A stretch of 64,000 nt of DNA from an uncultured Methanosarcinaceae archaeon (GCA_963727895.1 CAVSHT010000005.1:128001-192000), one strand, 5' to 3'; shown: positions 1 through 64,000, counted from the stretch's first letter. Numbers and translations: made by a program. The notes: a model not told the origin generated them from the letters alone.

Positions 1-1066
1 TCTGAATAACTCCTGAGGACATGAACAGAATGCTCATTATAAGTCCATGAGAAAACTGCTGGAACATAGCGCCTGAGACCGATAGAGCAACAAGGCCTGC
101 CGAACCCAGTAAAATATATCCCATGTGGCTTAAACTGGAGTAAGCGATCATGCGCTTGAGGTCTTTCTGCCTTAGAGCTACAAGTGCTCCGTACAATATG
201 CTGAAAGCTCCAAGCAAGCCCAGAATAGTAATCAGAAGTTGAGGATTACCAGTATTCGGGAGCATGGGACGTGAAATTCTGAAAAGCCCGTATCCTCCGA
301 TTTTGAGCAGAATAAAGAGTACGCTACCTGCTGTTGGAGCTTCAGTATAAGCATCCGGAAGCCAGGAATGGAAAGGAAAAGTCGGCAGTTTTGTCAGGAA
401 CCCAAAAATGATTGATAGGAAAATTGCATTTCTTAATGTGCCAGATCCTAAAAACTGAAACTGTCCAATCAGTTCTCTTATGTCAAAAGTAGGAACTCCT
501 GTATGTTGTAAGGAGGCATAAAAGAGCCCGAAAATCCCAAGAAGCATTACCAGGGAGGCAATATGCGTGTAGATAAAGAATTTATAAAATGCATGGACCC
601 GTTTTTCTCCCCCCAGATATTTACCATGAAGAAGAGAGGAATCAAAGTAAGCTCCCAGAAGATATAGAAGACCAGGAAATCAAGAGCTACAAAGACTCCT
701 ATAACTGCAGCCTGCATAGTAAGGATAAGTCCGTAGAACCTGTTTGGAGAATCTCTGTCTTCTTTCCAGCTATAAATAATCATGAATGGGATAACTATTG
801 CATTCAGCAGGATCAGGGGCATGGAAATTCCGTCAACTCCAACTGAATAATTGACTCCTAGTGAGGGAATCCATTTTATAGATTCCAAAAATTGCATGGA
901 AGCCGTGCTGCTGTCAAAGTTCAGGTAGGTTATAAAGGGTAAGGCAAAGAGTTGCAAGGGACCCTAAAAAAGCCATGCTTGCAGCCTGTTCTTTGGTTTT
1001 TGTGAAAAAGGTCACTGCTGCGAAAATCAGCGGCACCAGAATCAACATTGATGCGACCGGCAGCAT
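1..1066 (-). pseudogene. fpoM: F420H2 dehydrogenase subunit M (NuoM-like), frameshifted, runs off the window
   Basis: ATG at 1066 (MLPVASMLIL), frame breaks near 970 and 605; pieces read FYIFWELTLIP, KLPTFPFHSWLPDAYTEAP and RMIAYSSLSHMG. Confidence 0.9.
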
Positions 1067-2803
1067 CAGAATACCTCCATTATTAACTTAACAAGTATTA
1101 TCAGCAGGCTCACACCAGCAACTACTGCAGTTGCGTAAGTCTGGACAACTCCTGTCTGAATTTTCCGGATTTCTTCACTTGCACCGACTGTAAGAATTTC
1201 GATTCCTTCCACGATGCTGTCAATAATCACATCAAGAACCTGCGAAAGGAAAGCAATGACTCCATATACGATTCCAAGTGAGAAAAACTCGGTATATATT
1301 TCATGCTGGTAATAGCGCTTGTAAAGCAGCCTGTAAATTGGATTTTTCATGGAAGCGAGCAGCCCGAGTTTAATAGTCCTCAGATAATAGATCACAAAAG
1401 CAACTGCAAGACCTGCAACGGCGACTATCATCGGAAGCCACTGGACAAAGAGAGATTCGTTTCCTGCTGCCTCTACAATCTCATTTCGACCTAAAGCTGC
1501 AAGGCTTCCGATGTCAAGATTCACGAAGCTGTTTGCAAATGTTTCTTTGACGAAATCCATAAATCCTGTTTTTGTCAATCCTCCAAACACAAGGGAAAAG
1601 ATTGCCAGAATGGAGAGAGGGATTGTCATAATGGCAGGAGACTCATGTCCATGATAGTTGCTTCTCGGCTTTCCTGTAAAGGTCATGAAAATTAACCTGA
1701 AGATATAAATTGAAGTAAGAAGTGCAGCCGCAATTGAAAACAGATAAGGAATCCAGTTGTTACTGTGTTCTCCAAAAAGATAGGCAGCCTCGATAATTGC
1801 ATCTTTTGAGAAGAAACCGCTTGTTCCTATAGCGGTTCCTGGTATTCCGAAACCTGCGAGGGCAAGGGCTGCAATTGCCATAGTAGCTGCCGTAATAGGC
1901 ATTACCTTTCCTACGTCTCCGAGCTCCCTCATGTCCTGGGTGCCAACTGCGTGGATTACACTGCCTGCACAGAGGAAAAGGAGTGCTTTAAAGAAAGCAT
2001 GGTTAATCAGGTGAAAAAGAAAAATCCCGACTGCTTCAAGCCCAATTGCAGAGCCTATTCCCAGACCAAGCATCATGTACCCAAGCTGACTTATGGTTGA
2101 GTAAGCAAGCACACGTTTGATATCGTTCATCACAATGCCCATTGTGCCTGCAAAAAGGGCAGTAAAACCTCCAATATAGGCAACTACCATAAGGATATCA
2201 GGTGCTGCCATAAACATAGGGTTTCAGGAGATCAGATATCAGTACAATGATTCCTGTAAGAAACATCACGTCTCCAACCCTGGTTGTCAGGAAAGCTTTT
2301 TTTGCAGCTGCTGCAGCTGATGGTCTTTCAAACCAGAAACCAATTAAGAGATAGGAACACAGACCTACAAGTTCCCAGGAAACAAAGAACTGAAGGATAT
2401 TGTCAGAAAGTACGAGGGAGAGCATTGCTGCTGTAAAAAGTGCCGTTTCTGCGAAATATCTGGGCTTTCCGGGATCATGGGACATATAACTGACTGCATA
2501 GATATGGATCAGAAAGCTAACAAAAGAGACCATTGAGAACATTACTGCAGCCAGAGGATCGATCAACACTCCAATATTAAAAACTGCAAACCAGGGATAG
2601 GATTGGCTTATAACCTCTTCGGGGTTTGCTAACAGCTTTAGAGTAATCAGTAAAGAAATTATGAAGGAAGCGGCAATTGAAAGTATAGGAACTATTGCTC
2701 CACCAGAAGGCATTTTTCGGCCAAAGAAGAAAGTGATTACAAAAGCCAGTGCAGGAAGCAGAGGAATTAGAAATGTAAATTCTTCCAGAGCCGTTTTTAA
2801 CAC
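1066..2803 (-). pseudogene. fpoL: F420H2 dehydrogenase subunit L (NuoL-like), out-of-frame internal deletion
   Basis: ORFs 2198-2803 and 1066-2217; at ~2221 DLLK is joined directly to PMFMAAP, so the conserved GKS.QFPLH.WLPDAMEGPT segment is absent. Confidence 0.9.
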
Positions 2804-3099
2804 CTCAGAATATTGAGTTCATCAAGGTGGATTTTATCGTGCATTTTGTAGATTGCCATAAGGATTGCAAATCCTACCGCTGCTTCGGCAGCTGCAAGAG
2901 CAATTGAAAATATGGCAAAAACCTGTCCGTTCAGGGTGTCAGTATAACTTGAAAAAGCTACAAGGTTCAGGTTTGCAGAGTTGAGCATAAGCTCTATGCA
3001 CATAATCATCCTGATTCCGTTTTTATGTGTCATTACGCCGTAAAGTCCAATTGAAAAAAGCAGAACTGCAAGCCCAAGATAAAAATTTAAAGGAATCAT
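2797..3099 (-). CDS. fpoK: F420H2 dehydrogenase subunit K
   Basis: NuoK motifs IELMLN and [10 protein letters not shown]; operon position. Confidence 0.92.
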
Positions 3100-3102
3100 C
3101 TG

Positions 3103-3348
3103 TTACCCTCCCCCTTTTGCCATGTAAATCGCTCCGATAAGCGATGCGAGCAGAACAATTGAAAGGACCTCAAAAGGCACTACGTAATGAGTAAAGATCA
3201 GCATGCCTATACCCTCTATATTACTCTGGTCAGCTGGGTTTTGAGGAAGTTCAGAAACTGTTTTCCAGGAAGTTCCAAAAGCCCCAATAACCACAACAAC
3301 TGTAAAGAGTAAAGCTACAAGAAAAGCTAAAGGCCGATTAATCCGCAT
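3103..3348 (-). CDS. fpoJ2: F420H2 dehydrogenase subunit J2 (C-terminal half of NuoJ)
   Basis: IGMLIFTHYVVPFEVLSIVLL; ATG at 3348; the last codons may be shifted in a G run. Confidence 0.85.
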   Translation of the reverse strand: MRINRPLAFLVALLFTVVVVIGAFGTSWKTVSELPQNPADQSNIEGIGMLIFTHYVVPFEVLSIVLLASLIGAIYMAKGGG

Positions 3349-3628
3349 CGAGTTCACCCCCAATCTCGCGCTTTGTAAGCATAACTGCAAAAAGAATCAA
3401 AACCCCAATTGCTCCGATGTAAACCAAAACCTGAATTATTCCCAGAAACTGGGCATTCAAGAGAATATATAAAGCTGCAACTCCAAGCATGCACATAATG
3501 AGAGACAGTCCGGCTCTGACAACATCCTTTGCAGCCACCACGAAAACTGCAAAGAATAGTGTAATTATAGCAAGAATTACAAAAACAGCCATTTCCAGAA
3601 CTGCTCCGATTGTTTCAAATCCGATCAT
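3338..3628 (-). CDS. fpoJ1: F420H2 dehydrogenase subunit J1
   Basis: NuoJ motif AQFLGIIQVLVYIGAIGVL. Confidence 0.9.
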   Translation of the reverse strand: MIGFETIGAVLEMAVFVILAIITLFFAVFVVAAKDVVRAGLSLIMCMLGVAALYILLNAQFLGIIQVLVYIGAIGVLILFAVMLTKREIGGELDAD

Positions 3629-4035
3629 TTCTCGTCATCTTCTTCAAGACCGACTTCCCTTGCCAATTTATCAGGGGTCATGAGCAGGTCTTTGTGCTTC
3701 CATTTAACGAGACCTTTAGCGTATTCCTTGCCTCTTGAAAGCGCATCTGTTGGGCACTGGTCTATACAAAGCCCGCAGAAAAGGCAGTGTCCTATATCTA
3801 TCTCTGGGAACCATCGCTGTTTATCATTTCCCGGAGCAATCGGAGCTTTTACGATTTTTATTGCGGCGTTAGGACAGGTATTGGCGCAGATTCCACAGCC
3901 TATGCATTTCTTTTTATCAAGTATCTGAAGCCCTCTGAACCTGTCGGAAAGTTCGCTTGGTTTTTCCGGATACATCCTGGTTACAGGAGGTCTTTTGATG
4001 TTTCGAATTGCATATTTAATATTTTTAAGAACCAT
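3625..4035 (-). CDS. fpoI: F420H2 dehydrogenase subunit I (2x[4Fe-4S])
   Basis: Two CxxCxxCxxxCP motifs, T.MYPE and RFRG. Confidence 0.93.
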   Translation of the reverse strand: MVLKNIKYAIRNIKRPPVTRMYPEKPSELSDRFRGLQILDKKKCIGCGICANTCPNAAIKIVKAPIAPGNDKQRWFPEIDIGHCLFCGLCIDQCPTDALSRGKEYAKGLVKWKHKDLLMTPDKLAREVGLEEDDEK

Positions 4036-4038
4036 AAT

Positions 4039-5079
4039 TCACGCCCCCAGGTAAAGTCCAATCCCCACAGCCCAGACAAGGTTTAAAAGAGCAAGAGGAA
4101 GCAATTTTTTCCAGCTAAGGTCAACAACCTGGTCAATCCTGAACCTCGGAACAGCCCATCTGAGCCCGATAATCACCATAAGTACAAAGATAGCTTTGAT
4201 AAGCAGGAAACCTGTTGGAGCAATAAGGCCAAGTACAGAATTATTTGCAACAAAGCCTGGCACGTTCCAACCGCCAAGGAAGAGAAGGGCTACAAGAAAA
4301 GAACCAAGGATCATGTGGATGTATTCAGCAAAGAAACCGAGCTCGAAACGCATTCCACAATATTCCGTTATCCACCCTGCGATCAATTCTTCTTCTGACT
4401 CGTTCTGGTCAAAAGGAAGTCTTCCCATATCAGCCATGAGTGCCACGGAGAATACAAAACATCCCAGAGGCTGCAAGAAAATATTCCAATGAAGACCCTG
4501 AGCACTCGAAATGTCTACTATATTAAGCAAACCTATCATAGCAGCTACACTTATTACTGTTATTCCGAGAGGTACTTCATACCCGACCATCCGGGCAAAG
4601 TTTCGAAAAGCCCCTTAAAGGGAATATTTATTGTTCGAACCGTAAGCCACCATGAAAATTCCAAAAATGGATAATGCAGATACAGCTTCGATGTAAAGAA
4701 CGCTGATGTCCATCTGGGTGACTGCAAGCGGATATTCGACTCCATTAATAAAGATTGCACCTACAGGAAAGGCAACAAGCATAAGAAAAACAGAACCAAG
4801 CATGAAAATGTTAGCATTATTAAAAAGTAAACTGTCAGCATTCAGTGGTTTCAGGTCTTCTTTAGTGAAAAGTTTGATTGCATCAGCTACAAGCTGCAGA
4901 AGCCCATATTTTCCTACTCGGCATGGCCCCATTCGGGTCTGGATGTCAGCAGAAAGCTTTCGTTCAAGCCAAACAGCTCCCATTGCTCCAATGAAAATAA
5001 TTCCAATTAGAAGAAGGCCGACAATTCCTCGGATCCAGGGAATTAAAGGAACTATAGACTCAGGAATTACTATTGCCAT
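4039..5079 (-). pseudogene. fpoH: F420H2 dehydrogenase subunit H with an in-frame nonsense codon
   Basis: NuoH motifs WLERK, ADAIKL and RLPFD..E.EEEL; in-frame TAA at 4615-4617 (KYSL*GAFRNFARMVGYE). Confidence 0.92.
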
Positions 5080-6028
5080 CAAAATCACCTACCCTGTAAA
5101 ATACCTCACCGGCAGGAACTCTCATTACAGGCGTTCTCTTGCCATAAAAAGTATTTTCGGGGAAGAGAGGACCATTTGGGATCTGATCGAAGCATTGTTC
5201 CAGGATATAGATACTTTCCCTGATTTCGTTAATTCTGACCTGCACTCTTGCAAAACAGTCTCCTTCGGTTTCGGTACAGACTTTAAAGTCAAGGTCTTTA
5301 TATACCAGATAAGACTCATTTTTCTGGATATCGAAAGGAACACCGGTTGCACGCAAAGGAGGCCCTGAAATCCCAAGATTCTTTGCGTCAGCAGCGGTCA
5401 GGACACCAACTCCGACAGTTCTTTCTCTGTAGATCCGGTCAGTGTGGAACATTTCTTCAAAATCGTCAACTGATTTTTTGAGGTTGTTGAGGATAGGAAT
5501 TACTTTTTCTTTAAATCCGTCCGGAAGGTTGTCACGTACTCCTCCAAACTTGAGATAGCTGTGAGTAATTCTGGCTCCTGTAATCATATCGATGAGGCTC
5601 AGGACTTCTTCTCTTTCCCTTATCGTGTACATGAACATGGAAACAAAACCTATGAACTCTCCAAACTCATCCATACCCAGCAAGTGACTTTGAATTCTTG
5701 TAAGCTCCTCAAGAATAACCCTGATATATTGAGACCTCTCAGGCGGCTCGATACCAAGCAATTTCTCGGTACAGCCTACAAAACATTCTTCGTTTACAAG
5801 GGCTACAAGATAACAGATCCTGTCAACGATTGTGATTCCCTGAAGGTAAGTCTTGTTTTCCAGGATTTTTTCAATGCCTTTATGGATGAAACCCAATTCT
5901 ATGTCAGCATCTACGAATGTTTCTCCTTTTAACCTCAGGTTTAGCCTGAAAGGACCAGGCTGCATGGGATGCTGAGGACCCAGATGTACGATCATCTCAT
6001 TTGGTTCAAGTTGTTCTTCCATTTTCAT
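5060..6028 (-). pseudogene. fpoD: F420H2 dehydrogenase subunit D, C-terminally deleted
   Basis: GPQHP, HKGIEK and DRICY present; after GEVFYRV the sequence runs directly into the fpoH RBS (AGGTGA), so the E.PRGE...DR tail is missing. Confidence 0.9.
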
Positions 6029-6030
6029 CC

Positions 6031-6506
6031 TCACACCAGATTTCTGGTTGTTTTATTCGGAAAAACCTTCGTAATCTTTCCTGAGGGGCCATTCTCCAAG
6101 CATATCTTCAGGAAGTATAAGTGGCTTAAGATTTGAGTGGTTTTTAAACAGAATTCCGTAAAGCTCGTAAGTTTCCCTTTCATACCAGTTTGCGTTCCAG
6201 TATACTGATACAATGGACTCAATTTCCGGTTTTCCCTAGGAAGTTTGGCCTTGAGCGTCAGGACTACAGGATGGTCATACGATGCGATATGATAAACCAC
6301 TTCGAGCTCATTCCTTTTTATGTAGTCCACCCCACAAACTGAGCAGAGATGATCGAATTGAAGGGAAGCCTTAGGTACTGGCAGACTTCTTTTGCCTTCT
6401 CTTTATCCACATATGCCTTTGCGCGGATATCGGATTCTGCGGCTACTTCGATAATTGATTCTGGAAACGTGTCTGACAATGACGTGAGAATTTCTGTGAC
6501 ATCCAT
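6031..6506 (-). pseudogene. fpoC: F420H2 dehydrogenase subunit C, several frameshifts
   Basis: Split ORFs 6318-6506 and 6031-6330; NuoC motifs (VVYHI, ANWYERETYE, PLRKDY) lie in different frames. Confidence 0.88.
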
Positions 6507-6520
6507 AATTTTCCCTCGAA

Positions 6521-6589
6521 TAACTCTAAAACTTCAGAGGAACCTCAGTAACCTTAACTCTAAAAACTTCGGAGAAGACCCAGTAACCT
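6521..6589. repeat. Imperfect ~35-bp tandem duplication between fpoB and fpoC
   Basis: TAACTCTAAAACTTCAGAGGAACCTCAGTAACCT followed by TAACTCTAAAAACTTCGGAGAAGACCCAGTAACCT. Confidence 0.7.
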
Positions 6590-7140
6590 TAATACTCCGA
6601 GCCCAGGTCTTTTTTTGCTTTGATTTTTTCCTGTAGTTCTACAAATCCCTGAAGCATTGCTTCGGGTCTTGGAGGACATCCCAGAACGAAAACATCGATC
6701 GGAAAGATTTCATCAATGTTCTGAACTGTACTATATGACTCATAAAATGGACCGCCACTAATTGAACAGTCTCCAATAGCAATGACCCATTTCGGCGATG
6801 GCATCTGTTCCCATAGTCTCTTTAAAGCAGGGAGGTATTTTTTTGTCACATAGCCGCTGATGAGCATGACATCAGCCTGTCTGGGAGAGTTCCTGGGTAT
6901 GATCCCGAAACGATCAGTGTCGTAATGGACACATCCCATCGCAATCATTTCGACTCCACAGCAGCCCATTGGCTGAGTCATAAACCATAGAGGGTTTTTT
7001 CTACCCCAGTTAATAAAGTCCTGAACTTTAGTTTTCTTGAGAAAGTAACTGATTGCATTACTTGTTGTTGTGATAACTCCAGGAATTTCTTCCTCCATGG
7101 TTCCATCGGGATTACTCGTTTTTTTCTTTATTTCACCCAT
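6589..7140 (-). CDS. fpoB: F420H2 dehydrogenase subunit B
   Basis: NuoB motifs GCCGVEM, SPRQAD, GDC and GCPPRPE. Confidence 0.93.
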   Translation of the reverse strand: MGEIKKKTSNPDGTMEEEIPGVITTTSNAISYFLKKTKVQDFINWGRKNPLWFMTQPMGCCGVEMIAMGCVHYDTDRFGIIPRNSPRQADVMLISGYVTKKYLPALKRLWEQMPSPKWVIAIGDCSISGGPFYESYSTVQNIDEIFPIDVFVLGCPPRPEAMLQGFVELQEKIKAKKDLGSEY

Positions 7141-7502
7141 TTCAGAGCCTCCTTCCTCCAGAGATAAATGTACCCGAAAAGCAGTATCAAAATAAAAGCA
7201 AACATCTCAACCACTGCAATTAAGGTGATCCCATGTCCTCTGTAGACTGTAACCCATGGGTAAAGAAAAAGTACCTCAACATCAAAGAGCACAAAAGCAA
7301 TCGCATAAAGATAGTATTCAACATTGAACTGGATCCTTGCAGTTCCTGTGGGAACTGAGCCAGATTCATATGTCGTGTATTTGCCGGCTGCCTTGCTTCT
7401 CGGGCTCAGCAGCTTTACCATAAACATTGTCATTGGAGGCATGACAATTGCCACGATAAGGAATATTGCAACTGATATGTAGCTATCAATTATTCCAGGC
7501 AT
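7128..7502 (-). CDS. fpoA: F420H2 dehydrogenase subunit A
   Basis: NuoA motifs YESG and FVLFDVE; RBS AGGTGA before ATG 7502. Confidence 0.92.
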   Translation of the reverse strand: MPGIIDSYISVAIFLIVAIVMPPMTMFMVKLLSPRSKAAGKYTTYESGSVPTGTARIQFNVEYYLYAIAFVLFDVEVLFLYPWVTVYRGHGITLIAVVEMFAFILILLFGYIYLWRKEALKWVK

Positions 7503-7821
7503 TAATATCACCTATTAAGGTATAGCGACCTGAATCACAACATTAAATAACATCGATTGTAAGTTTTTGGACAAAAAAACTGTATCAGAACTACCTGTTT
7601 AAGAGCAAGCGCTTTTAATTTAGGTAAATGTGTCCTCTACAAATGCTTGAATCCACAGGTCCTTGTATTTCAACAAAAGATTCCTGTATGCAGGCATTTG
7701 CTTCTGAGTTCTGAAAATTCAGATTTTTCCCCCCAAATAGTACAACAAATTGCAAGAAGTTCTTGAGAACTCCTGCTTCGGCAGCATAGATCCAAATGAG
7801 TGAAATTAGTATAATTAATTG

Positions 7822-8560
7822 GGTATTGTTAACTAAACATAGTTAACTCTTTATTTCTGTATTTCATCAATAGAATAACCGAGTACTTTAGCATTTCAAG
7901 ACTTTTTTATAACACTTTGTCTTTCTTCTCAATCTTGCCAAAAAGTGCTTCAATATGCTGTTATATCCTTCAACAGTATACGTTTCTGCTTTTGATTGAG
8001 TATGAATCGTTTCAGGAAGAAACTCTGCATATGCTCTCCAGTGATCTGTCATCACTTCTCCAATCTCTTTTTTCTTCAATTTTTCCCAGAGTAGTTTTCC
8101 AGTTTCCGTTCCTCTGCTACCAAAAGAGCAGTTGATGAACTTTTTCCCAACTCTATCAACAGCAATCCAGATCCAGCAATATTTTTTTTGTTACCGATGT
8201 AAGTGTGCATCTCATCCATTTCAACAATAGATATCTCATTTTCACTTTTTAGGTCCTCTCACTCTTGACCAAATTTCTTTATCCATTTTTGGACAGAAAC
8301 ATGACTCACCCCTAAAACTCTTCCTATTGAACGAAAGCCCAATCCTTCAAGGTAAAATTGTAAAGCCTGTCTTTTAACAGAGGCGGAAAAAGCAGTTGAT
8401 TTTAGCTCTACTGTATAGTTATAGCCACAATCAGAGCATTTGTACCGTTAACGCCCGCCAACTATACCATTATTTTTGTGACTGGAACTATTACATTTTG
8501 GGCAGTTCATGAAGAAATATATGTTATAAGTATACATATCTATTTTTGTTTACCAATGCA
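7822..8560 (-). mobile_element. IS1-family element, copy 1 (defective)
   Basis: InsA zinc finger plus InsB (DEMH, TDHW, VEGYN); imperfect terminal IRs; 8-bp TSD ATTAATTG/ATTAATCG; TAA within insA. Confidence 0.9.
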
Positions 8561-9148
8561 ATTAATCGTTCTAGAAATTAGCCCCACAAATAAATAAAGG
8601 ATTATTTATAGTTATTTGCTAGATACTTAATATTATATAAATATTAAGTTTTAATAATTAAACTAACTTTTCTTAAAATATATATATGTCTAAAAAATCA
8701 GAGTAAAAGCAGTAGCTTGTTATGAAATTATACACAAAACATGAATCTGTTATTATTCTTATATTTTTTAACACCCAATAATATAAGTCTCCCATCATAT
8801 AACTGTAATTTAATAAGTGTAGATAATTATATATATAGTTTTATTGTTTCAAATTAAATAAAAAGTTTGTATATAGAATATAAATAATCGTGAAGAATCA
8901 AGAAAAAGAGATATGAAGTTTTTCAGGTAGTTAAAACATAAAAATAGTTATAAACTGAAATATCAGTAATAAACTAGTTATTATTACATATCAAAATTGT
9001 TTTTGAATAATAAATAAAAATTATTACTAGAATAATAGTTGCTTCATTAACGACAAAGAGAAAATTAAACTCCTGAATAATATACTGAGGTATACAGACC
9101 AATACATTATAATAAGTCTTTTCATCATAGAAAAGCTGGTGGAATCGT

Positions 9149-9310
9149 ATGAAGACTAACGATAACTGTGTAGGATGTGGTCAGTGTGTCTCCTTTTGCA
9201 AGAAAGAAGCAATCGAGGTAAAAGGAAAGGCAAGAGCCACTGATGCCTGCATAGACTGTGGGAGCTGTATTGCTTACTGTCCTGTAAAAGCCATAGAGGT
9301 GCCTGTATGA
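9149..9310 (+). CDS. 2x[4Fe-4S] ferredoxin, 53 aa (not in the ORF track)
   Basis: MKTNDNCVGCGQCVSFCKKEAI...CIDCGSCIAYCPVKAIEVPV; ATGA overlap with the next gene. Confidence 0.9.
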   Translation: MKTNDNCVGCGQCVSFCKKEAIEVKGKARATDACIDCGSCIAYCPVKAIEVPV

Positions 9311-10584
9311 AAGCAATTGTAATTGGTGCGGGGCTTGGAGGGCTTTTAAGTGCATCCAAGCTTTCAAATGCAGGTTACCAGGTCGAAATCTTTGAAAGGC
9401 TTCCTATTACAGGAGGAAGGTTTACAAATCTCAGTTATAAAGGGTTCCAGCTTTCGAGCGGAGCTTTCCATATATTACCTCATGGGCCTTCGGGCCCTTT
9501 AGCCAAAATTCTCACGGAAGTGGGGGCTGATGTAGAGATTGTAAGGTCAGACTTAACAATCTTACGTGTGCCTCAAAAAAAGGACAGCTCGGATTACAAG
9601 AAAGGCTTCAAAGATATTTCTTTTACTAATTTTTCCTCACTGCTCTCTCACAAAGATCGCCTGAAGATTGCTCTTCTTGTAGTAAGTACGCGAAAGAACC
9701 GTCCGACAGAGAAAACTCTGGAAGCATGGATCAAGTCTCAATTTAATGATGAATGGCTTTTGAGATTTGCCGATTCTTTTTGTGGCTGGGCATTGAGCCT
9801 TAAAAGTAGCGAAGTTCCAGTAGAAGAAATATTTGAAATTATTGAAAACATGTATATATTTGGCGGCCCAGGTGTTCCTATGGGTGGGTGCAAAGGAATA
9901 ACTGATTCTCTGGAAAGTGTAATTGCTGCAAATGGCGGAAAAATTCATACTGAAACAGAGGTTTCAAAAATTCTTGTGGAAAACGGGAAAGCTGCTGGCG
10001 TAATTATTGGTGAAGAGGCCCATAAAGCAGACCTTGTGATCAGTAATTTAGGACATGCTGCAACTGCCTCTCTTTGTGGGGACGCCCTTTCAGACGAGAA
10101 AGCTCTGGAATATCTAAGAAAAATTAAAACCCTGAAACCTTCTGCTGGAATAAAGATTTGTCTTGCTGCAGATGAACCACTTGTAGGGAATTCAGGCGTC
10201 CTCCTAACTCCATATACAAAAAGAGTAAATGGGATAAACGAGGTTACGCAGGTTGACCCGGGACTTGCTCCACCTGGCAAACATCTTACAATGTCTCACC
10301 AGTATGTAGCCCCCGAGAATGTGAAAAATCTTGAGGCTGAAATTGAACTGGGACTCCAGGACCTTAAAGATATTTTTCCCAACAAAAAATACGAAGTTCT
10401 GCTCATCCAATCATACCATGACAGTTGGCCTGTAAACAGGGCTGCTTCAGGTACAGATCCTGGTAATGAGACTCCAATTCCCGGACTTTATGTTGTAGGT
10501 GACGGAGCTAAAGGAAAAGGCGGTATTGAAGTCGAAGGAATTGCTCTCGGAGTAACTGCAACTATGAAGAAAATCCTAGACTGA
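9307..10584 (+). CDS. Phytoene desaturase-like FAD oxidoreductase (probable MA1492-type geranylgeranyl reductase)
   Basis: GAGLGG Rossmann motif, APPGKH and GLYVVGD; position between fpo and cofG as I recall it in M. acetivorans. Confidence 0.75.
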   Translation: MKAIVIGAGLGGLLSASKLSNAGYQVEIFERLPITGGRFTNLSYKGFQLSSGAFHILPHGPSGPLAKILTEVGADVEIVRSDLTILRVPQKKDSSDYKKGFKDISFTNFSSLLSHKDRLKIALLVVSTRKNRPTEKTLEAWIKSQFNDEWLLRFADSFCGWALSLKSSEVPVEEIFEIIENMYIFGGPGVPMGGCKGITDSLESVIAANGGKIHTETEVSKILVENGKAAGVIIGEEAHKADLVISNLGHAATASLCGDALSDEKALEYLRKIKTLKPSAGIKICLAADEPLVGNSGVLLTPYTKRVNGINEVTQVDPGLAPPGKHLTMSHQYVAPENVKNLEAEIELGLQDLKDIFPNKKYEVLLIQSYHDSWPVNRAASGTDPGNETPIPGLYVVGDGAKGKGGIEVEGIALGVTATMKKILD

Positions 10585-10608
10585 AATTTCAGAAAACAAA
10601 CCCAGCAG

Positions 10609-11616
10609 GTGTTTTACATTCAGGAAAATCCCAAATTTGTGACCTATTCAAAAAACGTTTTCATTCCTTTAACCAATATTTGCAGGAATCGCTGCGGTTA
10701 CTGCGGTTTTCGGCGGGATCCCGGACAACCGGGAGCCAGGCTTATGAAACCAGAAGAAATTCTTCCTGTACTTGAAAACGGAGTGAAAGCAGGGTGTATT
10801 GAAGCCCTTTTCACCTTTGGAGAGTATCCAGAGGAAATTTCGGAGTACAGGGAATGGCTTAAGGAACTTGGTTATTCTTCCACTCTTGAATACCTCCTTT
10901 TTCTCTGTGAAACTGCAATCGATCTTGGAATTATTCCTCATACGAATGCAGGAATTATGACACGCTCGGAACTGAAGGCTTTAAAGCCTTTGAATGCGAG
11001 CATGGGGCTAATGCTTGAGAGCACAGCAATCCTGGATGCCCATAAGGACTGTCCTGGAAAATTTCCAGAACTCAGGCTTAATACTATTAGGGAAGCTGGA
11101 AAGCTCCAGATTCCTTATACTACCGGCCTCCTTATAGGAATTGGGGAGAATAGAAAAGATAGAATAGAGTCTCTTGAAGCAATTGCGGATCTTCATAGAG
11201 AATACGGACATATTCAGGAAGTTATCATCCAGAATTTTGCCCCAAAATCTGGAACACCCATGGAAAACTTTCCTGTGCCCTCAATAGAAGAAATGACTGA
11301 TACTATATGTCTGGCCAGACAGGTTCTTCCTTCTGACATAGCGGTACAGGTTGCCCCAAATCTCATAGACCCTAAAGCCCTTATTTCAAAAGGAGTGACT
11401 GACCTTGGAGGCATATCTCCGCTGACAATTGATTGGATTAATCCTGAAGCCGAATGGCCTGATGTAAAAGATCTGCAGGATAAACTGAAGCCTATTTTGC
11501 TCAGGGAACGCCTGCCAATTTACCCTCAATATGTAAAAAAAGAATGGTATTCAAACAGGATAAGTGGACTTATAGAACAACTCTCAGATACCGATGGTTA
11601 CAGAAAAAAACCCTGA
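10609..11616 (+). CDS. cofG: FO synthase subunit 1
   Basis: TYSKNVFIPLT, CxxxCxxC, PHTNAG, HIQEVIIQNF and DLGGISP. Confidence 0.95.
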   Translation: MFYIQENPKFVTYSKNVFIPLTNICRNRCGYCGFRRDPGQPGARLMKPEEILPVLENGVKAGCIEALFTFGEYPEEISEYREWLKELGYSSTLEYLLFLCETAIDLGIIPHTNAGIMTRSELKALKPLNASMGLMLESTAILDAHKDCPGKFPELRLNTIREAGKLQIPYTTGLLIGIGENRKDRIESLEAIADLHREYGHIQEVIIQNFAPKSGTPMENFPVPSIEEMTDTICLARQVLPSDIAVQVAPNLIDPKALISKGVTDLGGISPLTIDWINPEAEWPDVKDLQDKLKPILLRERLPIYPQYVKKEWYSNRISGLIEQLSDTDGYRKKP

Positions 11617-11640
11617 CAGGGCATGAGGAGTAATTGAAAA

Positions 11641-12771
11641 ATGAACACTGAGATTCCAGAAGATCTTATAGAACGCGCATACAAAGGCAAGACCACAAAA
11701 GAAGATGGGCTCCTGCTCATGGAGGTGTCTCCTTTTGAACTCTTTAGATTTGCAGATGAACTCCGCAATCTTGCAACAGGAGATACGGTTACTTACGTGA
11801 TAAACAGGAATATTAATTTTACCAGCCAGTGTCTGGGGACATGTGGTTTTTGCGCATTCAGAACAAATAAGGGTAAGGTTCTCAGCCTTGAGGAAATTTT
11901 GGGAAAGGTAAGAGAAGCAGCACAGGCAAATGCTACTGAGGTATGTATCCAGGGTGGGCTTCTTCCTAATGTCGGTCTGGATTTTTATCTTGGGATTACA
12001 GAGGCTATAAAAGCCGAGTTTCCTGAAATGCATATTCATTCTTTTTCACCAATGGAAGTATATCATGCGGCTCATGTCAGTGAAATTCCTGTAAAAGAAG
12101 CCCTTATAAAGCTTAAAATAAGTGGACTCTATACTATGCCAGGTACTGCAGCTGAAATCCTCTCAGATAGGGTGCGGGAGATTATTTGTCCATTTAAATT
12201 AAAGACATCGGAATGGATTGACGTAGTCAGCCAGGCACATTCCGTAGGCATTCCGACAACTGCGACAATGATGTACGGGCATATTGAGACTCTGGAAGAA
12301 AGAATAGATCACATATTGATTATCAGGGAAATTCAGAAAGAAACAGGTGGAATTACGGAATTTGTACCACTTCCTTTTATGCCTTATAATAATCCGATAG
12401 GAGAAAAAATGATTAAAGAAGGCAAATATGCCACTCCTGGGATTGAAGATCTGAAAAATTATGCAATTTCTCGAATTCTTCTTCATGGATATGTAGACAA
12501 TATTCAGGCAAGCTGGGTGAAGTTAGGGAAAAAACTTGCCCAATTTGCTCTCCATTGCGGGGCTAATGATCTTGGAGGCACTCTTATGGAAGAAAGCATT
12601 TCCAGATCTGCTGGAGCTTCAAATGGAGAAGTTATATCTGTAGAAGAACTTGAATGGATGATCTACGGAGCTGGAAGAGTTCCAAAAGAGAGGACAACTC
12701 TTTACAGTGGAGTTCATGAATTGACTTCCGGAAACTCTGACAGAATTACCGGATGTGGAGCATCAGAATAA
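11641..12771 (+). CDS. cofH: FO synthase subunit 2, paralogue 1
   Basis: NRNINFT, CxxxCxxC, PGTAAEIL, NIQASW and GANDLGGTLMEE. Confidence 0.92.
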   Translation: MNTEIPEDLIERAYKGKTTKEDGLLLMEVSPFELFRFADELRNLATGDTVTYVINRNINFTSQCLGTCGFCAFRTNKGKVLSLEEILGKVREAAQANATEVCIQGGLLPNVGLDFYLGITEAIKAEFPEMHIHSFSPMEVYHAAHVSEIPVKEALIKLKISGLYTMPGTAAEILSDRVREIICPFKLKTSEWIDVVSQAHSVGIPTTATMMYGHIETLEERIDHILIIREIQKETGGITEFVPLPFMPYNNPIGEKMIKEGKYATPGIEDLKNYAISRILLHGYVDNIQASWVKLGKKLAQFALHCGANDLGGTLMEESISRSAGASNGEVISVEELEWMIYGAGRVPKERTTLYSGVHELTSGNSDRITGCGASE

Positions 12772-12827
12772 ACTGAACAATCAAGTAACAGTCAGGGAAA
12801 TTATGGAATATTAAAAAGGATGATCGG

Positions 12828-13955
12828 ATGTACACAAAAAAACCGACAACTCCAGAAGATGTAATTGAAAGAGCATACCAGGGAAAATGTACTAAAGAGG
12901 ATGCTCTTCTCCTGCTTGAAGGAAATCCTTTTGAGCTGTTTGAGCTCGCCAATGATCTACGTGCCAGTGCGGTAGGCGACACTGTAAGTTATGTGGTGAA
13001 CAGGAATATCTATATCACAAATAAATGTGTTGGAAACTGTGGGTTCTGTGCCTACAGGCAAGAGAAAGGATTTATCCTGAGCATTGACGAGATTCTGGAA
13101 CAAGTAGAAGATGCGAGAAAAGCAGGAGCTGTAGAGGTATGCATCCAGGGTGGATATACCCCTGAAATTGACATGGAAGTATATCTTGAGATTATAGAGT
13201 CAGTAAAAACCGAATTCCCTGATATGTGCGTTCATGCACTGTCTCCCATGGAAGTAAATTATGCAGCAGATCTCTCAAGCATGTCGGTTGAAGAAGCTCT
13301 GAGCAAGCTTAAAAAATGTGGGCTTGATTCTCTAACCGGAACTTCGGCTGAGATTCTTTCTGACAGAGTAAGAAAAATTATCTGCCCTGGAAAAATCAAT
13401 ACCCAACAATGGATTGATACTATAACTGCAGCACATAAAGCAGGGATTTCTACCAATTCAACTATCATGTACGGACATGTTGAAACCCTTGAAGAACGCC
13501 TTGACCATGTTTTTATTATCCGTGATATCCAGAAAGAAACAGGTGGGATTACGGAACTTATTCCTATGGCGTTTTTGCCTTACAATAGTCCTATAGGAGA
13601 AAAGATGCTTGCATCTGGAAAGTTCTCAACCACAGGGCTTGAAGATCTTCAGCTCATAGCTATTTCCCGCGTAATTTTGCATACTTATGTCAAAAATATT
13701 CAGGCTACTTGGGTAAAATTAGGAAAAAAACTTGCTCAGGTAGCCTTACAATGCGGAGCAAACGATCTAGGAGGTACACTTATGGAAGATCTGATCTCCA
13801 CAGCATCAGGGGGCAGTAATGGAGAATATGTATCTCCTGCCGAGTTTGAGTGGATGATAAAAGGAGCAGGCAGAATTCCTATGCAAAGGGATACTCTATA
13901 CCGAAAAATAGAGCGAGATTTTTCTAATAAAGTCAATCCCCTTCCTATTTTATGA
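12828..13955 (+). CDS. cofH: FO synthase subunit 2, paralogue 2
   Basis: Same CofH motifs; tandem paralogue. Confidence 0.92.
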   Translation: MYTKKPTTPEDVIERAYQGKCTKEDALLLLEGNPFELFELANDLRASAVGDTVSYVVNRNIYITNKCVGNCGFCAYRQEKGFILSIDEILEQVEDARKAGAVEVCIQGGYTPEIDMEVYLEIIESVKTEFPDMCVHALSPMEVNYAADLSSMSVEEALSKLKKCGLDSLTGTSAEILSDRVRKIICPGKINTQQWIDTITAAHKAGISTNSTIMYGHVETLEERLDHVFIIRDIQKETGGITELIPMAFLPYNSPIGEKMLASGKFSTTGLEDLQLIAISRVILHTYVKNIQATWVKLGKKLAQVALQCGANDLGGTLMEDLISTASGGSNGEYVSPAEFEWMIKGAGRIPMQRDTLYRKIERDFSNKVNPLPIL

Positions 13956-13984
13956 AAACAAGGGTAAGTAGTAGAGATTTAACA

Positions 13985-14113
13985 CCCGAGTTCCATCACC
14001 CGCCGAGTCCCGTATCGGGAGGACGACATGGATTCATTCAGGCAAGTTTGTAGCTCCCGAGTTTAGACTCGGGAGCACTGTCCGTTTCGCTCACTTCATT
14101 CGCTCAAGCGGAC
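13985..14113. repeat. Cluster of GC-rich intergenic hairpins (REP-like or IS200/IS605-end-like)
   Basis: TCCCG-TAT-CGGGA (14008-14020), perfect GCTCCCGAGT-TTAG-ACTCGGGAGC (14053-14076), GTCCG...CGGAC (14080-14113). Confidence 0.55.
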
Positions 14114-14268
14114 TAATTTAGAAGTCTGCAAGCCGGAATCAGAAGAGAAACGAGTTTATTTTTGAGCCGCAGGGGTTTTAGTTAAACATATTATATTAGA
14201 AAGTTAAGTTTAATATTCATTTATACTTATTTATATTCATATCTTAACTTAAATATTCAGGAGTTTAG

Positions 14269-14895
14269 ATGAAAGCTGTAATCCCCTATAAAAAAACCAG
14301 TGCAAAATCCAGGTTATCCCCTGTCCTTAGTCAGGAAGAGAGAGAAGAATTTGTGGAACTGATGCTGAATCAGGTAATAGACACCCTTAAGGAAGCCGGA
14401 ATAGAAGCTATCGATATTCTCAGTCCCTCCATTTACGGGTTTGAGAACATGAAAAAAGCCAACGTGCTTATGGATAAAAATGACCTGAACGAGGCTCTTA
14501 ACAGGTATCTTGAGAAGGCTGAGGAGCCTATTATGATTGTTATGGCTGATCTTCCTCTTCTTTCTTCTAAGCATGTAAAAGAGATTATTTCTACTAAAAA
14601 AGATGTTTGTATCGTCCCGGGAAAAGGCGGGGGTACAAATGTACTGTTTATTAAAAACCCCTCAGACTATAGAGTTAGGTATTATGGTTCGAGTTTTCTG
14701 ACGCACTGTTCGATTGCAGAGAAAACAGGGCAGAATGTTGAGATATACGATTCCTTTTTTGCAGGTACTGATATAGATGAGCCCGAGGATCTGGTCGAAC
14801 TGCTGATACATGGAAACGGAACTGCGAAAGAATATATAAGCAAAAAGTTCAGGCTTGAGCTTAGCAGGGGAAGGGTCGGACTGATTCATATTTAG
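14269..14895 (+). CDS. cofC: 2-phospho-L-lactate guanylyltransferase
   Basis: AKSRLSP, MADLPL, GGGTN, SF..H and DIDEPEDL. Confidence 0.95.
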   Translation: MKAVIPYKKTSAKSRLSPVLSQEEREEFVELMLNQVIDTLKEAGIEAIDILSPSIYGFENMKKANVLMDKNDLNEALNRYLEKAEEPIMIVMADLPLLSSKHVKEIISTKKDVCIVPGKGGGTNVLFIKNPSDYRVRYYGSSFLTHCSIAEKTGQNVEIYDSFFAGTDIDEPEDLVELLIHGNGTAKEYISKKFRLELSRGRVGLIHI

Positions 14896-15105
14896 GAACA
14901 GTTTTCTTGACTAAAATCACATATGTTCTGTAAATCCAAGGTTGGCTAATCAATCATTAATTTTAAATAAATAATGTGCTTATTATACTGTGAATATAAA
15001 ACCCAATGATTCATTGATATTCATCATTTAAATTTTGAATAGTGAAGTAAGGATATACAGAATCAGCAAAAATCTGCAAGGGCTATTTTTAGAAGAGGCG
15101 AGCTA

Positions 15106-15711
15106 GTGAGGTCTTTTACATCTGAAGAAAGAGAAATCATAAGAAACAAAATCATAGATAGAGGAAAAGAATGCTTTTCCAGATACGGAATCAAAAAAAC
15201 AAGCATTGAAGATCTTACAAAAGACCTGGGAATTGCAAAGAGTTCTTTTTATTCATTTTTTAGCAGTAAAGAAGATCTCTTTCTACACATATTTAAAGAA
15301 GAAAGAGAAGCTTTAAAAGACAGCTTGCTTGAAAATTCCTTCCTGAAATACAGGACAGAGCCTGATAAAGCTATAAGGGCTTATTTCCATTACGTGCTTC
15401 ATATCGCGAATAACCATCCTATTTGGAGGAAAGTTTTCATAGAGAAAGAGCACGTTGAGCTAACAATCTCCAGTTCTGCCGAAGAAGAAATTAAAAAGAT
15501 ACATAGAGAAAACGTGGAAATGATTTTACCTTTTTTTAATGAATGGGCAGATGCTGGCCTTCTAATAGACAAAGACCCAAGAATTCTTGCTGAAACTACA
15601 TATGCGGTTCTTTCATTTATCCGTTTCAGGAATGAAGTAGAAGAGAAAGATTTTTCGGAGATTATGAATGTTTTTATTGATCTTCTGGCAGAAAATATGA
15701 TAGAAAAGTAA
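15106..15711 (+). CDS. TetR/AcrR family regulator
   Basis: HTH motif TSIEDL...GIAKSSFYSFFSSKEDL. Confidence 0.9.
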   Translation: MRSFTSEEREIIRNKIIDRGKECFSRYGIKKTSIEDLTKDLGIAKSSFYSFFSSKEDLFLHIFKEEREALKDSLLENSFLKYRTEPDKAIRAYFHYVLHIANNHPIWRKVFIEKEHVELTISSSAEEEIKKIHRENVEMILPFFNEWADAGLLIDKDPRILAETTYAVLSFIRFRNEVEEKDFSEIMNVFIDLLAENMIEK

Positions 15712-15814
15712 ATATAAAATTATTGAGGGGATTAAATTGTAAAAGGTTACCTGAAAAGGAGGATCTTTTCAAAAAAAATAGATAGCTCTGCAATAAATTA
15801 AAGGGAGTGTATTA

Positions 15815-17335
15815 ATGAAACATATAAAGTCTGTTTGTCCAGAATGTAAAAAAGTTCTTGATTCCACTATATTTGAAGAAAACGGCAAGATAATGCTGAA
15901 AAAAACTTGTCCAGAACATGGAACCTTCACGGATGTTTACTGGTCGGACAGTAAACTATAAAACAGGTTCAGTCGCTATTCTTACATTGGTAGTGGAGTT
16001 TCAACCAATAATGAGCCTATTTCTTCCAGTGGCTGTCCCTGGGACTGCGGAATTTGCTCCAGGCACAAAACCGGGACTTTGCTTGCAAACATCGACGTTA
16101 CCAATCGTTGTAATCTCAGTTGTCCGGTATGCTTTGCTAATGCCAAAGCAAGTGGTTTTATATACGAACCGGAGTTTGGACCGATAAGAGAAATGATGCT
16201 GACTCTCCGAAATCAAGAACCTGTTCCCTGCTATGCCGTCCAATTTGCTGGAGGAGAGCCTACAGTTCGAGATGACCTTCCTGAAATTATCGAAGCAGCT
16301 CAAGAACTTGGATTTTCACAGATCCAAATTGCAACTAATGGTGTCAGGCTCGCAAAAAGCCAGGAATACTGTGAATCTTTAAAGGCTGCAGGACTACACA
16401 CGGTATACTTATCTTTTGATGGAGTTACTGATGAACCTTACAGGAAAACCAGAGGATTTAATGCCTTTCCTGTAAAACAAAAAGCTATAGAAAACTGCAG
16501 GCAGACCGACCTGAATAGTGTTGTGCTCGTGCCCACTCTGATAAAAGGTGTTAATGATCATCAGGTTGGAGATATTGTCCGCTTTGCGACTAGAAATGAG
16601 GACGTAGTGAGAGGTGTAAACTTCCAGCCAGTAGCTTTCGCAGGTCGCATTGATCAGGTCCTACGAAAAGAACAGAGAATAACAATTTCCTATCTAGTAT
16701 CACTCCTGGAAGAACAAACCGAAGGAGAAATTCCCAGTTCAGCCTGGTATCCTGCATCTGCTGCAGTTCCCATCATCCGATTCGTGAGTGCAGTGAGAAA
16801 TGTTCTGCTCCCCGAGTTTACAATTCACTCTCACTGTGGAGCTGGTACTTATATCTTTGAAAACGAGGGAAGGCTAATTCCGATAACTGAGTTTGTGGAT
16901 GTGGATGGGTTCCTTGAGTTCCTTGAGAGTGTTACTCCAGAATTTGAGGGACAAGGCTCTAACGTAACAAAACTTGCAAAAGTTCTCTATCATGTCCCGC
17001 ACTACATTGATGATTCCAAGAGGCCAAAGGATCTTAACATAGTCTCCCTGATAAGTAATTTCCTTAAAAATGGCACAAGAGAACATGCTGCTCATTTCCA
17101 TAGAAAAGCACTTTTCCTTGGAGCTATGCATTTTCAGGATCTTTATAATCTGGATTTGGAGAGGGTTGAGCACTGCGGAATCCATTATGCCACACCTGAT
17201 GGGGGGATAATTCCTTTCTGTACCTACAACAATTTTCATAGAGAAGGAGTGGAAGCAAGGTATTCAAAAAAATATAGAAAAAATATGGAATTTGAAAGAA
17301 AATCTCTGGATGTTCTGGAACAGGAAACAGCTTGA
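15815..17335 (+). pseudogene. tes: Tetraether lipid synthase Tes/GDGT-MAS (MJ0619)-like radical SAM protein with an in-frame TAA
   Basis: ATG 15815 with GGGAG RBS; CPEC...CPEH, CPWDCGIC, CNLSCPVC, C-terminal HC and PFC motifs; TAA at 15959-15961 (codon 49). Confidence 0.8.
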
Positions 17336-17874
17336 ATCTCTGGCTTTCCATATGTAATGAATTTATAAGCTTAGGGCTGTTTCGTGGGACTTTAAGCAGG
17401 TTTTCAACTTATTCCAATTAAAAAATAATAGTGTGACAATTTTTCATAAATAGACTTTCGATTTAAAACTGAAAACATGACAATTATCCTTAAAAGTCAA
17501 AAATACAATTTATGGTGGTGTAATAAAAAATATTTATATCAAAGAGAAAATTAACTGATATAAATTTTTATGCTAATTTATTGATCCAATAGAGCCAACA
17601 ACTTTAAACTTGACAAATGCATTAATTGAGAAAACTATTCGAAAGAGTATCAAAAGGGTATCTGATTCAGCCCTGATCTTCTTTATGAATAACTTAAAAA
17701 GGAAAAAATAGAGACCTTAGAAAAAATAACTTTCAGGATTCTATTACAGCCACCAGTAGAAATAATGTAACATACAACTGTTATAATTTTCGGTTCATGT
17801 TATACTTAGATACAAGAAATAGGACATCTACTGGGTAAAATCATAATTTACTTTTAAAATTTACAGGTGAGCTG

Positions 17875-18051
17875 GTGAGCATTAACATAAACAGATATAA
17901 ATGTGGATATTGTGGAGCCTGTGTGGGAGTTTGCCCAAAAGGAGCACTCGAACTTGTAGAAACCTGGGTCGAAGTAGATGAAAACATATGCGTAGCATGC
18001 GGAATATGCGATCGCATCTGCCCTGTAGGAGCAATAGAGGTAATGAAATGA
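17875..18051 (+). CDS. 2x[4Fe-4S] ferredoxin, 58 aa, probable GGR partner (not in the ORF track)
   Basis: GTG start; [12 protein letters not shown]...[16 protein letters not shown] overlap with GGR. Confidence 0.9.
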
Positions 18052-19271
18052 AGGACAGATATGATGTTTTAGTGATCGGAGCAGGCCCTGCAGGTTCCAT
18101 TGCCGCCAAGACCGCAGCTGAAAAAGGGCTTGATGTACTTTTAATCGAAAAGCGACAGGAGATAGGTGACCCTGTGCGCTGTGCCGAAGGTGTGAGCAAA
18201 GAATATCTCAAAAAGCATGTAGAAATTGATGAAAAGTGGATTTGCGCTGACCTTAAAGGTTCATTAATTTACGCCCCAGATGGTACAAAAATAGAGATGT
18301 CAGAAGAAATCTCTGGTGCAGAAGTAGGTTATGTCCTTGAAAGAAAAGTGTTTGACAGAGCACTCGCAGAAAAAGCTGCTAAAGCCGGGGCTGAAGTGAG
18401 AGTAAAAACCAGAGCAACTGGCCTGATCATTGAGGACGGATCCGTTAAGGGCGCAAAACTCATGCACCTAGGAAAAACTTACGATGTGCGTGCAGAGATA
18501 GTTATAGGTGCTGATGGGGTTGAATCAAAGGTAGGTAGATGGGCAGGCATTGATACGTCTTTAAAGCCTATAGATCTCGAAACTTGTGCCCAATACTTGA
18601 TAGCTGGAGCAAATGTCGATCAGCACCACTGTGAGTTTTATATAGGAAATGAGATTGCACCGGCAGGCTATATATGGGTATTTCCGAAAGGTGAAGGAAA
18701 AGCCAATGTAGGGATCGGAGTTCTCGGGAGTAAGACTGGAAAATTCAAGCCAAGACCTGTAGATTATCTCAATGATTTCCTTGAGAAAAGGTTCCCTGAT
18801 GCCAGAATAGTTGAGATGATTTTTGGAGGAGTCCCGGTTTCAGGCGTGATTGAAAAAACTTCCACTAACGGACTAATGCTGATAGGAGACGCAGCTCGTC
18901 AGTCTGACCCTGTTACAGGTGGTGGGATTCTTAACGCAATGGATGCGGGTAAATTTGCAGGAGAAGCTGCATATACAGCTATATCTTCAGGAGATGTTTC
19001 TTCTAAAAAGTTAGAAGAAGTTTATGAGAAGCCGTGGAGAACAACTCTGGGTCATGAAATTGATATGAGTCTCGTTGTAAAGAATTGTTTCATTAATTTA
19101 AGCGATGAAGACCTTAACTCTCTTGCTCATTCCCTTAAAGATGTAAAATTTGAGAGAATGAGCCTTCTTGATCTGGTACAGGCTCTCTTTAAAGCCAATA
19201 GAAAACTTCTCTGGGATCTTCGAGTACTTTTCAAAGATGTCGCAAAAGAAGCAGTAAAAAATAAAATGTAA
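18048..19271 (+). CDS. Digeranylgeranylglycerophospholipid reductase (GGR)
   Basis: GAGPAG, PVRCAEG, YIWVFP and GDAA...GGGI; true start ATG 18048. Confidence 0.92.
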
Positions 19272-19399
19272 CGCCTAGAAATCCAGGTGTCATTTATTTG
19301 TTACACTTCCTTTTTTGAAGTTCTTACAGGAATTCCTGTACTCCATATTATCTAAACTTTTTTGTACCTTTATATCAAGCCGTTTATTAGAGTATATTT

Positions 19400-19543
19400 C
19401 ATTTGTATTCGGTTAAGGAATCTGTTAACGTTATAATGACTACTGCAATAATCTATGCATCTCGATTTACATTTATAGGTTTACATAAATGGCAACAAAG
19501 ATAACACATTTTTTATAGATCGTATCTTAACCGAATACAAATG
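19400..19543. mobile_element. 144-bp MITE
   Basis: Perfect 18-bp TIR CATTTGTATTCGGTTAAG; perfect 10-bp TSD GAGTATATTT. Confidence 0.92.
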
Positions 19544-19617
19544 GAGTATATTTAAAATGTATGAAGATGTTGGTTTTGGGATCGGAGTAACTTTTTAAAA
19601 TTTTAGGTATTTATTAT

Positions 19618-20705
19618 TTACGTAAAAAATTTCTCCACCGCCGAAACTGCAGAAGATAGCGCAAAAACTATTACCTTATCACCTTCTCGAATTATAGAAT
19701 CTCCTTTAGGTATGATAATTTCGTCGTTATGAACTATCATGGTAACTTGTTTTGCCAGAAGTGAACACAGAAGATTTTTATCGTCATTATCCGTTACCGC
19801 AAGCACTACGTCCATTTCTTCGATATTTTCTTCCTTCAAAAGGTTAACATCAGTGCCGTCTCCGTTTAAAATAAGGGTATTTTCCAGTATTTCGGCCACT
19901 TCTATACAGCGACTTTTCCTGTATTCGATAACCTTAAGGTCTGTCTTATCGTCTTTATCTATCAGTTTGGCCAGATAAAATCCTACAATTCCACAGCCAA
20001 TAAGGATAATTTTGGTTCTGTGAGGTTCTTCGTTTCCGAATATACGACCAAGTTCTTCCAGAGCTTTGGGCTTGCCTACAACTACAATATGGTCATTTGT
20101 TTGGATAAAGTCGTCCCCATGAGGGATGATTATTTCATTTTTTCGGAAAATCGCACTTACAATACAGCAGTCATCTAGATTGAGGTTTTGTATCTGCTTT
20201 GCTACAAGTCTGTTGTTAGGACGAATGGCAAATTCCATCATCTGAACTTTTCCCCGGCAAAGAGTTCAGTACCTATTGCTGACGGGCTTGAAAGCACTTC
20301 TGCAACTTTGGATGCTAGTGCAAGTTCAGGGCAGATCATGATATCAACTCCAACCTGAGACCTCGAAGTTATAGGAACATCAATATAATCAGGGTTGCTG
20401 ACTCTTGCAATGGTTTTTGTTTCTATCCAGCCAGGACGGGATCTTATGATCAGCTTTGCGGTCATGCAGGCAACAATGTTGACTTCATCAACTCCTGTAA
20501 CAGCCACAAGAATATCCTCATCGTGAAGGATACTTGCCAGAATATCAGCGTTTGCACCATTTCCCTCCAGGACCTGAACATCGAGCTCGTCTGCTCTTCG
20601 TGCAACCTCTTCATCTTTTTCGACGACGATTACATCGTTTGTAAGGGAAAGAAATTTTGCAATATGGTATCCAACCTCGCCTGCCCCTATAATTACTGCC
20701 TTCAT
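19618..20705 (-). pseudogene. trkA: Trk K+ uptake NAD-binding subunit, frameshift plus internal deletion
   Basis: GAGEVG and GCGIVG RCK motifs; frame break at ~20240; LLAKQ joined to VTMIVHND. Confidence 0.85.
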
Positions 20706-21409
20706 AAGAATTCCTCAAAAAATTTAATTTTAGATTGATTAATCTGTTTGATTAAGTAATCTTTGGAATAAATTTAAATTAGATGGGTTTTAAGGAATAT
20801 TATTTTGTAGACCAAGATCTTAATGTTCAGAGTTTTAGATACAATAACGGATATATAATATTAAAAGTCACATTGGTAAAAATATTTTAACTTTTCTGTC
20901 TGTTTCTTATTTAAAACTCTTTAATTATCTGCCTTAATTTTCCTCAAAAACTTGATTAATTAATTGATTCCAAAACTCAGAATAACATTCCTAAGAGTGT
21001 CAGTTGATATGGGGTTAATTGATATCAGGGGTGGATATTTTCATAATAAAATCCCGAATGCTACTTTATCGCATATTATGGTGCTTGTAAACATTGCTAC
21101 TTAATTTCTAAAACCTTAGAGAAACAGTATTGAAGCATTCGATTTGTAAAAATTTATTCTATTTGACAGTTGAACGCGAAACAAAGTATTATATAATCCC
21201 TTATATAAATTTGTCATCAAACGATTTTGTTTCATTAAAACAAGAGCCTATTGAGAACAGGGGTGGAAGGTTTACTACTGGAAGATTCTCATCTTCATCT
21301 GTGTAGTTCTTATGATTCTCTTACTACTTCTTTTTCTTCCAGGTTTTATTTCTTTTAACCATAAAGTTTTAGAAAACGATTAAAAGATAAAGCCAAAAGT
21401 GGGATAAGA

Positions 21410-23416
21410 ATGCAGGATATTACAGAATATATCAAGAAATTAAAGACTTTTATTATTGGAGAACCTCGTAATCCATTAGATTCAAAGATTTTCCATAAAC
21501 TTTCCTTAATATCGCTCTTTGCATGGGTTGGTCTGGGATCTGACGCGATGTCTTCATCTTCATATGGTCCTCAGGAAGCATACCTTGCATTGGGAGAACA
21601 TACTTATCTTGCTATATTTGTGGCTATCAGCATTATATTGACAATTTTTGTAATAAGTACCAGCTATTCACAAATAGTTGAATTATTTCCTACAGGCGGG
21701 GGAGGATATTTAGTTGCAAGTAAATTATTATCTCCTTCTCTGGGAATGCTTTCCGGTTGCGCTCTCCTGATAGATTATGTCCTTACAATTTCTATTTCGA
21801 TATCAAGTGGAGTAGATGCTATGTTAAGCTTTCTACCGGCAGGATGGCAAATAATCAAATTAGAATTTGCATTTGTTGTTATCTTGGTTCTTATCTTATT
21901 GAACCTGAGAGGGATTAAAGAATCAGTGTTGTTTTTAATCCCAATATTTGCATTGTTTCTAATTGCACATGTCATCTTAATAGTATACGCTTTTTATTTC
22001 CATTCTACAAACCTGCCGGTCGTGATGAATAATACTATCACTGATACCCATAGTGTGATAAGTGGAATAGGGGTCTCAGGACTGCTTTTAATTATTATCC
22101 ATTCATATAGCATGGGAGCAGGAACATATACAGGAATTGAAGCCGTAAGTAATGCAGTACCTGTAATGAGAGAACCTAGAGTGCAGACTGCGAAGAGAAC
22201 TATGCATCTCATGGCTATTTCACTGGCGTTCATGGCAGCAGGACTGATGATTTCTTATTTATTTTACAATGTAGCCCGCGAACCTGGAAAAACTCTAAAT
22301 GCCGTCCTATTTGAGAATGTTACAAGTTCCTGGGGGACCTTTGGTACTTATTTTGTAATAGCAACCCTCATTTCAGAAGCAGGTCTATTGTTTGTGGCGG
22401 CACAGACCGGATTTATAGACGGTCCAAGGGTTCTGGCAAATATGGCATTAGACCGATGGGTTCCTACTAAGTTTGCAACCCTGAGTGATAGATTTGTGAC
22501 ACAAAACGGCGTATTAATTATGGGCATTTCAGCCTTAATTATGGTCTCTCTGACAGATGGATCGGTAGAACACCTTGTAGTCCTTTACAGCATTGCAGTT
22601 TTTATAACGTTTATTTTGTCCCAGGCAGGAATGGTCCGTCATTGGTGGGAAGTTAAAACTAATGTAAAAGACTGGAAAAAAAGATTAATTATCAATGGCG
22701 TTGGCCTGCTTATGACAGTTGTGATATTAATGTCAGTGATATTGGTGAAGTTCAGTGAAGGAGGATGGATAACACTGGTTATTATCGGAGCTTTTGCTGG
22801 AGTTGTCCTCATAATAAGACGCCATTATGAATATGTTTCAGGGCTTATTACAGAGCTGAACGCCAAAATACTCGTATATCCATCTTTGATTTATATAACT
22901 AAGAATGAAAACCCTGGAAAATTCAACCTTGAAGATAAGACTGCTGTGCTGCTTGTAAACGGTTTTAACGGTTTAGGAATGCTCGCGTTGTCCAGTATAT
23001 TCGAGTTATTTGGTGGAGTGTATAAGAATTTCGTATTCATACAAATTGGTGTAATCGATGCCGGAGTGTTCAAAGGAGCAGAAGAAATTAAAGGACTTCA
23101 AACCATGGTAAATAAAGATATAGAGAAGTATGTAAACCTGGTCTCATCATATGGATATTATGCTGAAAGTTATACTACAATAGGAACCGACGTTGTTGAC
23201 GAAATTACAAAACTAGCACCAGAAGTATTAAAGAAGTTTCCTAATTCTGTATTCTTTGGCGGTCAAATTGTGATTCCAAATGAAACAATGCTTTCAAGAT
23301 GGCTCCATAACTATACTGTCTTTGCATCACAGAAAAAATTGTACGCTAAGTGTATTCCCTTTGTAGTCTTGCCAATAAGAGTGGATTTGGAATGTAATAT
23401 CCCTAACACGACTTAA
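21410..23416 (+). CDS. APC-family transporter, KimA-like K+/H+ symporter
   Basis: SDAMSSSSYGPQE, YTGIEAVSN, ~12 TM helices plus a soluble C-terminal domain. Confidence 0.8.
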   Translation: MQDITEYIKKLKTFIIGEPRNPLDSKIFHKLSLISLFAWVGLGSDAMSSSSYGPQEAYLALGEHTYLAIFVAISIILTIFVISTSYSQIVELFPTGGGGYLVASKLLSPSLGMLSGCALLIDYVLTISISISSGVDAMLSFLPAGWQIIKLEFAFVVILVLILLNLRGIKESVLFLIPIFALFLIAHVILIVYAFYFHSTNLPVVMNNTITDTHSVISGIGVSGLLLIIIHSYSMGAGTYTGIEAVSNAVPVMREPRVQTAKRTMHLMAISLAFMAAGLMISYLFYNVAREPGKTLNAVLFENVTSSWGTFGTYFVIATLISEAGLLFVAAQTGFIDGPRVLANMALDRWVPTKFATLSDRFVTQNGVLIMGISALIMVSLTDGSVEHLVVLYSIAVFITFILSQAGMVRHWWEVKTNVKDWKKRLIINGVGLLMTVVILMSVILVKFSEGGWITLVIIGAFAGVVLIIRRHYEYVSGLITELNAKILVYPSLIYITKNENPGKFNLEDKTAVLLVNGFNGLGMLALSSIFELFGGVYKNFVFIQIGVIDAGVFKGAEEIKGLQTMVNKDIEKYVNLVSSYGYYAESYTTIGTDVVDEITKLAPEVLKKFPNSVFFGGQIVIPNETMLSRWLHNYTVFASQKKLYAKCIPFVVLPIRVDLECNIPNTT

Positions 23417-23804
23417 ATTTAAAAATCGCTGAAGACTATCATTCAGCTTGCCTGCAGATGCCGATCCTATGTACCGGGCAGCAGCTGGGAGGGGTCTGGA
23501 AAGCTAGAGGAGCTATATCCGGAGGATTCGCTCTGCTGCGGACGTAATGCTCTAAAAAGGACTCAAGCCGACAAGCCATTTTTTGCATGTCGGTTTCACT
23601 TCATTTTGCGGGCAAGTTCAATGATTGATCTTTTTTCTCGGAGTTCATAAAAAGTATTATTAAAAAGTGTATTTCCTGCATCGTAATATCTGTTACATTT
23701 AAGAATAGTAACTTTCCAAGTGAATAGATTGATTAACTTTTCTTAATTGAAAATTTGCACTTATTTTGCAGCAGAGTCAAATTTTTTCATAATATCTTCA
23801 AGTC

Positions 23805-24506
23805 TTAAAATACCATAATTGCTCTTACAAAAAGTAGTCCAAATGTCAGAAAACCAGTGATGTATAATAAAATTATTGTTATAGCTGGCTTTTCAGTAGT
23901 TTCTTTTTGTATTTCTTCATCTTTAGAGCTCGTTTTATTCAATATGTTTTTGAACCAATTTAAAGCCAAAATAACTATTACTATCAGTCCTATTTTTTCG
24001 GGAACAATTCCCATTTTTACAGGAATAAAAGTATTTTCATGAATCGAGATTCTACTTGGTCCTATAACTACTTGCGGGAACTTAGTTATAAAAGATTCTT
24101 TTAGCAACTCCAATAAATATGTGATATTATCACGTTGATCTTTTGGAAAACCCCATCCAAGAAAAGGCCAAAATAAAGTTTGAGGAGTCTTCCACATATG
24201 GTCTTCCATTAAATGGAAAAAAGAACCTGAAGCGAGGGTAATGATTCTAATGTCAAATCTTTTGTTGTATAAGTATAAGCCTATCAAGAAGAGGGTAATA
24301 GAAAATACTAATGTATGAGCTATAATGCGTCCATTTGAAATGGTAGAAGCAAAGACAATCATTCCAAGTGGTTTATCTATCAAATCAGGCAAAAGGGCTC
24401 CAATAGCAAGATATTTTGGATCTATGATAGTCTTTAATCTTAGTGCAAAATAGGAAAATACAAAAAATACCCCCAGTGTAATCCCAATATGTCCAAAAAG
24501 TAGCAT
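23805..24506 (-). CDS. Membrane metal-dependent hydrolase (YdjM-like)
   Basis: GH, LPDLIDK, AHTL and HL..D motifs. Confidence 0.8.
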   Translation of the reverse strand: MLLFGHIGITLGVFFVFSYFALRLKTIIDPKYLAIGALLPDLIDKPLGMIVFASTISNGRIIAHTLVFSITLFLIGLYLYNKRFDIRIITLASGSFFHLMEDHMWKTPQTLFWPFLGWGFPKDQRDNITYLLELLKESFITKFPQVVIGPSRISIHENTFIPVKMGIVPEKIGLIVIVILALNWFKNILNKTSSKDEEIQKETTEKPAITIILLYITGFLTFGLLFVRAIMVF

Positions 24507-24609
24507 AATAACACAAAATACCTCTTTTTTAATCTTTGAAATTTTCTAAGTTGTAGCTTGTTGCCTTCATTCCCTATTAAATTTTATGTGTTTGGCATAG
24601 ACTATCTCT

Positions 24610-25446
24610 TCACTCTTTCTCAATTTTGACGAATTTAAATTTTTCTTTGAATATGGAATATAGATAGACAAATAAAGGTAGGATAATAATTTCTAAGAAC
24701 CATTGCCAATTAGTTTCAATAAAATATCTTGTATTAAAATCTACTTCAATGTCCTCTTTTTTATTTCCGAGTGTTTTGTAAGAAAGAACGTTAGAATTTT
24801 CTGAAAATGGGATTACATTGTCAACACTTAACAACAGTGTATGTTTTCCAGATTTTAGTGGTGTCACTTGCCAACTCCATGTTGTAGGTATTCCATCTAG
24901 TATAGGTTGAGCTTCTGTAGTGGAAACTGAGTCCACCTCAAAAGCACCTGGTTCTCCTCCCACTAGTGTAAGTTTTACAAGTGGGTTTGTAGTAATGTTT
25001 GTAGATTTTAATGCTTCACTTATCCCATCTTCTTCAATAATATTTTTGTAAGTATCTTTACTTAAAGATGCATAAACTGTTTGAGTTTGTCCCACTTCCA
25101 TTTTTTGAGTAACAGTCAATGGAATTTCTGTTAATGTAGATGTTTCTGTTGGTGCAGGTGTTTCTGTTATTGGTATTAGAGTAGGTGATATTGAAACCAT
25201 TTTTCCAGGACTAACACTTATAGCCTGAGACCAATCTTCATATATATCACTGTGTAAAGTAATTTTATGAGAACCTGTGATGTTGTTTAAAACCATTGGC
25301 GTCTCCCCAAGATCCTCACAATCAAGACGAATATAGGCACCAGAGGGAGAAGAAGTAATTGAAATGGAGTTTATACTTTCTGTATGATTAACATAATAAT
25401 GGTCGTAAATAAAAAAGGAAGTAGATAAAAGAACAGTTATTAACAA
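24610..25446 (-). CDS. PEGA-domain membrane-anchored protein (start uncertain)
   Basis: SITSSPSGAYIRLD...G.TP; C-terminal TM helix. Confidence 0.7.
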   Translation of the reverse strand: MLITVLLSTSFFIYDHYYVNHTESINSISITSSPSGAYIRLDCEDLGETPMVLNNITGSHKITLHSDIYEDWSQAISVSPGKMVSISPTLIPITETPAPTETSTLTEIPLTVTQKMEVGQTQTVYASLSKDTYKNIIEEDGISEALKSTNITTNPLVKLTLVGGEPGAFEVDSVSTTEAQPILDGIPTTWSWQVTPLKSGKHTLLLSVDNVIPFSENSNVLSYKTLGNKKEDIEVDFNTRYFIETNWQWFLEIIILPLFVYLYSIFKEKFKFVKIEKE

Positions 25447-25849
25447 AACAAATTTCGTGATAAAAATAACCTTCGTATTATAAAAACCATACCATTTTTT
25501 ACTTTTCTTATAATGTCTATTATCATATTCTACTAAAATTAAGACACTAACTATTATAATAAATATTAATATATTATATGGAAAATGTTAATTAGGTTAT
25601 AAAGACTACCCCATAGCATCTAAACCACAACTATACACTTTTTTCAAAGATATTGATTTCATTTTATATTAAATAGTTAGGTTTGTTTACATCTGTGAAA
25701 AATTATAGATTTAACTAATCCCAAAAATGAAAAACTTCTCTCACAAAAATTCCTAAAATCATTAACTCTCATGTTCACCATCCAATTGGATTAATGAAAT
25801 GAGCCTCGACAAGTAAACAAACTTTTTCATATAGATTTATGTGCCCTAA

Positions 25850-26297
25850 ATCTTACAGTATAATTCCAGAGATTTCCTTCAACTTTATCCAGGATAAAAC
25901 CAGCTTTTTCTCCTAACTTAATAGTAGTAGATTTTAAAGGGTAATCTGGATCAGGTAAAAAGATCGAAGAAATTGTCATCAAAGGGTAGTTTATGCACAT
26001 CTCCTTCTACAAGACTGATATTTTTGATATCCCTATATTCTGGTCTGGATAATTTCTTTTTTAGCTGGATTAACATTTTTGGTTGGATGTCAAGAGCGTA
26101 TACTTCTCCTTTAATTCCATTAGCCCTTGCAGCAAAAGTTGTAAACGCTCCACTTCCGCACCCAACCTCGAGAATACGCATTCCTTCTTTTATACCGCTT
26201 CGCTTTATCACTTTATCAGGAGGCTGCAATTTTCTTTTAAAATCGCTATCTAAAAAAGGTCCCATAAATGCTGGTGGTGAAAGTACATAAAATCTTT
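25850..26297 (-). pseudogene. SAM-dependent methyltransferase, 5' end cut by IS1 and internally deleted
   Basis: LEVGCGSG motif I; jumps to PDYPL...GNLWNYTVRF in another frame. Confidence 0.75.
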
Positions 26298-26869
26298 GGC
26301 ATTGTTACTTAAATATATCTAGTTCTTTATTTCATCAATATAATAACCGAGTACTTTAGCATTTCAAGACTCTTCGTATAACACTTTGTCTTTCTTCTCA
26401 ACCTTGCCAAAAAGTGCCTCAATATGCTGTTATATCCTTCAACAGTATACGTCTCTGCTTTTGATTGAGTATGGATCTTTTCTGGACGAAACTCTGCATA
26501 TGCTCTCCAGTGATCTGTCATCACTTCTCCAATCTCTTTTTTCTTCACTTTTTCCCAGAGCAGTTTTCCAGTTTCCGTTCCTCTGCTGCCAAAAGAGCAG
26601 TTGATGAACTTTTTCCCAACTCTATCAACAGCAATCTAGATCCAGCAATATTTTTTTTGTTACCGATGTAAGTGTGCATTTCATCCATTTCAACAATAGA
26701 TATCTCACTTTCACTTTTTAGGTTCTCTAACTCCTGACCAAATTTCTTTATCCATTTTTGGACAGAAACATGACTTACCCCTAAAACGCACATGCTTTTC
26801 TTCGAATAACAAGCACAACTAATGAAAGTACTCTCCGTTCTTTTTTTTGACTATTAAGCCCTCATTACC

Positions 26870-27003
26870 TTGGGCAGTAAGGTTGTCTTGATTTTGGTTA
26901 TTCAAAACCGTTCTAAAACTAATCAGTGAATTGCCATCGAAGGCTCAAGTGTGACTTTGATCACGGATGCTAAATTGGCCTTTTAGGCAATTCCACTGCC
27001 CAA
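26870..27003 (+). ncRNA. Candidate IS110 bridge/seek RNA
   Basis: Closing stem TTGGGCAGT/ACTGCCCAA around two stem-loops that carry target-like and donor-like segments. Confidence 0.7.
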
Positions 27004-27022
27004 ATAAATTTGGCGATCTAAT

Positions 27023-28287
27023 TTGATTTAAGTCATAAACAAAGCTTGTGGTTTAGACATTCACAAACTCTTTTTCATTGCTACAATTTTCAGCAGATCT
27101 GGTGAAAAACAACAGCAACGTTTCAACAGAGATGATGAAGGAATTTTAGCCCTTAAAAATTGGGTAATATCAGAAAAATGTGATGTTGTTGCATGTGAAT
27201 CAACCAGCGACTTTTGGGTTCCGATTCATGATTCATTGATAAAGCATCTAACTGTGATAGTTGGAAATGCGCGAGATATGAAGGTATTTACCCATACAAA
27301 AACAGATAAGATTGACTCAGAAGTCATTGCACAACTTGCACTTAATAATATGATTCAGCCATCAAGAGTTTTTCCAAAGGATCATATAGATTTTAGATCA
27401 TATGTTCGACTTCGGTTAACACTTGTACAAAAAAGAACAGATTTAAAAAATAAAGCTCACTCAATTCTTGCATCTGAAATTCAATTCTTGCATCTGAAAT
27501 GCTACACCTGAATAATGTGCTGACAGACGTTTTTGGCAAGAATGGCAGAATGATCTTATTAGGAATCTCTTCAGGTAAGAGTGTTGATCAGATTATTGCA
27601 AGCCTCTCTCCAAATGTTCGGAAAAAAGCTGCTCAGATAAGAGAAATTCTTGATCGAGAAATTTCTCAAAGTGCTGCATTCAGACTTCAGATCTGTCTGA
27701 AACTCATAAAAAGTCTTGATGATGAACTCGAAGCTTTAGAAACAGAAATTTTCAATTATGCTTCTCGAAATCATAAGCGAGAAATGGAGATTTTAATGTC
27801 AGTTCCAGGTATAGGGGAACTTGGTGCGGCAATTTTACTTGCTGAAATAGGCAACTTTAAGGATTTTTCTTCTGGAAATAAGCTTGCTTCTTGGCTTGGT
27901 CTAGTTCCTAATGTGTATCAATCTGCAGATAAATACTATAACGGCAGAATCACAAAGAGGGGATCAAAAGTAGCAAAGTGGATTCTGACACAGATTGCTC
28001 AAGCAGCAGCAAGAAAGAAGAATAGCAGGTTAAAAGAGTTTTTTAACAGAAAAAAGAAGTCGATTGGACATGCAAAAGCAATTATTGCCTTAGCAAGGAA
28101 AATTGCAACGATACTATGGCATCTTATTACAAACGATGAGATGGACGAAGATGAAACCGGATATCAAAAGGGAGAAATCCAAAAGAGAAAGATTATTGAA
28201 ACTGAGATTTTTTCGGTTGATGAACGGATTAAAATAATTAGTGAAATATTTGCGATTATGGGGAAAAAGGATCAGGAGAGCACGTGA
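27023..28287 (+). pseudogene. IS110 DEDD recombinase, inactivated
   Basis: GLDIHK, ACEST, KTDKID, PGIG and YQSAD; TAA at codon 3 (27029-27031); 20-bp tandem duplication at 27461-27500 shifts the frame. Confidence 0.9.
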
Positions 28288-28910
28288 GGATAATCTCCTC
28301 ATGTACTTTCATGCTAAAATCGTCCTATTGAGCGAAAGCCCAATCCTTCAAGATAGTTGTAAAGCCTGTTTTTTGACAGAGGCGGAAAAAGCAGTTGATT
28401 TTAGCTCTACTGTATAGTTATATCCACAATCAGAGCATTTGTACCGTTGACGCCAGCCAACTATACCATTCTTTTTGTGACTGGAACTATTACATTTTGG
28501 GCAGTTCATGAAGAAATATAGGTTCTCATAATAACTAACTATAGTTAATTATCAAAGCCAAATATAATTTACACATCCAAGGATATTAGTTGCCTAGTCT
28601 AAGTCTTATTGCAAAAGTGATCCCAAAAGATTAACGAAGGTATATTAAAATATCCATGTTAAGATGTGAAATATAGAGACTATCCAAAAGTGGACCCCTT
28701 AAGATTTATGAAATATATTATGGCAAAAAAGAAATTGTACATGGATAAGTGCTCTTTGACAACCTTTAGATGAAAATAGAACCAATTAAATCACTACAAA
28801 AAAACCAAAAAGAAGCCCTTAATACCTTAGAAAGATAATTAAAAAATACTTAATTCTGTATGAAGTAGCAAATAGCAATATAGGCACAAATATTTGATGT
28901 TTTAGATCTA

Positions 28911-28951
28911 TTATTTTACAACTTACAGTTATTTTACAACTTACAGTTATT
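28911..28951. repeat. 18-bp tandem repeat, ~2.3 copies
   Basis: TTATTTTACAACTTACAG twice, then TTATT. Confidence 0.8.
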
Positions 28952-29003
28952 GATTTTTGTTAATTTAAGTCCTACAATAATACAATAATCTGGAAGATAA
29001 AAT

Positions 29004-29414
29004 ATGGATAAATTTAGCAAAAATGCTATAGCTACGAAAAAACAATTATATATTGACGCATACATCGACGCATTTGGCTGGGGATTTGTACTATGGCTTA
29101 TTGGTTATCTTCTTGGTGTTGGTCTTTTCTTTGTAGTTCCCAATGATATGATAGGCTGGGTCATCTTACCTATTGGAACCATAATAACGATCTGGATACT
29201 TTTTAACAAGATAAAAGGCGACTCAATCAGTTACTATCTTTACCTGGCAGTTAACTGGACATTGGTTGCTATTGTTTTTGATTATATATTCGTCATCAAA
29301 GCGTTAAGTGTGAAAGAATATTACAAACCAGACGTCTATATATATTACTTCTTTACTTTCAGCCTTCCTCTTGTTGTCTATTATTTATATAAAAAATATA
29401 TATATATAAATTAG
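29004..29414 (+). CDS. Hypothetical 4-TM membrane protein
   Basis: Hydrophobic 136-aa ORF with ATG start. Confidence 0.7.
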   Translation: MDKFSKNAIATKKQLYIDAYIDAFGWGFVLWLIGYLLGVGLFFVVPNDMIGWVILPIGTIITIWILFNKIKGDSISYYLYLAVNWTLVAIVFDYIFVIKALSVKEYYKPDVYIYYFFTFSLPLVVYYLYKKYIYIN

Positions 29415-29482
29415 AGAAAGCCTTTGTGATATAAAATACTCTAGCAACTCCTTTGAGTATCTACTGGTTCCTGAATAAAATA

Positions 29483-30202
29483 TTATACAGAGCTACCTAA
29501 ATCTGAGTAAAATCGATCCTCATTAGATGCACTACCATAAATGTAAAATGCAATTAAGAGAAGCCAGAAATCACCTATATAGATTCCATAAATTGCCATA
29601 AGAATAGCAATAAACTTTCCGATTGAGGCTGCAATATGGGTAGCTTTTACATAAGACATTTTTCTGGCAAAAAAGGAACGGAGTATCCTGCCCCCATCCA
29701 TAGGAAAAGCAGGCAGTAAATTAAAGATTCCAAGTGTCAGGTTCATCGATCCAATAATCCAGATAATAAGATATATAGGATTTTGAAAAAGTGCAGAGTT
29801 AGGGGAGATCATGTAACTGTATGTGAACAGGCAGATAAAACCTATAATGATGCTTGTCAAAGGCCCTGCAAAAGCTATCTTTGCTTCTTGTCCAGGTTTC
29901 TTTGGGATTTCCATAGAGGCTACACCTCCAAAGAGAAGGAGCGTGATGCTGGCAATATGGGCTCCATAACGCTTTGCAATATAAGAGTGTGCAAGTTCAT
30001 GTAAAAGTACTGAGGAAAAAAGGAAGATGGCAGAAAGAACAGAAAAAGCATATCTAACTATAGATGGATCAACTTCCGCAAAACCATATGGCTGTGAATT
30101 TATCGCAAAAAAATATGCAGATATTGGAAGTGCCAGAAGGAAAGATGTGTCTAGTTTGATAGGTATGTTCATTATACTTCCGATTTTTAAAGATGATTGC
30201 AT
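29483..30202 (-). CDS. Site-2 protease (M50), probably lacking its C-terminal CBS pair
   Basis: HELAH, AGP and NLLPAFPMDGG; ATG 30202. Confidence 0.85.
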   Translation of the reverse strand: MQSSLKIGSIMNIPIKLDTSFLLALPISAYFFAINSQPYGFAEVDPSIVRYAFSVLSAIFLFSSVLLHELAHSYIAKRYGAHIASITLLLFGGVASMEIPKKPGQEAKIAFAGPLTSIIIGFICLFTYSYMISPNSALFQNPIYLIIWIIGSMNLTLGIFNLLPAFPMDGGRILRSFFARKMSYVKATHIAASIGKFIAILMAIYGIYIGDFWLLLIAFYIYGSASNEDRFYSDLGSSV

Positions 30203-30775
30203 AATGAAAAAACTCCGTTTTATTTCTATAAAATTAAACAATTAATATTTTAAACTTGAGTTTGAAGTGTATTTTTAAAACTTGAAAATATTTATGAAAT
30301 TTATATCTTTATTTGATATGTATAAATGTAGAATTTGTTTCCTATTTTACCTTAGATTAGTCAAGAAATATATAATTCAAAATAACTGTATATAAACTGT
30401 ATATAATAAGTGCTAAATTAGATTAGAAAGTCATAACTGATTTAAATATTGCAAAATGATATTAAATTACCAATAAATTTATATTTCTATATCCAGTATA
30501 TAATATATGCGAATAAGGTCCAAAAAAACTAGTGTTAAAACATTAGAAGGATCAGATACACTACTTTTGATTATGAAATTCGCGAACAAGAGTCTTAAAA
30601 TAAGAACTAGGAACCTTGATGCAAGCATTGCAGCCGTATTAATTTGATGATATGTATGCTTTAAGGGCATTTGGCATTTGAATCATAAAAATTGAACCAC
30701 CTTTATTTGCTTCTTGTTTTTGGGTGGTCATATAGAATCGGCATATTGCATCATGAAATTATAGAGTTGATAAAC

Positions 30776-30973
30776 ATGGAAAAAAAGAACTTTCTAAAAT
30801 CACGAGGATTTCGACGAGATGTTGCGATGGTTAAAGACTGTATATGTCCGTTGTGCACGGAAAAAGTAGACGAACACGAATTCCGAAACGAAGTATTTAT
30901 CAAGGAATTTAAGAGTTCTGGGCTGTGTCAAGAATGTCAGGACACGGTTTTTGGATATAAGGTAGCGTGGTAA
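30776..30973 (+). CDS. Small Zn-finger-like protein, 65 aa
   Basis: CPLC...CQEC; ATG 30776. Confidence 0.75.
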   Translation: MEKKNFLKSRGFRRDVAMVKDCICPLCTEKVDEHEFRNEVFIKEFKSSGLCQECQDTVFGYKVAW

Positions 30974-31177
30974 CAGATCAATTACTATTAATTAAGTATT
31001 GGAAATCTCTGTTTTTAGAGGTGACAAATATGGACTTTGGTTTACCTCTAACTCTGCCTTTTATTCTTTTCAGGATTTTCAAATCATTTCATTAATTTCT
31101 CTGGTTAATTTTTTTGGTTTTTCTTATTCATTTTCTGTATTGATACTGATTTATATAGGTTTTCTTAAAGCCATTTT

Positions 31178-31916
31178 GGCATTGTTAATTAAACATAGTT
31201 AACTCTTTATTTCTGTATTTCATCAATAGAATAACCGAGTACTTTAGCATTTCAAGACTTTTTGTATAACACTTTGTCTTTCTTCTCAATCTTGCTAGAA
31301 AATGCCTCAATATGCTGTTATATCCCTCAACTGTAAATGTTTCTGCTTTTGATTGAGTATGACTCTTTTCTGGAAGAAACTCTGCATATGCTCTCCAGTG
31401 ATCTGTCATTACTTCTCCAATCTCTTTTTTCTTCACTTTTTCCCAGAGTAGTTTTCCAGTTTCTGTTTCTCTGCTACCAAAAGAGCAGTTGATGAACTTT
31501 TTCCCAACTCTATCAACAGCAATCCAGATCCAGCAATATTTTTTTTGTTACCGATGTAAGTGTGCATTTCATCCATTTCAACAATAGATATCTCATTTTC
31601 ACTTTTTAGGTCCTCTAACTCCTGACCAAATTTCTTTATCCATCTTTGGACAGAAACATGACTCACCCCTAAAAATCGTCCTATTGAACGAAAGCCCAAT
31701 CCTTCAAGATAGAGTTGTAAAGCCTGTCTTTTTACAAAAGCGGAAAAAGCAGTTGATTTTAGCTCTACTGTATAGTTATAGCCACAATCAGAGCATTTGT
31801 ACCGTTGACGCCCGCCAACTATACCGTTTTTTTGTGACTGGAACTATTGCATCTGGGGCAGTTCATGAAGAAATATACTTTCTAATAGTATATAACTATG
31901 TTTAAGTATCAAAGCC
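31178..31916 (-). mobile_element. IS1-family element, copy 3
   Basis: Perfect 8-bp TSD GCCATTTT; both ends present; 1-nt shorter A run early in insA. Confidence 0.92.
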
Positions 31917-31945
31917 GCCATTTTTTCTTAAAGCCATTTATTCTC

Positions 31946-32947
31946 TTAAGTTTCTTCAGCATCATCACTAGGACCCATAACTCTGGCCAACAATTTTGTT
32001 TCCTCAAAACTTTCAAGTACAATTTTTAAAACTATTGTAAGCGGTATTGAAAGCAACACACCTCCAAGTCCAAATATAAAATTCCAGTAAATAAGAGCAA
32101 GAAACAAAAAAGCAGGAGATAATTGAAGGCCTTTTCCCATAAGTGATGGAAAAAGAACATTTTCTGTAAGTGCATCGACAGCGATAATAATTAAAATGAC
32201 TGCTAGAGCACCTAAAGGTCCATACTTGAAAAGAGCAAGCACTATTGGAGGGACAGAAGCAATAACTAAACCAATATAAGGAATATAACTTAACAGGAAT
32301 ATAAGGACTCCCCAGAGAATAGCATAGTCAATACCACCAATAAAGAGAAGGAGAGCTATTGAAATACCAGTTATAAGATTTATCTCCGCTCTTATGACAA
32401 TGAATTTTACCAGTTTCTTGCTAAACTCACTGAGCCTCAAACTAAATTCAGATTGATCTCCAATTTCCAAGTTTGCTTTATCAGGAGTATTGGCAGCATC
32501 AATTAACAGAAATGCAGTTGTGACTATAATAATTCCGGCTGTTGTCCCAGCATTTACAATTTCATTAACGATGTTTACCATAAGAGAAACTGTTATTGAC
32601 ACTATATTCTGGAGAATTGACTGTACGGAAAATCCTCCATAAGAAGGGATATATTTTGTATAGCTATTTACTAATTCGGTTAACTGAGCTTGATAAATAG
32701 GAATTTGACTCCCAAATTGTATTGCTGTTTTAACAATTAATACCCCGAGAACTAGGATAATTAGTGTAAATAGTAAAATTACCAGAATAACACTCAGTCC
32801 ACCTGGAATCCCTTTTTGTTTTAGCCAGCGGACAAGCGGAGTAAAAATAAGTGCCGTAAAAACAGAGAAAAAGAAAATGGTAAGTATTGATGCAATTTCC
32901 CTCATTCCTATTGTAAGAATAACGGCTGCAGTGCTGTAAAGTAACAT
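31946..32947 (-). CDS. AI-2E family transporter
   Basis: LSYIPYIG, EN.L.P.LMG and GVLLSIPL. Confidence 0.88.
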   Translation of the reverse strand: MLLYSTAAVILTIGMREIASILTIFFFSVFTALIFTPLVRWLKQKGIPGGLSVILVILLFTLIILVLGVLIVKTAIQFGSQIPIYQAQLTELVNSYTKYIPSYGGFSVQSILQNIVSITVSLMVNIVNEIVNAGTTAGIIIVTTAFLLIDAANTPDKANLEIGDQSEFSLRLSEFSKKLVKFIVIRAEINLITGISIALLLFIGGIDYAILWGVLIFLLSYIPYIGLVIASVPPIVLALFKYGPLGALAVILIIIAVDALTENVLFPSLMGKGLQLSPAFLFLALIYWNFIFGLGGVLLSIPLTIVLKIVLESFEETKLLARVMGPSDDAEET

Positions 32948-34349
32948 TTTTGCGGGTATAGAGTAATTATTTGAATTTATATTTTCATCTCCCCAATAAT
33001 TATTTTGGAGTAATTCATGGAATTTACACCTTGCTTTTTACTCTTCTAAAAATAACGTTTGTTAAAGACAAATTGTCTTATAACAGTGTTTATAACAGTC
33101 GTTTTTTCGCAACTTCTACAGTTTACTCCTCTTGACAGCAATGATATTCATGAACCCGAATATCGCCCCAAATTTTCATAATATCTTTTTTATAATATCT
33201 TAAGACCGCAAATAACTATCTACCTGGGATACAAACTTAGAAGGAGTGTTTTGAGTCAAATATCCGATAAACTACTATATCCTCTGAACTATTGACTGAA
33301 GCTGAACAGGAAGCAACAAGATTTATGAGATAAACATCTCAAAATAGATAATCGGTTTCAAAAAAACAGTTACAGACAAAGGACTCATTCCATACCACGA
33401 AAATATACAAATGTTGCCATCCTGTTATATAGTAGGAAACAAAAAAGAATGTGTTATCTCAATACATATGTCAATACCTATTATAAATGCACATATGAAA
33501 TGAAATATAATATATACTAAGGTGTATAAACTTACTAAAATTTTTTTACGTAAGTAATAAAATAGTTTTTTAAGCTTCTTTGCTTTATCACTGAGTAGAT
33601 TCAGGATTTCTGTCAATAAACCGATCTCCTATATGTGTGACCTACTTTTCAATTAAAATGTATTTGTTTAGGTTTGAGTTTTTAATATCATGTTAAGTTA
33701 ACCATCATTGGAATAAGATGGTAAAATCAATTATTGAAAATGCAACTTTTTTAAAATTAATTTAATTTTAAAAATAATTTATTAAGTTTTTGTATTTATT
33801 TTATATATTTTTTTGTAAACTTGTTGATTATAACTACAAGTTCATATTGAATATGTAGCAAACGCTTAATTTTTTATTTTGGTAAAACTTGTGAATTACA
33901 AGAACCTGTAATATATTACTTACAGTTCAAGATCTTCGGGGCATAACTTCACAAAATTATTTTTGATTAATAATTTGATTTAGGATTTTGAAAAATTAAT
34001 AATACACTTTATTTTTGCATATTGGACCGAATTAATTAAATATAAGAACCAGTATTGTTGAAATATCAATAGTTGAAGTTTCACATAATATTTTACTGGA
34101 AAATCGCTGTTGTTAGGTACTATTCCAGAATATAACATGCACACAAAATTGGCTTTGTATAAAAATATCCAAACCAGCTTCAAGAAACGAAAATTAAACA
34201 CGTAAAATGAGATTCTGTCATTCAGTTCAATAAATGGAGATTAATTACTTTGAGGGTTTCTACAAAGCCTTTATGCTATCTATGGAGGTTATTGCAGGAA
34301 ATAAGAACTATTCAACAAAATATGGTATAAAAAAGAAGGGAAAGCAGAA

Positions 34350-34829
34350 ATGAATGAAGAAATATTGAAAAAAATAATTCTTCTTAGTAGAGAAAAACAT
34401 GCTCTTGATAACTTAATTTTTGAACAGGTTATCCATAAAAAAGCAATCGGTAAGTTTAAAGAACTAAGTAAAAATCAGCCCGTGGTAATTGGGATCATAG
34501 GCACAAAAGGTGAAATTATTTCCTCAACAATCGGAGATTGCATAGGTATGGATAAAAGCAGTCTTTCTCGAATGGTTGACGATTTGGAGAAAAAAGGAAT
34601 GGTTCTTCGAAAAACTGATCCTGAAGATCGAAGAAAAGTGTTGATCTCACTGACAGATAAAGGGCTGAGATGTTATAATTATTTACACAAAGTCATAATT
34701 GAACAACTGGAACTTGCAGATAAAAAGGATCTCGAAGAGTATATGTATATCCTCGAAGAAATGGCAAAAATTCAGAGAAAGATGGCAAAAAGACAGGGCT
34801 TGATTCCACAAGATATTTTGGAAATCTAA
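34350..34829 (+). CDS. MarR family regulator
   Basis: DKSSLSRMVDDLEKKG...DPEDRR..LISLT. Confidence 0.9.
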   Translation: MNEEILKKIILLSREKHALDNLIFEQVIHKKAIGKFKELSKNQPVVIGIIGTKGEIISSTIGDCIGMDKSSLSRMVDDLEKKGMVLRKTDPEDRRKVLISLTDKGLRCYNYLHKVIIEQLELADKKDLEEYMYILEEMAKIQRKMAKRQGLIPQDILEI

Positions 34830-34979
34830 AATTAAATGTGACCAGTTCAAAATAGAGTACTTTTCAATATTCTGCATCGATCACTAAATTGGAGTGAACT
34901 ACTTTTGAAAAACAAAAAACACACATGTAACACTTTCAAAAAAACAATTATAACTCAAATATAATGAGAGGGATCTGTC

Positions 34980-37301
34980 ATTAAGAACGCTTTTGAAAAA
35001 CTTGGAGTATTCATCCAGAATAACCGTTTGACCATACTAGTGGTCTTTTTCCTTCTTATCTTGTTATCGGCTTAGGGTGCTCAGAATATTACTATGAAAT
35101 AAGGGACAGATACCTTTGTCAGCAAAAACTCTCTGCTTTATCAGGACTATGATCACCTTTACCAGAAATTATTTCAAACTCAATCTATCGTAGTGATGGT
35201 GGAAGGAAATGATGTAAGGTCTGCAGAAGTAATGCAAGCTATAGACCGGCTTGAACATCAGCTTAACTCTACTGAAGGAGTTAAAACAACAACAAGTCCG
35301 GCTGATTATATAAAGCTAATAAACTATAAAATGACAGGTAAATCCCGGATACCGGATGCAGATGCAGACGTCAAAAAAATTATTGACGGATATCCCAGTA
35401 TATTTGGACAATTGATTTCTGACAATACACACACTGTAGTTTCGGTAGGAATGAGTGGATCTGTAACAGATGATAAGAAAAAAGAGATTTTGAAGGCTAC
35501 ACAGGATGCTGCCAAACTTGCTGATTTTCCACCTGGATACAATGTCATAGTGACAGGCGATCCCGCCTTTAGCATTGCAATGAACACTTAGATGAGTTCA
35601 AGTATGGGACCTTTGCTAGGGCTTGCTGGCTTGTTTATGCTCATTGTTCTGTTCATAGTCTTTGGACATGTTCGCTGGAGATGGCTGCCTTTACCTATTG
35701 TTCTCCTTGGAATTATATACACTTTTGGAGCTATGGGTTTTTTAGGAATTCCACTGTCTATGGTTTCAATGTCAGCTTTTCCGGTATTGATAGGGCTCGG
35801 TATCGATTACGCAATTCAGTTCCATAACAGGATTGAAGAAGAATTGCGTAAAGAAGGAAATAAATCTAAAGCTATTATAAGAACAATAAAACATACTGGA
35901 CCTGCGGTCCTTATAGCTCTTTCAATGACTGCTCTTGGTTTCGTTTCCTTATTTACATCCACAGTTCCAATGATCCAGGATTTTGGGAAACTTCTTACGA
36001 TCGGCATAATAATGTGCTATCTTGCAGCTCTTTTTGTTGGAGTAATTACCGTTACTCTCTTTGATGATATCTCAAAAAAGAAATTGAAGAAGAAAAAAAC
36101 AAAAGTTGAAGATGCCTCACTCAAGAAGCCAAAACCCCGGTTTATAGGAGATCTTCTCAGGAAACTTACTGATACTACAATAAAGTACAATGTAATTGTT
36201 ATTGGAATTGCAACTTTACTCTGCATTGGAGGTCTCTATGCCGATGAGTCAGTAGGTATCCAGACTGATACTCAGGCTTTTGTTCCTCAGAACATGCCTG
36301 CTCTTCTCGACCTGTATCATCTAAAGGATATTATGGGTGGAACTGATGCACTTAATCTAATTATAAAAGTTAACGACAATGCTGATCCTAATATTCTTAA
36401 ATGGATAGATGAGTTCAGCGAACATGAAACCCAAAGACCACATATTGACAGTGCTTCAAGCATTGTAACTCTTGTAAAACAATATAATGGTGGCACAATC
36501 CCAGATAGCCGTAGTGAAATTGAAGCAATCTATGCACAAATTCCTGAATCCCAGAAATCTCAATACATTTACGGCAAAAACATGCTTCTTTTAAATCTCA
36601 ATATTGGGAATGCTCAGAAAGAGATCGGAATGACCGGAATTAAGGATTTGACCAATATTGTGAAGCAGGATATTCAATGGATGCAGGCTCCTCCTGGTAC
36701 TTCAATAACCATTACCGGAAGTTCTGTGGTCTTTACTGAGGTTATAGGTGCTCTTACAAGCGGAAGAACTGAAATGACTTACATTGGACTTTTCCTGGTG
36801 CTGGGTGGCCTTCTAATTGTGTACAGAGACTGGATAAAAGCCCTTGTTCCGATCATCCCAATGTTTATGGTAACCGGGTGGTCTGGATTGGTAATGACTT
36901 ACCTGAAACTTGACTATACTCCTATGACCGCAACCCTAGGTGCGCTGATTCTTGGAATAGGCTGTGAGTACTCAATCCTGATGATGGAAAGATACTTTGA
37001 AGAAAAGGACAACGGAGCCAGTCCTATGGAAGCCATACATAAAACAGCTGCAAGTATTGGAGCTGCCTTTATAGCTTCAGGAGCCACAGTTGTTTTCGGA
37101 TTTGCAGCTTTGATAGCATCTCCGTTTCCTATAACCAGCAACTTTGGAATGGTTACAGTTATTGATATTGTGCTTGTCCTCGTTGCAACCTTCACGGTAT
37201 TCCCACCCTTAATTATAATATTGGACTCATGGAGGGAAAAGAAAAGAGGAGTGCATGTATTAGAAAACTCAAAAAAGAGCACAGGGGCTGAGATACAATG
37301 A
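34980..37301 (+). pseudogene. RND/MMPL (HAE3) efflux transporter with three in-frame stops
   Basis: One frame from 34980; TAG 35073, TAA 35100, TAG 35589; GLGIDYAI motif. Confidence 0.85.
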
Positions 37302-38443
37302 ATAAACCCCAGAACTATGTACCAGAGAAGTTAGTTACAACATTTGTTTTAATTGCAGTTCTCCTGTCACTTTTCTCAATAACTGTGTCTCCGGTTCTTG
37401 GAAGTTCAAACATAGGAAATTTCCTGATTCCAGGGAACGGGTTTACAGTGGATTATTATAGAAGCTATGGAGAGCCAGATATTCAAGCATCTGTTATAGG
37501 AGACCCAGAATTTCAGAGGGGAGAAATCACAGATGTTCAAATAATGCTTACAAATAAAGGTATAATTGAAGGCATGAAACCTCTGAATGTAAATCAGAAC
37601 CTTATTCCTGATTCTAAAGAGGAGTTAATTGCTGCTGCCGAGATGAGTACAGAACAAGACTGTACAACAGCAAAAGGTATCAAGGCGAATCTAACCTCTG
37701 GATCGAAGTACATTCATATCGACTCCACTACAACTCCCCAAACCGTAGACGAACTTAAAACTGGATATATAGATCCAATAAAGTTCACAATACGTATTGA
37801 TGACGATACGCCTGCTGGAGATTATGAACTACAGCTTCCGATAACTTATCAGTACCAGAGTAATGTCCGTACGGATACGGCAAGTACTGTAGCTATTGGA
37901 CTAAGTTCGGATAGTGTAGCATTCACAAAGGAATACACGGTAAGAAACATTGTTCTTCCTCTTCACATATCAATTAAAAAAGAACCGAAGTTTGAAGTAA
38001 GTAAGGTTTCTGGAACTCTGAAACAGGGTTCAACAGATATGATTAATGTTACTTACACAAATATCGGAGAAACTTCAGCTGAAGATGCACAGGCAAAGAT
38101 TGTTGTCATGAAACCACTGAGCACCACCAAGTCGGCTGTCAGGCTAGGAACAATAGAACCAGGAGAAAGCCAGACAGTGTCATTCAATATTACGGCGGAG
38201 TCTGATGCGGTGGTGAAAAATTACGGTGTTGACAGTGAAGTGAAGTATATTGATGATGAAGGGAAAACACAGTTTTCCAATAATATGAAAGTTGACATGC
38301 CAATTGAAAAAACAGAATCGAAATTTAGCACAACGATGATAATTGGGATATTACTAGCCCTTGTCTTTATCTACCAGATTATAAAGGTGCTCCGGAATAG
38401 GAAAAACTATAGCAAAAATGATTCAGGTGATGAGAATGATTAA
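37298..38443 (+). CDS. COG1361 S-layer-like protein
   Basis: Signal peptide, PAGDYEL, LGTIEPGES, C-terminal TM helix. Confidence 0.8.
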   Translation: MNKPQNYVPEKLVTTFVLIAVLLSLFSITVSPVLGSSNIGNFLIPGNGFTVDYYRSYGEPDIQASVIGDPEFQRGEITDVQIMLTNKGIIEGMKPLNVNQNLIPDSKEELIAAAEMSTEQDCTTAKGIKANLTSGSKYIHIDSTTTPQTVDELKTGYIDPIKFTIRIDDDTPAGDYELQLPITYQYQSNVRTDTASTVAIGLSSDSVAFTKEYTVRNIVLPLHISIKKEPKFEVSKVSGTLKQGSTDMINVTYTNIGETSAEDAQAKIVVMKPLSTTKSAVRLGTIEPGESQTVSFNITAESDAVVKNYGVDSEVKYIDDEGKTQFSNNMKVDMPIEKTESKFSTTMIIGILLALVFIYQIIKVLRNRKNYSKNDSGDEND

Positions 38444-39488
38444 AAGAAGAAGTATCTCTGCGGTTGCAATTCTTCTTATGTTAGTGCTAGCAATAATGCC
38501 TGTACAGGCGGCATTACCAGCATATTTTGATTTCGGTAAAAACTTTTACACCGTTTACGGAGGGCCAAATATAGAGGCTACTCCAATTGGAGATACCGAG
38601 TATTCCAGAGGAGATACTGTTACTCTGAATGTAGGACTTATGAACAAAGGAGTAGTTGAGGGTTTTAAATCAGAAAAAGATGCTGACAGCGTGCTTGATA
38701 CAGTGCTGCAGCAAACTGAGATGAAATACGAGACTCAGGCTACAACGGCTGATGGTATCCTTGCAACTCTGACATCTAACAATTCAAATATACAGGTAAA
38801 ATCAGGCCCTCAGGAATCAGGCAGTCTTATACAGGGAGGACAAAGCGTATATCCCTCACAATTTACTATCGAAATTAGTAAAAACGCTCCTGCAGGTACA
38901 TATCCTTTGAATTTACAGCTTTCGTACCAGTACCAGAATAATACGCAGGTTAGCGGAGATGAGTATGATGCGACTACGGGACTTGTAACTAACGAAGGTG
39001 TAGGTGTCTGGTACGAAAATAAAACACAGAACCAGACAATAATGGTCACGGTTAAGAAAGAGCCTTACTTTGAGGTGACGAATGTAACAGGAGATCTTTA
39101 CCCGAATAAAGAGAGTACAATATATGTTACTTATAAAAATACAGGGGAAAAACCTGCAAAGGATGCAACTGTAAGAGTAACTGCCAGTGATCCATTCAGC
39201 ACAACTGATGATCAGGCATACCTGGGTAATTTGCAACCAGGAGAGAGCGCGGTTGCAGCTTTTGATATGTCTACAGATAGTACTGCAACGCCAAAACCAT
39301 ATTCGCTGGACAGTGAAATCCTTTATGAGGATACTGAGGGACATGACCAGGTTTCAGACAGTGTTAAAATAAACACGAAAGTATCGCCTGAAAAAAGTTC
39401 ACTTCCAGGATTTGAACTGGGAACGGGTATGACATTTGTGGCTCTTGCAGCCTGTTTTATTGCATTAAGAAAGAAGAAACAGGAATGA
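38418..39488 (+). CDS. COG1361 S-layer-like protein with PGF-CTERM
   Basis: Paralogue of the preceding gene; ends LPGF-TM-RKKK. Confidence 0.82.
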   Translation: MIQVMRMIKRRSISAVAILLMLVLAIMPVQAALPAYFDFGKNFYTVYGGPNIEATPIGDTEYSRGDTVTLNVGLMNKGVVEGFKSEKDADSVLDTVLQQTEMKYETQATTADGILATLTSNNSNIQVKSGPQESGSLIQGGQSVYPSQFTIEISKNAPAGTYPLNLQLSYQYQNNTQVSGDEYDATTGLVTNEGVGVWYENKTQNQTIMVTVKKEPYFEVTNVTGDLYPNKESTIYVTYKNTGEKPAKDATVRVTASDPFSTTDDQAYLGNLQPGESAVAAFDMSTDSTATPKPYSLDSEILYEDTEGHDQVSDSVKINTKVSPEKSSLPGFELGTGMTFVALAACFIALRKKKQE

Positions 39489-39553
39489 GGATAAAGAACC
39501 TGAAAAATTCCATAAATAAATGTCGAGGCAAAATTTCACGATGAAAGATGAAA

Positions 39554-39584
39554 GTAGCCTTTTTAAAAGGCTACAACTTTTTTT
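39554..39584 (+). terminator. Hairpin plus T-tract terminator
   Basis: GTAGCCTT...AAGGCTAC then TTTTTTT. Confidence 0.6.
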
Positions 39585-39713
39585 AAAATATATTGAAAAA
39601 GAATTTGACAATAAAACTTAGTATACAGCATCTTATCAAGAAAATGAAAAAAGAATGTAATCCTATGCTTAATGTAATTCTGTGCTGTTTTTTCTACAAT
39701 TTTCTAACCTTAA

Positions 39714-39854
39714 TTAATATGTATATTTTCTTTTGTGCAATTTTTTAAAAAGTATGAGAAGCTTAGGTCTTATATATGCCTCGTATGCCATTCCTGCAAA
39801 AAGAAACAAAAAAAGCATGAACAGAGCGAGGACACCGACTGGAATGTTAACCAT
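39714..39854 (-). CDS. Small single-TM protein, 46 aa (not in the ORF track)
   Basis: GGAGGA RBS; MVNIPVGVLALFMLFLFLFAGMAYEAYIRPKLLILFKKLHKRKYTY. Confidence 0.65.
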   Translation of the reverse strand: MVNIPVGVLALFMLFLFLFAGMAYEAYIRPKLLILFKKLHKRKYTY

Positions 39855-40099
39855 ATTTCATTCCTCCTGCAATGTTTAATCATGCCATTTCAAGCTAATC
39901 ACGATGAAATAGTTCCACCACGATTAACAATTATATCTATTTAATTATATATAATCGTTAGTATTTATAGTATGAAAATAAAAACGTCATACACATAAGG
40001 TGGATACCATATTATGCTTTGAAATAAGGAGGTTTGCCGTCAAAAACAAAAAGAGAACTAGTGATTGTTTTAGTGATTGCTTTGTTCATAACCTGTCCA

Positions 40100-40990
40100 T
40101 AAACTATTGAACTTAGAATATTTCTTATTTCATAATAAAAGTCAAGTTCTGTCTTTCAAGTAAACTCGTTGATACTTTACTTTGATCTATATCCTGACCA
40201 AAAATAATTTTTTTCTATTTTTTGAAGCCTCATTCCCTTCTTATTTTTGACAACCTGAGTATATTTCAAATCATTAGGTACTATTTTTGGTTTCTTAGGT
40301 ATTCCTCTCGGTCCTGTTTTTTGAAACTCTATCCATTTACTGTATTTTTTCAAAAGAGATTCAGCATAGAATTTTAGTCCATCTGTAACGAAAAGAGGCT
40401 TTGGATCTGAAAGATGTTTATCTGTAGTTTGTATCAATTCGTCAGCCACATACTGTTTTCTTGGTCCCAGTACAAAATCAATAATTAACCTGGATTCAGG
40501 AGCAAAACTCATCCACATCCATGTTCCGTCGTCTTCACTTTTTGTTCTTGGTCCACTTTTTTAGACTATTACCCACAATTCATCCATTTCAACTTTTGAA
40601 ATGTTCAGGTCTTTCATTAAATCTTCATTTACCTTCTCACATTGTTTCGCTGCGCGAAACAACCAGTTACTAACTGTAGATGTTGAACTTCCAATAACTC
40701 AGCTACGGATTGTATTGACATTCCCTTGATAGCCATCTTTAAAGCTAATATGACAACAGATTCATCTTTTCGAACATTATCAAAGAAAGTGTTTGTACGA
40801 TCGTTGAATACTCTGCCGCATTCGTGGCAGATATATTTTCGAACTCTCTTGTTCTTGATTTGATAGGTGCCGTTGCCTATGATATTTCCTTTCCCAAAAA
40901 TACTGTAGAATTTACAATCTTGATTAGGACAAGAAATATCCGTAAACTTTGGTTTTGCTCCGCGTTTCCCCATTAATATATCAATTATAT
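40100..40990 (-). mobile_element. Degenerate IS1-family transposase of a second, long type
   Basis: CPNQDC...CHEC zinc finger, EMDELW and FVTDG; frameshifted and truncated; ends approximate. Confidence 0.75.
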
Positions 40991-41434
40991 AACGCTAATA
41001 CATGATATCAGCTGACTATAAAATGAGCACCAGATTTTGAAGTCCTAAATCTTGAGAGTAAGAAAACCAGAAAAGAATAGCTTTGTTAAAATCTTCAAAA
41101 TGGTTATATTCATAGAGGTGAATTGAGTAACATGGCGTTATAAATGCTATTTTAGCTGTTTAAAAATGTTTTAATTTTTTTTTAATCCAAACTTCAAGAC
41201 TTATTAGTATTGATTGACTGCAAATACTCAAGTTAAATTTCGATTGAATAAGCTTATTTTAACTCTGTTTGTGCACATATGAATATTAGAAAATTTAGCT
41301 AATGTTAAGAAAATTTAGTTAACGTGATTTTTTGATATATACCAACTTTAGTTTAATATATTTGCTCTCAACCCAATAAGTATATATATCTGTCTGGTAG
41401 AGATTAATAAACCTGAAAATTAGGAGGATAGGAT

Positions 41435-41530
41435 ATGCAAAAAAATGGTGTAGAGTTTAATTGTATTTATTTTCTGGAATGCGAAGAATCAAAGATTGTA
41501 GATTTGGATTTCACACTTCCAGCAGCATGA
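41435..41530 (+). CDS. 31-aa leader or small protein (not in the ORF track)
   Basis: AGGAGGA RBS; TATATATA at 41381; MQKNGVEFNCIYFLECEESKIVDLDFTLPAA. Confidence 0.5.
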   Translation: MQKNGVEFNCIYFLECEESKIVDLDFTLPAA

Positions 41531-41599
41531 AAAATAATTTTCTTACTTGTTGCTTGATTGTTGTTAAACAGAATTCAAATTGAACATTGTCGATGACAT

Positions 41600-42418
41600 A
41601 TGAGTAATTCACAGGCTTCTGGTCATATCCCTGATCTTGACCTCATAACCCATTATAGTGAGAATTGCTACTCTTTTCTCACTAGAATCAGTCCCTGGAC
41701 AAAACTATTTGGACTTATTGCCATCATCGTAATTTTAACCATTTCACAAAGTGTTGAACTACTGATGGTAATGTATGCGTTTATACTCCTTATCTATTGG
41801 CAATCCAACCTGCCAATCAGAAAATTAGTTAACTGGTGCTTTTTGCCGGTTTTGTTTGTACTATCATTAGTTATTTTATTGATGTGGAATGAACCCGGAA
41901 TACCTTTGCTTTCCTTAAAGATCCCCTGGTTTTCTCTGACTTTGACAGATAATGGATTATTGTTATTGATCCGGCTTTTGCTAAAAGCCCTTATATCAAT
42001 GACATCTTCTCTTCTGTTTCTCATGACAACTAGGTATTCACACCTCTCCGCCATAGTTTACAGGATCTTTCCATATCCTGTGGACCAGATATTTTTGATG
42101 TCTTACAGGTTTCTCTTCATAACACTGGATATGATTGACTCCATGATAATGGCTTTTAAATCGAGAGGTGGAGGTTTTATTAAAAACATGAGCAGGCAAA
42201 CCCAAACTTTTGCGGAGATCTTTGCACTTGTTTTTATTCGATCTTACGATCAAGCAGAAAGGGTTAACAAGGCTATGGAATCAAGGGGATATAACGGAAC
42301 ATACACTACGTCAACAGAAATTCAGCAAATAAGACCTGTGGAATATACTGTCCTATTTGCATTTTTAATTGCAATAGCCTATCTGCTAATATTTTATAAT
42401 TCATCGATTTCGAGGTGA
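41600..42418 (+). CDS. cbiQ: ECF Co/Ni transporter T component
   Basis: SYRFLF, SRG and AMESRG motifs. Confidence 0.88.
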   Translation: MSNSQASGHIPDLDLITHYSENCYSFLTRISPWTKLFGLIAIIVILTISQSVELLMVMYAFILLIYWQSNLPIRKLVNWCFLPVLFVLSLVILLMWNEPGIPLLSLKIPWFSLTLTDNGLLLLIRLLLKALISMTSSLLFLMTTRYSHLSAIVYRIFPYPVDQIFLMSYRFLFITLDMIDSMIMAFKSRGGGFIKNMSRQTQTFAEIFALVFIRSYDQAERVNKAMESRGYNGTYTTSTEIQQIRPVEYTVLFAFLIAIAYLLIFYNSSISR

Positions 42419-42429
42419 ATTTGTAATTC

Positions 42430-43326
42430 ATGCAAAAACATATTGATCTAGTACGAAAGCATGACTTTCCCAAGCCTCATGAGCTAATACATATAGACTG
42501 TGCAAGTCACATCTACCCGGATGGAAGCATTGGAATTCATGAGTTGTGTTTTAAGGTAATAGAAAATGAAATAGTTGCCTTATGCGGGGCGAATGGTTCA
42601 GGCAAATCTACTCTTTTAGAACATCTAAACGGCTTGCTTTTGCCTTCAAAAGGCAACATCTACGTCATGGGCGAAAAAATAAATCCAACAACGAAAAAAG
42701 ACCTATGGAAGAATGTAGGGATAGTGTTTCAGAAATCAGATGATCAGCTCTTTGCACCAACCGTTCTGGACGATGTAATGTTTGGTCCTCTCAATCTAGG
42801 CATGAACAAAGATGAAGCCCGGGACGTAGCAATGGAAGCATTAGAAGCCGTAGGAGCTGAGAAGTTTATAAAAAAAATTCCCAATTATCTCAGCGGTGGA
42901 CAGAAACGTTTAGTCTCTATAGCTGGCATTCTTGCAATGAAACCCAAAATAATCGCTCTTGATGAACCAACTTCTGACTTGGATCCAAAGCATTCTGAAA
43001 TTGTTGAAAATATAATTTGTGAATTGAAAGAAAAACATGGCATAAGTATTGTTCTGGCAACCCATGACCTCGACTTTGCTGCACGTATTGCTGATAGGAT
43101 CTGTATTGTTAAGGGAGGATCTGTAATTGCAGAAGGCAGACCCTCTGAGATCTTTTACAATAAAACTTTGCTTGAAGATTCCGGGCTGAAAGAGCCTAAT
43201 GTTGTACAGGTATACAGGGCTATTTGCGAGTTAAAGGGGACGGAGAGTAACAAAATGGAACAGCCTGTGACTATAGGAGAATTGGTGAAATCCCTCCAAC
43301 CTTCAAATAACCATAAACAGTATTGA
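42430..43326 (+). CDS. cbiO: ECF Co/Ni transporter ATPase
   Basis: GANGSGKS, LSGGQ, LDEPT and THD. Confidence 0.9.
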   Translation: MQKHIDLVRKHDFPKPHELIHIDCASHIYPDGSIGIHELCFKVIENEIVALCGANGSGKSTLLEHLNGLLLPSKGNIYVMGEKINPTTKKDLWKNVGIVFQKSDDQLFAPTVLDDVMFGPLNLGMNKDEARDVAMEALEAVGAEKFIKKIPNYLSGGQKRLVSIAGILAMKPKIIALDEPTSDLDPKHSEIVENIICELKEKHGISIVLATHDLDFAARIADRICIVKGGSVIAEGRPSEIFYNKTLLEDSGLKEPNVVQVYRAICELKGTESNKMEQPVTIGELVKSLQPSNNHKQY

Positions 43327-43539
43327 AAGAGATATAACGGACTCTTTTGAATTCTGTTCTTTTCAGTTTTATTTATTACACTGCATAAGTAACTTGCATA
43401 ATTAAAATTTGGCATAATGCCAAATAATTTGGTATAATTACAAAAATTACACAATATATAAATCAGACAAATTGGTGTCACTAAAACCCATTTACAAAAT
43501 CTGCATCGATAAAAACAAACATAATAGGAAGTTCTCAAA

Positions 43540-44199
43540 ATGGCTCATATACATTTAGAAGACGGCTCTTTTTCCCTTCAATGGATCTCCATATGGTGGA
43601 TTCTTTCGATAGCTTTAGTCTGCCTTTGTATATACTGGATGAAAAAGGTGAATAAAAGCGATGACAATAAAGTGTTAACTATAGCAGGAATGTGCACTGC
43701 GGCTTCATTTGCGATTTTTCAGGTCAATATTCCTTTGTTTGGGGGTGTACACATGAATCTAACACCTCTTATAGGCATATTAGTGGGTCCTGCAGTTGGA
43801 GGAATAATTGTATTCATAGTGAATATATTATCTGCTGCAATAGGACATGGTGGATGGGGAATGATTGGAGCGAATGTTCTAGTCAATCTAACTGAAGTTT
43901 CAGTTGCCTATTTCACATATCGTGGACTTGCCAGAGCCAAATTGAGCTCTTTTTCAAGAGCCGGTATTGCTACTCTGGCAGGATTGTTATTTGGTAATGT
44001 AACTATGATAATCGTAATCCTGGTTTCAGGAATCCAGGGAGTAACGCAGAGCCGCATGGATATACTTTATGGGCTTTCTCTCCTTGCAGGAGTCAATATG
44101 GGAGTTGCTGTAATTGAAGCTGTGCTTACTGGATATGTAGTTTCGTACTTGCAAAAAGTCAGACCGGATATGCTTCAGGAGGATGAGTTTCGTGTATGA
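43540..44199 (+). CDS. cbiM: ECF Co/Ni substrate component (CbiM/NikM)
   Basis: MAHIHLEDG N-terminus, GGVH, GHGG and IEA..TG. Confidence 0.85.
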   Translation: MAHIHLEDGSFSLQWISIWWILSIALVCLCIYWMKKVNKSDDNKVLTIAGMCTAASFAIFQVNIPLFGGVHMNLTPLIGILVGPAVGGIIVFIVNILSAAIGHGGWGMIGANVLVNLTEVSVAYFTYRGLARAKLSSFSRAGIATLAGLLFGNVTMIIVILVSGIQGVTQSRMDILYGLSLLAGVNMGVAVIEAVLTGYVVSYLQKVRPDMLQEDEFRV

Positions 44200-44458
44200 A
44201 ATAGACCGAAAAAAAAGTATGCTTCTGTTTGGGGTTTTGATCGTAGCTGTTTCAGGATTAAGCTTGATTGCTTACCATGTCTCAGGTCATATGGGCATAG
44301 AAGAAAGGTTTAATAGTGCTGTTGGAATTAAAGCAGAACCAGAGGACGAAGGACCGTCTGGAATATTTGGATTTAATATTGAGGGCAATGTATTATATTA
44401 TGAGATCATCCTCACCATTCTTATAGTAATATGCCTGATTATTTATATCAAAAAGTAA
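44183..44458 (+). CDS. CbiN/NikN-like 2-TM accessory protein
   Basis: Two TM helices with an acidic loop; overlaps cbiM. Confidence 0.65.
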   Translation: MSFVYEIDRKKSMLLFGVLIVAVSGLSLIAYHVSGHMGIEERFNSAVGIKAEPEDEGPSGIFGFNIEGNVLYYEIILTILIVICLIIYIKK

Positions 44459-44498
44459 AACAATGTAATCTATAGCTTAAGAATAATTTCAATAAAGT

Positions 44499-45132
44499 GG
44501 TATTGTTACTTAAATATATCTAGTTATTTATTTCTGTATTTCATCAATAGAATAACCGAGTACTTTAGCATTTCAAGACTTTTTGTATAACACTTTGTCT
44601 TTCGTCTCAATCTTGCTAGAAAATGCCTCAATATGCTGTTATATCCTTCAACAGTATACGTTTCTGCTTTGGATTGAGTATGGATCTTTTCTGGAAGAAC
44701 CTCTGCATATGCTCTCCAGTGATCGGTCATCACTTCTCCAATCTCTTTTTTCTTCAATTTTTTTCAGAGTTGTTGTCCAGTTTCTGTTCCTCTGCTACCA
44801 AAAGAGCAATTGATGAACTTTTTCCCAATTCTATCAATAGCAATCCAGATCCAGCAATATTTATTTTGTCACCGATGTAAGTGTGCATTTCATCCATTTC
44901 AACAATAGATATCTCATTTTCACTTTTTAGGTCCTCTAACTTCTGACCAAATTCCTTTATCCATTTTTGGACAGAAACATGACTTACCCCTAAAACTCTT
45001 CCTATTGAGCGAAAGCCCAATCCTTCAAGATAGAGTTGTAAAGCCTGTCTTTTTACAGAAGCGGAAAAAGCAGTTGATTTTAGCTCTACTGTATAGTTAT
45101 AGCCACAATCAGAGCATTTGTACCGTTGACGC
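44499..45132 (-). mobile_element. IS1-family element, copy 4, 5'-truncated
   Basis: Similarity to copies 1-3 stops at 45132. Confidence 0.88.
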
Positions 45133-45826
45133 ACTGCCTAATAAAAGATATATAGAACTTTAATTATGAAACAAAGAGTTATCAAATTAAAATGGGAATA
45201 TGATAATAATTATGACAATCTTTTTACTAATTGTCATATACTAAATCTAAAAATTAAATCTATTGAATAGTCGTCCTTTATAAGGATATTTTACTTTCAA
45301 AGAAAAAGCCTTAATTGAAGGTGCTTAGAAATAAAAAAAGTTCAGTAATTTTTCAAACTGAATACACGTTTTTTAAGGTATTAAATTGAATTTAGTTGGA
45401 AAATATGGCTTTTATACAGTATAGAGATTAAATTCGTGTTTAAAAAAGTGGATTGCAGATTATTATTCCCGACTCATTGAGAGTTTTAAAAAAAATGTAA
45501 TTGTATATTAAATGTAAAAGTAAATATGTTTTATTGACTGAGGGTTTACCTAGTTTTTTCAATACTATTAATATTCAGAATAAGTTTTTCTGGGTATTTT
45601 ATATAAAATATTATTATATTTATAATTGTACTTTCATAGCAATCAAATCTATTCCGATCCAAATGAATAGGGAATCAGAATAGTTATTAAATTGCCATAT
45701 GAAAGTATGATTAATGGGGTGAATGAAGAGTTTGCTTAGATAATTGCATATTCTAATCTCACCCAAAAATGTGAACAGAATAAAATAAAACAACAAAATA
45801 AAGTAAAACCACGGAGGTAGATATAA

Positions 45827-45952
45827 ATGTGGGGATGGAATCGCTGGGGCGGCGGATGGAATCGCGGCTGGGGCGGCGGCTGGGGCGGCGGCTGCGGTGG
45901 CTGGGGCGGCGGCTGCGGTGGCTGGGGCGGCGGCTGCGGTGGCTGGTGCTAA
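45827..45952 (+). CDS. 41-aa Gly/Trp/Cys repeat peptide (not in the ORF track)
   Basis: GGAGGT RBS at 45813-45818; MWGWNRWGGGWNRGWGGGWGGGCGGWGGGCGGWGGGCGGWC. Confidence 0.75.
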   Translation: MWGWNRWGGGWNRGWGGGWGGGCGGWGGGCGGWGGGCGGWC

Positions 45953-46459
45953 GAGGGCGGCGGCTGCGGTGGCTGGTGCTAAGAACAGTCATTAAGTCCA
46001 AATGCTACTAAATACTAAATAAAACACTAAATAATCATAGCCATATTTCAAGATAAAATCTTTCCGATGAATAGTTTCGTCTGAATATGGCTATACATTT
46101 CAAATAAGCCGTCAACTTATTTGAATTATCGCTTAAGTGCCAAATAAAGATGAAATTATCATCGCAGACCGGGCTGCATTTTGACATATAACTAATTTTC
46201 TCGGGAACTGCATCCATATAGGCGCAGGTTTTCCACAGCCACCTGCGCCACCTCCAATAAGTATAATTGTGAAAATAAAAGGATTTAACTGAAGGTGAGG
46301 GAAATATCACAAGATCACGGATGTGTTATCTATGTCTTTCAAATAGAGCCCAATACCAGCAAAGCTGTCAGTAGGGGCAAAGTAGATGGCACTAATTTGA
46401 AGTTTTTTAATGATTTTTATTACACTCTTGGTTTACTTAAACATCGTTGATAGTTATTT

Positions 46460-46676
46460 GACATGAAAGTACGTGAGGAAATCTCCCTCATGTACTCTCC
46501 CCTTCCTTTTTTCCCATAATTGCGATTATTTCACTAATTATTTTGATACTCTCATCAATCGAGAAAGGTTCAATTTCAATAATTTTCCTTTTTTGATTTC
46601 ACCCTTCTGATAACCTGTTTCATCTTGGTACATCTCATCATTTGTTACAAGATGCCATATTATTGTTGCAATTTTT
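46460..46676 (-). mobile_element. IS110 3'-end remnant
   Basis: KIATIIWHLVTNDEMYQDETGY...GEST plus GTACTTTCATG end, homologous to 28100-28313. Confidence 0.88.
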
Positions 46677-46852
46677 GTATCCTCTTCAAATTGTATGGGT
46701 AAAAATAAATTTCATGTATTTGCTGAAAAGTTAAAAATTTAACCAAGTATAAGAAACAACCTCAAGCAATGCATTCAACTTTACAACTGTATGATAAAAT
46801 CGTTGCATATTTTTCGAGTTGGAAAATTCTCCATTGAATTTGAAGAGGATAC
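46677..46852. mobile_element. 176-bp MITE, copy A
   Basis: TIR GTATCCTCTTCAAAT; second copy at 52927-53102. Confidence 0.88.
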
Positions 46853-47127
46853 GTATTTTTCTATAAAACAGAAGAAAAGCGCGCCTTCCTTTGTGCCTGC
46901 TTGTTCTCCTGACTGAAAAATCCTGAACATATTCTTTTATAATTTTAGTAATAAGGATAGAAACGAAAACAGCACAACTGGCTAATGTAAACATTTAAAC
47001 ACCAGCCAGTTAGGATTTATTTTAGTTATATTTAACTTTTAACTATAATTATACGTTTTTACGAGTACCAATAGTTAGGGTGCAAATAATTAAACATCAG
47101 CTACTTAGAATTATTTTTTCCTCTGCT

Positions 47128-47514
47128 TTAGTGGTAGTATTTATTATAATTGTTGTAAAAATTGTGATAACCGCCGTACCAACCGTTATATTTTGAGTAC
47201 CAGCCATTATATTTTGCCAACCACAAAATATACATTTTGTACCAGTTGTCATAATTTTTGTCGTGTTTCTTGTGGTTCCATTCATTCTTTTGTCTGTCCC
47301 AATTGTTCTTTTGTTTGTTCCAATCGTTCTTTTGGCGATCCCAATTATTCTTTTGTTGGTTCCAATTATTTCTATCCCCAGTATTCTTCCCACCATTATT
47401 ATATGTATTATTCGGAGCTGCACTTACTGCTGCAACTGTCACTGACATTACAAAACAAAATGCCAGCAAAATTCCTAGTATCTTTCTCATTTTCAGCACT
47501 TTATTTACCCCCAT
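47128..47514 (-). CDS. Secreted low-complexity N/W/Y/K-rich repeat protein
   Basis: Signal peptide MRKILGILL...AAVSA; heptads NNWNQQK, NNWDRQK, NDWNKQK. Confidence 0.75.
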   Translation of the reverse strand: MGVNKVLKMRKILGILLAFCFVMSVTVAAVSAAPNNTYNNGGKNTGDRNNWNQQKNNWDRQKNDWNKQKNNWDRQKNEWNHKKHDKNYDNWYKMYILWLAKYNGWYSKYNGWYGGYHNFYNNYNKYYH

Positions 47515-47871
47515 ATATTTGCTGTTTGGATAGCCTTTCTTTATTGTCGTAAGTATCTCGCTGATTATTCGCAGCTTGACAATCCTAACATTAACCAGTT
47601 AAAATATAAACATACTTATATATAAAAATATATAAAAGTTTGACAATTACTAAAATGAGGATTTTTAAAAATTGAATTAATATATTAATTAATCTACGAG
47701 ACTTAATTAATAATTAAATGGTCAATAAAGGTTCATTCTTAAAACAAAGGTTTAAAATTTCTGGTTATTAATACTCAAAGATAAAGTAGTATATTCAAAT
47801 ATCACTTTTATATAGCTGTATATTTAAGAAAGAAGTTCATTCTAAGTTAATTTTATCTCCATAATTCATAG

Positions 47872-48107
47872 AATTCTGTTGCAAAAAATCTCCGAATAAG
47901 TATATAAACGTATGGATAATAAACAAAAATCAAAATATTCAAAAAGATGTGTCAATATTATCGAACTATTCCAAATAATTGATTAATATATTTAGCTTCA
48001 TTAAAGCCAGAGTTATTTAAATTATTGACTTGTCCTTTTTTAATCATATTCATTTTGGCTTCGGTAATTGAGTTTATGTGGATCTCTTAAAGTCCAGTCA
48101 ACATTTT
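47872..48107. mobile_element. Partial copy of the IS6-end non-autonomous element
   Basis: Aligns with 49781-50016. Confidence 0.75.
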
Positions 48108-48324
48108 ATGTAAAATGTTAGGTTATTTTGAGGAAAAAATACTAAATTTACTGCTATAATCCAGGTAACGAATACCAAAACTACATAAAACAAGCCTGAT
48201 AATTAAAAAAATTACAATATTAATAAAATGTTATTGTTCAATATGTGCTGGAAACAAATAGAAAAATTTAAGTCACTGTTTAACTTAACATTACAAAAGA
48301 ATAAAAATAGGAAGATATAAACTG

Positions 48325-49029
48325 ATGGATGTAGATCTCAAAAAAGAAATGGAATCTTTGAAAGGGTTCAAACTGGTATATGATTTAAAAATGTTGGGAA
48401 TTACACAACGAGTATTTATCTATAATTATCATTTTTTATGTGATTCTATAGATAAGTTTGAACAAGATATTGAATTATGTTTTTTAAATAATAGCTCCAA
48501 AAGTAACGAAATTACATTAGTTATTCTTTGTTTGCTTCATAATTATTTAGCTAGTGCTTTCACATTGGTAAATCACAGTAGAAAATTAAAGCAGCAATTA
48601 AATAATGAAAATGTAAATATGTTTTATGCTGAAGAAATTGAAGTTTTGAAAAATACTGAAGTAGTAGCTTTTGTGAAAGATTTTAGAAACTATGTTCAAC
48701 ATCGTTCATTACCAATATGCAATAGACGTGTGCAGCTCGAAAGAATTGAAGGAACAGATCAATGTTTACTAGATCACAAAATTTTATTGAATCGTGTAGA
48801 GTTATTAAAGTGGCGTAAAGGATCTAAATCAAAGTGGACATCAAAATCAAAAAAATATCTCAATCGTTTTGATAGTGATATTGATATTAAACAATTCTGC
48901 ACGGAATATTACAGTATTATTATTAAATTTAATAAGAATTTTTTTGAATTATTGTCTAAAGAATATGAAAATGAAATTAAGGAACTAAGAGATTTTCAAG
49001 AGCATGTAAGTGGTCAGTATCCAAGTTAA
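48325..49029 (+). CDS. Hypothetical protein with an HEPN-like RxxxxH motif
   Basis: RNYVQH; helical; very AT-rich. Confidence 0.6.
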   Translation: MDVDLKKEMESLKGFKLVYDLKMLGITQRVFIYNYHFLCDSIDKFEQDIELCFLNNSSKSNEITLVILCLLHNYLASAFTLVNHSRKLKQQLNNENVNMFYAEEIEVLKNTEVVAFVKDFRNYVQHRSLPICNRRVQLERIEGTDQCLLDHKILLNRVELLKWRKGSKSKWTSKSKKYLNRFDSDIDIKQFCTEYYSIIIKFNKNFFELLSKEYENEIKELRDFQEHVSGQYPS

Positions 49030-49361
49030 TATAGAGCTTGTTTCAAAACTACCATCAATCCTTTTATGCCAATTTTTTATTCTTTTCTATCTTTTTTATA
49101 AATTAATGTTGGGAATCTATTACGTTTTTTAGGCACTTGTTTTCTCATTGTAATTGTCTAAAATATTTACTTTTCTATTTGTTCTATGTAATTTTGTAAA
49201 CAAGTAAACACATATACATAAAGTATATGAAGTTTCAATTTCATATATAGAAGTAGGCAAATTGTATGCAAAAGTACGTTTTTGAAGATAGCTTCTACTT
49301 GCGATTACATGATATACGTTGCAAATTAGCATAAAAAAGTCGTTAAAATTGAGAGGTAATC

Positions 49362-49796
49362 ATGGTATCTGTGGGGGAAATTACTGCTGATGTGGGTCTA
49401 AAAATAGACGAGTCTAGTATTAGTTCCGCAGCATCCCTTTTTGAATCTGCCGAGGCATCCCTAACAGGATTAAACGCGGCTGCCATTGAAACTTCGGAAA
49501 CTATAAGTTCAAGTTTTTCAACTGGTTTAATGGGTGCAGATACTTCTATTGAAGAATTCTCATCCTCTTCCACATTAGCTTTTCAGGAAATTTCAGCATC
49601 TATTGATAGTACAATGTCTTCTTTTTCAGCTCTTGGAGAAGCTGGAGCATCAAGTTTTGAAAGTCTAGATAGTGCCATAACTGCAACTTCTGAACAATTA
49701 GCAACAATAGGGGAAGCTGGCACAGCAAGTCTTGAAGAGTTATCTGGGGCGATTGGGGCAACCTCCGAGGAACTTGCCACGGTTCCGTTGCAATAA
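49362..49796 (+). pseudogene. Tape-measure-like N-terminal fragment, cut by a MITE
   Basis: GAGGT RBS; MVSVGEITADVGL; 25-aa S/A/E repeats; the last codons VPLQ* come from the MITE TIR. Confidence 0.55.
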
Positions 49797-50259
49797 ATCT
49801 TAGAATAAGCCTGTAAATCTATGAATAATGAATAAAAGTTAAAATATTCAAAAAGATGTGTAAATATTATATAACTATTCCAAATAATTGATTAATATAT
49901 TTAGCTTCATTAAGACCAGAGTAATTTAGATTTTTGACTTGTCTCTTTTTAACCGTATTCGTTTTGGCCCCAATAATCAAGTTTATGCAGATCTCCTAAA
50001 ATCTAGTCAACATTTTGAACAAATGGTTTTTTTATGATATTACTTTAAAAAGAGACATAAGAACGTAATAGTAAAAAGTTCGTGTTTATTGCTTATTTCT
50101 GAGAAAAACGATAGTAAAACCTGCAAAATTTTTCCTAAAATCCGAACCTCCTAGCTCAAAAAAAGGTTCGTATCTTAAATTATCCTTAAAAATTAGATTT
50201 TTAGATCATTTACTGCATAACAGAGTTTACTTATGTCATATCATTTTTGTAACAGAATC
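49781..50259. mobile_element. ~480-bp IS6-end non-autonomous element
   Basis: GGTTCCGTTGCAA...TTTTTGTAACAGAATC; partial copies at 47872 and 52858. Confidence 0.7.
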
Positions 50260-50569
50260 CTTAACTTTCTACTTATTTCAATAAACCTCTCTCCTAATTT
50301 TTTACAACTAAACTATTTTGGCTGTGGTGGTGGCTGCAACGCACACGCACATGACTATATAGTATAATAGAGCACAGTGAAAAGTGTTTTAAGATAGCGA
50401 AAATGAAAAAGTGTTTATTATAATAGGTCAAATATAAGAATATTAAGGTTCATATCCAGAGACCTTCTTTTGATTGCGAAAAATAGATACAATTTACTTG
50501 AGCATTCATTATTCAACTATCGAAGTTCAGTGAAAATATGGAATTTCTTGGAAGTTTAATTGAGTGTTA

Positions 50570-50676
50570 CTGCAGGAGGTAAAGGGCGGGAGAAATTAAT
50601 CCGCCCAGGCTTGAATGAACAGGATGAATGATTAGCCCTGTCCAGATGTGGTTGAAGACCCCAACTGATTGGGTTC
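50570..50676 (-). ncRNA. Candidate sRNA with three hairpins and an anti-SD tail
   Basis: TTTAAATA box at 50699-50706; GC-rich hairpins; ACCTCCT. Confidence 0.6.
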
Positions 50677-51629
50677 AAATATATAATTAATTTAAAACTA
50701 TTTAAAGTTTATGAAGGAGTTTTTAATTTCGCTCTCGTTTAGCCATTTTTTGTTATATCCCATAATAATTCGTTTCATAAATAAAGCAACAATATAGCCA
50801 AAGTGTTTCCTTTTTCTCAATTTTTTCAGGAAAAACTAGGGTTTTTTGCAGACATTTAGGAGAAGAAGCAACATTATAAGACCACTGTTGCTTTTCTCTG
50901 ATTGGTTTGTTCTTAGAGGAGTTATCATTTTGATAACTCCTCTTTAGACTGTTAAGAAACAACAAATTGTCAATTTATTGTATATACAGCAAAACGTCTA
51001 ATTACTGTATATACAACGTAAAATAGGAGGATTTACTGAACAACGGTCAATAAATCACCATTAAACATCCGGATTTTGTCATAATAAAGGTATAAAAAAC
51101 GGTTTCAAAACAATAAACCTCTTGATAATGAAAAAATTAAAATAGTAAATGTAACAAAAAAGACGTTTTTTGAGATTTTGTACGTACCTTTGAATCGGGG
51201 AGGGGTATAAGTAGAGTTGAAAATAGATCACTTTGTTAAAACAGGTGAAAAACTTGAGAGAATAAACTAACTATAAATATATTTTAATTCTATATAACAG
51301 ATTCAAAATGTATATATGCATTCAGTTTTATTATATAATTCAGAGGTTTTTGTGCGTCCCTGCTTAGTCGATTTTCGAAAATCCCAAACATCTCAATATT
51401 CTGAAAACCTTTCCCAATGACGCACCACCTCTAGTATAATTCCAAAATGAGTCATCACCAGTTGCTTGTGGTTTGATTTCTTAATGTCTATTTTCTCAGC
51501 TGTCCATTTGTCAGATTTCTGACAAATGGAATTTTCACCACAATTTTTTAGAGAAATGTATCAAAAGTCTTCTGAGATCTAAAATAAACTGTAAAGGTTA
51601 CTGTAAAAAGTAATTGGGGTATTAAATTT

Positions 51630-51767
51630 ATGAATGAAAATGATTCCAAATGCAATAAAAAATCTCATTATGAAGAAAGTAACGTGCTCGCTCTTGCGTT
51701 ACTAGCTCTGCTTGTCTTATTTGCATTTAAGTACATTATTTATCCTGATATTGTCTTTTATATATAA
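51630..51767 (+). CDS. Small single-TM protein, 45 aa (not in the ORF track)
   Basis: GGGGT RBS; MNENDSKCNKKSHYEESNVLALALLALLVLFAFKYIIYPDIVFYI. Confidence 0.55.
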   Translation: MNENDSKCNKKSHYEESNVLALALLALLVLFAFKYIIYPDIVFYI

Positions 51768-51790
51768 GCCAACAATTTGTCAAAAAATAG

Positions 51791-51940
51791 GGTTCCGTTG
51801 CAAAAAATCAGAGCATTTTACAAAATTGTTGAAAACCTTCACAATAAGATACTTTTAGTGAGAAAATTTGGATTAAAATGACATTTAAAGGAAAGAAGAA
51901 TAACCTCAAAGTACAGAAAAATTATTTTTGCAACGGAACC
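51791..51940. mobile_element. 150-bp MITE with IS6-type ends
   Basis: Perfect 16-bp TIR GGTTCCGTTGCAAAAA. Confidence 0.88.
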
Positions 51941-52206
51941 GGAATATGATTATCCTGATATCAGAGAGTTGGTTAAAGATTATGGTTATACTGCCTACAT
52001 AAAGAGCCGGGGAGAAGAAAAAATAAGAATAGAGATTCCAGGGTTTAGAGCAAGAAGATGGGTTGTAGAAAGGACACATTCTTGGATAAACATATTCAGA
52101 AGACTCCTTATCAGATGGGAAAAGAAAATTGAGAATTATCTTGCTATGCTTTATTTAGCATGTGCATGCATAACATTCAGGGCATCAGGACTTTTCGGAT
52201 AAGCTC
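51941..52206 (+). mobile_element. IS5-family 3' remnant
   Basis: RWVVERTHSW...RWEK; end TTTTCGGATAAGCTC. Confidence 0.85.
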
Positions 52207-52294
52207 TTAGTATGAATTAAGCCTGTATATCCAGAAATTTGTATAAAGTCAATGGATTTATACCAAAAAAATGAGACTTGAAATCTATTTTGCT

Positions 52295-52702
52295 TCAAGC
52301 AGGAGCTTCCTTTTTCAGTATATAAGAAATCATTTCAGGATTGAGTTTGCTTTCCCTTGCAATCTTTTCTTCAATTTTTTCGGAAGGCGTACCCTCAGAT
52401 TTCAGTTCCCTTATTTTCTCAATAACTGAAGATGGGACGCTGTAGTATTCGTAAATATCTTTCCTGTGACCCCATACATCTCCTTCAATAAGCTGTATTT
52501 TTTGCATTTCAAAGAACATTTCTATAGATTTGGATACCGTACGCCTGTAAGATTTGGGTAATTGAATGACCTCAATTTTTGGGCAGGTTTCAACCAGTGC
52601 AAAAATGTCTTTGTTCGAAGGCCTGAAAGTCAGGTGAACAATACGTTCATTAGGGTTGAGAGTAAAAATTTCCTCTCTGGAACTAACTACTCTAATTTTC
52701 AT
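52295..52702 (-). CDS. DUF1699 family protein
   Basis: MKIRVVSSREEI...FRPSNKDI...GDVWGHRKD. Confidence 0.85.
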   Translation of the reverse strand: MKIRVVSSREEIFTLNPNERIVHLTFRPSNKDIFALVETCPKIEVIQLPKSYRRTVSKSIEMFFEMQKIQLIEGDVWGHRKDIYEYYSVPSSVIEKIRELKSEGTPSEKIEEKIARESKLNPEMISYILKKEAPA

Positions 52703-52926
52703 GTCTTTACCCCACTATAAAGTTTTTTTATTTTAATATAAATATAGTTAACTTACTATAAATATTTATCTCAATTAACTGACATTTTTCATACAGTATG
52801 ATGCAAAAAAATATATTCGACTCCCTTTTAAACTTCTTATACAGATAGAAATTTTTTGGTTTCGTTGTAAAAAAATCTCAAAATAAGCATGTAAATCTAT
52901 GAATGATAAACAAAAGTTAAAATATT

Positions 52927-53102
52927 GTATCCTCTTCAAATTATATGGGTAAAAGTAAATTTCATGTATCTGCTAAAAATTTAATAATTTAGCAAAGTAT
53001 AAGAAACAACCTCATGCAATGCATTCAACTTTACAACTGTATGATAAAATTGTTGCACATTTTTCGAGTTGGAAAATTCTCCATTGAATTTGAAGAGGAT
53101 AT
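52927..53102. mobile_element. 176-bp MITE, copy B
   Basis: Closely similar to 46677-46852. Confidence 0.88.
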
Positions 53103-53375
53103 GTCTTAAATGTCTTTTGATCTTCTTTTCGATTTCAGGTGAGTATTGATGTACTCATCTCATGATAGTACTGTAATCAACTTCTACTCTCCTTTCTGCC
53201 ATCATTTCCTTTAAATTTCGATAACTTAATGGATATTTTAAGTACCATCTGACATTCAATAAAATAATTTCACCCACAAAATGCTTCCATTTAAAGGGAT
53301 TAGATAGCATGTCAGTATCCTTTACTTCCCTTTTATTTGATTATATCCTTAACAGATATTTTTTGCAACGGGACC
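53103..53375 (-). mobile_element. IS6-family 5' remnant
   Basis: ATG 53310: FKWKHF..EIILL.VRWYLKYPLSYR...STIMR; IR GGTCCCGTTGCAAAAA. Confidence 0.85.
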
Positions 53376-54047
53376 GGATTGATGTTCAGTGATAACAGCA
53401 ATTGTTCAAGAGCTCCAAGATCCATTTTTGTTCTCCAAAATATGAATATGGGTAAATGGAACAACTAATATATTTTTTCTGTAATTGAAAACCCATTAAA
53501 TTTGAAGAGTATACGTAAATACAACTCTGTATCTCAGACAGCCTTTAACCTGTTATGGCTGTATAAACAATATGCGTCTACTTATTTTATACATTTATAC
53601 TTATTATCTCATTTTAGTGTCTTCTCTGCCAAAATCAGCATCAGTAGAAAAACATGTCTTGTTACCTATTACTAGTTAGACATGCGTCTGAGAGGACCAG
53701 ACAGACAGACAAAATTTGCCCTTTTTAGAGTAAAACATCTTAGTTTAAAAAATAGAAAACAGGAAAAAGTGGCAGTGCCGCAAATTTGCTGTAAATTTGA
53801 AGTCAAGTTTTTGTGTATTATGGGAAAATTGATCTTCTGATGTGGAATTTATTACTCAATAACTTCTTGAGATTTGTGATTTTACAGAACTTATGTTACA
53901 CTGTCGAAAAAGCCTGTTTAATTTATTATGCCTAAAAATATTAAATGTTCTTCATGCGTCTTCGGTTAAGTGAGAAATCGGGCAGTGTGCCGAAAGTCCT
54001 GTAAATTCAAAGTCTAATGTCTATATATTCACAGATATGTTGGTTTA

Positions 54048-54581
54048 ATGCATAGGTTTTACCACAAAACCTATGAATTAATGAATATCAGATTTCACAG
54101 AACCTTTGGCACACTACCAAGATTTTGCACCACAACTCAAAAAAGAGCTTATTCGAGAGCAAGAGCCATTAAAACGAGAATTGAAACATCACCAGATACA
54201 TATACTATTAACATGCATAGTATATTTGAGGGTATTAGTATGGTTAATGAAATTATAGACTTCGAACCATTTACTCTTAATGATCGTGATGCTGTTCTTA
54301 ATATGATTAAAACAACTCACATTTCAGAAAATTATAAAAGTGGTCTAGTTAATACAGCGAATTGGATGTTTGATGATATCGTTTACTTAGAAATAAATAC
54401 GATTGATTCTGCAAAAAAAGCATTGTGTGAAGCAGAACAGCGACTTATGGATGCTAGAGTCGGCGCATCAGAAGAGGATTTGAAGAAAGCCGAATTTTTA
54501 GAACAGACAATGCTTAATAGATTAAAACATCGCCTTGTAAGAACAATCGAGGGCGCTTGTCCAGATTGCATTGATTGGTGA
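54048..54581 (+). CDS. Hypothetical protein (start uncertain)
   Basis: 177-aa ORF with C-terminal CPDC. Confidence 0.55.
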   Translation: MHRFYHKTYELMNIRFHRTFGTLPRFCTTTQKRAYSRARAIKTRIETSPDTYTINMHSIFEGISMVNEIIDFEPFTLNDRDAVLNMIKTTHISENYKSGLVNTANWMFDDIVYLEINTIDSAKKALCEAEQRLMDARVGASEEDLKKAEFLEQTMLNRLKHRLVRTIEGACPDCIDW

Positions 54582-54590
54582 CCTTAACTC

Positions 54591-54883
54591 GGCCCAATGG
54601 GAGCATAACTGTCATCAAGTGCAAAGTAACTTATAATTAACTAGCAAAAAGCTCAATTGAATCCGCTTTTCCTTATCAAGTTAAAAATCCATATGGATTA
54701 ATGCGGCTATAAATCAGTGTTATAAAGGCCTGAAGTCACCTTGCGTTAGTAGCATATTGTCATAATAAGAAATTTTTTGATACATGTAAAATTGACACTA
54801 CTAGCTTCTGATCCTTATTTTCGAGTATGTTTATTATGTGTAAACTACTTTGCACTTGGTAGCAGCTATGCTCCCATTAGGCC
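54591..54883. mobile_element. 293-bp MITE-like element with ~38-bp imperfect TIR
   Basis: GGCCCAATGGGAGCATAACTGTCATCAAGTGCAAAGTA versus its inverted copy ending at 54883. Confidence 0.75.
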
Positions 54884-54922
54884 TATTAGGCATTGGCTAA
54901 AATACCCAAATTGCACAATGAT

Positions 54923-55360
54923 CTAAACGCCGCTTTCACTTTTGAGGTAACGTTCTGCGTATACCCGTGCGTCAATCGCTTCCAGCACTGCCACTTCGGC
55001 ATCGTCAATTGCCATCATGGCAAAATCGATGGCAGCCTTGGCATACGCCTCCGCATCATCCGCCCGTCGTGTTGCTTGCTTGACTTCTTTAGCTTCTTTT
55101 TCGGTTTTAATTTTGTTCTTGATGTGCTGAACACTCTGATGATAATCTTTCTGGAGTTCTTGCCAATGCATATACGTTGCTTCATGTCGCTTTTTGACGT
55201 CAGCTTTGAACGATTCCTGCCTTGCTTCAGCATCTGCTTTTGATTTCTGGATCGAGGCTTCTATCTTTTCCTTGGATGCTTGTTCGGCGGCTGCGACTTT
55301 CTTTTCTGCATCCACCACATGGTCCGCGAGCTCTTGCAAATCATCGGATAGCTTTTTCAT
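54923..55360 (-). CDS. Hypothetical helical protein, GC-richer than its flanks
   Basis: 145-aa A/E/K-rich ORF with GAGGA RBS. Confidence 0.75.
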   Translation of the reverse strand: MKKLSDDLQELADHVVDAEKKVAAAEQASKEKIEASIQKSKADAEARQESFKADVKKRHEATYMHWQELQKDYHQSVQHIKNKIKTEKEAKEVKQATRRADDAEAYAKAAIDFAMMAIDDAEVAVLEAIDARVYAERYLKSESGV

Positions 55361-56429
55361 GATTCATTCCTCTATTCTTTGTTCTTTGCATGCGACTTAT
55401 TTTCGATAATAGACTATCTCCGTGTATTAATTTAGTATAGTTTTATAAAAACAATCATATAATAAGGCTGGAGAAACATAGTTAAGAACAGGAATTCGGT
55501 TGTTTGAGTTATGAATATATGAAAAAAATTGAAACGAGTTTCAAGGCGAAATTATTTCAGGATCAAGTATTTTTGGCAGTGTAGCGAAAGTTCTGTAAAT
55601 TTGCCTTCTAGTTTATCCAGAGGTTTTACCATGAAGCTTATGGATAAACTACGAAGCAAATTTACAGAAAACTTAGCATACTACTCGATCATTAAATGGA
55701 CTTTTTTAATTTTTCCTTACATCGTATGTTTTTTCAAAGCCGTTACATAGTCTTTGGAATGGATATTAACGAAAACACATTTGTCATTTTAGAAGGCTTG
55801 CCTAAGTTTTATTTTTCCACACGAAACAAAGGTAAAAGTGAAGTCAGTATATAAATAGAGTATTACAAATTATTAATTATTTCTTACTAATAGTGTTAAT
55901 GAGATAAAATGTAATTCCAATTGAAGTTTTCAAGATTTTAATCCATTTTTGAACTGGTATATTTCCATTGCATCCACTGTATCCTGTGCAAAAAAGTTAA
56001 TTTGTCTGTGGATACCAATATTCACTAGATATATTACCTGGACTTAACTCGACTATTTCAGACTAGACAGTTATTCCAATTGCAGTTATCGTAAAAGTCA
56101 ATATTTCTGAAAACCAATTTAGAAGTAGATGGTAGGGTTTTAAGTCCCTATTCTCAAATCCCTACCTACGATCCAACCCAAAATTAAGAGGAAACCCTAT
56201 TTCTCTTAATCTACTTATTTATATTATCACGGTTATATATATCATAATTGATATCAAAAATTGTGTCTAAACAAAATATAATTCAACACATTATATTTTA
56301 ACGCTATTATAAATTTCAATATAATAAAATAATTTTATAATATTGAAATTTTAAATTGAAACCAGTTTTTGATATAATTTATTTAATATAATTTATGCTA
56401 TTACTATGTGATGGAGTTGGAAAATAGAA

Positions 56430-56570
56430 CGGGGTGTTAGGGGACACCAATAAAATAAAAGAATCGCCTGGAGGTCGCTGATTCCTCTTCGAATTAATAT
56501 GTTTGGGGGAGCATAATATTTCGAAGAAACTGTATCGGGGGCTACAGTAGACACAGTACCTCCGGGATCT
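56430..56570 (+). ncRNA. Candidate multi-hairpin RNA or leader with G-rich loops
   Basis: Four consecutive hairpins; G-U pairs favour the + strand. Confidence 0.55.
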
Positions 56571-56634
56571 TTCTTACACTACACATTCTGAGAAATTATC
56601 CAATTTAAATTTCAAAATTTAGAAGGTATTATTC

Positions 56635-56775
56635 ATGAAACATCTAAAAATATGTCCAAAATGTCATTCTAACCTTAAATTACATTTAGACGGTGAGACT
56701 CAGTATTGTAATATTTGTAAGTACTGGACAAAAGCAGGTACTGCAAGACTTGATTCAATAATGATTTATGGATGA
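56635..56775 (+). CDS. 46-aa Zn-ribbon microprotein (not in the ORF track)
   Basis: GAAGGT RBS; MKHLKICPKCHSNLKLHLDGETQYCNICKYWTKAGTARLDSIMIYG. Confidence 0.72.
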   Translation: MKHLKICPKCHSNLKLHLDGETQYCNICKYWTKAGTARLDSIMIYG

Positions 56776-57117
56776 AGAGCCTAAATGAAAAATACAAAAA
56801 ATTTTTAAAATTCTGCTCTATTTTCCTGCATTTTTGCTTTCTGTCAGCTTCTAACTTTAAAAAAAGGAGACTTTTTAATATCTTCTGGGATTGCCAAAAT
56901 ATACTATTAATTCCGCTAGCAATTGACTACAATAAATCAAAAACCAGAAAATAATAAAAAGTCTCCAATTTGAAGAGGATACCTAACTGTAAAGTTTTTC
57001 ACTGGTTTTGTAAAATAACAATATTTTTTGCAACAGAACCAACTATATAATATACATATTAAACGCAGTGTCTAATGCGCCCAAGTTTGTAAATCAAGTT
57101 CATAAGTCCTATTTAGT

Positions 57118-57996
57118 TTACTTTTTTACCGGAACAAAACCGACTTCACTTACTATTTTCTGTCCCTTTGCACTCAGCACAAAGTCAATGAACTCTGTTG
57201 TAAGATTTGAAGAAGATTTCCCATTATTATAGAAGTTAAGAGCTCTTGAAAGCGGATATGTGTCATTGAGGATGCTTTTGGCAGTTGGATACACGTAACC
57301 TTTTCCATTGTTCAGGCTTAATGCCTTTGTTTTTTTGTTGAGATATGCAAAGCCAATGTACCCGATTGCATTGGAGTTTTTAGAGACCACAGTAACTATT
57401 TCTTCATTAGTAGACTCGGTGATGACATCAGATCGATATTTATCCCCTTGCATAACGTCTTTCTGGAAGTCTGCATAAGTTCCTGAATTTTTGTCTCTAG
57501 CGATAACGGAAATAGTTTTGTTTATACCACCAACTTGCTTCCAGTTACTGATGCTCCCATTGTAAATACCGCGCAACTGATTAAAGGTAAGCTTAGAAAC
57601 TTTATTTGCAGGGTTTACTATTAGTGTAATGCCGTCATAAGAAATGACATGCTTCACTGTATTAATTCCTTTTGCTTTAGCAGATTTAATCTCTTGGGCT
57701 GTCATTTCTCTGGATGCGCTAGCGATATTTACTGTGCTATTTATGAATGCATTGATTCCAACAGTAGATCCACCACCAGTAACTGATATAATTTTTCCAG
57801 AATTTTCCTTCATGAATTCTTTAGCTTCAGCCTGTGCAAGAGGCAGGATTGTATCAGAGCCTTTCACAGAAATGTTCTCTGTCACATGAGTGGTAGACTC
57901 CAATACAGGAGTTGCTGCACTACATCCAATTTCCAGAAACACAAATCCTATTACCAGTAATATAAGGAGTGTGTGACCTTTTAATTTATTTATCAT
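57118..57996 (-). CDS. pstS: Phosphate ABC transporter substrate-binding protein
   Basis: KGSDT, GGGSTVG, ASR, RD..SGT and YPLSR; ATG 57996. Confidence 0.9.
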   Translation of the reverse strand: MINKLKGHTLLILLVIGFVFLEIGCSAATPVLESTTHVTENISVKGSDTILPLAQAEAKEFMKENSGKIISVTGGGSTVGINAFINSTVNIASASREMTAQEIKSAKAKGINTVKHVISYDGITLIVNPANKVSKLTFNQLRGIYNGSISNWKQVGGINKTISVIARDKNSGTYADFQKDVMQGDKYRSDVITESTNEEIVTVVSKNSNAIGYIGFAYLNKKTKALSLNNGKGYVYPTAKSILNDTYPLSRALNFYNNGKSSSNLTTEFIDFVLSAKGQKIVSEVGFVPVKK

Positions 57997-58226
57997 TTTA
58001 CCTATTCTCCATTTACCTACTAAAAATTTGTTTAATATATATACATTAAATTGTTTAAATATACAGTATAACATTTACAAAACGGATATATAATTATTCT
58101 CGTTTTAGACAATAGAGTTGTACATATATATATAGAGTATTTAGGAAATATAAAACATATTAATTGTATTATAAAAATACATATAAAAAGGGAGTTATAT
58201 TATGAAAATTAAAAAAGGATATATCA

Positions 58227-58344
58227 TAGGACTTACGCAGTTGGACTGAGAAATAAATAGCATTAAACCCTTAACTGTCTAAAATGCCGAATTCGTCACA
58301 ACGTCGATTGTTCTTGATTTTGTACCTCAAGTGCGTAAGTCCTA
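58227..58344. mobile_element. 118-bp MITE
   Basis: TAGGACTTACGCA...TGCGTAAGTCCTA. Confidence 0.85.
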
Positions 58345-58365
58345 CCAAGTTACAAAACAGATTAC

Positions 58366-58495
58366 GAGCTGATCCCAAAACTCAAAATTGCTTCTCTGAA
58401 TCCTGTATTCCAAATAATCAATCAAGTTTCTGATCATGAAAACAATCCTGAAAATTCTTGATGATTAAGAATTAAATGGCTTTTGGGATAGGCTC
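58366..58495. mobile_element. 130-bp MITE with IS5-type ends
   Basis: GAGCTGATCCCAAAA...TTTTGGGATAGGCTC, resembling the IS5 end at 52206. Confidence 0.7.
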
Positions 58496-58939
58496 TACTA
58501 TAAAATCAAAAATCAACGTAACTAAATCCATTGGCTTATTCATCTGTAAGAATATCCATGTCCTCTATACATATTGTTATCACCTTAGAAACGCTCACTG
58601 TTTTTTTGCTTTATGTTTCTCTAGATGAAAGATGAGTTGATCTTGTAGCTGCAGGATCTAACCTGCAGCCTTTGTTTGTCTGTATGAAGGTTCCACATCG
58701 ATTTGATTTAGAGGTAATTTTTTGAAGCTATGACTGAAATAAGAGCTATTATGACTATATCAGGATTTTGAGTAGTTTTGGAATCGAATAATTAGAACCT
58801 TCTAAATTATAAATAAAATTTGGGTATTATATATCTTTTCGATATATTCTATAGAGTTAACTTGTTTGTATGCAATGAATATACACTATAAAGTCCTCAA
58901 TAAAATTAGGATTTACGCGAATGATTAGAGTATCAAATG

Positions 58940-59111
58940 AAGTTATATTGCACGTATTTTAACTTCTGTAGAGGTCATGGAGGATTAAGATACAAAGATG
59001 AAAGAGGGATTGAATGCAAAAATACACCTGCAAGAGAAGCAGGAATTGTACAGTCAAAATGGACTTTAAAGGAACTGTTGACATTCAAGTGTTTTAAAAC
59101 ATCAATCAAAT
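58940..59111 (+). mobile_element. C-terminal remnant of a long IS1-type transposase
   Basis: YFNFCRGH...TPAREAGI...WTLKELL. Confidence 0.7.
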
Positions 59112-59375
59112 AAAAATGGACCATCATCACTTCTACGATATGCAATATGCAAAACTGAAACGGATACTCTGATATTATAGACCTATTGTGACATTTCAAT
59201 ATGCTTTACCGACTTTTCGGATAGGCTCTAAGTTAAAAGGACAGAATAAGTGGATTATATTGGTTTAGAATGCTATTGTGAGTAAAAACAGATTAGCTTT
59301 TTATCTCCATTCAATAATTGATTTTAATTCAATTATAATAAAAATATTTCTTGACTTTGAACTCTTTGACAATAT

Positions 59376-61988
59376 TCAGGTAAATAGTTTATACATTCCT
59401 TCGTAGAAGATGTTGTTCTCTTGATACAAATTTTTTATTGCATGTTCAATTTTCTGTCTAAACTCATCACTTTGGACCTTTGCCCAGACTTCCGGGAAGG
59501 TATCGAGTAATGTCTGGAGTTCTTCTTCCCTGTAGGCCTTGTAGGCTTCTACTCCCTTAAGACCTTCAGAAACTTTCTTTTTTCCGAAATCTTTTCTTTC
59601 TTCTGAAAGGCTCCAGTCTCCAGTTTGCAGATATGACCCCATTAAGTCTATTGCAACCATAGCGTCGTGCAAGTCTCCAAGGTGATCCTGCAAAGCTGTG
59701 ACTTCTTTGATCATTATATCTGCTTCCTTTCCCAACACGTCTCCAAAGAACTCAAGTGTATAACGTAGTCCTTTGGATGCAATTCTCAACCTATGAAGTC
59801 TCTCTATAGAGACATGTGGTCCTTCTACCCATTCGGAATAGGCACTGATGTCTGCGAAACGGGCATAGAGGATGGAAGGAAGTACATCCCTTACTCTATA
59901 TGGTAGTGCATCATGTTTTGTATTTGTTGTGGGCAGAGCCCAAGATTCAGAAACAGCGAGAACATCTGAGAAGTCATTTTTGAAATTGGCGTATCTTTCA
60001 CTTTTCAGATAAGTGGTCATGTTTTTCCTGGCTTTTTTTCTCGCTTCAGTGAGAATCATAAAGAGGGGATCAAGATCATGTTCATTTTCAGGAGGCAATT
60101 TTTTAAGATATTCTTCAGCTTTCTCCTTAAAAACATCTAGATCCCTGACATCACTGAATGCCGAAAGAGTACTTTTTAGTCCTTCCAGGTAAGGTTTAAG
60201 CTTTTTAGAATCTAAGTATGCTTCAAAGACCTTTGCAGCAGCTCTCATCCTGCGAATTGCAACCCTCATATCATGCAGATCTTCTATACTTTTTCCCTTT
60301 CGAGTTCCTTTCTCGTGAGCAAGCATTCTAGCAAATTGTCGGGAAAAAACCCTGTTAGCTACCATAGCCATTGAATCTTCAGGTCTAACTACAAATGTCA
60401 GGTCTTCATTCTCTTTTTTGTTTTCTTTCTTTTTTTCATTTTCTCCATTAATTTCCTCTATTCTCTTTTCAATTATTTCGGCTTCATCTATCTTTTTCTT
60501 AGATATAAAGGAGAGTTTGGTACCAAAAAGATACTCCCAGAGCTCGTCTTTCTTTTCTGCTCTTTTTACTGCTTTTTCTGTATCCTGCCCAAAAATCTCT
60601 ACTTCAACTGCTCCCTCTACCTGTCTAATTCTGTCTGGTAGAAGTCTCCAGTTGCCGTTTTCAAGGATTCCCGCGATTCGGAGAAAAGAAGCGAGAATAA
60701 GAGCTTTGTTTTTGATTTCTGGAGGTAACATGATATTTGATTCTTCAAAAAATGAAGAAAGGTTCTTTATTTCGATTTTGGGAGACTGAAGCTCCATTAT
60801 AAGAGCAAGCATCCTAAGTTCGTAGAGCTCTAATTCTTTTAGGGGATGGGTCAGGAGAATTTCCTTACCAATCTTGGATTTTTCTTCCGGGAAAACCGAG
60901 CTTCCGATCTCTTGGAGGAAAGCTGCAAGGCCTAGTATTTTTCTCTCTTTCTGCCCTAACCTATGGTAGGTAAAAAGTCCATCAAAAAGTATGAATGCAT
61001 TATTCCTGGTCTTTTCTGCCTTCTCTTCATCTGCTACATAGAGATCAAACAGGGTCTCAAGAGTCCACTCTTTGAAACCTATATTTTCCTGGCTTTTGCC
61101 CAGGGTGTAGCGCCCGGCATGGAAATGAAATTCTTTTGGCCCATTATTTTTAGATCTAAATGGGAAAATGGAAAGTCTTTCTTTTTCAAATCGGGAGTAC
61201 AAAGTTTCGATTTCTTGTTCAGGAACTTTTAGAAGAAGGCTCACTTCTGCTGTATTTAAGCCATTTTCAAGTGAAAGGAGAATTTTGGCCTGCTTTCCAT
61301 ATATATCTTCCTGGTCTGCAAGCTGCAGACAAAAAGCTCTTTCCCTGAAGCTCAAAAGGATTTTTTCCTGCATATTCTCTTTGAAGAGAAGAGCTCTCTC
61401 AAATTTAGAAAAGGGATCTTTTACAAGCTGGTAATTTCCTAGCAGGTATTCCGAAATAGCCTGCAAATCTTGACTGGTTCCATCAGTCTTTAATTCAATT
61501 TCAACTTCGTTATAGAGCTTTTCTTTATTTCCACTTTTAAGGCTCACATGATCCAGAGAAAATTCAGCTATATGTTTCTCCCCAAGTTTCACTTGGCGTA
61601 AAGCTCTTTTTTGTTCGAGTTTTAGGAATGGGAGCAGAGTAAAGCCCAGGCTAAGTTCTAAAATCATATTTTTTATTTTGGCATCGGAACATTCAAATAC
61701 AGAAGCTCCTTCTGGTAGGAAACTGATATATTCTTCTCTCGTGTGTACCCCATCTTCGAATCCCCCTAGGCTTTTGATAGTCAAGAATTGTCCTTCTTTT
61801 CCCATCTCTTTCCGCAGCCGTAGAAAATAACCTTCAGCCATTAAAGCAAGTTTTTCTGTGTCTAAAAAAGTGTCTTCAATAAGCTGTACTGAAGATTCAG
61901 AAAGGGAATAACTTTCCAGTTGAGATGATGCTTCAAGGGTTTGAAAATCCGCTTCATTTATCATGAAAAACTTTGATTCAATTTCCAT
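59376..61988 (-). CDS. CYTH + HD-like + CHAD domain protein (polyphosphate-associated)
   Basis: MEIESK, LRLRK, EVEIEL; CHAD motifs LHDMRVAIRR, RDLDV, HRLRI and QDHLGDLHD. Confidence 0.85.
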   Translation of the reverse strand: MEIESKFFMINEADFQTLEASSQLESYSLSESSVQLIEDTFLDTEKLALMAEGYFLRLRKEMGKEGQFLTIKSLGGFEDGVHTREEYISFLPEGASVFECSDAKIKNMILELSLGFTLLPFLKLEQKRALRQVKLGEKHIAEFSLDHVSLKSGNKEKLYNEVEIELKTDGTSQDLQAISEYLLGNYQLVKDPFSKFERALLFKENMQEKILLSFRERAFCLQLADQEDIYGKQAKILLSLENGLNTAEVSLLLKVPEQEIETLYSRFEKERLSIFPFRSKNNGPKEFHFHAGRYTLGKSQENIGFKEWTLETLFDLYVADEEKAEKTRNNAFILFDGLFTYHRLGQKERKILGLAAFLQEIGSSVFPEEKSKIGKEILLTHPLKELELYELRMLALIMELQSPKIEIKNLSSFFEESNIMLPPEIKNKALILASFLRIAGILENGNWRLLPDRIRQVEGAVEVEIFGQDTEKAVKRAEKKDELWEYLFGTKLSFISKKKIDEAEIIEKRIEEINGENEKKKENKKENEDLTFVVRPEDSMAMVANRVFSRQFARMLAHEKGTRKGKSIEDLHDMRVAIRRMRAAAKVFEAYLDSKKLKPYLEGLKSTLSAFSDVRDLDVFKEKAEEYLKKLPPENEHDLDPLFMILTEARKKARKNMTTYLKSERYANFKNDFSDVLAVSESWALPTTNTKHDALPYRVRDVLPSILYARFADISAYSEWVEGPHVSIERLHRLRIASKGLRYTLEFFGDVLGKEADIMIKEVTALQDHLGDLHDAMVAIDLMGSYLQTGDWSLSEERKDFGKKKVSEGLKGVEAYKAYREEELQTLLDTFPEVWAKVQSDEFRQKIEHAIKNLYQENNIFYEGMYKLFT

Positions 61989-62602
61989 GTCTTTCCCACC
62001 TATATAATAATATGATTTCAGTATCTAAAGACAAAGTTAAGGTTTGTTTCTATCATAAGTGATAATTTAACAACTAGTATATACACGAATTAAAATAAGT
62101 AAATATGAAACGTTATTACTCAATCTTGGAAAACAAAATATTCCAGATAAAAAGTGATACTTAAAACTCGCCTACAAACCAAGCAAAAGATAAGTGTATT
62201 TTAGAAATCAAATACATAAATGCATATCTGATCTATTATGAGTCAATAATACCTAACATCATTTTTGCTAAAGTTTTAATGTGTGTATCATCTATATCTT
62301 CAGATTCATTTAAATTATCAAATAATGTAAGTAAATGTGAAGCTACTTCCTCAATATCTATCATTTCATCCCCACTTATTTAAGTCTTCAACCTTTTCAA
62401 TTTTGATATAAACTTCTATATTTTCGTAAGGTGAAAATCTATATAGATATTATAGAAATATTATTATAAAACGATTTGCGGGTTTAAATATGTTAAAATG
62501 CAAATATATTTAATGTTTATGAGATACATAAAATACATTTAATGTTTTTAACTTTTCATGGATATTATAATAAATTAAAGATGTATGATAGGACTTTGAG
62601 AA

Positions 62603-63274
62603 TTACCTGAATCTCCACCAGGGCTTTTTTGCTCCAGATGCAACAATCTGTTTTTGGTTAATCAAAGTCTGTACTTGCATCATGTAATTATTGTGCATCT
62701 CTTCAAAGTATATTTCCCTTTTCTCTGCTTTCTCAAGTTCTCTTTGTAAATCTTTAATTTTCTGTTGTGCTTCATCTATCCTTATTTCAAGTTCTCTTTG
62801 TAATTTCTGGTTATTCGTTTGTTCGTCTGCAAATCTATTTTCTGTTTCTTTCATCTTAGTTTCTAGTTCTTGTTTCTGTCTCTGATTATTCTCATTTTGT
62901 TTTTCCAAGTCATGTATCTCAATTTGTAGTTCCTGAGCATGTTTTTGCTCGTCTACAAATCTATTTTCTGTTTCTTTTAGTTTAATTTGTAATTCCTGAT
63001 CATGCTTTTGTTCATTCTCGATTTGTTTTACCAGGTCCTGGATCTTAATTTGTAGTTCTTGAGTATGTTTGTGTTCATTCTCAAGTTCATCTCTCAATTC
63101 TTGTATCCTTATTGCTTGTTCTTTTCCATACAGATTAAGTTCTGGATCTGATACAAGTTTTTCCAAGGCATTAATAACTGCTTTATTAGTACTATCAAAA
63201 CCTAAAGATTCCACTTTTTGCCATAGGTCAAAAGGTACCTTCGCTTTGATTTTATGCTCTTCCTCCGAATACAT
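62603..63274 (-). CDS. Coiled-coil repeat protein with a RHH-like N-terminus and a KKPWW tail
   Basis: Repeats EQKHxQELQI; C-terminal KKPWWRFR. Confidence 0.75.
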   Translation of the reverse strand: MYSEEEHKIKAKVPFDLWQKVESLGFDSTNKAVINALEKLVSDPELNLYGKEQAIRIQELRDELENEHKHTQELQIKIQDLVKQIENEQKHDQELQIKLKETENRFVDEQKHAQELQIEIHDLEKQNENNQRQKQELETKMKETENRFADEQTNNQKLQRELEIRIDEAQQKIKDLQRELEKAEKREIYFEEMHNNYMMQVQTLINQKQIVASGAKKPWWRFR

Positions 63275-64000
63275 ATAAAATAAAAGAATCTAGTAAGTAA
63301 TATAATATCTCATTTTGATGGCTTTATAGAAATCCTCAATATTCAGGCGAAAAGCAAAGTCAACAAAATTCAAAAAGTACTATTACTTATTTAGGGTCCT
63401 TCCAAATTAGTGTTAAAACGAAGAACATATAATGCTTGTTTTGGACAATAAATATGCATTTAGAATCCCCCAAGATAAAATACACTCTAAAAACCAATTT
63501 TTTAGAAAAAATAATTCATAATAATCTTTAAAAGGAACAAATAATTAATATAAAACCGTTATTTGTTCACAATTTATGTTTATTTATAAATAAGGTATCT
63601 GATGTCATTTTTGTCCTTACAAAATTCAATGTTAAAAGTAAGGAAAAAACAACGTTTAATGTACCAATCAAAGTATTTAAGTCCTTAAAATAACAAATAA
63701 ATCTTTTAATGAATGTACTTTAATTGGGGAAGGATTGATACGACGTTTAACTGGGAAAATAAGGTTTAATATTTCTTAAAAAACTAATCATTTTTCAAGG
63801 GGTATAATTACTTATTGGATAGTTTTACCGTTTTCAACCTACTGACAGTGAATTTGAGATATTTTCTACAAAGTCTCTAAAGCGTGTATTATATAATTGA
63901 AGGTCTAAAACATAATGATTTTTCAATTCAACCGCATAAGTCATAATATTTTGATAAGCTCTTAATCATACTTAATCAAGTTTTTCAAAGAGATTTGGAT

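What the first reader, a model, noticed from the sequence alone, without database searches (positions are those of the whole stretch)
26787..27003. Archaeal IS110 non-coding end looks like a bridge RNA whose guides match the insertion it made
Seen: the IS110 sits inside an IS1 whose sister copy (31667-31682) gives the empty target CCCCTAAAA|ATCGTCC. The excised circle junction would be CATGCTAAA|CGCAC, sharing an AA/AAA core. Upstream of the recombinase, a 9-bp stem (TTGGGCAGT 26870 / ACTGCCCAA 27003) encloses two arms. Arm 1 has TGATTTT (26889-26895, complementary to target AAAATCG with one G-U) and TTCTAAAA (26911-26918, the left target with two G-U) around the hairpin GGTT-ATTCAA-AACC. Arm 2 (GTGAATTGCC/GGCAATTCCAC and AAGGC/GCCTT stems) has GTGTG (26949, complementary to left end CGCAC with one G-U) and ATGCTAAA (26967-26974, identical to right end 28311-28318) around GTGA-CTTTGA-TCAC. 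Known: IS110 recombinases use a bispecific RNA with target and donor loops. Inference: an archaeal bridge RNA with an A-rich core and right-then-left guide order, combining a 5' non-coding end with subterminal IRs. The matches are short and A/T-rich, so they are individually weak.
Basis: partly seen in the sequence, partly recalled or inferred. Interest (0 to 1): 0.85.

Follow-up and report, generated by a model that had tools for sequence, protein, structure and literature searches.

The report
Archaeal IS110 element encodes bridge RNA
The non-coding start of this archaeal jumping gene encodes a folded guide RNA whose loops spell out both the insertion site and the element's own end, a variant layout of the bridge RNAs found in bacteria in 2024.

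Summary
Window 26787-28318 is a 1532-bp IS110-family element inserted in an IS1-like repeat. Its 5' non-coding end (26870-27003, + strand) folds into an outer stem enclosing two stem-closed loops. The fold is kept by compensatory changes in 51 distinct relatives (32 of 37 pairs).

Three loop strands covary with DNA across about 35 guide variants from methanogen genomes:
- The 3' strand of loop 1 repeats the left flank plus an A-run core.
- The 5' strand of loop 1 complements the core plus the right flank.
- The 3' strand of loop 2 repeats the element's right end plus core.

Label permutations reached the observed match in 0 of 20,000 trials for each.

Guide order is that reported for IS1111 elements, and a 10-bp subterminal inverted repeat exists, yet the RNA lies upstream of the recombinase as in the IS110 type. 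I rate it a new variant of a known kind.

The window copy is defective: a stop at codon 3 and a 20-nt duplication. Only 1 of 21 genome copies has an open frame, and that one carries Tyr at an invariant catalytic Asp. Expression and activity are untested.

The parts
26787..28318 (+). IS110-family insertion sequence, 1532 bp, inserted in an IS1-like element that reads on the minus strand
   Evidence: 21 near-full-length copies at 93-100% identity share these ends. The sister IS1 copy has the site empty. A joint 26783->28316 is seen in contigs of two runs.
26783..26786 (+). A-run at the left junction (shared core; AA or AAA, exact crossover ambiguous)
   Evidence: The empty site has 5 A and each junction has 4 A. 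The run-contig joint has 3 ambiguous letters.
26787..26791 (+). Left end (right donor half, CGCAC); no RNA guide found for it
26822..26831 (+). Left arm of the subterminal inverted repeat, ATGAAAGTAC
   Evidence: the repeat finder I10, 10 nt at 100% with 28303-28312. An equivalent 17-nt pair occurs in L065.
26841..26858 (+). A/T-rich stretch about 25 nt upstream of the outer stem; possible archaeal TATA box (inference only)
   Evidence: Read from the sequence. Not tested.
26870..27003 (+). Bridge-RNA gene: outer stem P1 26870-26878 / 26995-27003 enclosing two arms
   Evidence: Covariance model R1 scores this copy at 168.4 bits.
26881..26924 (+). Arm 1, target-binding loop, closed by GGTTG 26881-26885 / TAATC 26920-26924, with central hairpin 26896-26909
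   Evidence: Helix 2 is 97-99% paired, and all 5 of its pairs show compensatory change in A2.
26888..26895 (+). Right-target guide (TTGATTTT; family consensus TCGATTTT), reverse complement of core plus right flank AAAATCG
   Evidence: Permutation over 25 guide units and 66 sites: 0 of 20000.
26912..26919 (+). Left-target guide (TCTAAAA; consensus CCTAAAA), same sense as left flank plus core, followed by a C that equals the first base of the left end
   Evidence: Permutation over 37 units and 77 sites: 0 of 20000.
26928..26993 (+). Arm 2, donor-binding loop: stems GAATTGCC 26928-26935 / GGCAATTC 26986-26993 and AAGGC 26940-26944 / GCCTT 26978-26982, with hairpin TGTGA 26950-26954 / TCACG 26961-26965
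26967..26974 (+). Left-donor guide ATGCTAAA, identical to the right end plus core (28311-28318)
   Evidence: The variable triplet matches the right end in 16 of 17 relatives whose end was located by context alone; permutation 0 of 20000.
27023..28287 (+). Recombinase gene (DEDD RuvC-like plus Tnp domains), broken here: TAA at codon 3 (27029-27031) and a 20-nt tandem duplication (27461-27500)
   Evidence: Pfam PF01548 and PF02371 match the intact copy. NCBIfam NF033542 scores 261 bits.
28303..28312 (+). Right arm of the subterminal inverted repeat, GTACTTTCAT
   Evidence: I10.
28311..28319 (+). Right end ATGCT plus A-run core at the right junction
26327..26786 (-). IS1-like host element, part left of the insertion
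   Evidence: The sister copy's ORF hits PF03400 DDE_Tnp_IS1 at 40.5 bits.
28320..28520 (-). IS1-like host element, part right of the insertion

Best explanation
Window 26870-27003 is the gene for a bridge RNA (seekRNA-type guide) of an archaeal IS110-family insertion sequence.

The RNA is read from the + strand and folds into an outer stem holding two stem-closed internal loops, each with a central hairpin.

[quoted passage not shown] Together they specify CCTAAAATCG, a site present in hundreds of IS1-like repeats of this genome.

The DEDD/Ser recombinase would then exchange strands at the A-run, inserting the element without a target duplication.

Shown here: the fold, the three guide-DNA correspondences and their covariation, the shared core, and the site-specific copies. 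Inferred: transcription, a start near 26870 from an internal A/T-rich promoter, recombinase binding, and catalysis. The left end has no detectable RNA guide and may be read through the subterminal repeats or the left-end palindrome.

The window copy is a non-autonomous relic. Its guide RNA gene still scores as intact, but its recombinase gene is broken.
For: **Family.** The one open frame among the copies (390 aa) hits PF01548 and PF02371. It also hits NF033542, 'IS110 family RNA-guided transposase', at 261 bits against a cut-off of 140.

**Fold.**
- In a plain MAFFT alignment of 21 relatives, 88.5% of cells pair and 15 of 37 pairs show compensatory change. Slid controls give 30-51%.
- In the model-fitted alignment of 51 distinct sequences, 89% pair and 32 of 37 pairs are compensatory. 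Slid controls give 34-43%.
- G-U pairs fix the strand: column 32-175 is G-U in 43 of 51, and column 208-224 is U-G in 47 of 51.

**Left target guide.** 37 guide variants over 77 sites. Match fraction is 0.88 against 0.60±0.02 for permuted labels. With A-runs stripped it is 0.65 against 0.31±0.045. Both were reached in 0 of 20000 permutations. G+C-containing examples: CTGCGGAAA, TTCCAAAA, CAAGAAA, TACGAAA, TTTATAAAA.

**Right target guide.** 25 variants over 66 sites: 0.565 against 0.364±0.037, 0 of 20000. Matches of 9 in 10 occur in L088, L090, L108 and L035. In L033 the match is 10 of 10 (I11).

**Left donor guide.** The right end was located by context only. In 16 of 17 cases the variable triplet is identical: GCT, GCC, GTT, AGG, GGG, GGT. 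The score is 2.88 against 1.57±0.23, 0 of 20000.

**Subfamilies within one genome**.
- G093: guide GATAAAA / TAAGT against guide AGAAAAA / TAAAAG, at 10 and 6 sites, with flanks following each guide.
- G050: ATTGAAA is present in 6 of 6 left flanks.
- A G050 subfamily has the core changed to AAG. The change appears together in the left target guide (CACAAAGA), the left donor guide (ATGTGAAG), the right target guide (reverse complement AGGTCACAGA) and the DNA.

**Targets in this genome.** The IS1 site has 222 empty copies, with 13 left and 16 right junctions at the exact site.

**Spread.** The model hits 57 of 151 genomes sampled from the class and 11 of 151 from the phylum, G000 included in both.

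**Weak hint of expression.** Contigs from RNA libraries of relatives cover the RNA region: X16, 179 nt, 26862-27017; X4 (same sample), 143 nt, 26877-27017.
Against: - No right donor guide was found. The 5' strand of loop 2 is 5 nt, does not complement the A-run, and no RNA column covaries with left-end positions 2-4.
- No RNA ends, strand or protein binding are known. The laid runs are contigs only, and DNA can be present in RNA libraries.
- The minimum-free-energy fold of 26787-27040 did not form the outer stem, and its z-score was only -2.16.
- Rfam gave no match.
- The permutation units are related sequences, so the counts are not strict probabilities.
- The guide windows were defined after the pattern had been seen.
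- Six left junctions were set by hand with the guide in view.
- A-rich guides and flanks raise chance matches; that is why the A-stripped score is given.
- Several individual sites match poorly: L108 left, L113 right, L109 right, L099 left.
- Right flanks of non-IS1 insertions in this genome match the guide weakly.
- No evidently functional recombinase was found in this assembly, which is 84% complete.
Confidence: 0.88

Rival explanations
1. Target-only guide (seekRNA-like). Arm 1 is the functional guide, perhaps as a processed short RNA. The donor ends are recognised mainly by the recombinase through the 10-17-bp subterminal inverted repeats and the left-end palindrome. Arm 2 is a scaffold whose identity with the right end has another cause.
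For: No right donor guide was detected. Long subterminal repeats are conserved in position across clades. Passages of the seekRNA paper report 70-100-nt RNAs with target matches only (PMC11187229).
Against: The loop-2 3' strand tracks the right end through at least 9 triplet states, including single-base differences between close relatives such as ATGCT, ATGCC and ATGTT. Its core letters change together with the core in the G050 AAG subfamily.
Confidence: 0.12
2. DNA-level signals rather than an RNA. The loop strings are extra recombinase-binding copies of end and target sequences in the left end, and the stems are incidental.
For: ATGCTAAA is a direct DNA copy of the right end. CATGAAA-like motifs recur near both ends.
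Against: Compensatory changes keep 32 of 37 pairs. Frequent G-U pairs would be A-C mismatches on the other strand. One guide is antisense and the other sense, overlapping at the core, which is what pairing to the two DNA strands predicts. Target-derived strings inside the element have no DNA-binding rationale.
Confidence: 0.03
3. An ordinary structured 5' leader of the recombinase mRNA (translation or stability control), whose similarity to the flanks is chance in A/T-rich DNA.
For: The structure ends about 20 nt before the TTG start. In the window copy alone the individual matches are weak: reached in 16%, 12% and 1.2% of shuffles.
Against: The joint match was reached in 3 of 5000 shuffles. 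Covariation with flanks holds across about 35 guide variants.
Confidence: 0.02

Closest known systems
IS621 bridge RNA (IS110 group; Durrant et al. 2024 PMC11208160, Hiraizumi et al. 2024 PMC11208158; passages read)
   Same: - Encoded in the left non-coding end, upstream of a DEDD/Ser recombinase.
- Two stem-closed loops, each with a central hairpin.
[quoted passage not shown]
- Targets a repeated sequence.
- No target duplication.
   Different: - Guide order within the loop is reversed. IS621 is stem-LTG-hairpin-RTG; here it is RTG-hairpin-LTG.
- The core is an A-run (AA/AAA; AAG in one subfamily), not CT.
- No right donor guide was found.
- An outer stem encloses both arms.
- The subterminal inverted repeat is 10-17 bp, against 2-3 bp.
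- The recombinase is 390 aa, and only its C-terminal domain aligns to IS621 (E 3.7e-9).
- The host is archaeal, so a sigma-70 junction promoter does not apply.
IS1111-group seekRNAs / bridge RNAs (ISEc11, ISPa11, ISKpn4; Siddiquee et al. 2024 PMC11187229; passages and section 6 read)
   Same: - The top-strand complement lies 5' of the bottom-strand match.
- Subterminal inverted repeats fall in the 7-17-bp range.
- The C-terminal motif is of the GL-P----S type (GLVPNVYQS here).
   Different: - The non-coding RNA region is upstream of the recombinase gene, not downstream.
- The recombinase is 390 aa, against 330-350 aa.
- The left repeat arm lies 36 nt inside the end.
- The paper notes rare exceptions (ISMtsp17 has an upstream region; ISHvo10 has both), but in the parts I read it gives no guide analysis for them.
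ISEc21 seekRNA (IS110 type; PMC11187229, passages)
   Same: Upstream non-coding region; target matches to both strands.
   Different: ISEc21 has the bottom-strand match first. This family has it second.
ISfinder Methanosarcina entries ISMac14 / ISMba7 / ISMba20 / ISMma5
   Same: They are archaeal (Euryarchaeota) IS110-family recombinases. They are listed as one 30%-identity cluster in a supplementary table of PMC11208160 and in the identity matrix of PMC11187229. By eye, the RuvC segment printed there resembles this protein (CGIDVHK..., ESTGDYW..., KTDVEDS).
   Different: The similarity was not computed here. I found no statement on their guide RNAs. The table that gives the predicted RNA position per ISfinder element (Supplementary Table 5 of PMC11208160) was not within the stored text.

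Membership tests
Bridge RNA of IS110-family elements | Encoded in a non-coding end of an element whose gene has DEDD_Tnp_IS110 and Transposase_20 domains | tested here: met
   PF01548 (63.5 bits) and PF02371 (91.8 bits) match. NF033542 scores 261 bits. The RNA lies 84-217 nt inside the left end.
Bridge RNA of IS110-family elements | Conserved secondary structure with two internal loops, each interrupted by a hairpin | tested here: met
   89% of cells pair and 32 of 37 pairs are compensatory. Slid controls give 34-43%. The same holds on an alignment not fitted to the structure.
Bridge RNA of IS110-family elements | [quoted passage not shown] | tested here: met
   Permutation tests reached the observed match in 0 of 20000 trials for each strand. 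Subfamilies within one genome follow their own guides.
Bridge RNA of IS110-family elements | Donor loop: a left donor guide matching the right end plus core | tested here: met
   16 of 17 triplets are identical, with the end located by context only; 0 of 20000.
Bridge RNA of IS110-family elements | Donor loop: a right donor guide complementary to core plus left end | tested here: inconclusive
   No covarying column was found. The 5' strand of loop 2 is 5 nt and lacks a U-run.
Bridge RNA of IS110-family elements | The same short core in target and donor, included in the guide pairings | tested here: met
   An A-run sits at both junctions and in three guides. In the G050 subfamily the core becomes AAG in the guides and the DNA together.
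Bridge RNA of IS110-family elements | The RNA is expressed and bound by the recombinase, and recombination depends on it | not testable with these tools
   The only data are contigs from RNA libraries of relatives that cover the region. That does not prove transcription.
IS110 group (IS621 / ISEc21 type) | Guide order: bottom-strand (left) guide 5' of top-strand (right) guide | tested here: not met
   The order here is reversed in both loops, compared with PMC11208158 (LTG 50-58, RTG 77-80) and PMC11187229.
IS110 group (IS621 / ISEc21 type) | Long left non-coding end, short right end | tested here: met
   The left end is 236 nt (26787-27022). The right end is 31 nt after the stop at 28287.
IS1111 group | Subterminal inverted repeats of 7-17 bp | tested here: met
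   10 nt at 100% in the window. 17 nt at 94% in L065.
IS1111 group | Non-coding RNA region downstream of the recombinase gene | tested here: not met
   The RNA lies upstream in all 59 model hits examined with their flanks.
IS1111 group | Recombinase clusters with IS1111 transposases (330-350 aa) | not tested
   This protein is 390 aa. No IS1111 reference sequence was available to the tools, so no tree was made.

The most novel reading that the evidence does not exclude
These methanogen elements form a third architectural class of IS110-family guide systems, with four features:
- IS1111-type guide polarity and long subterminal repeats, but with the RNA moved to the left end.
- Only three of the four half-sites are read by RNA.
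- The left end is read by the protein through a DNA palindrome or repeat.
- Single 'handshake'-like bases follow the two sense-strand guides: the C after CCUAAAA equals the first base of the left end, and the U after AUGCUAAA equals the first base of the right flank.

If so, the class would be a living intermediate in the transfer of the bridge RNA between element ends. It would also be a native programmable recombinase for archaea.
Probability: 0.3. Interest if true: 0.7.

Novelty: new variant of a known kind. Interest (0 to 1): 0.5.

Why it matters
RNA-guided IS110 recombination has been worked out in bacteria. In the papers I could search, archaeal IS110 recombinases are counted (662 homologues, 10.1101/2024.06.21.599552), but no archaeal bridge RNA is described. 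No held paper contains both 'bridge RNA' and 'Methanosarcina'.

This locus and its relatives supply three things:
- About 35 naturally reprogrammed guide sets.
- A covariance model that finds the RNA in 57 of 151 sampled genomes of the class.
- A layout that mixes the defining features of the two recognised groups.

That bears on two questions. One is how the guide RNA moved between element ends. The other is the proposed kinship of IS110 recombinases with archaeal Nop5 / C/D-box RNPs.

It could also seed a recombinase tool native to methanogens. It explains part of the IS-in-IS structure of this repeat-rich genome.

Tried and rejected
- **Rfam.** A permissive search over 26000-29000 gave no relevant match.
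- **Single-sequence fold.** The fold of 26787-27040 did not recover the outer stem. The structure emerged only from the alignment.
- **Right donor guide.** I tried reading GUGUG-AC-UUU as a split guide. It fits the window family only, not the M. spelaei, Methanospirillum or f4 clades (by eye). Column scans found only clade-level associations.
- **RNA-seq.** All 24 listed RNA runs hold only 0.07-0.08 of the sampled words. The four laid are Logan contigs of relatives, 85-99% alike, so no starts, ends, strand or level can be read. The higher depth of the short contig over the RNA region (7664 against 2249, one sample) is not evidence of a discrete RNA.
- **Phylogenetic placement.** Placement between the IS110 and IS1111 groups was not done, because no reference sequences were usable.
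- **Supplements.** Supplementary Table 5 of PMC11208160 could not be seen (the file was cut when stored).
- **Earlier notes of this scan.** None were found.
- **Passenger spread.** I considered that the identical IS1 insertions are one event spread by IS1 transposition. The occupied copies carry at least four IS1 sequence variants at the junction (ATCGTCC, TCATCC, ATCTTCC, CTCTTCC). Insertions outside IS1 keep CTAAAA on the left. So several independent events are likely, though some passenger spread is not excluded.

Full report
**What is there.** Window 26787-28318 (+ strand) is a 1532-bp insertion sequence lying inside an IS1-like element on the minus strand. The sister IS1 copy at about 31185-31905 has the site uninterrupted (CCCCTAAAAATCGTCC, 31666-31681), and its ORF hits PF03400 DDE_Tnp_IS1.

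The same genome (G000, unnamed, 84% complete) holds 29 matches to the element, 21 of them near full length at 93-100% identity. Their ends agree...CTAAAA|CGCAC on the left in 18 of the 20 copies with an intact left end, with the other two reading CTACAA, and CATGCTAAA| on the right in all 21.

The one open reading frame among them (L018, 390 aa, TTG start) carries PF01548 and PF02371. It also matches NCBIfam NF033542, 'IS110 family RNA-guided transposase', at 261 bits. Only its C-terminal domain aligns to the solved IS621 and ISCro4 recombinases (E 3.7e-9 and 6.7e-8).

**The observation.** In the window copy alone, the exact matches of the 134-nt region to left flank, right flank (antisense) and right end are 6, 6 and 8 nt. 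In 5000 dinucleotide shuffles all three were reached together 3 times.

The consensus of the 21 copies reads CGATTTT and CCTAAAA where the window copy has TGATTTT and TCTAAAA. The family therefore matches its target CCTAAAATCG without wobble. The window copy's two C-to-T changes would still pair as G-U.

**The fold.** Homologous recombinase loci from public genomes have the same upstream structure. Their record titles name Methanosarcina spp., Methanospirillum purgamenti, Methanoculleus and Candidatus Methanoperedens, plus a few short MAG contigs labelled as bacteria.

For the six-helix structure I then wrote down, 88.5% of cells pair and 15 of 37 pairs show changes on both sides. With the partners slid by 1-3 columns, pairing falls to 30-51%.

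A covariance model built from this alignment (R1) was used to align 59 hits, 51 of them distinct. There, 89% of cells pair and 32 of 37 pairs are compensatory, against 34-43% when slid. This alignment is fitted to the structure and so leans towards it. Abundant G-U pairs place the RNA on the recombinase strand.

**The guides.** I took the loop strands from fixed model columns and located junctions from the conserved left-end motif (A-run, about 5 nt, then CATG).

The 3' strand of loop 1 repeats the left flank plus A-run in family after family:

| Locus | Guide string |
|---|---|
| own family | CCTAAAA |
| L020 | ACTAAAA |
| L031, L056 | AGAAAAA |
| L034 | CAGAAAA |
| Methanospirillum (4 of 5 sites) | TTAAAAAA |
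| L065 | TACGAAA |
| L090 | TTCCAAAA |
| L106 | CTGCGGAAA |
| L104 | CAAGAAA |
| L103 | TTTATAAAA |
| L112 | AATTTAAA |

Over 37 guide variants and 77 sites the matched fraction is 0.88. Permuted labels give 0.60±0.02. With the uninformative A-runs stripped, the values are 0.65 and 0.31±0.045. None of 20000 permutations reached either observed value.

The 5' strand of loop 1 is the reverse complement of core plus right flank. Over 25 variants and 66 sites the fraction is 0.565 against 0.364±0.037, again 0 of 20000. Nine-of-ten matches occur in L088, L090, L108 and L035, and the repeat finder independently reports a 10-of-10 match in L033.

The 3' strand of loop 2 equals the right end plus core. 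I located the right end by its T-rich context alone. The variable triplet was then identical in 16 of 17 rows (0 of 20000). Twenty-nine rows were skipped for lack of a unique context hit. Six of those were the same site hit twice; five of the six match and one has one mismatch.

Before these counts I dropped:
- two duplicate loci (L091, L111);
- L030, which has no ends;
- the right flanks of L020, L024, L092, L103 and L107 (chimeric, truncated or tandem);
- the left flanks of L057, L016 and the second L107 copy.

Six left junctions (L037, L088, L092, L095, L102, L112) were set by hand with the guide in view. The units are related to one another, so these counts are not strict probabilities.

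**Natural experiments within single genomes**.

In G093, ten copies carry guides GATAAAA / (reverse complement) AAAATAAGTA. Their left flanks end in ATAAAA in 8 of 10, and their right flanks begin with TAAG in 4 of 10. Six other copies carry AGAAAAA / AAATAAAAGA. Their left flanks end in GAAAAA in 5 of 6, and one right flank is an exact 10-mer.

In G050, six copies with guide (G)ATTGAAA all sit after ATTGAAA.

Nine further G050 copies (four distinct left flanks) have a changed core. The left guide is CACAAAGA, the donor guide ATGTGAAG, and the right guide reverse complement AGGTCACAGA. The junctions read CCACAAAG|AGCCC... and ...CATGTG(A/G)AG|TCACAGAG. So the core letter changed in three guides and in the DNA together.

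**What does not fit.** The 5' strand of loop 2 is only 5 nt (UCAAG here). It never contains the U-run needed to pair with the core. No RNA column covaries with left-end positions 2-4, even though these vary (CGCAC, CGTAC, CGAAC, CGGAC, CACAC, CACCC, CCCTC and others). Either this lineage has no right donor guide or I could not see it.

The left end instead begins with about 5 nt followed by a palindrome based on CATG (CATGAGGC-TCC-GCCTCATG in Methanospirillum; degenerate in the window copy). It also carries a subterminal inverted repeat whose left arm lies 36 nt inside the end: 26822-26831 with 28303-28312, 10 nt at 100%, and 17 nt in L065.

**Comparison with what is known.** In IS621 the target loop runs stem, LTG (50-58), hairpin, RTG (77-80). 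[quoted passage not shown] Here the two kinds of pairing are the same but their order is reversed, in both loops.

The seekRNA paper states that IS1111-family RNAs have the top-strand complement first and the IS110-type ISEc21 the reverse. It also states that IS1111 elements have subterminal repeats and a downstream non-coding region while IS110-type elements have it upstream, with a few exceptions (PMC11187229: abstract, passages and section 6). The present family therefore combines IS1111-type guide order and repeats with an IS110-type RNA position and a 390-aa recombinase.

Archaeal IS110 recombinases are known: 662 homologues in 10.1101/2024.06.21.599552 (passages). Methanosarcina ISfinder entries ISMac14, ISMba7, ISMba20 and ISMma5 appear in supplementary tables of both 2024 papers. 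A 2026 preprint catalogues 32,190 bridge RNAs with 86 models (10.64898/2026.10.21.760802, passages).

I found no description of an archaeal bridge RNA or of this mixed layout. The searches were 'bridge RNA' with 'Methanosarcina' (0 papers) and IS110 / archaeal / bridge RNA / guide order. Large screens may nevertheless contain it, and the relevant supplementary table of PMC11208160 was not readable.

**State of this copy and of the family in this genome.** The window copy has TAA as codon 3 (27029-27031) and a 20-nt tandem duplication (27461-27500) that shifts the frame.

Only L018 of the 21 copies has an open 390-aa frame. At residue 95 it has Tyr where 58 of 58 motif matches in relatives' loci have Asp (K-T-D-x-x-D). 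By analogy with D102/D105 of IS621 (PMC11208158), this is a catalytic residue. No evidently active recombinase is therefore present in the assembled 84% of the genome.

The target is abundant. A 121-nt probe around the IS1 site gives 222 uninterrupted copies, with 13 left and 16 right junctions ending exactly at the site.

**Spread and expression.** Model R1 matches 57 of 151 genomes sampled from the class and 11 of 151 from the phylum, G000 included in both.

Contigs from RNA libraries of relatives cover the RNA region, and in them positions 26912-26914 read CAG, a different left guide. These are contigs, and DNA may be present in such libraries, so this is only a hint of expression.

**Verdict.** Three of the four expected guide segments are supported by covariation. 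It is a new variant of a known kind and of moderate interest. Transcription, protein binding and recombination remain to be shown.

Noticed in passing
window 27461-27500; loci L001-L021: A 20-nt unit in the recombinase gene varies in copy number among the 21 copies. By element length and 15-mer counts it is 1 copy in L017 and L018, 2 in most, and 4 in L014. Two copies shift the frame; four would restore it. Relatives in public runs lack the duplication. It could be slippage noise or an on/off switch.
   Followed up: partly
L018 (G000:C4:393022-394533), residue 95 of P0001: The only open recombinase frame in the genome has Tyr (TAT) where relatives invariably have Asp (58 of 58 motif matches). 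Among the 13 copies that my pattern matched, 5 carry TAT and 8 carry GAT.
   Followed up: yes
whole genome G000; window 31610-31730 used as probe: The IS1-like element, or a derivative of it, is extremely abundant. In a 3.67-Mb assembly there are 222 uninterrupted copies of the 121-nt region around the IS110 target. The two main site variants are CCCCTAAAACTCTTCC (122 copies) and CCCCTAAAAATCGTCC (45 copies).
   Followed up: partly
L004-L006, L010-L015, L018, L020: Many copies have IS1 sequence on only one side or on neither. The left flank still ends in CTAAAA, while non-IS1 right flanks match the guide weakly. This could reflect recombination between copies, or left-guide-dominated 'half-match' insertion. 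A 2026 preprint title on half-match recombination appeared in the search listing only.
   Followed up: no
L020 (G000:C4:52540-54047) and L024 (G000:C4:93227-94164): L020 is a chimera. Its left end and RNA are of the diverged L024 type (guide ACTAAAA, and its left flank ends in ACTAAAA). The rest of the element and its right flank are of the main family.
   Followed up: partly
L107 (G018:C139) and L103 (G056:C104): In L107, two copies lie head to tail, giving a right-end/core/left-end junction (TTTCATGGTAAA|CGCCGCATGCG) like a circle junction. In L103, two different family members abut each other.
   Followed up: no
L096, L098, L100: An insertion of about 90 nt sits inside the hairpin of loop 1, making model hits of 244-246 nt. 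The rest of the RNA is conserved.
   Followed up: no
L040, about 1290-1330 nt after the RNA: Two candidate right ends lie 25 nt apart (CATGTCAAA and CATGCTAAA). The second is followed by TGTAG, which fits the guide of a different subfamily (L037).
   Followed up: no
L036, L057, L058, L064: Short MAG contigs titled Oricola, Deltaproteobacteria and Cloacimonadota carry elements 54-84% identical in protein to the archaeal ones, with the same RNA. Mis-binned archaeal contigs seem likelier than bacterial hosts, but this was not tested.
   Followed up: no
window 26919 and 26975; all families: The base after the left target guide (C; A in the G050 AAG subfamily) equals the first base of the left end. 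The base after the left donor guide (U) usually equals the first base of the right flank. These resemble handshake positions, but on the sense-strand guides.
   Followed up: partly
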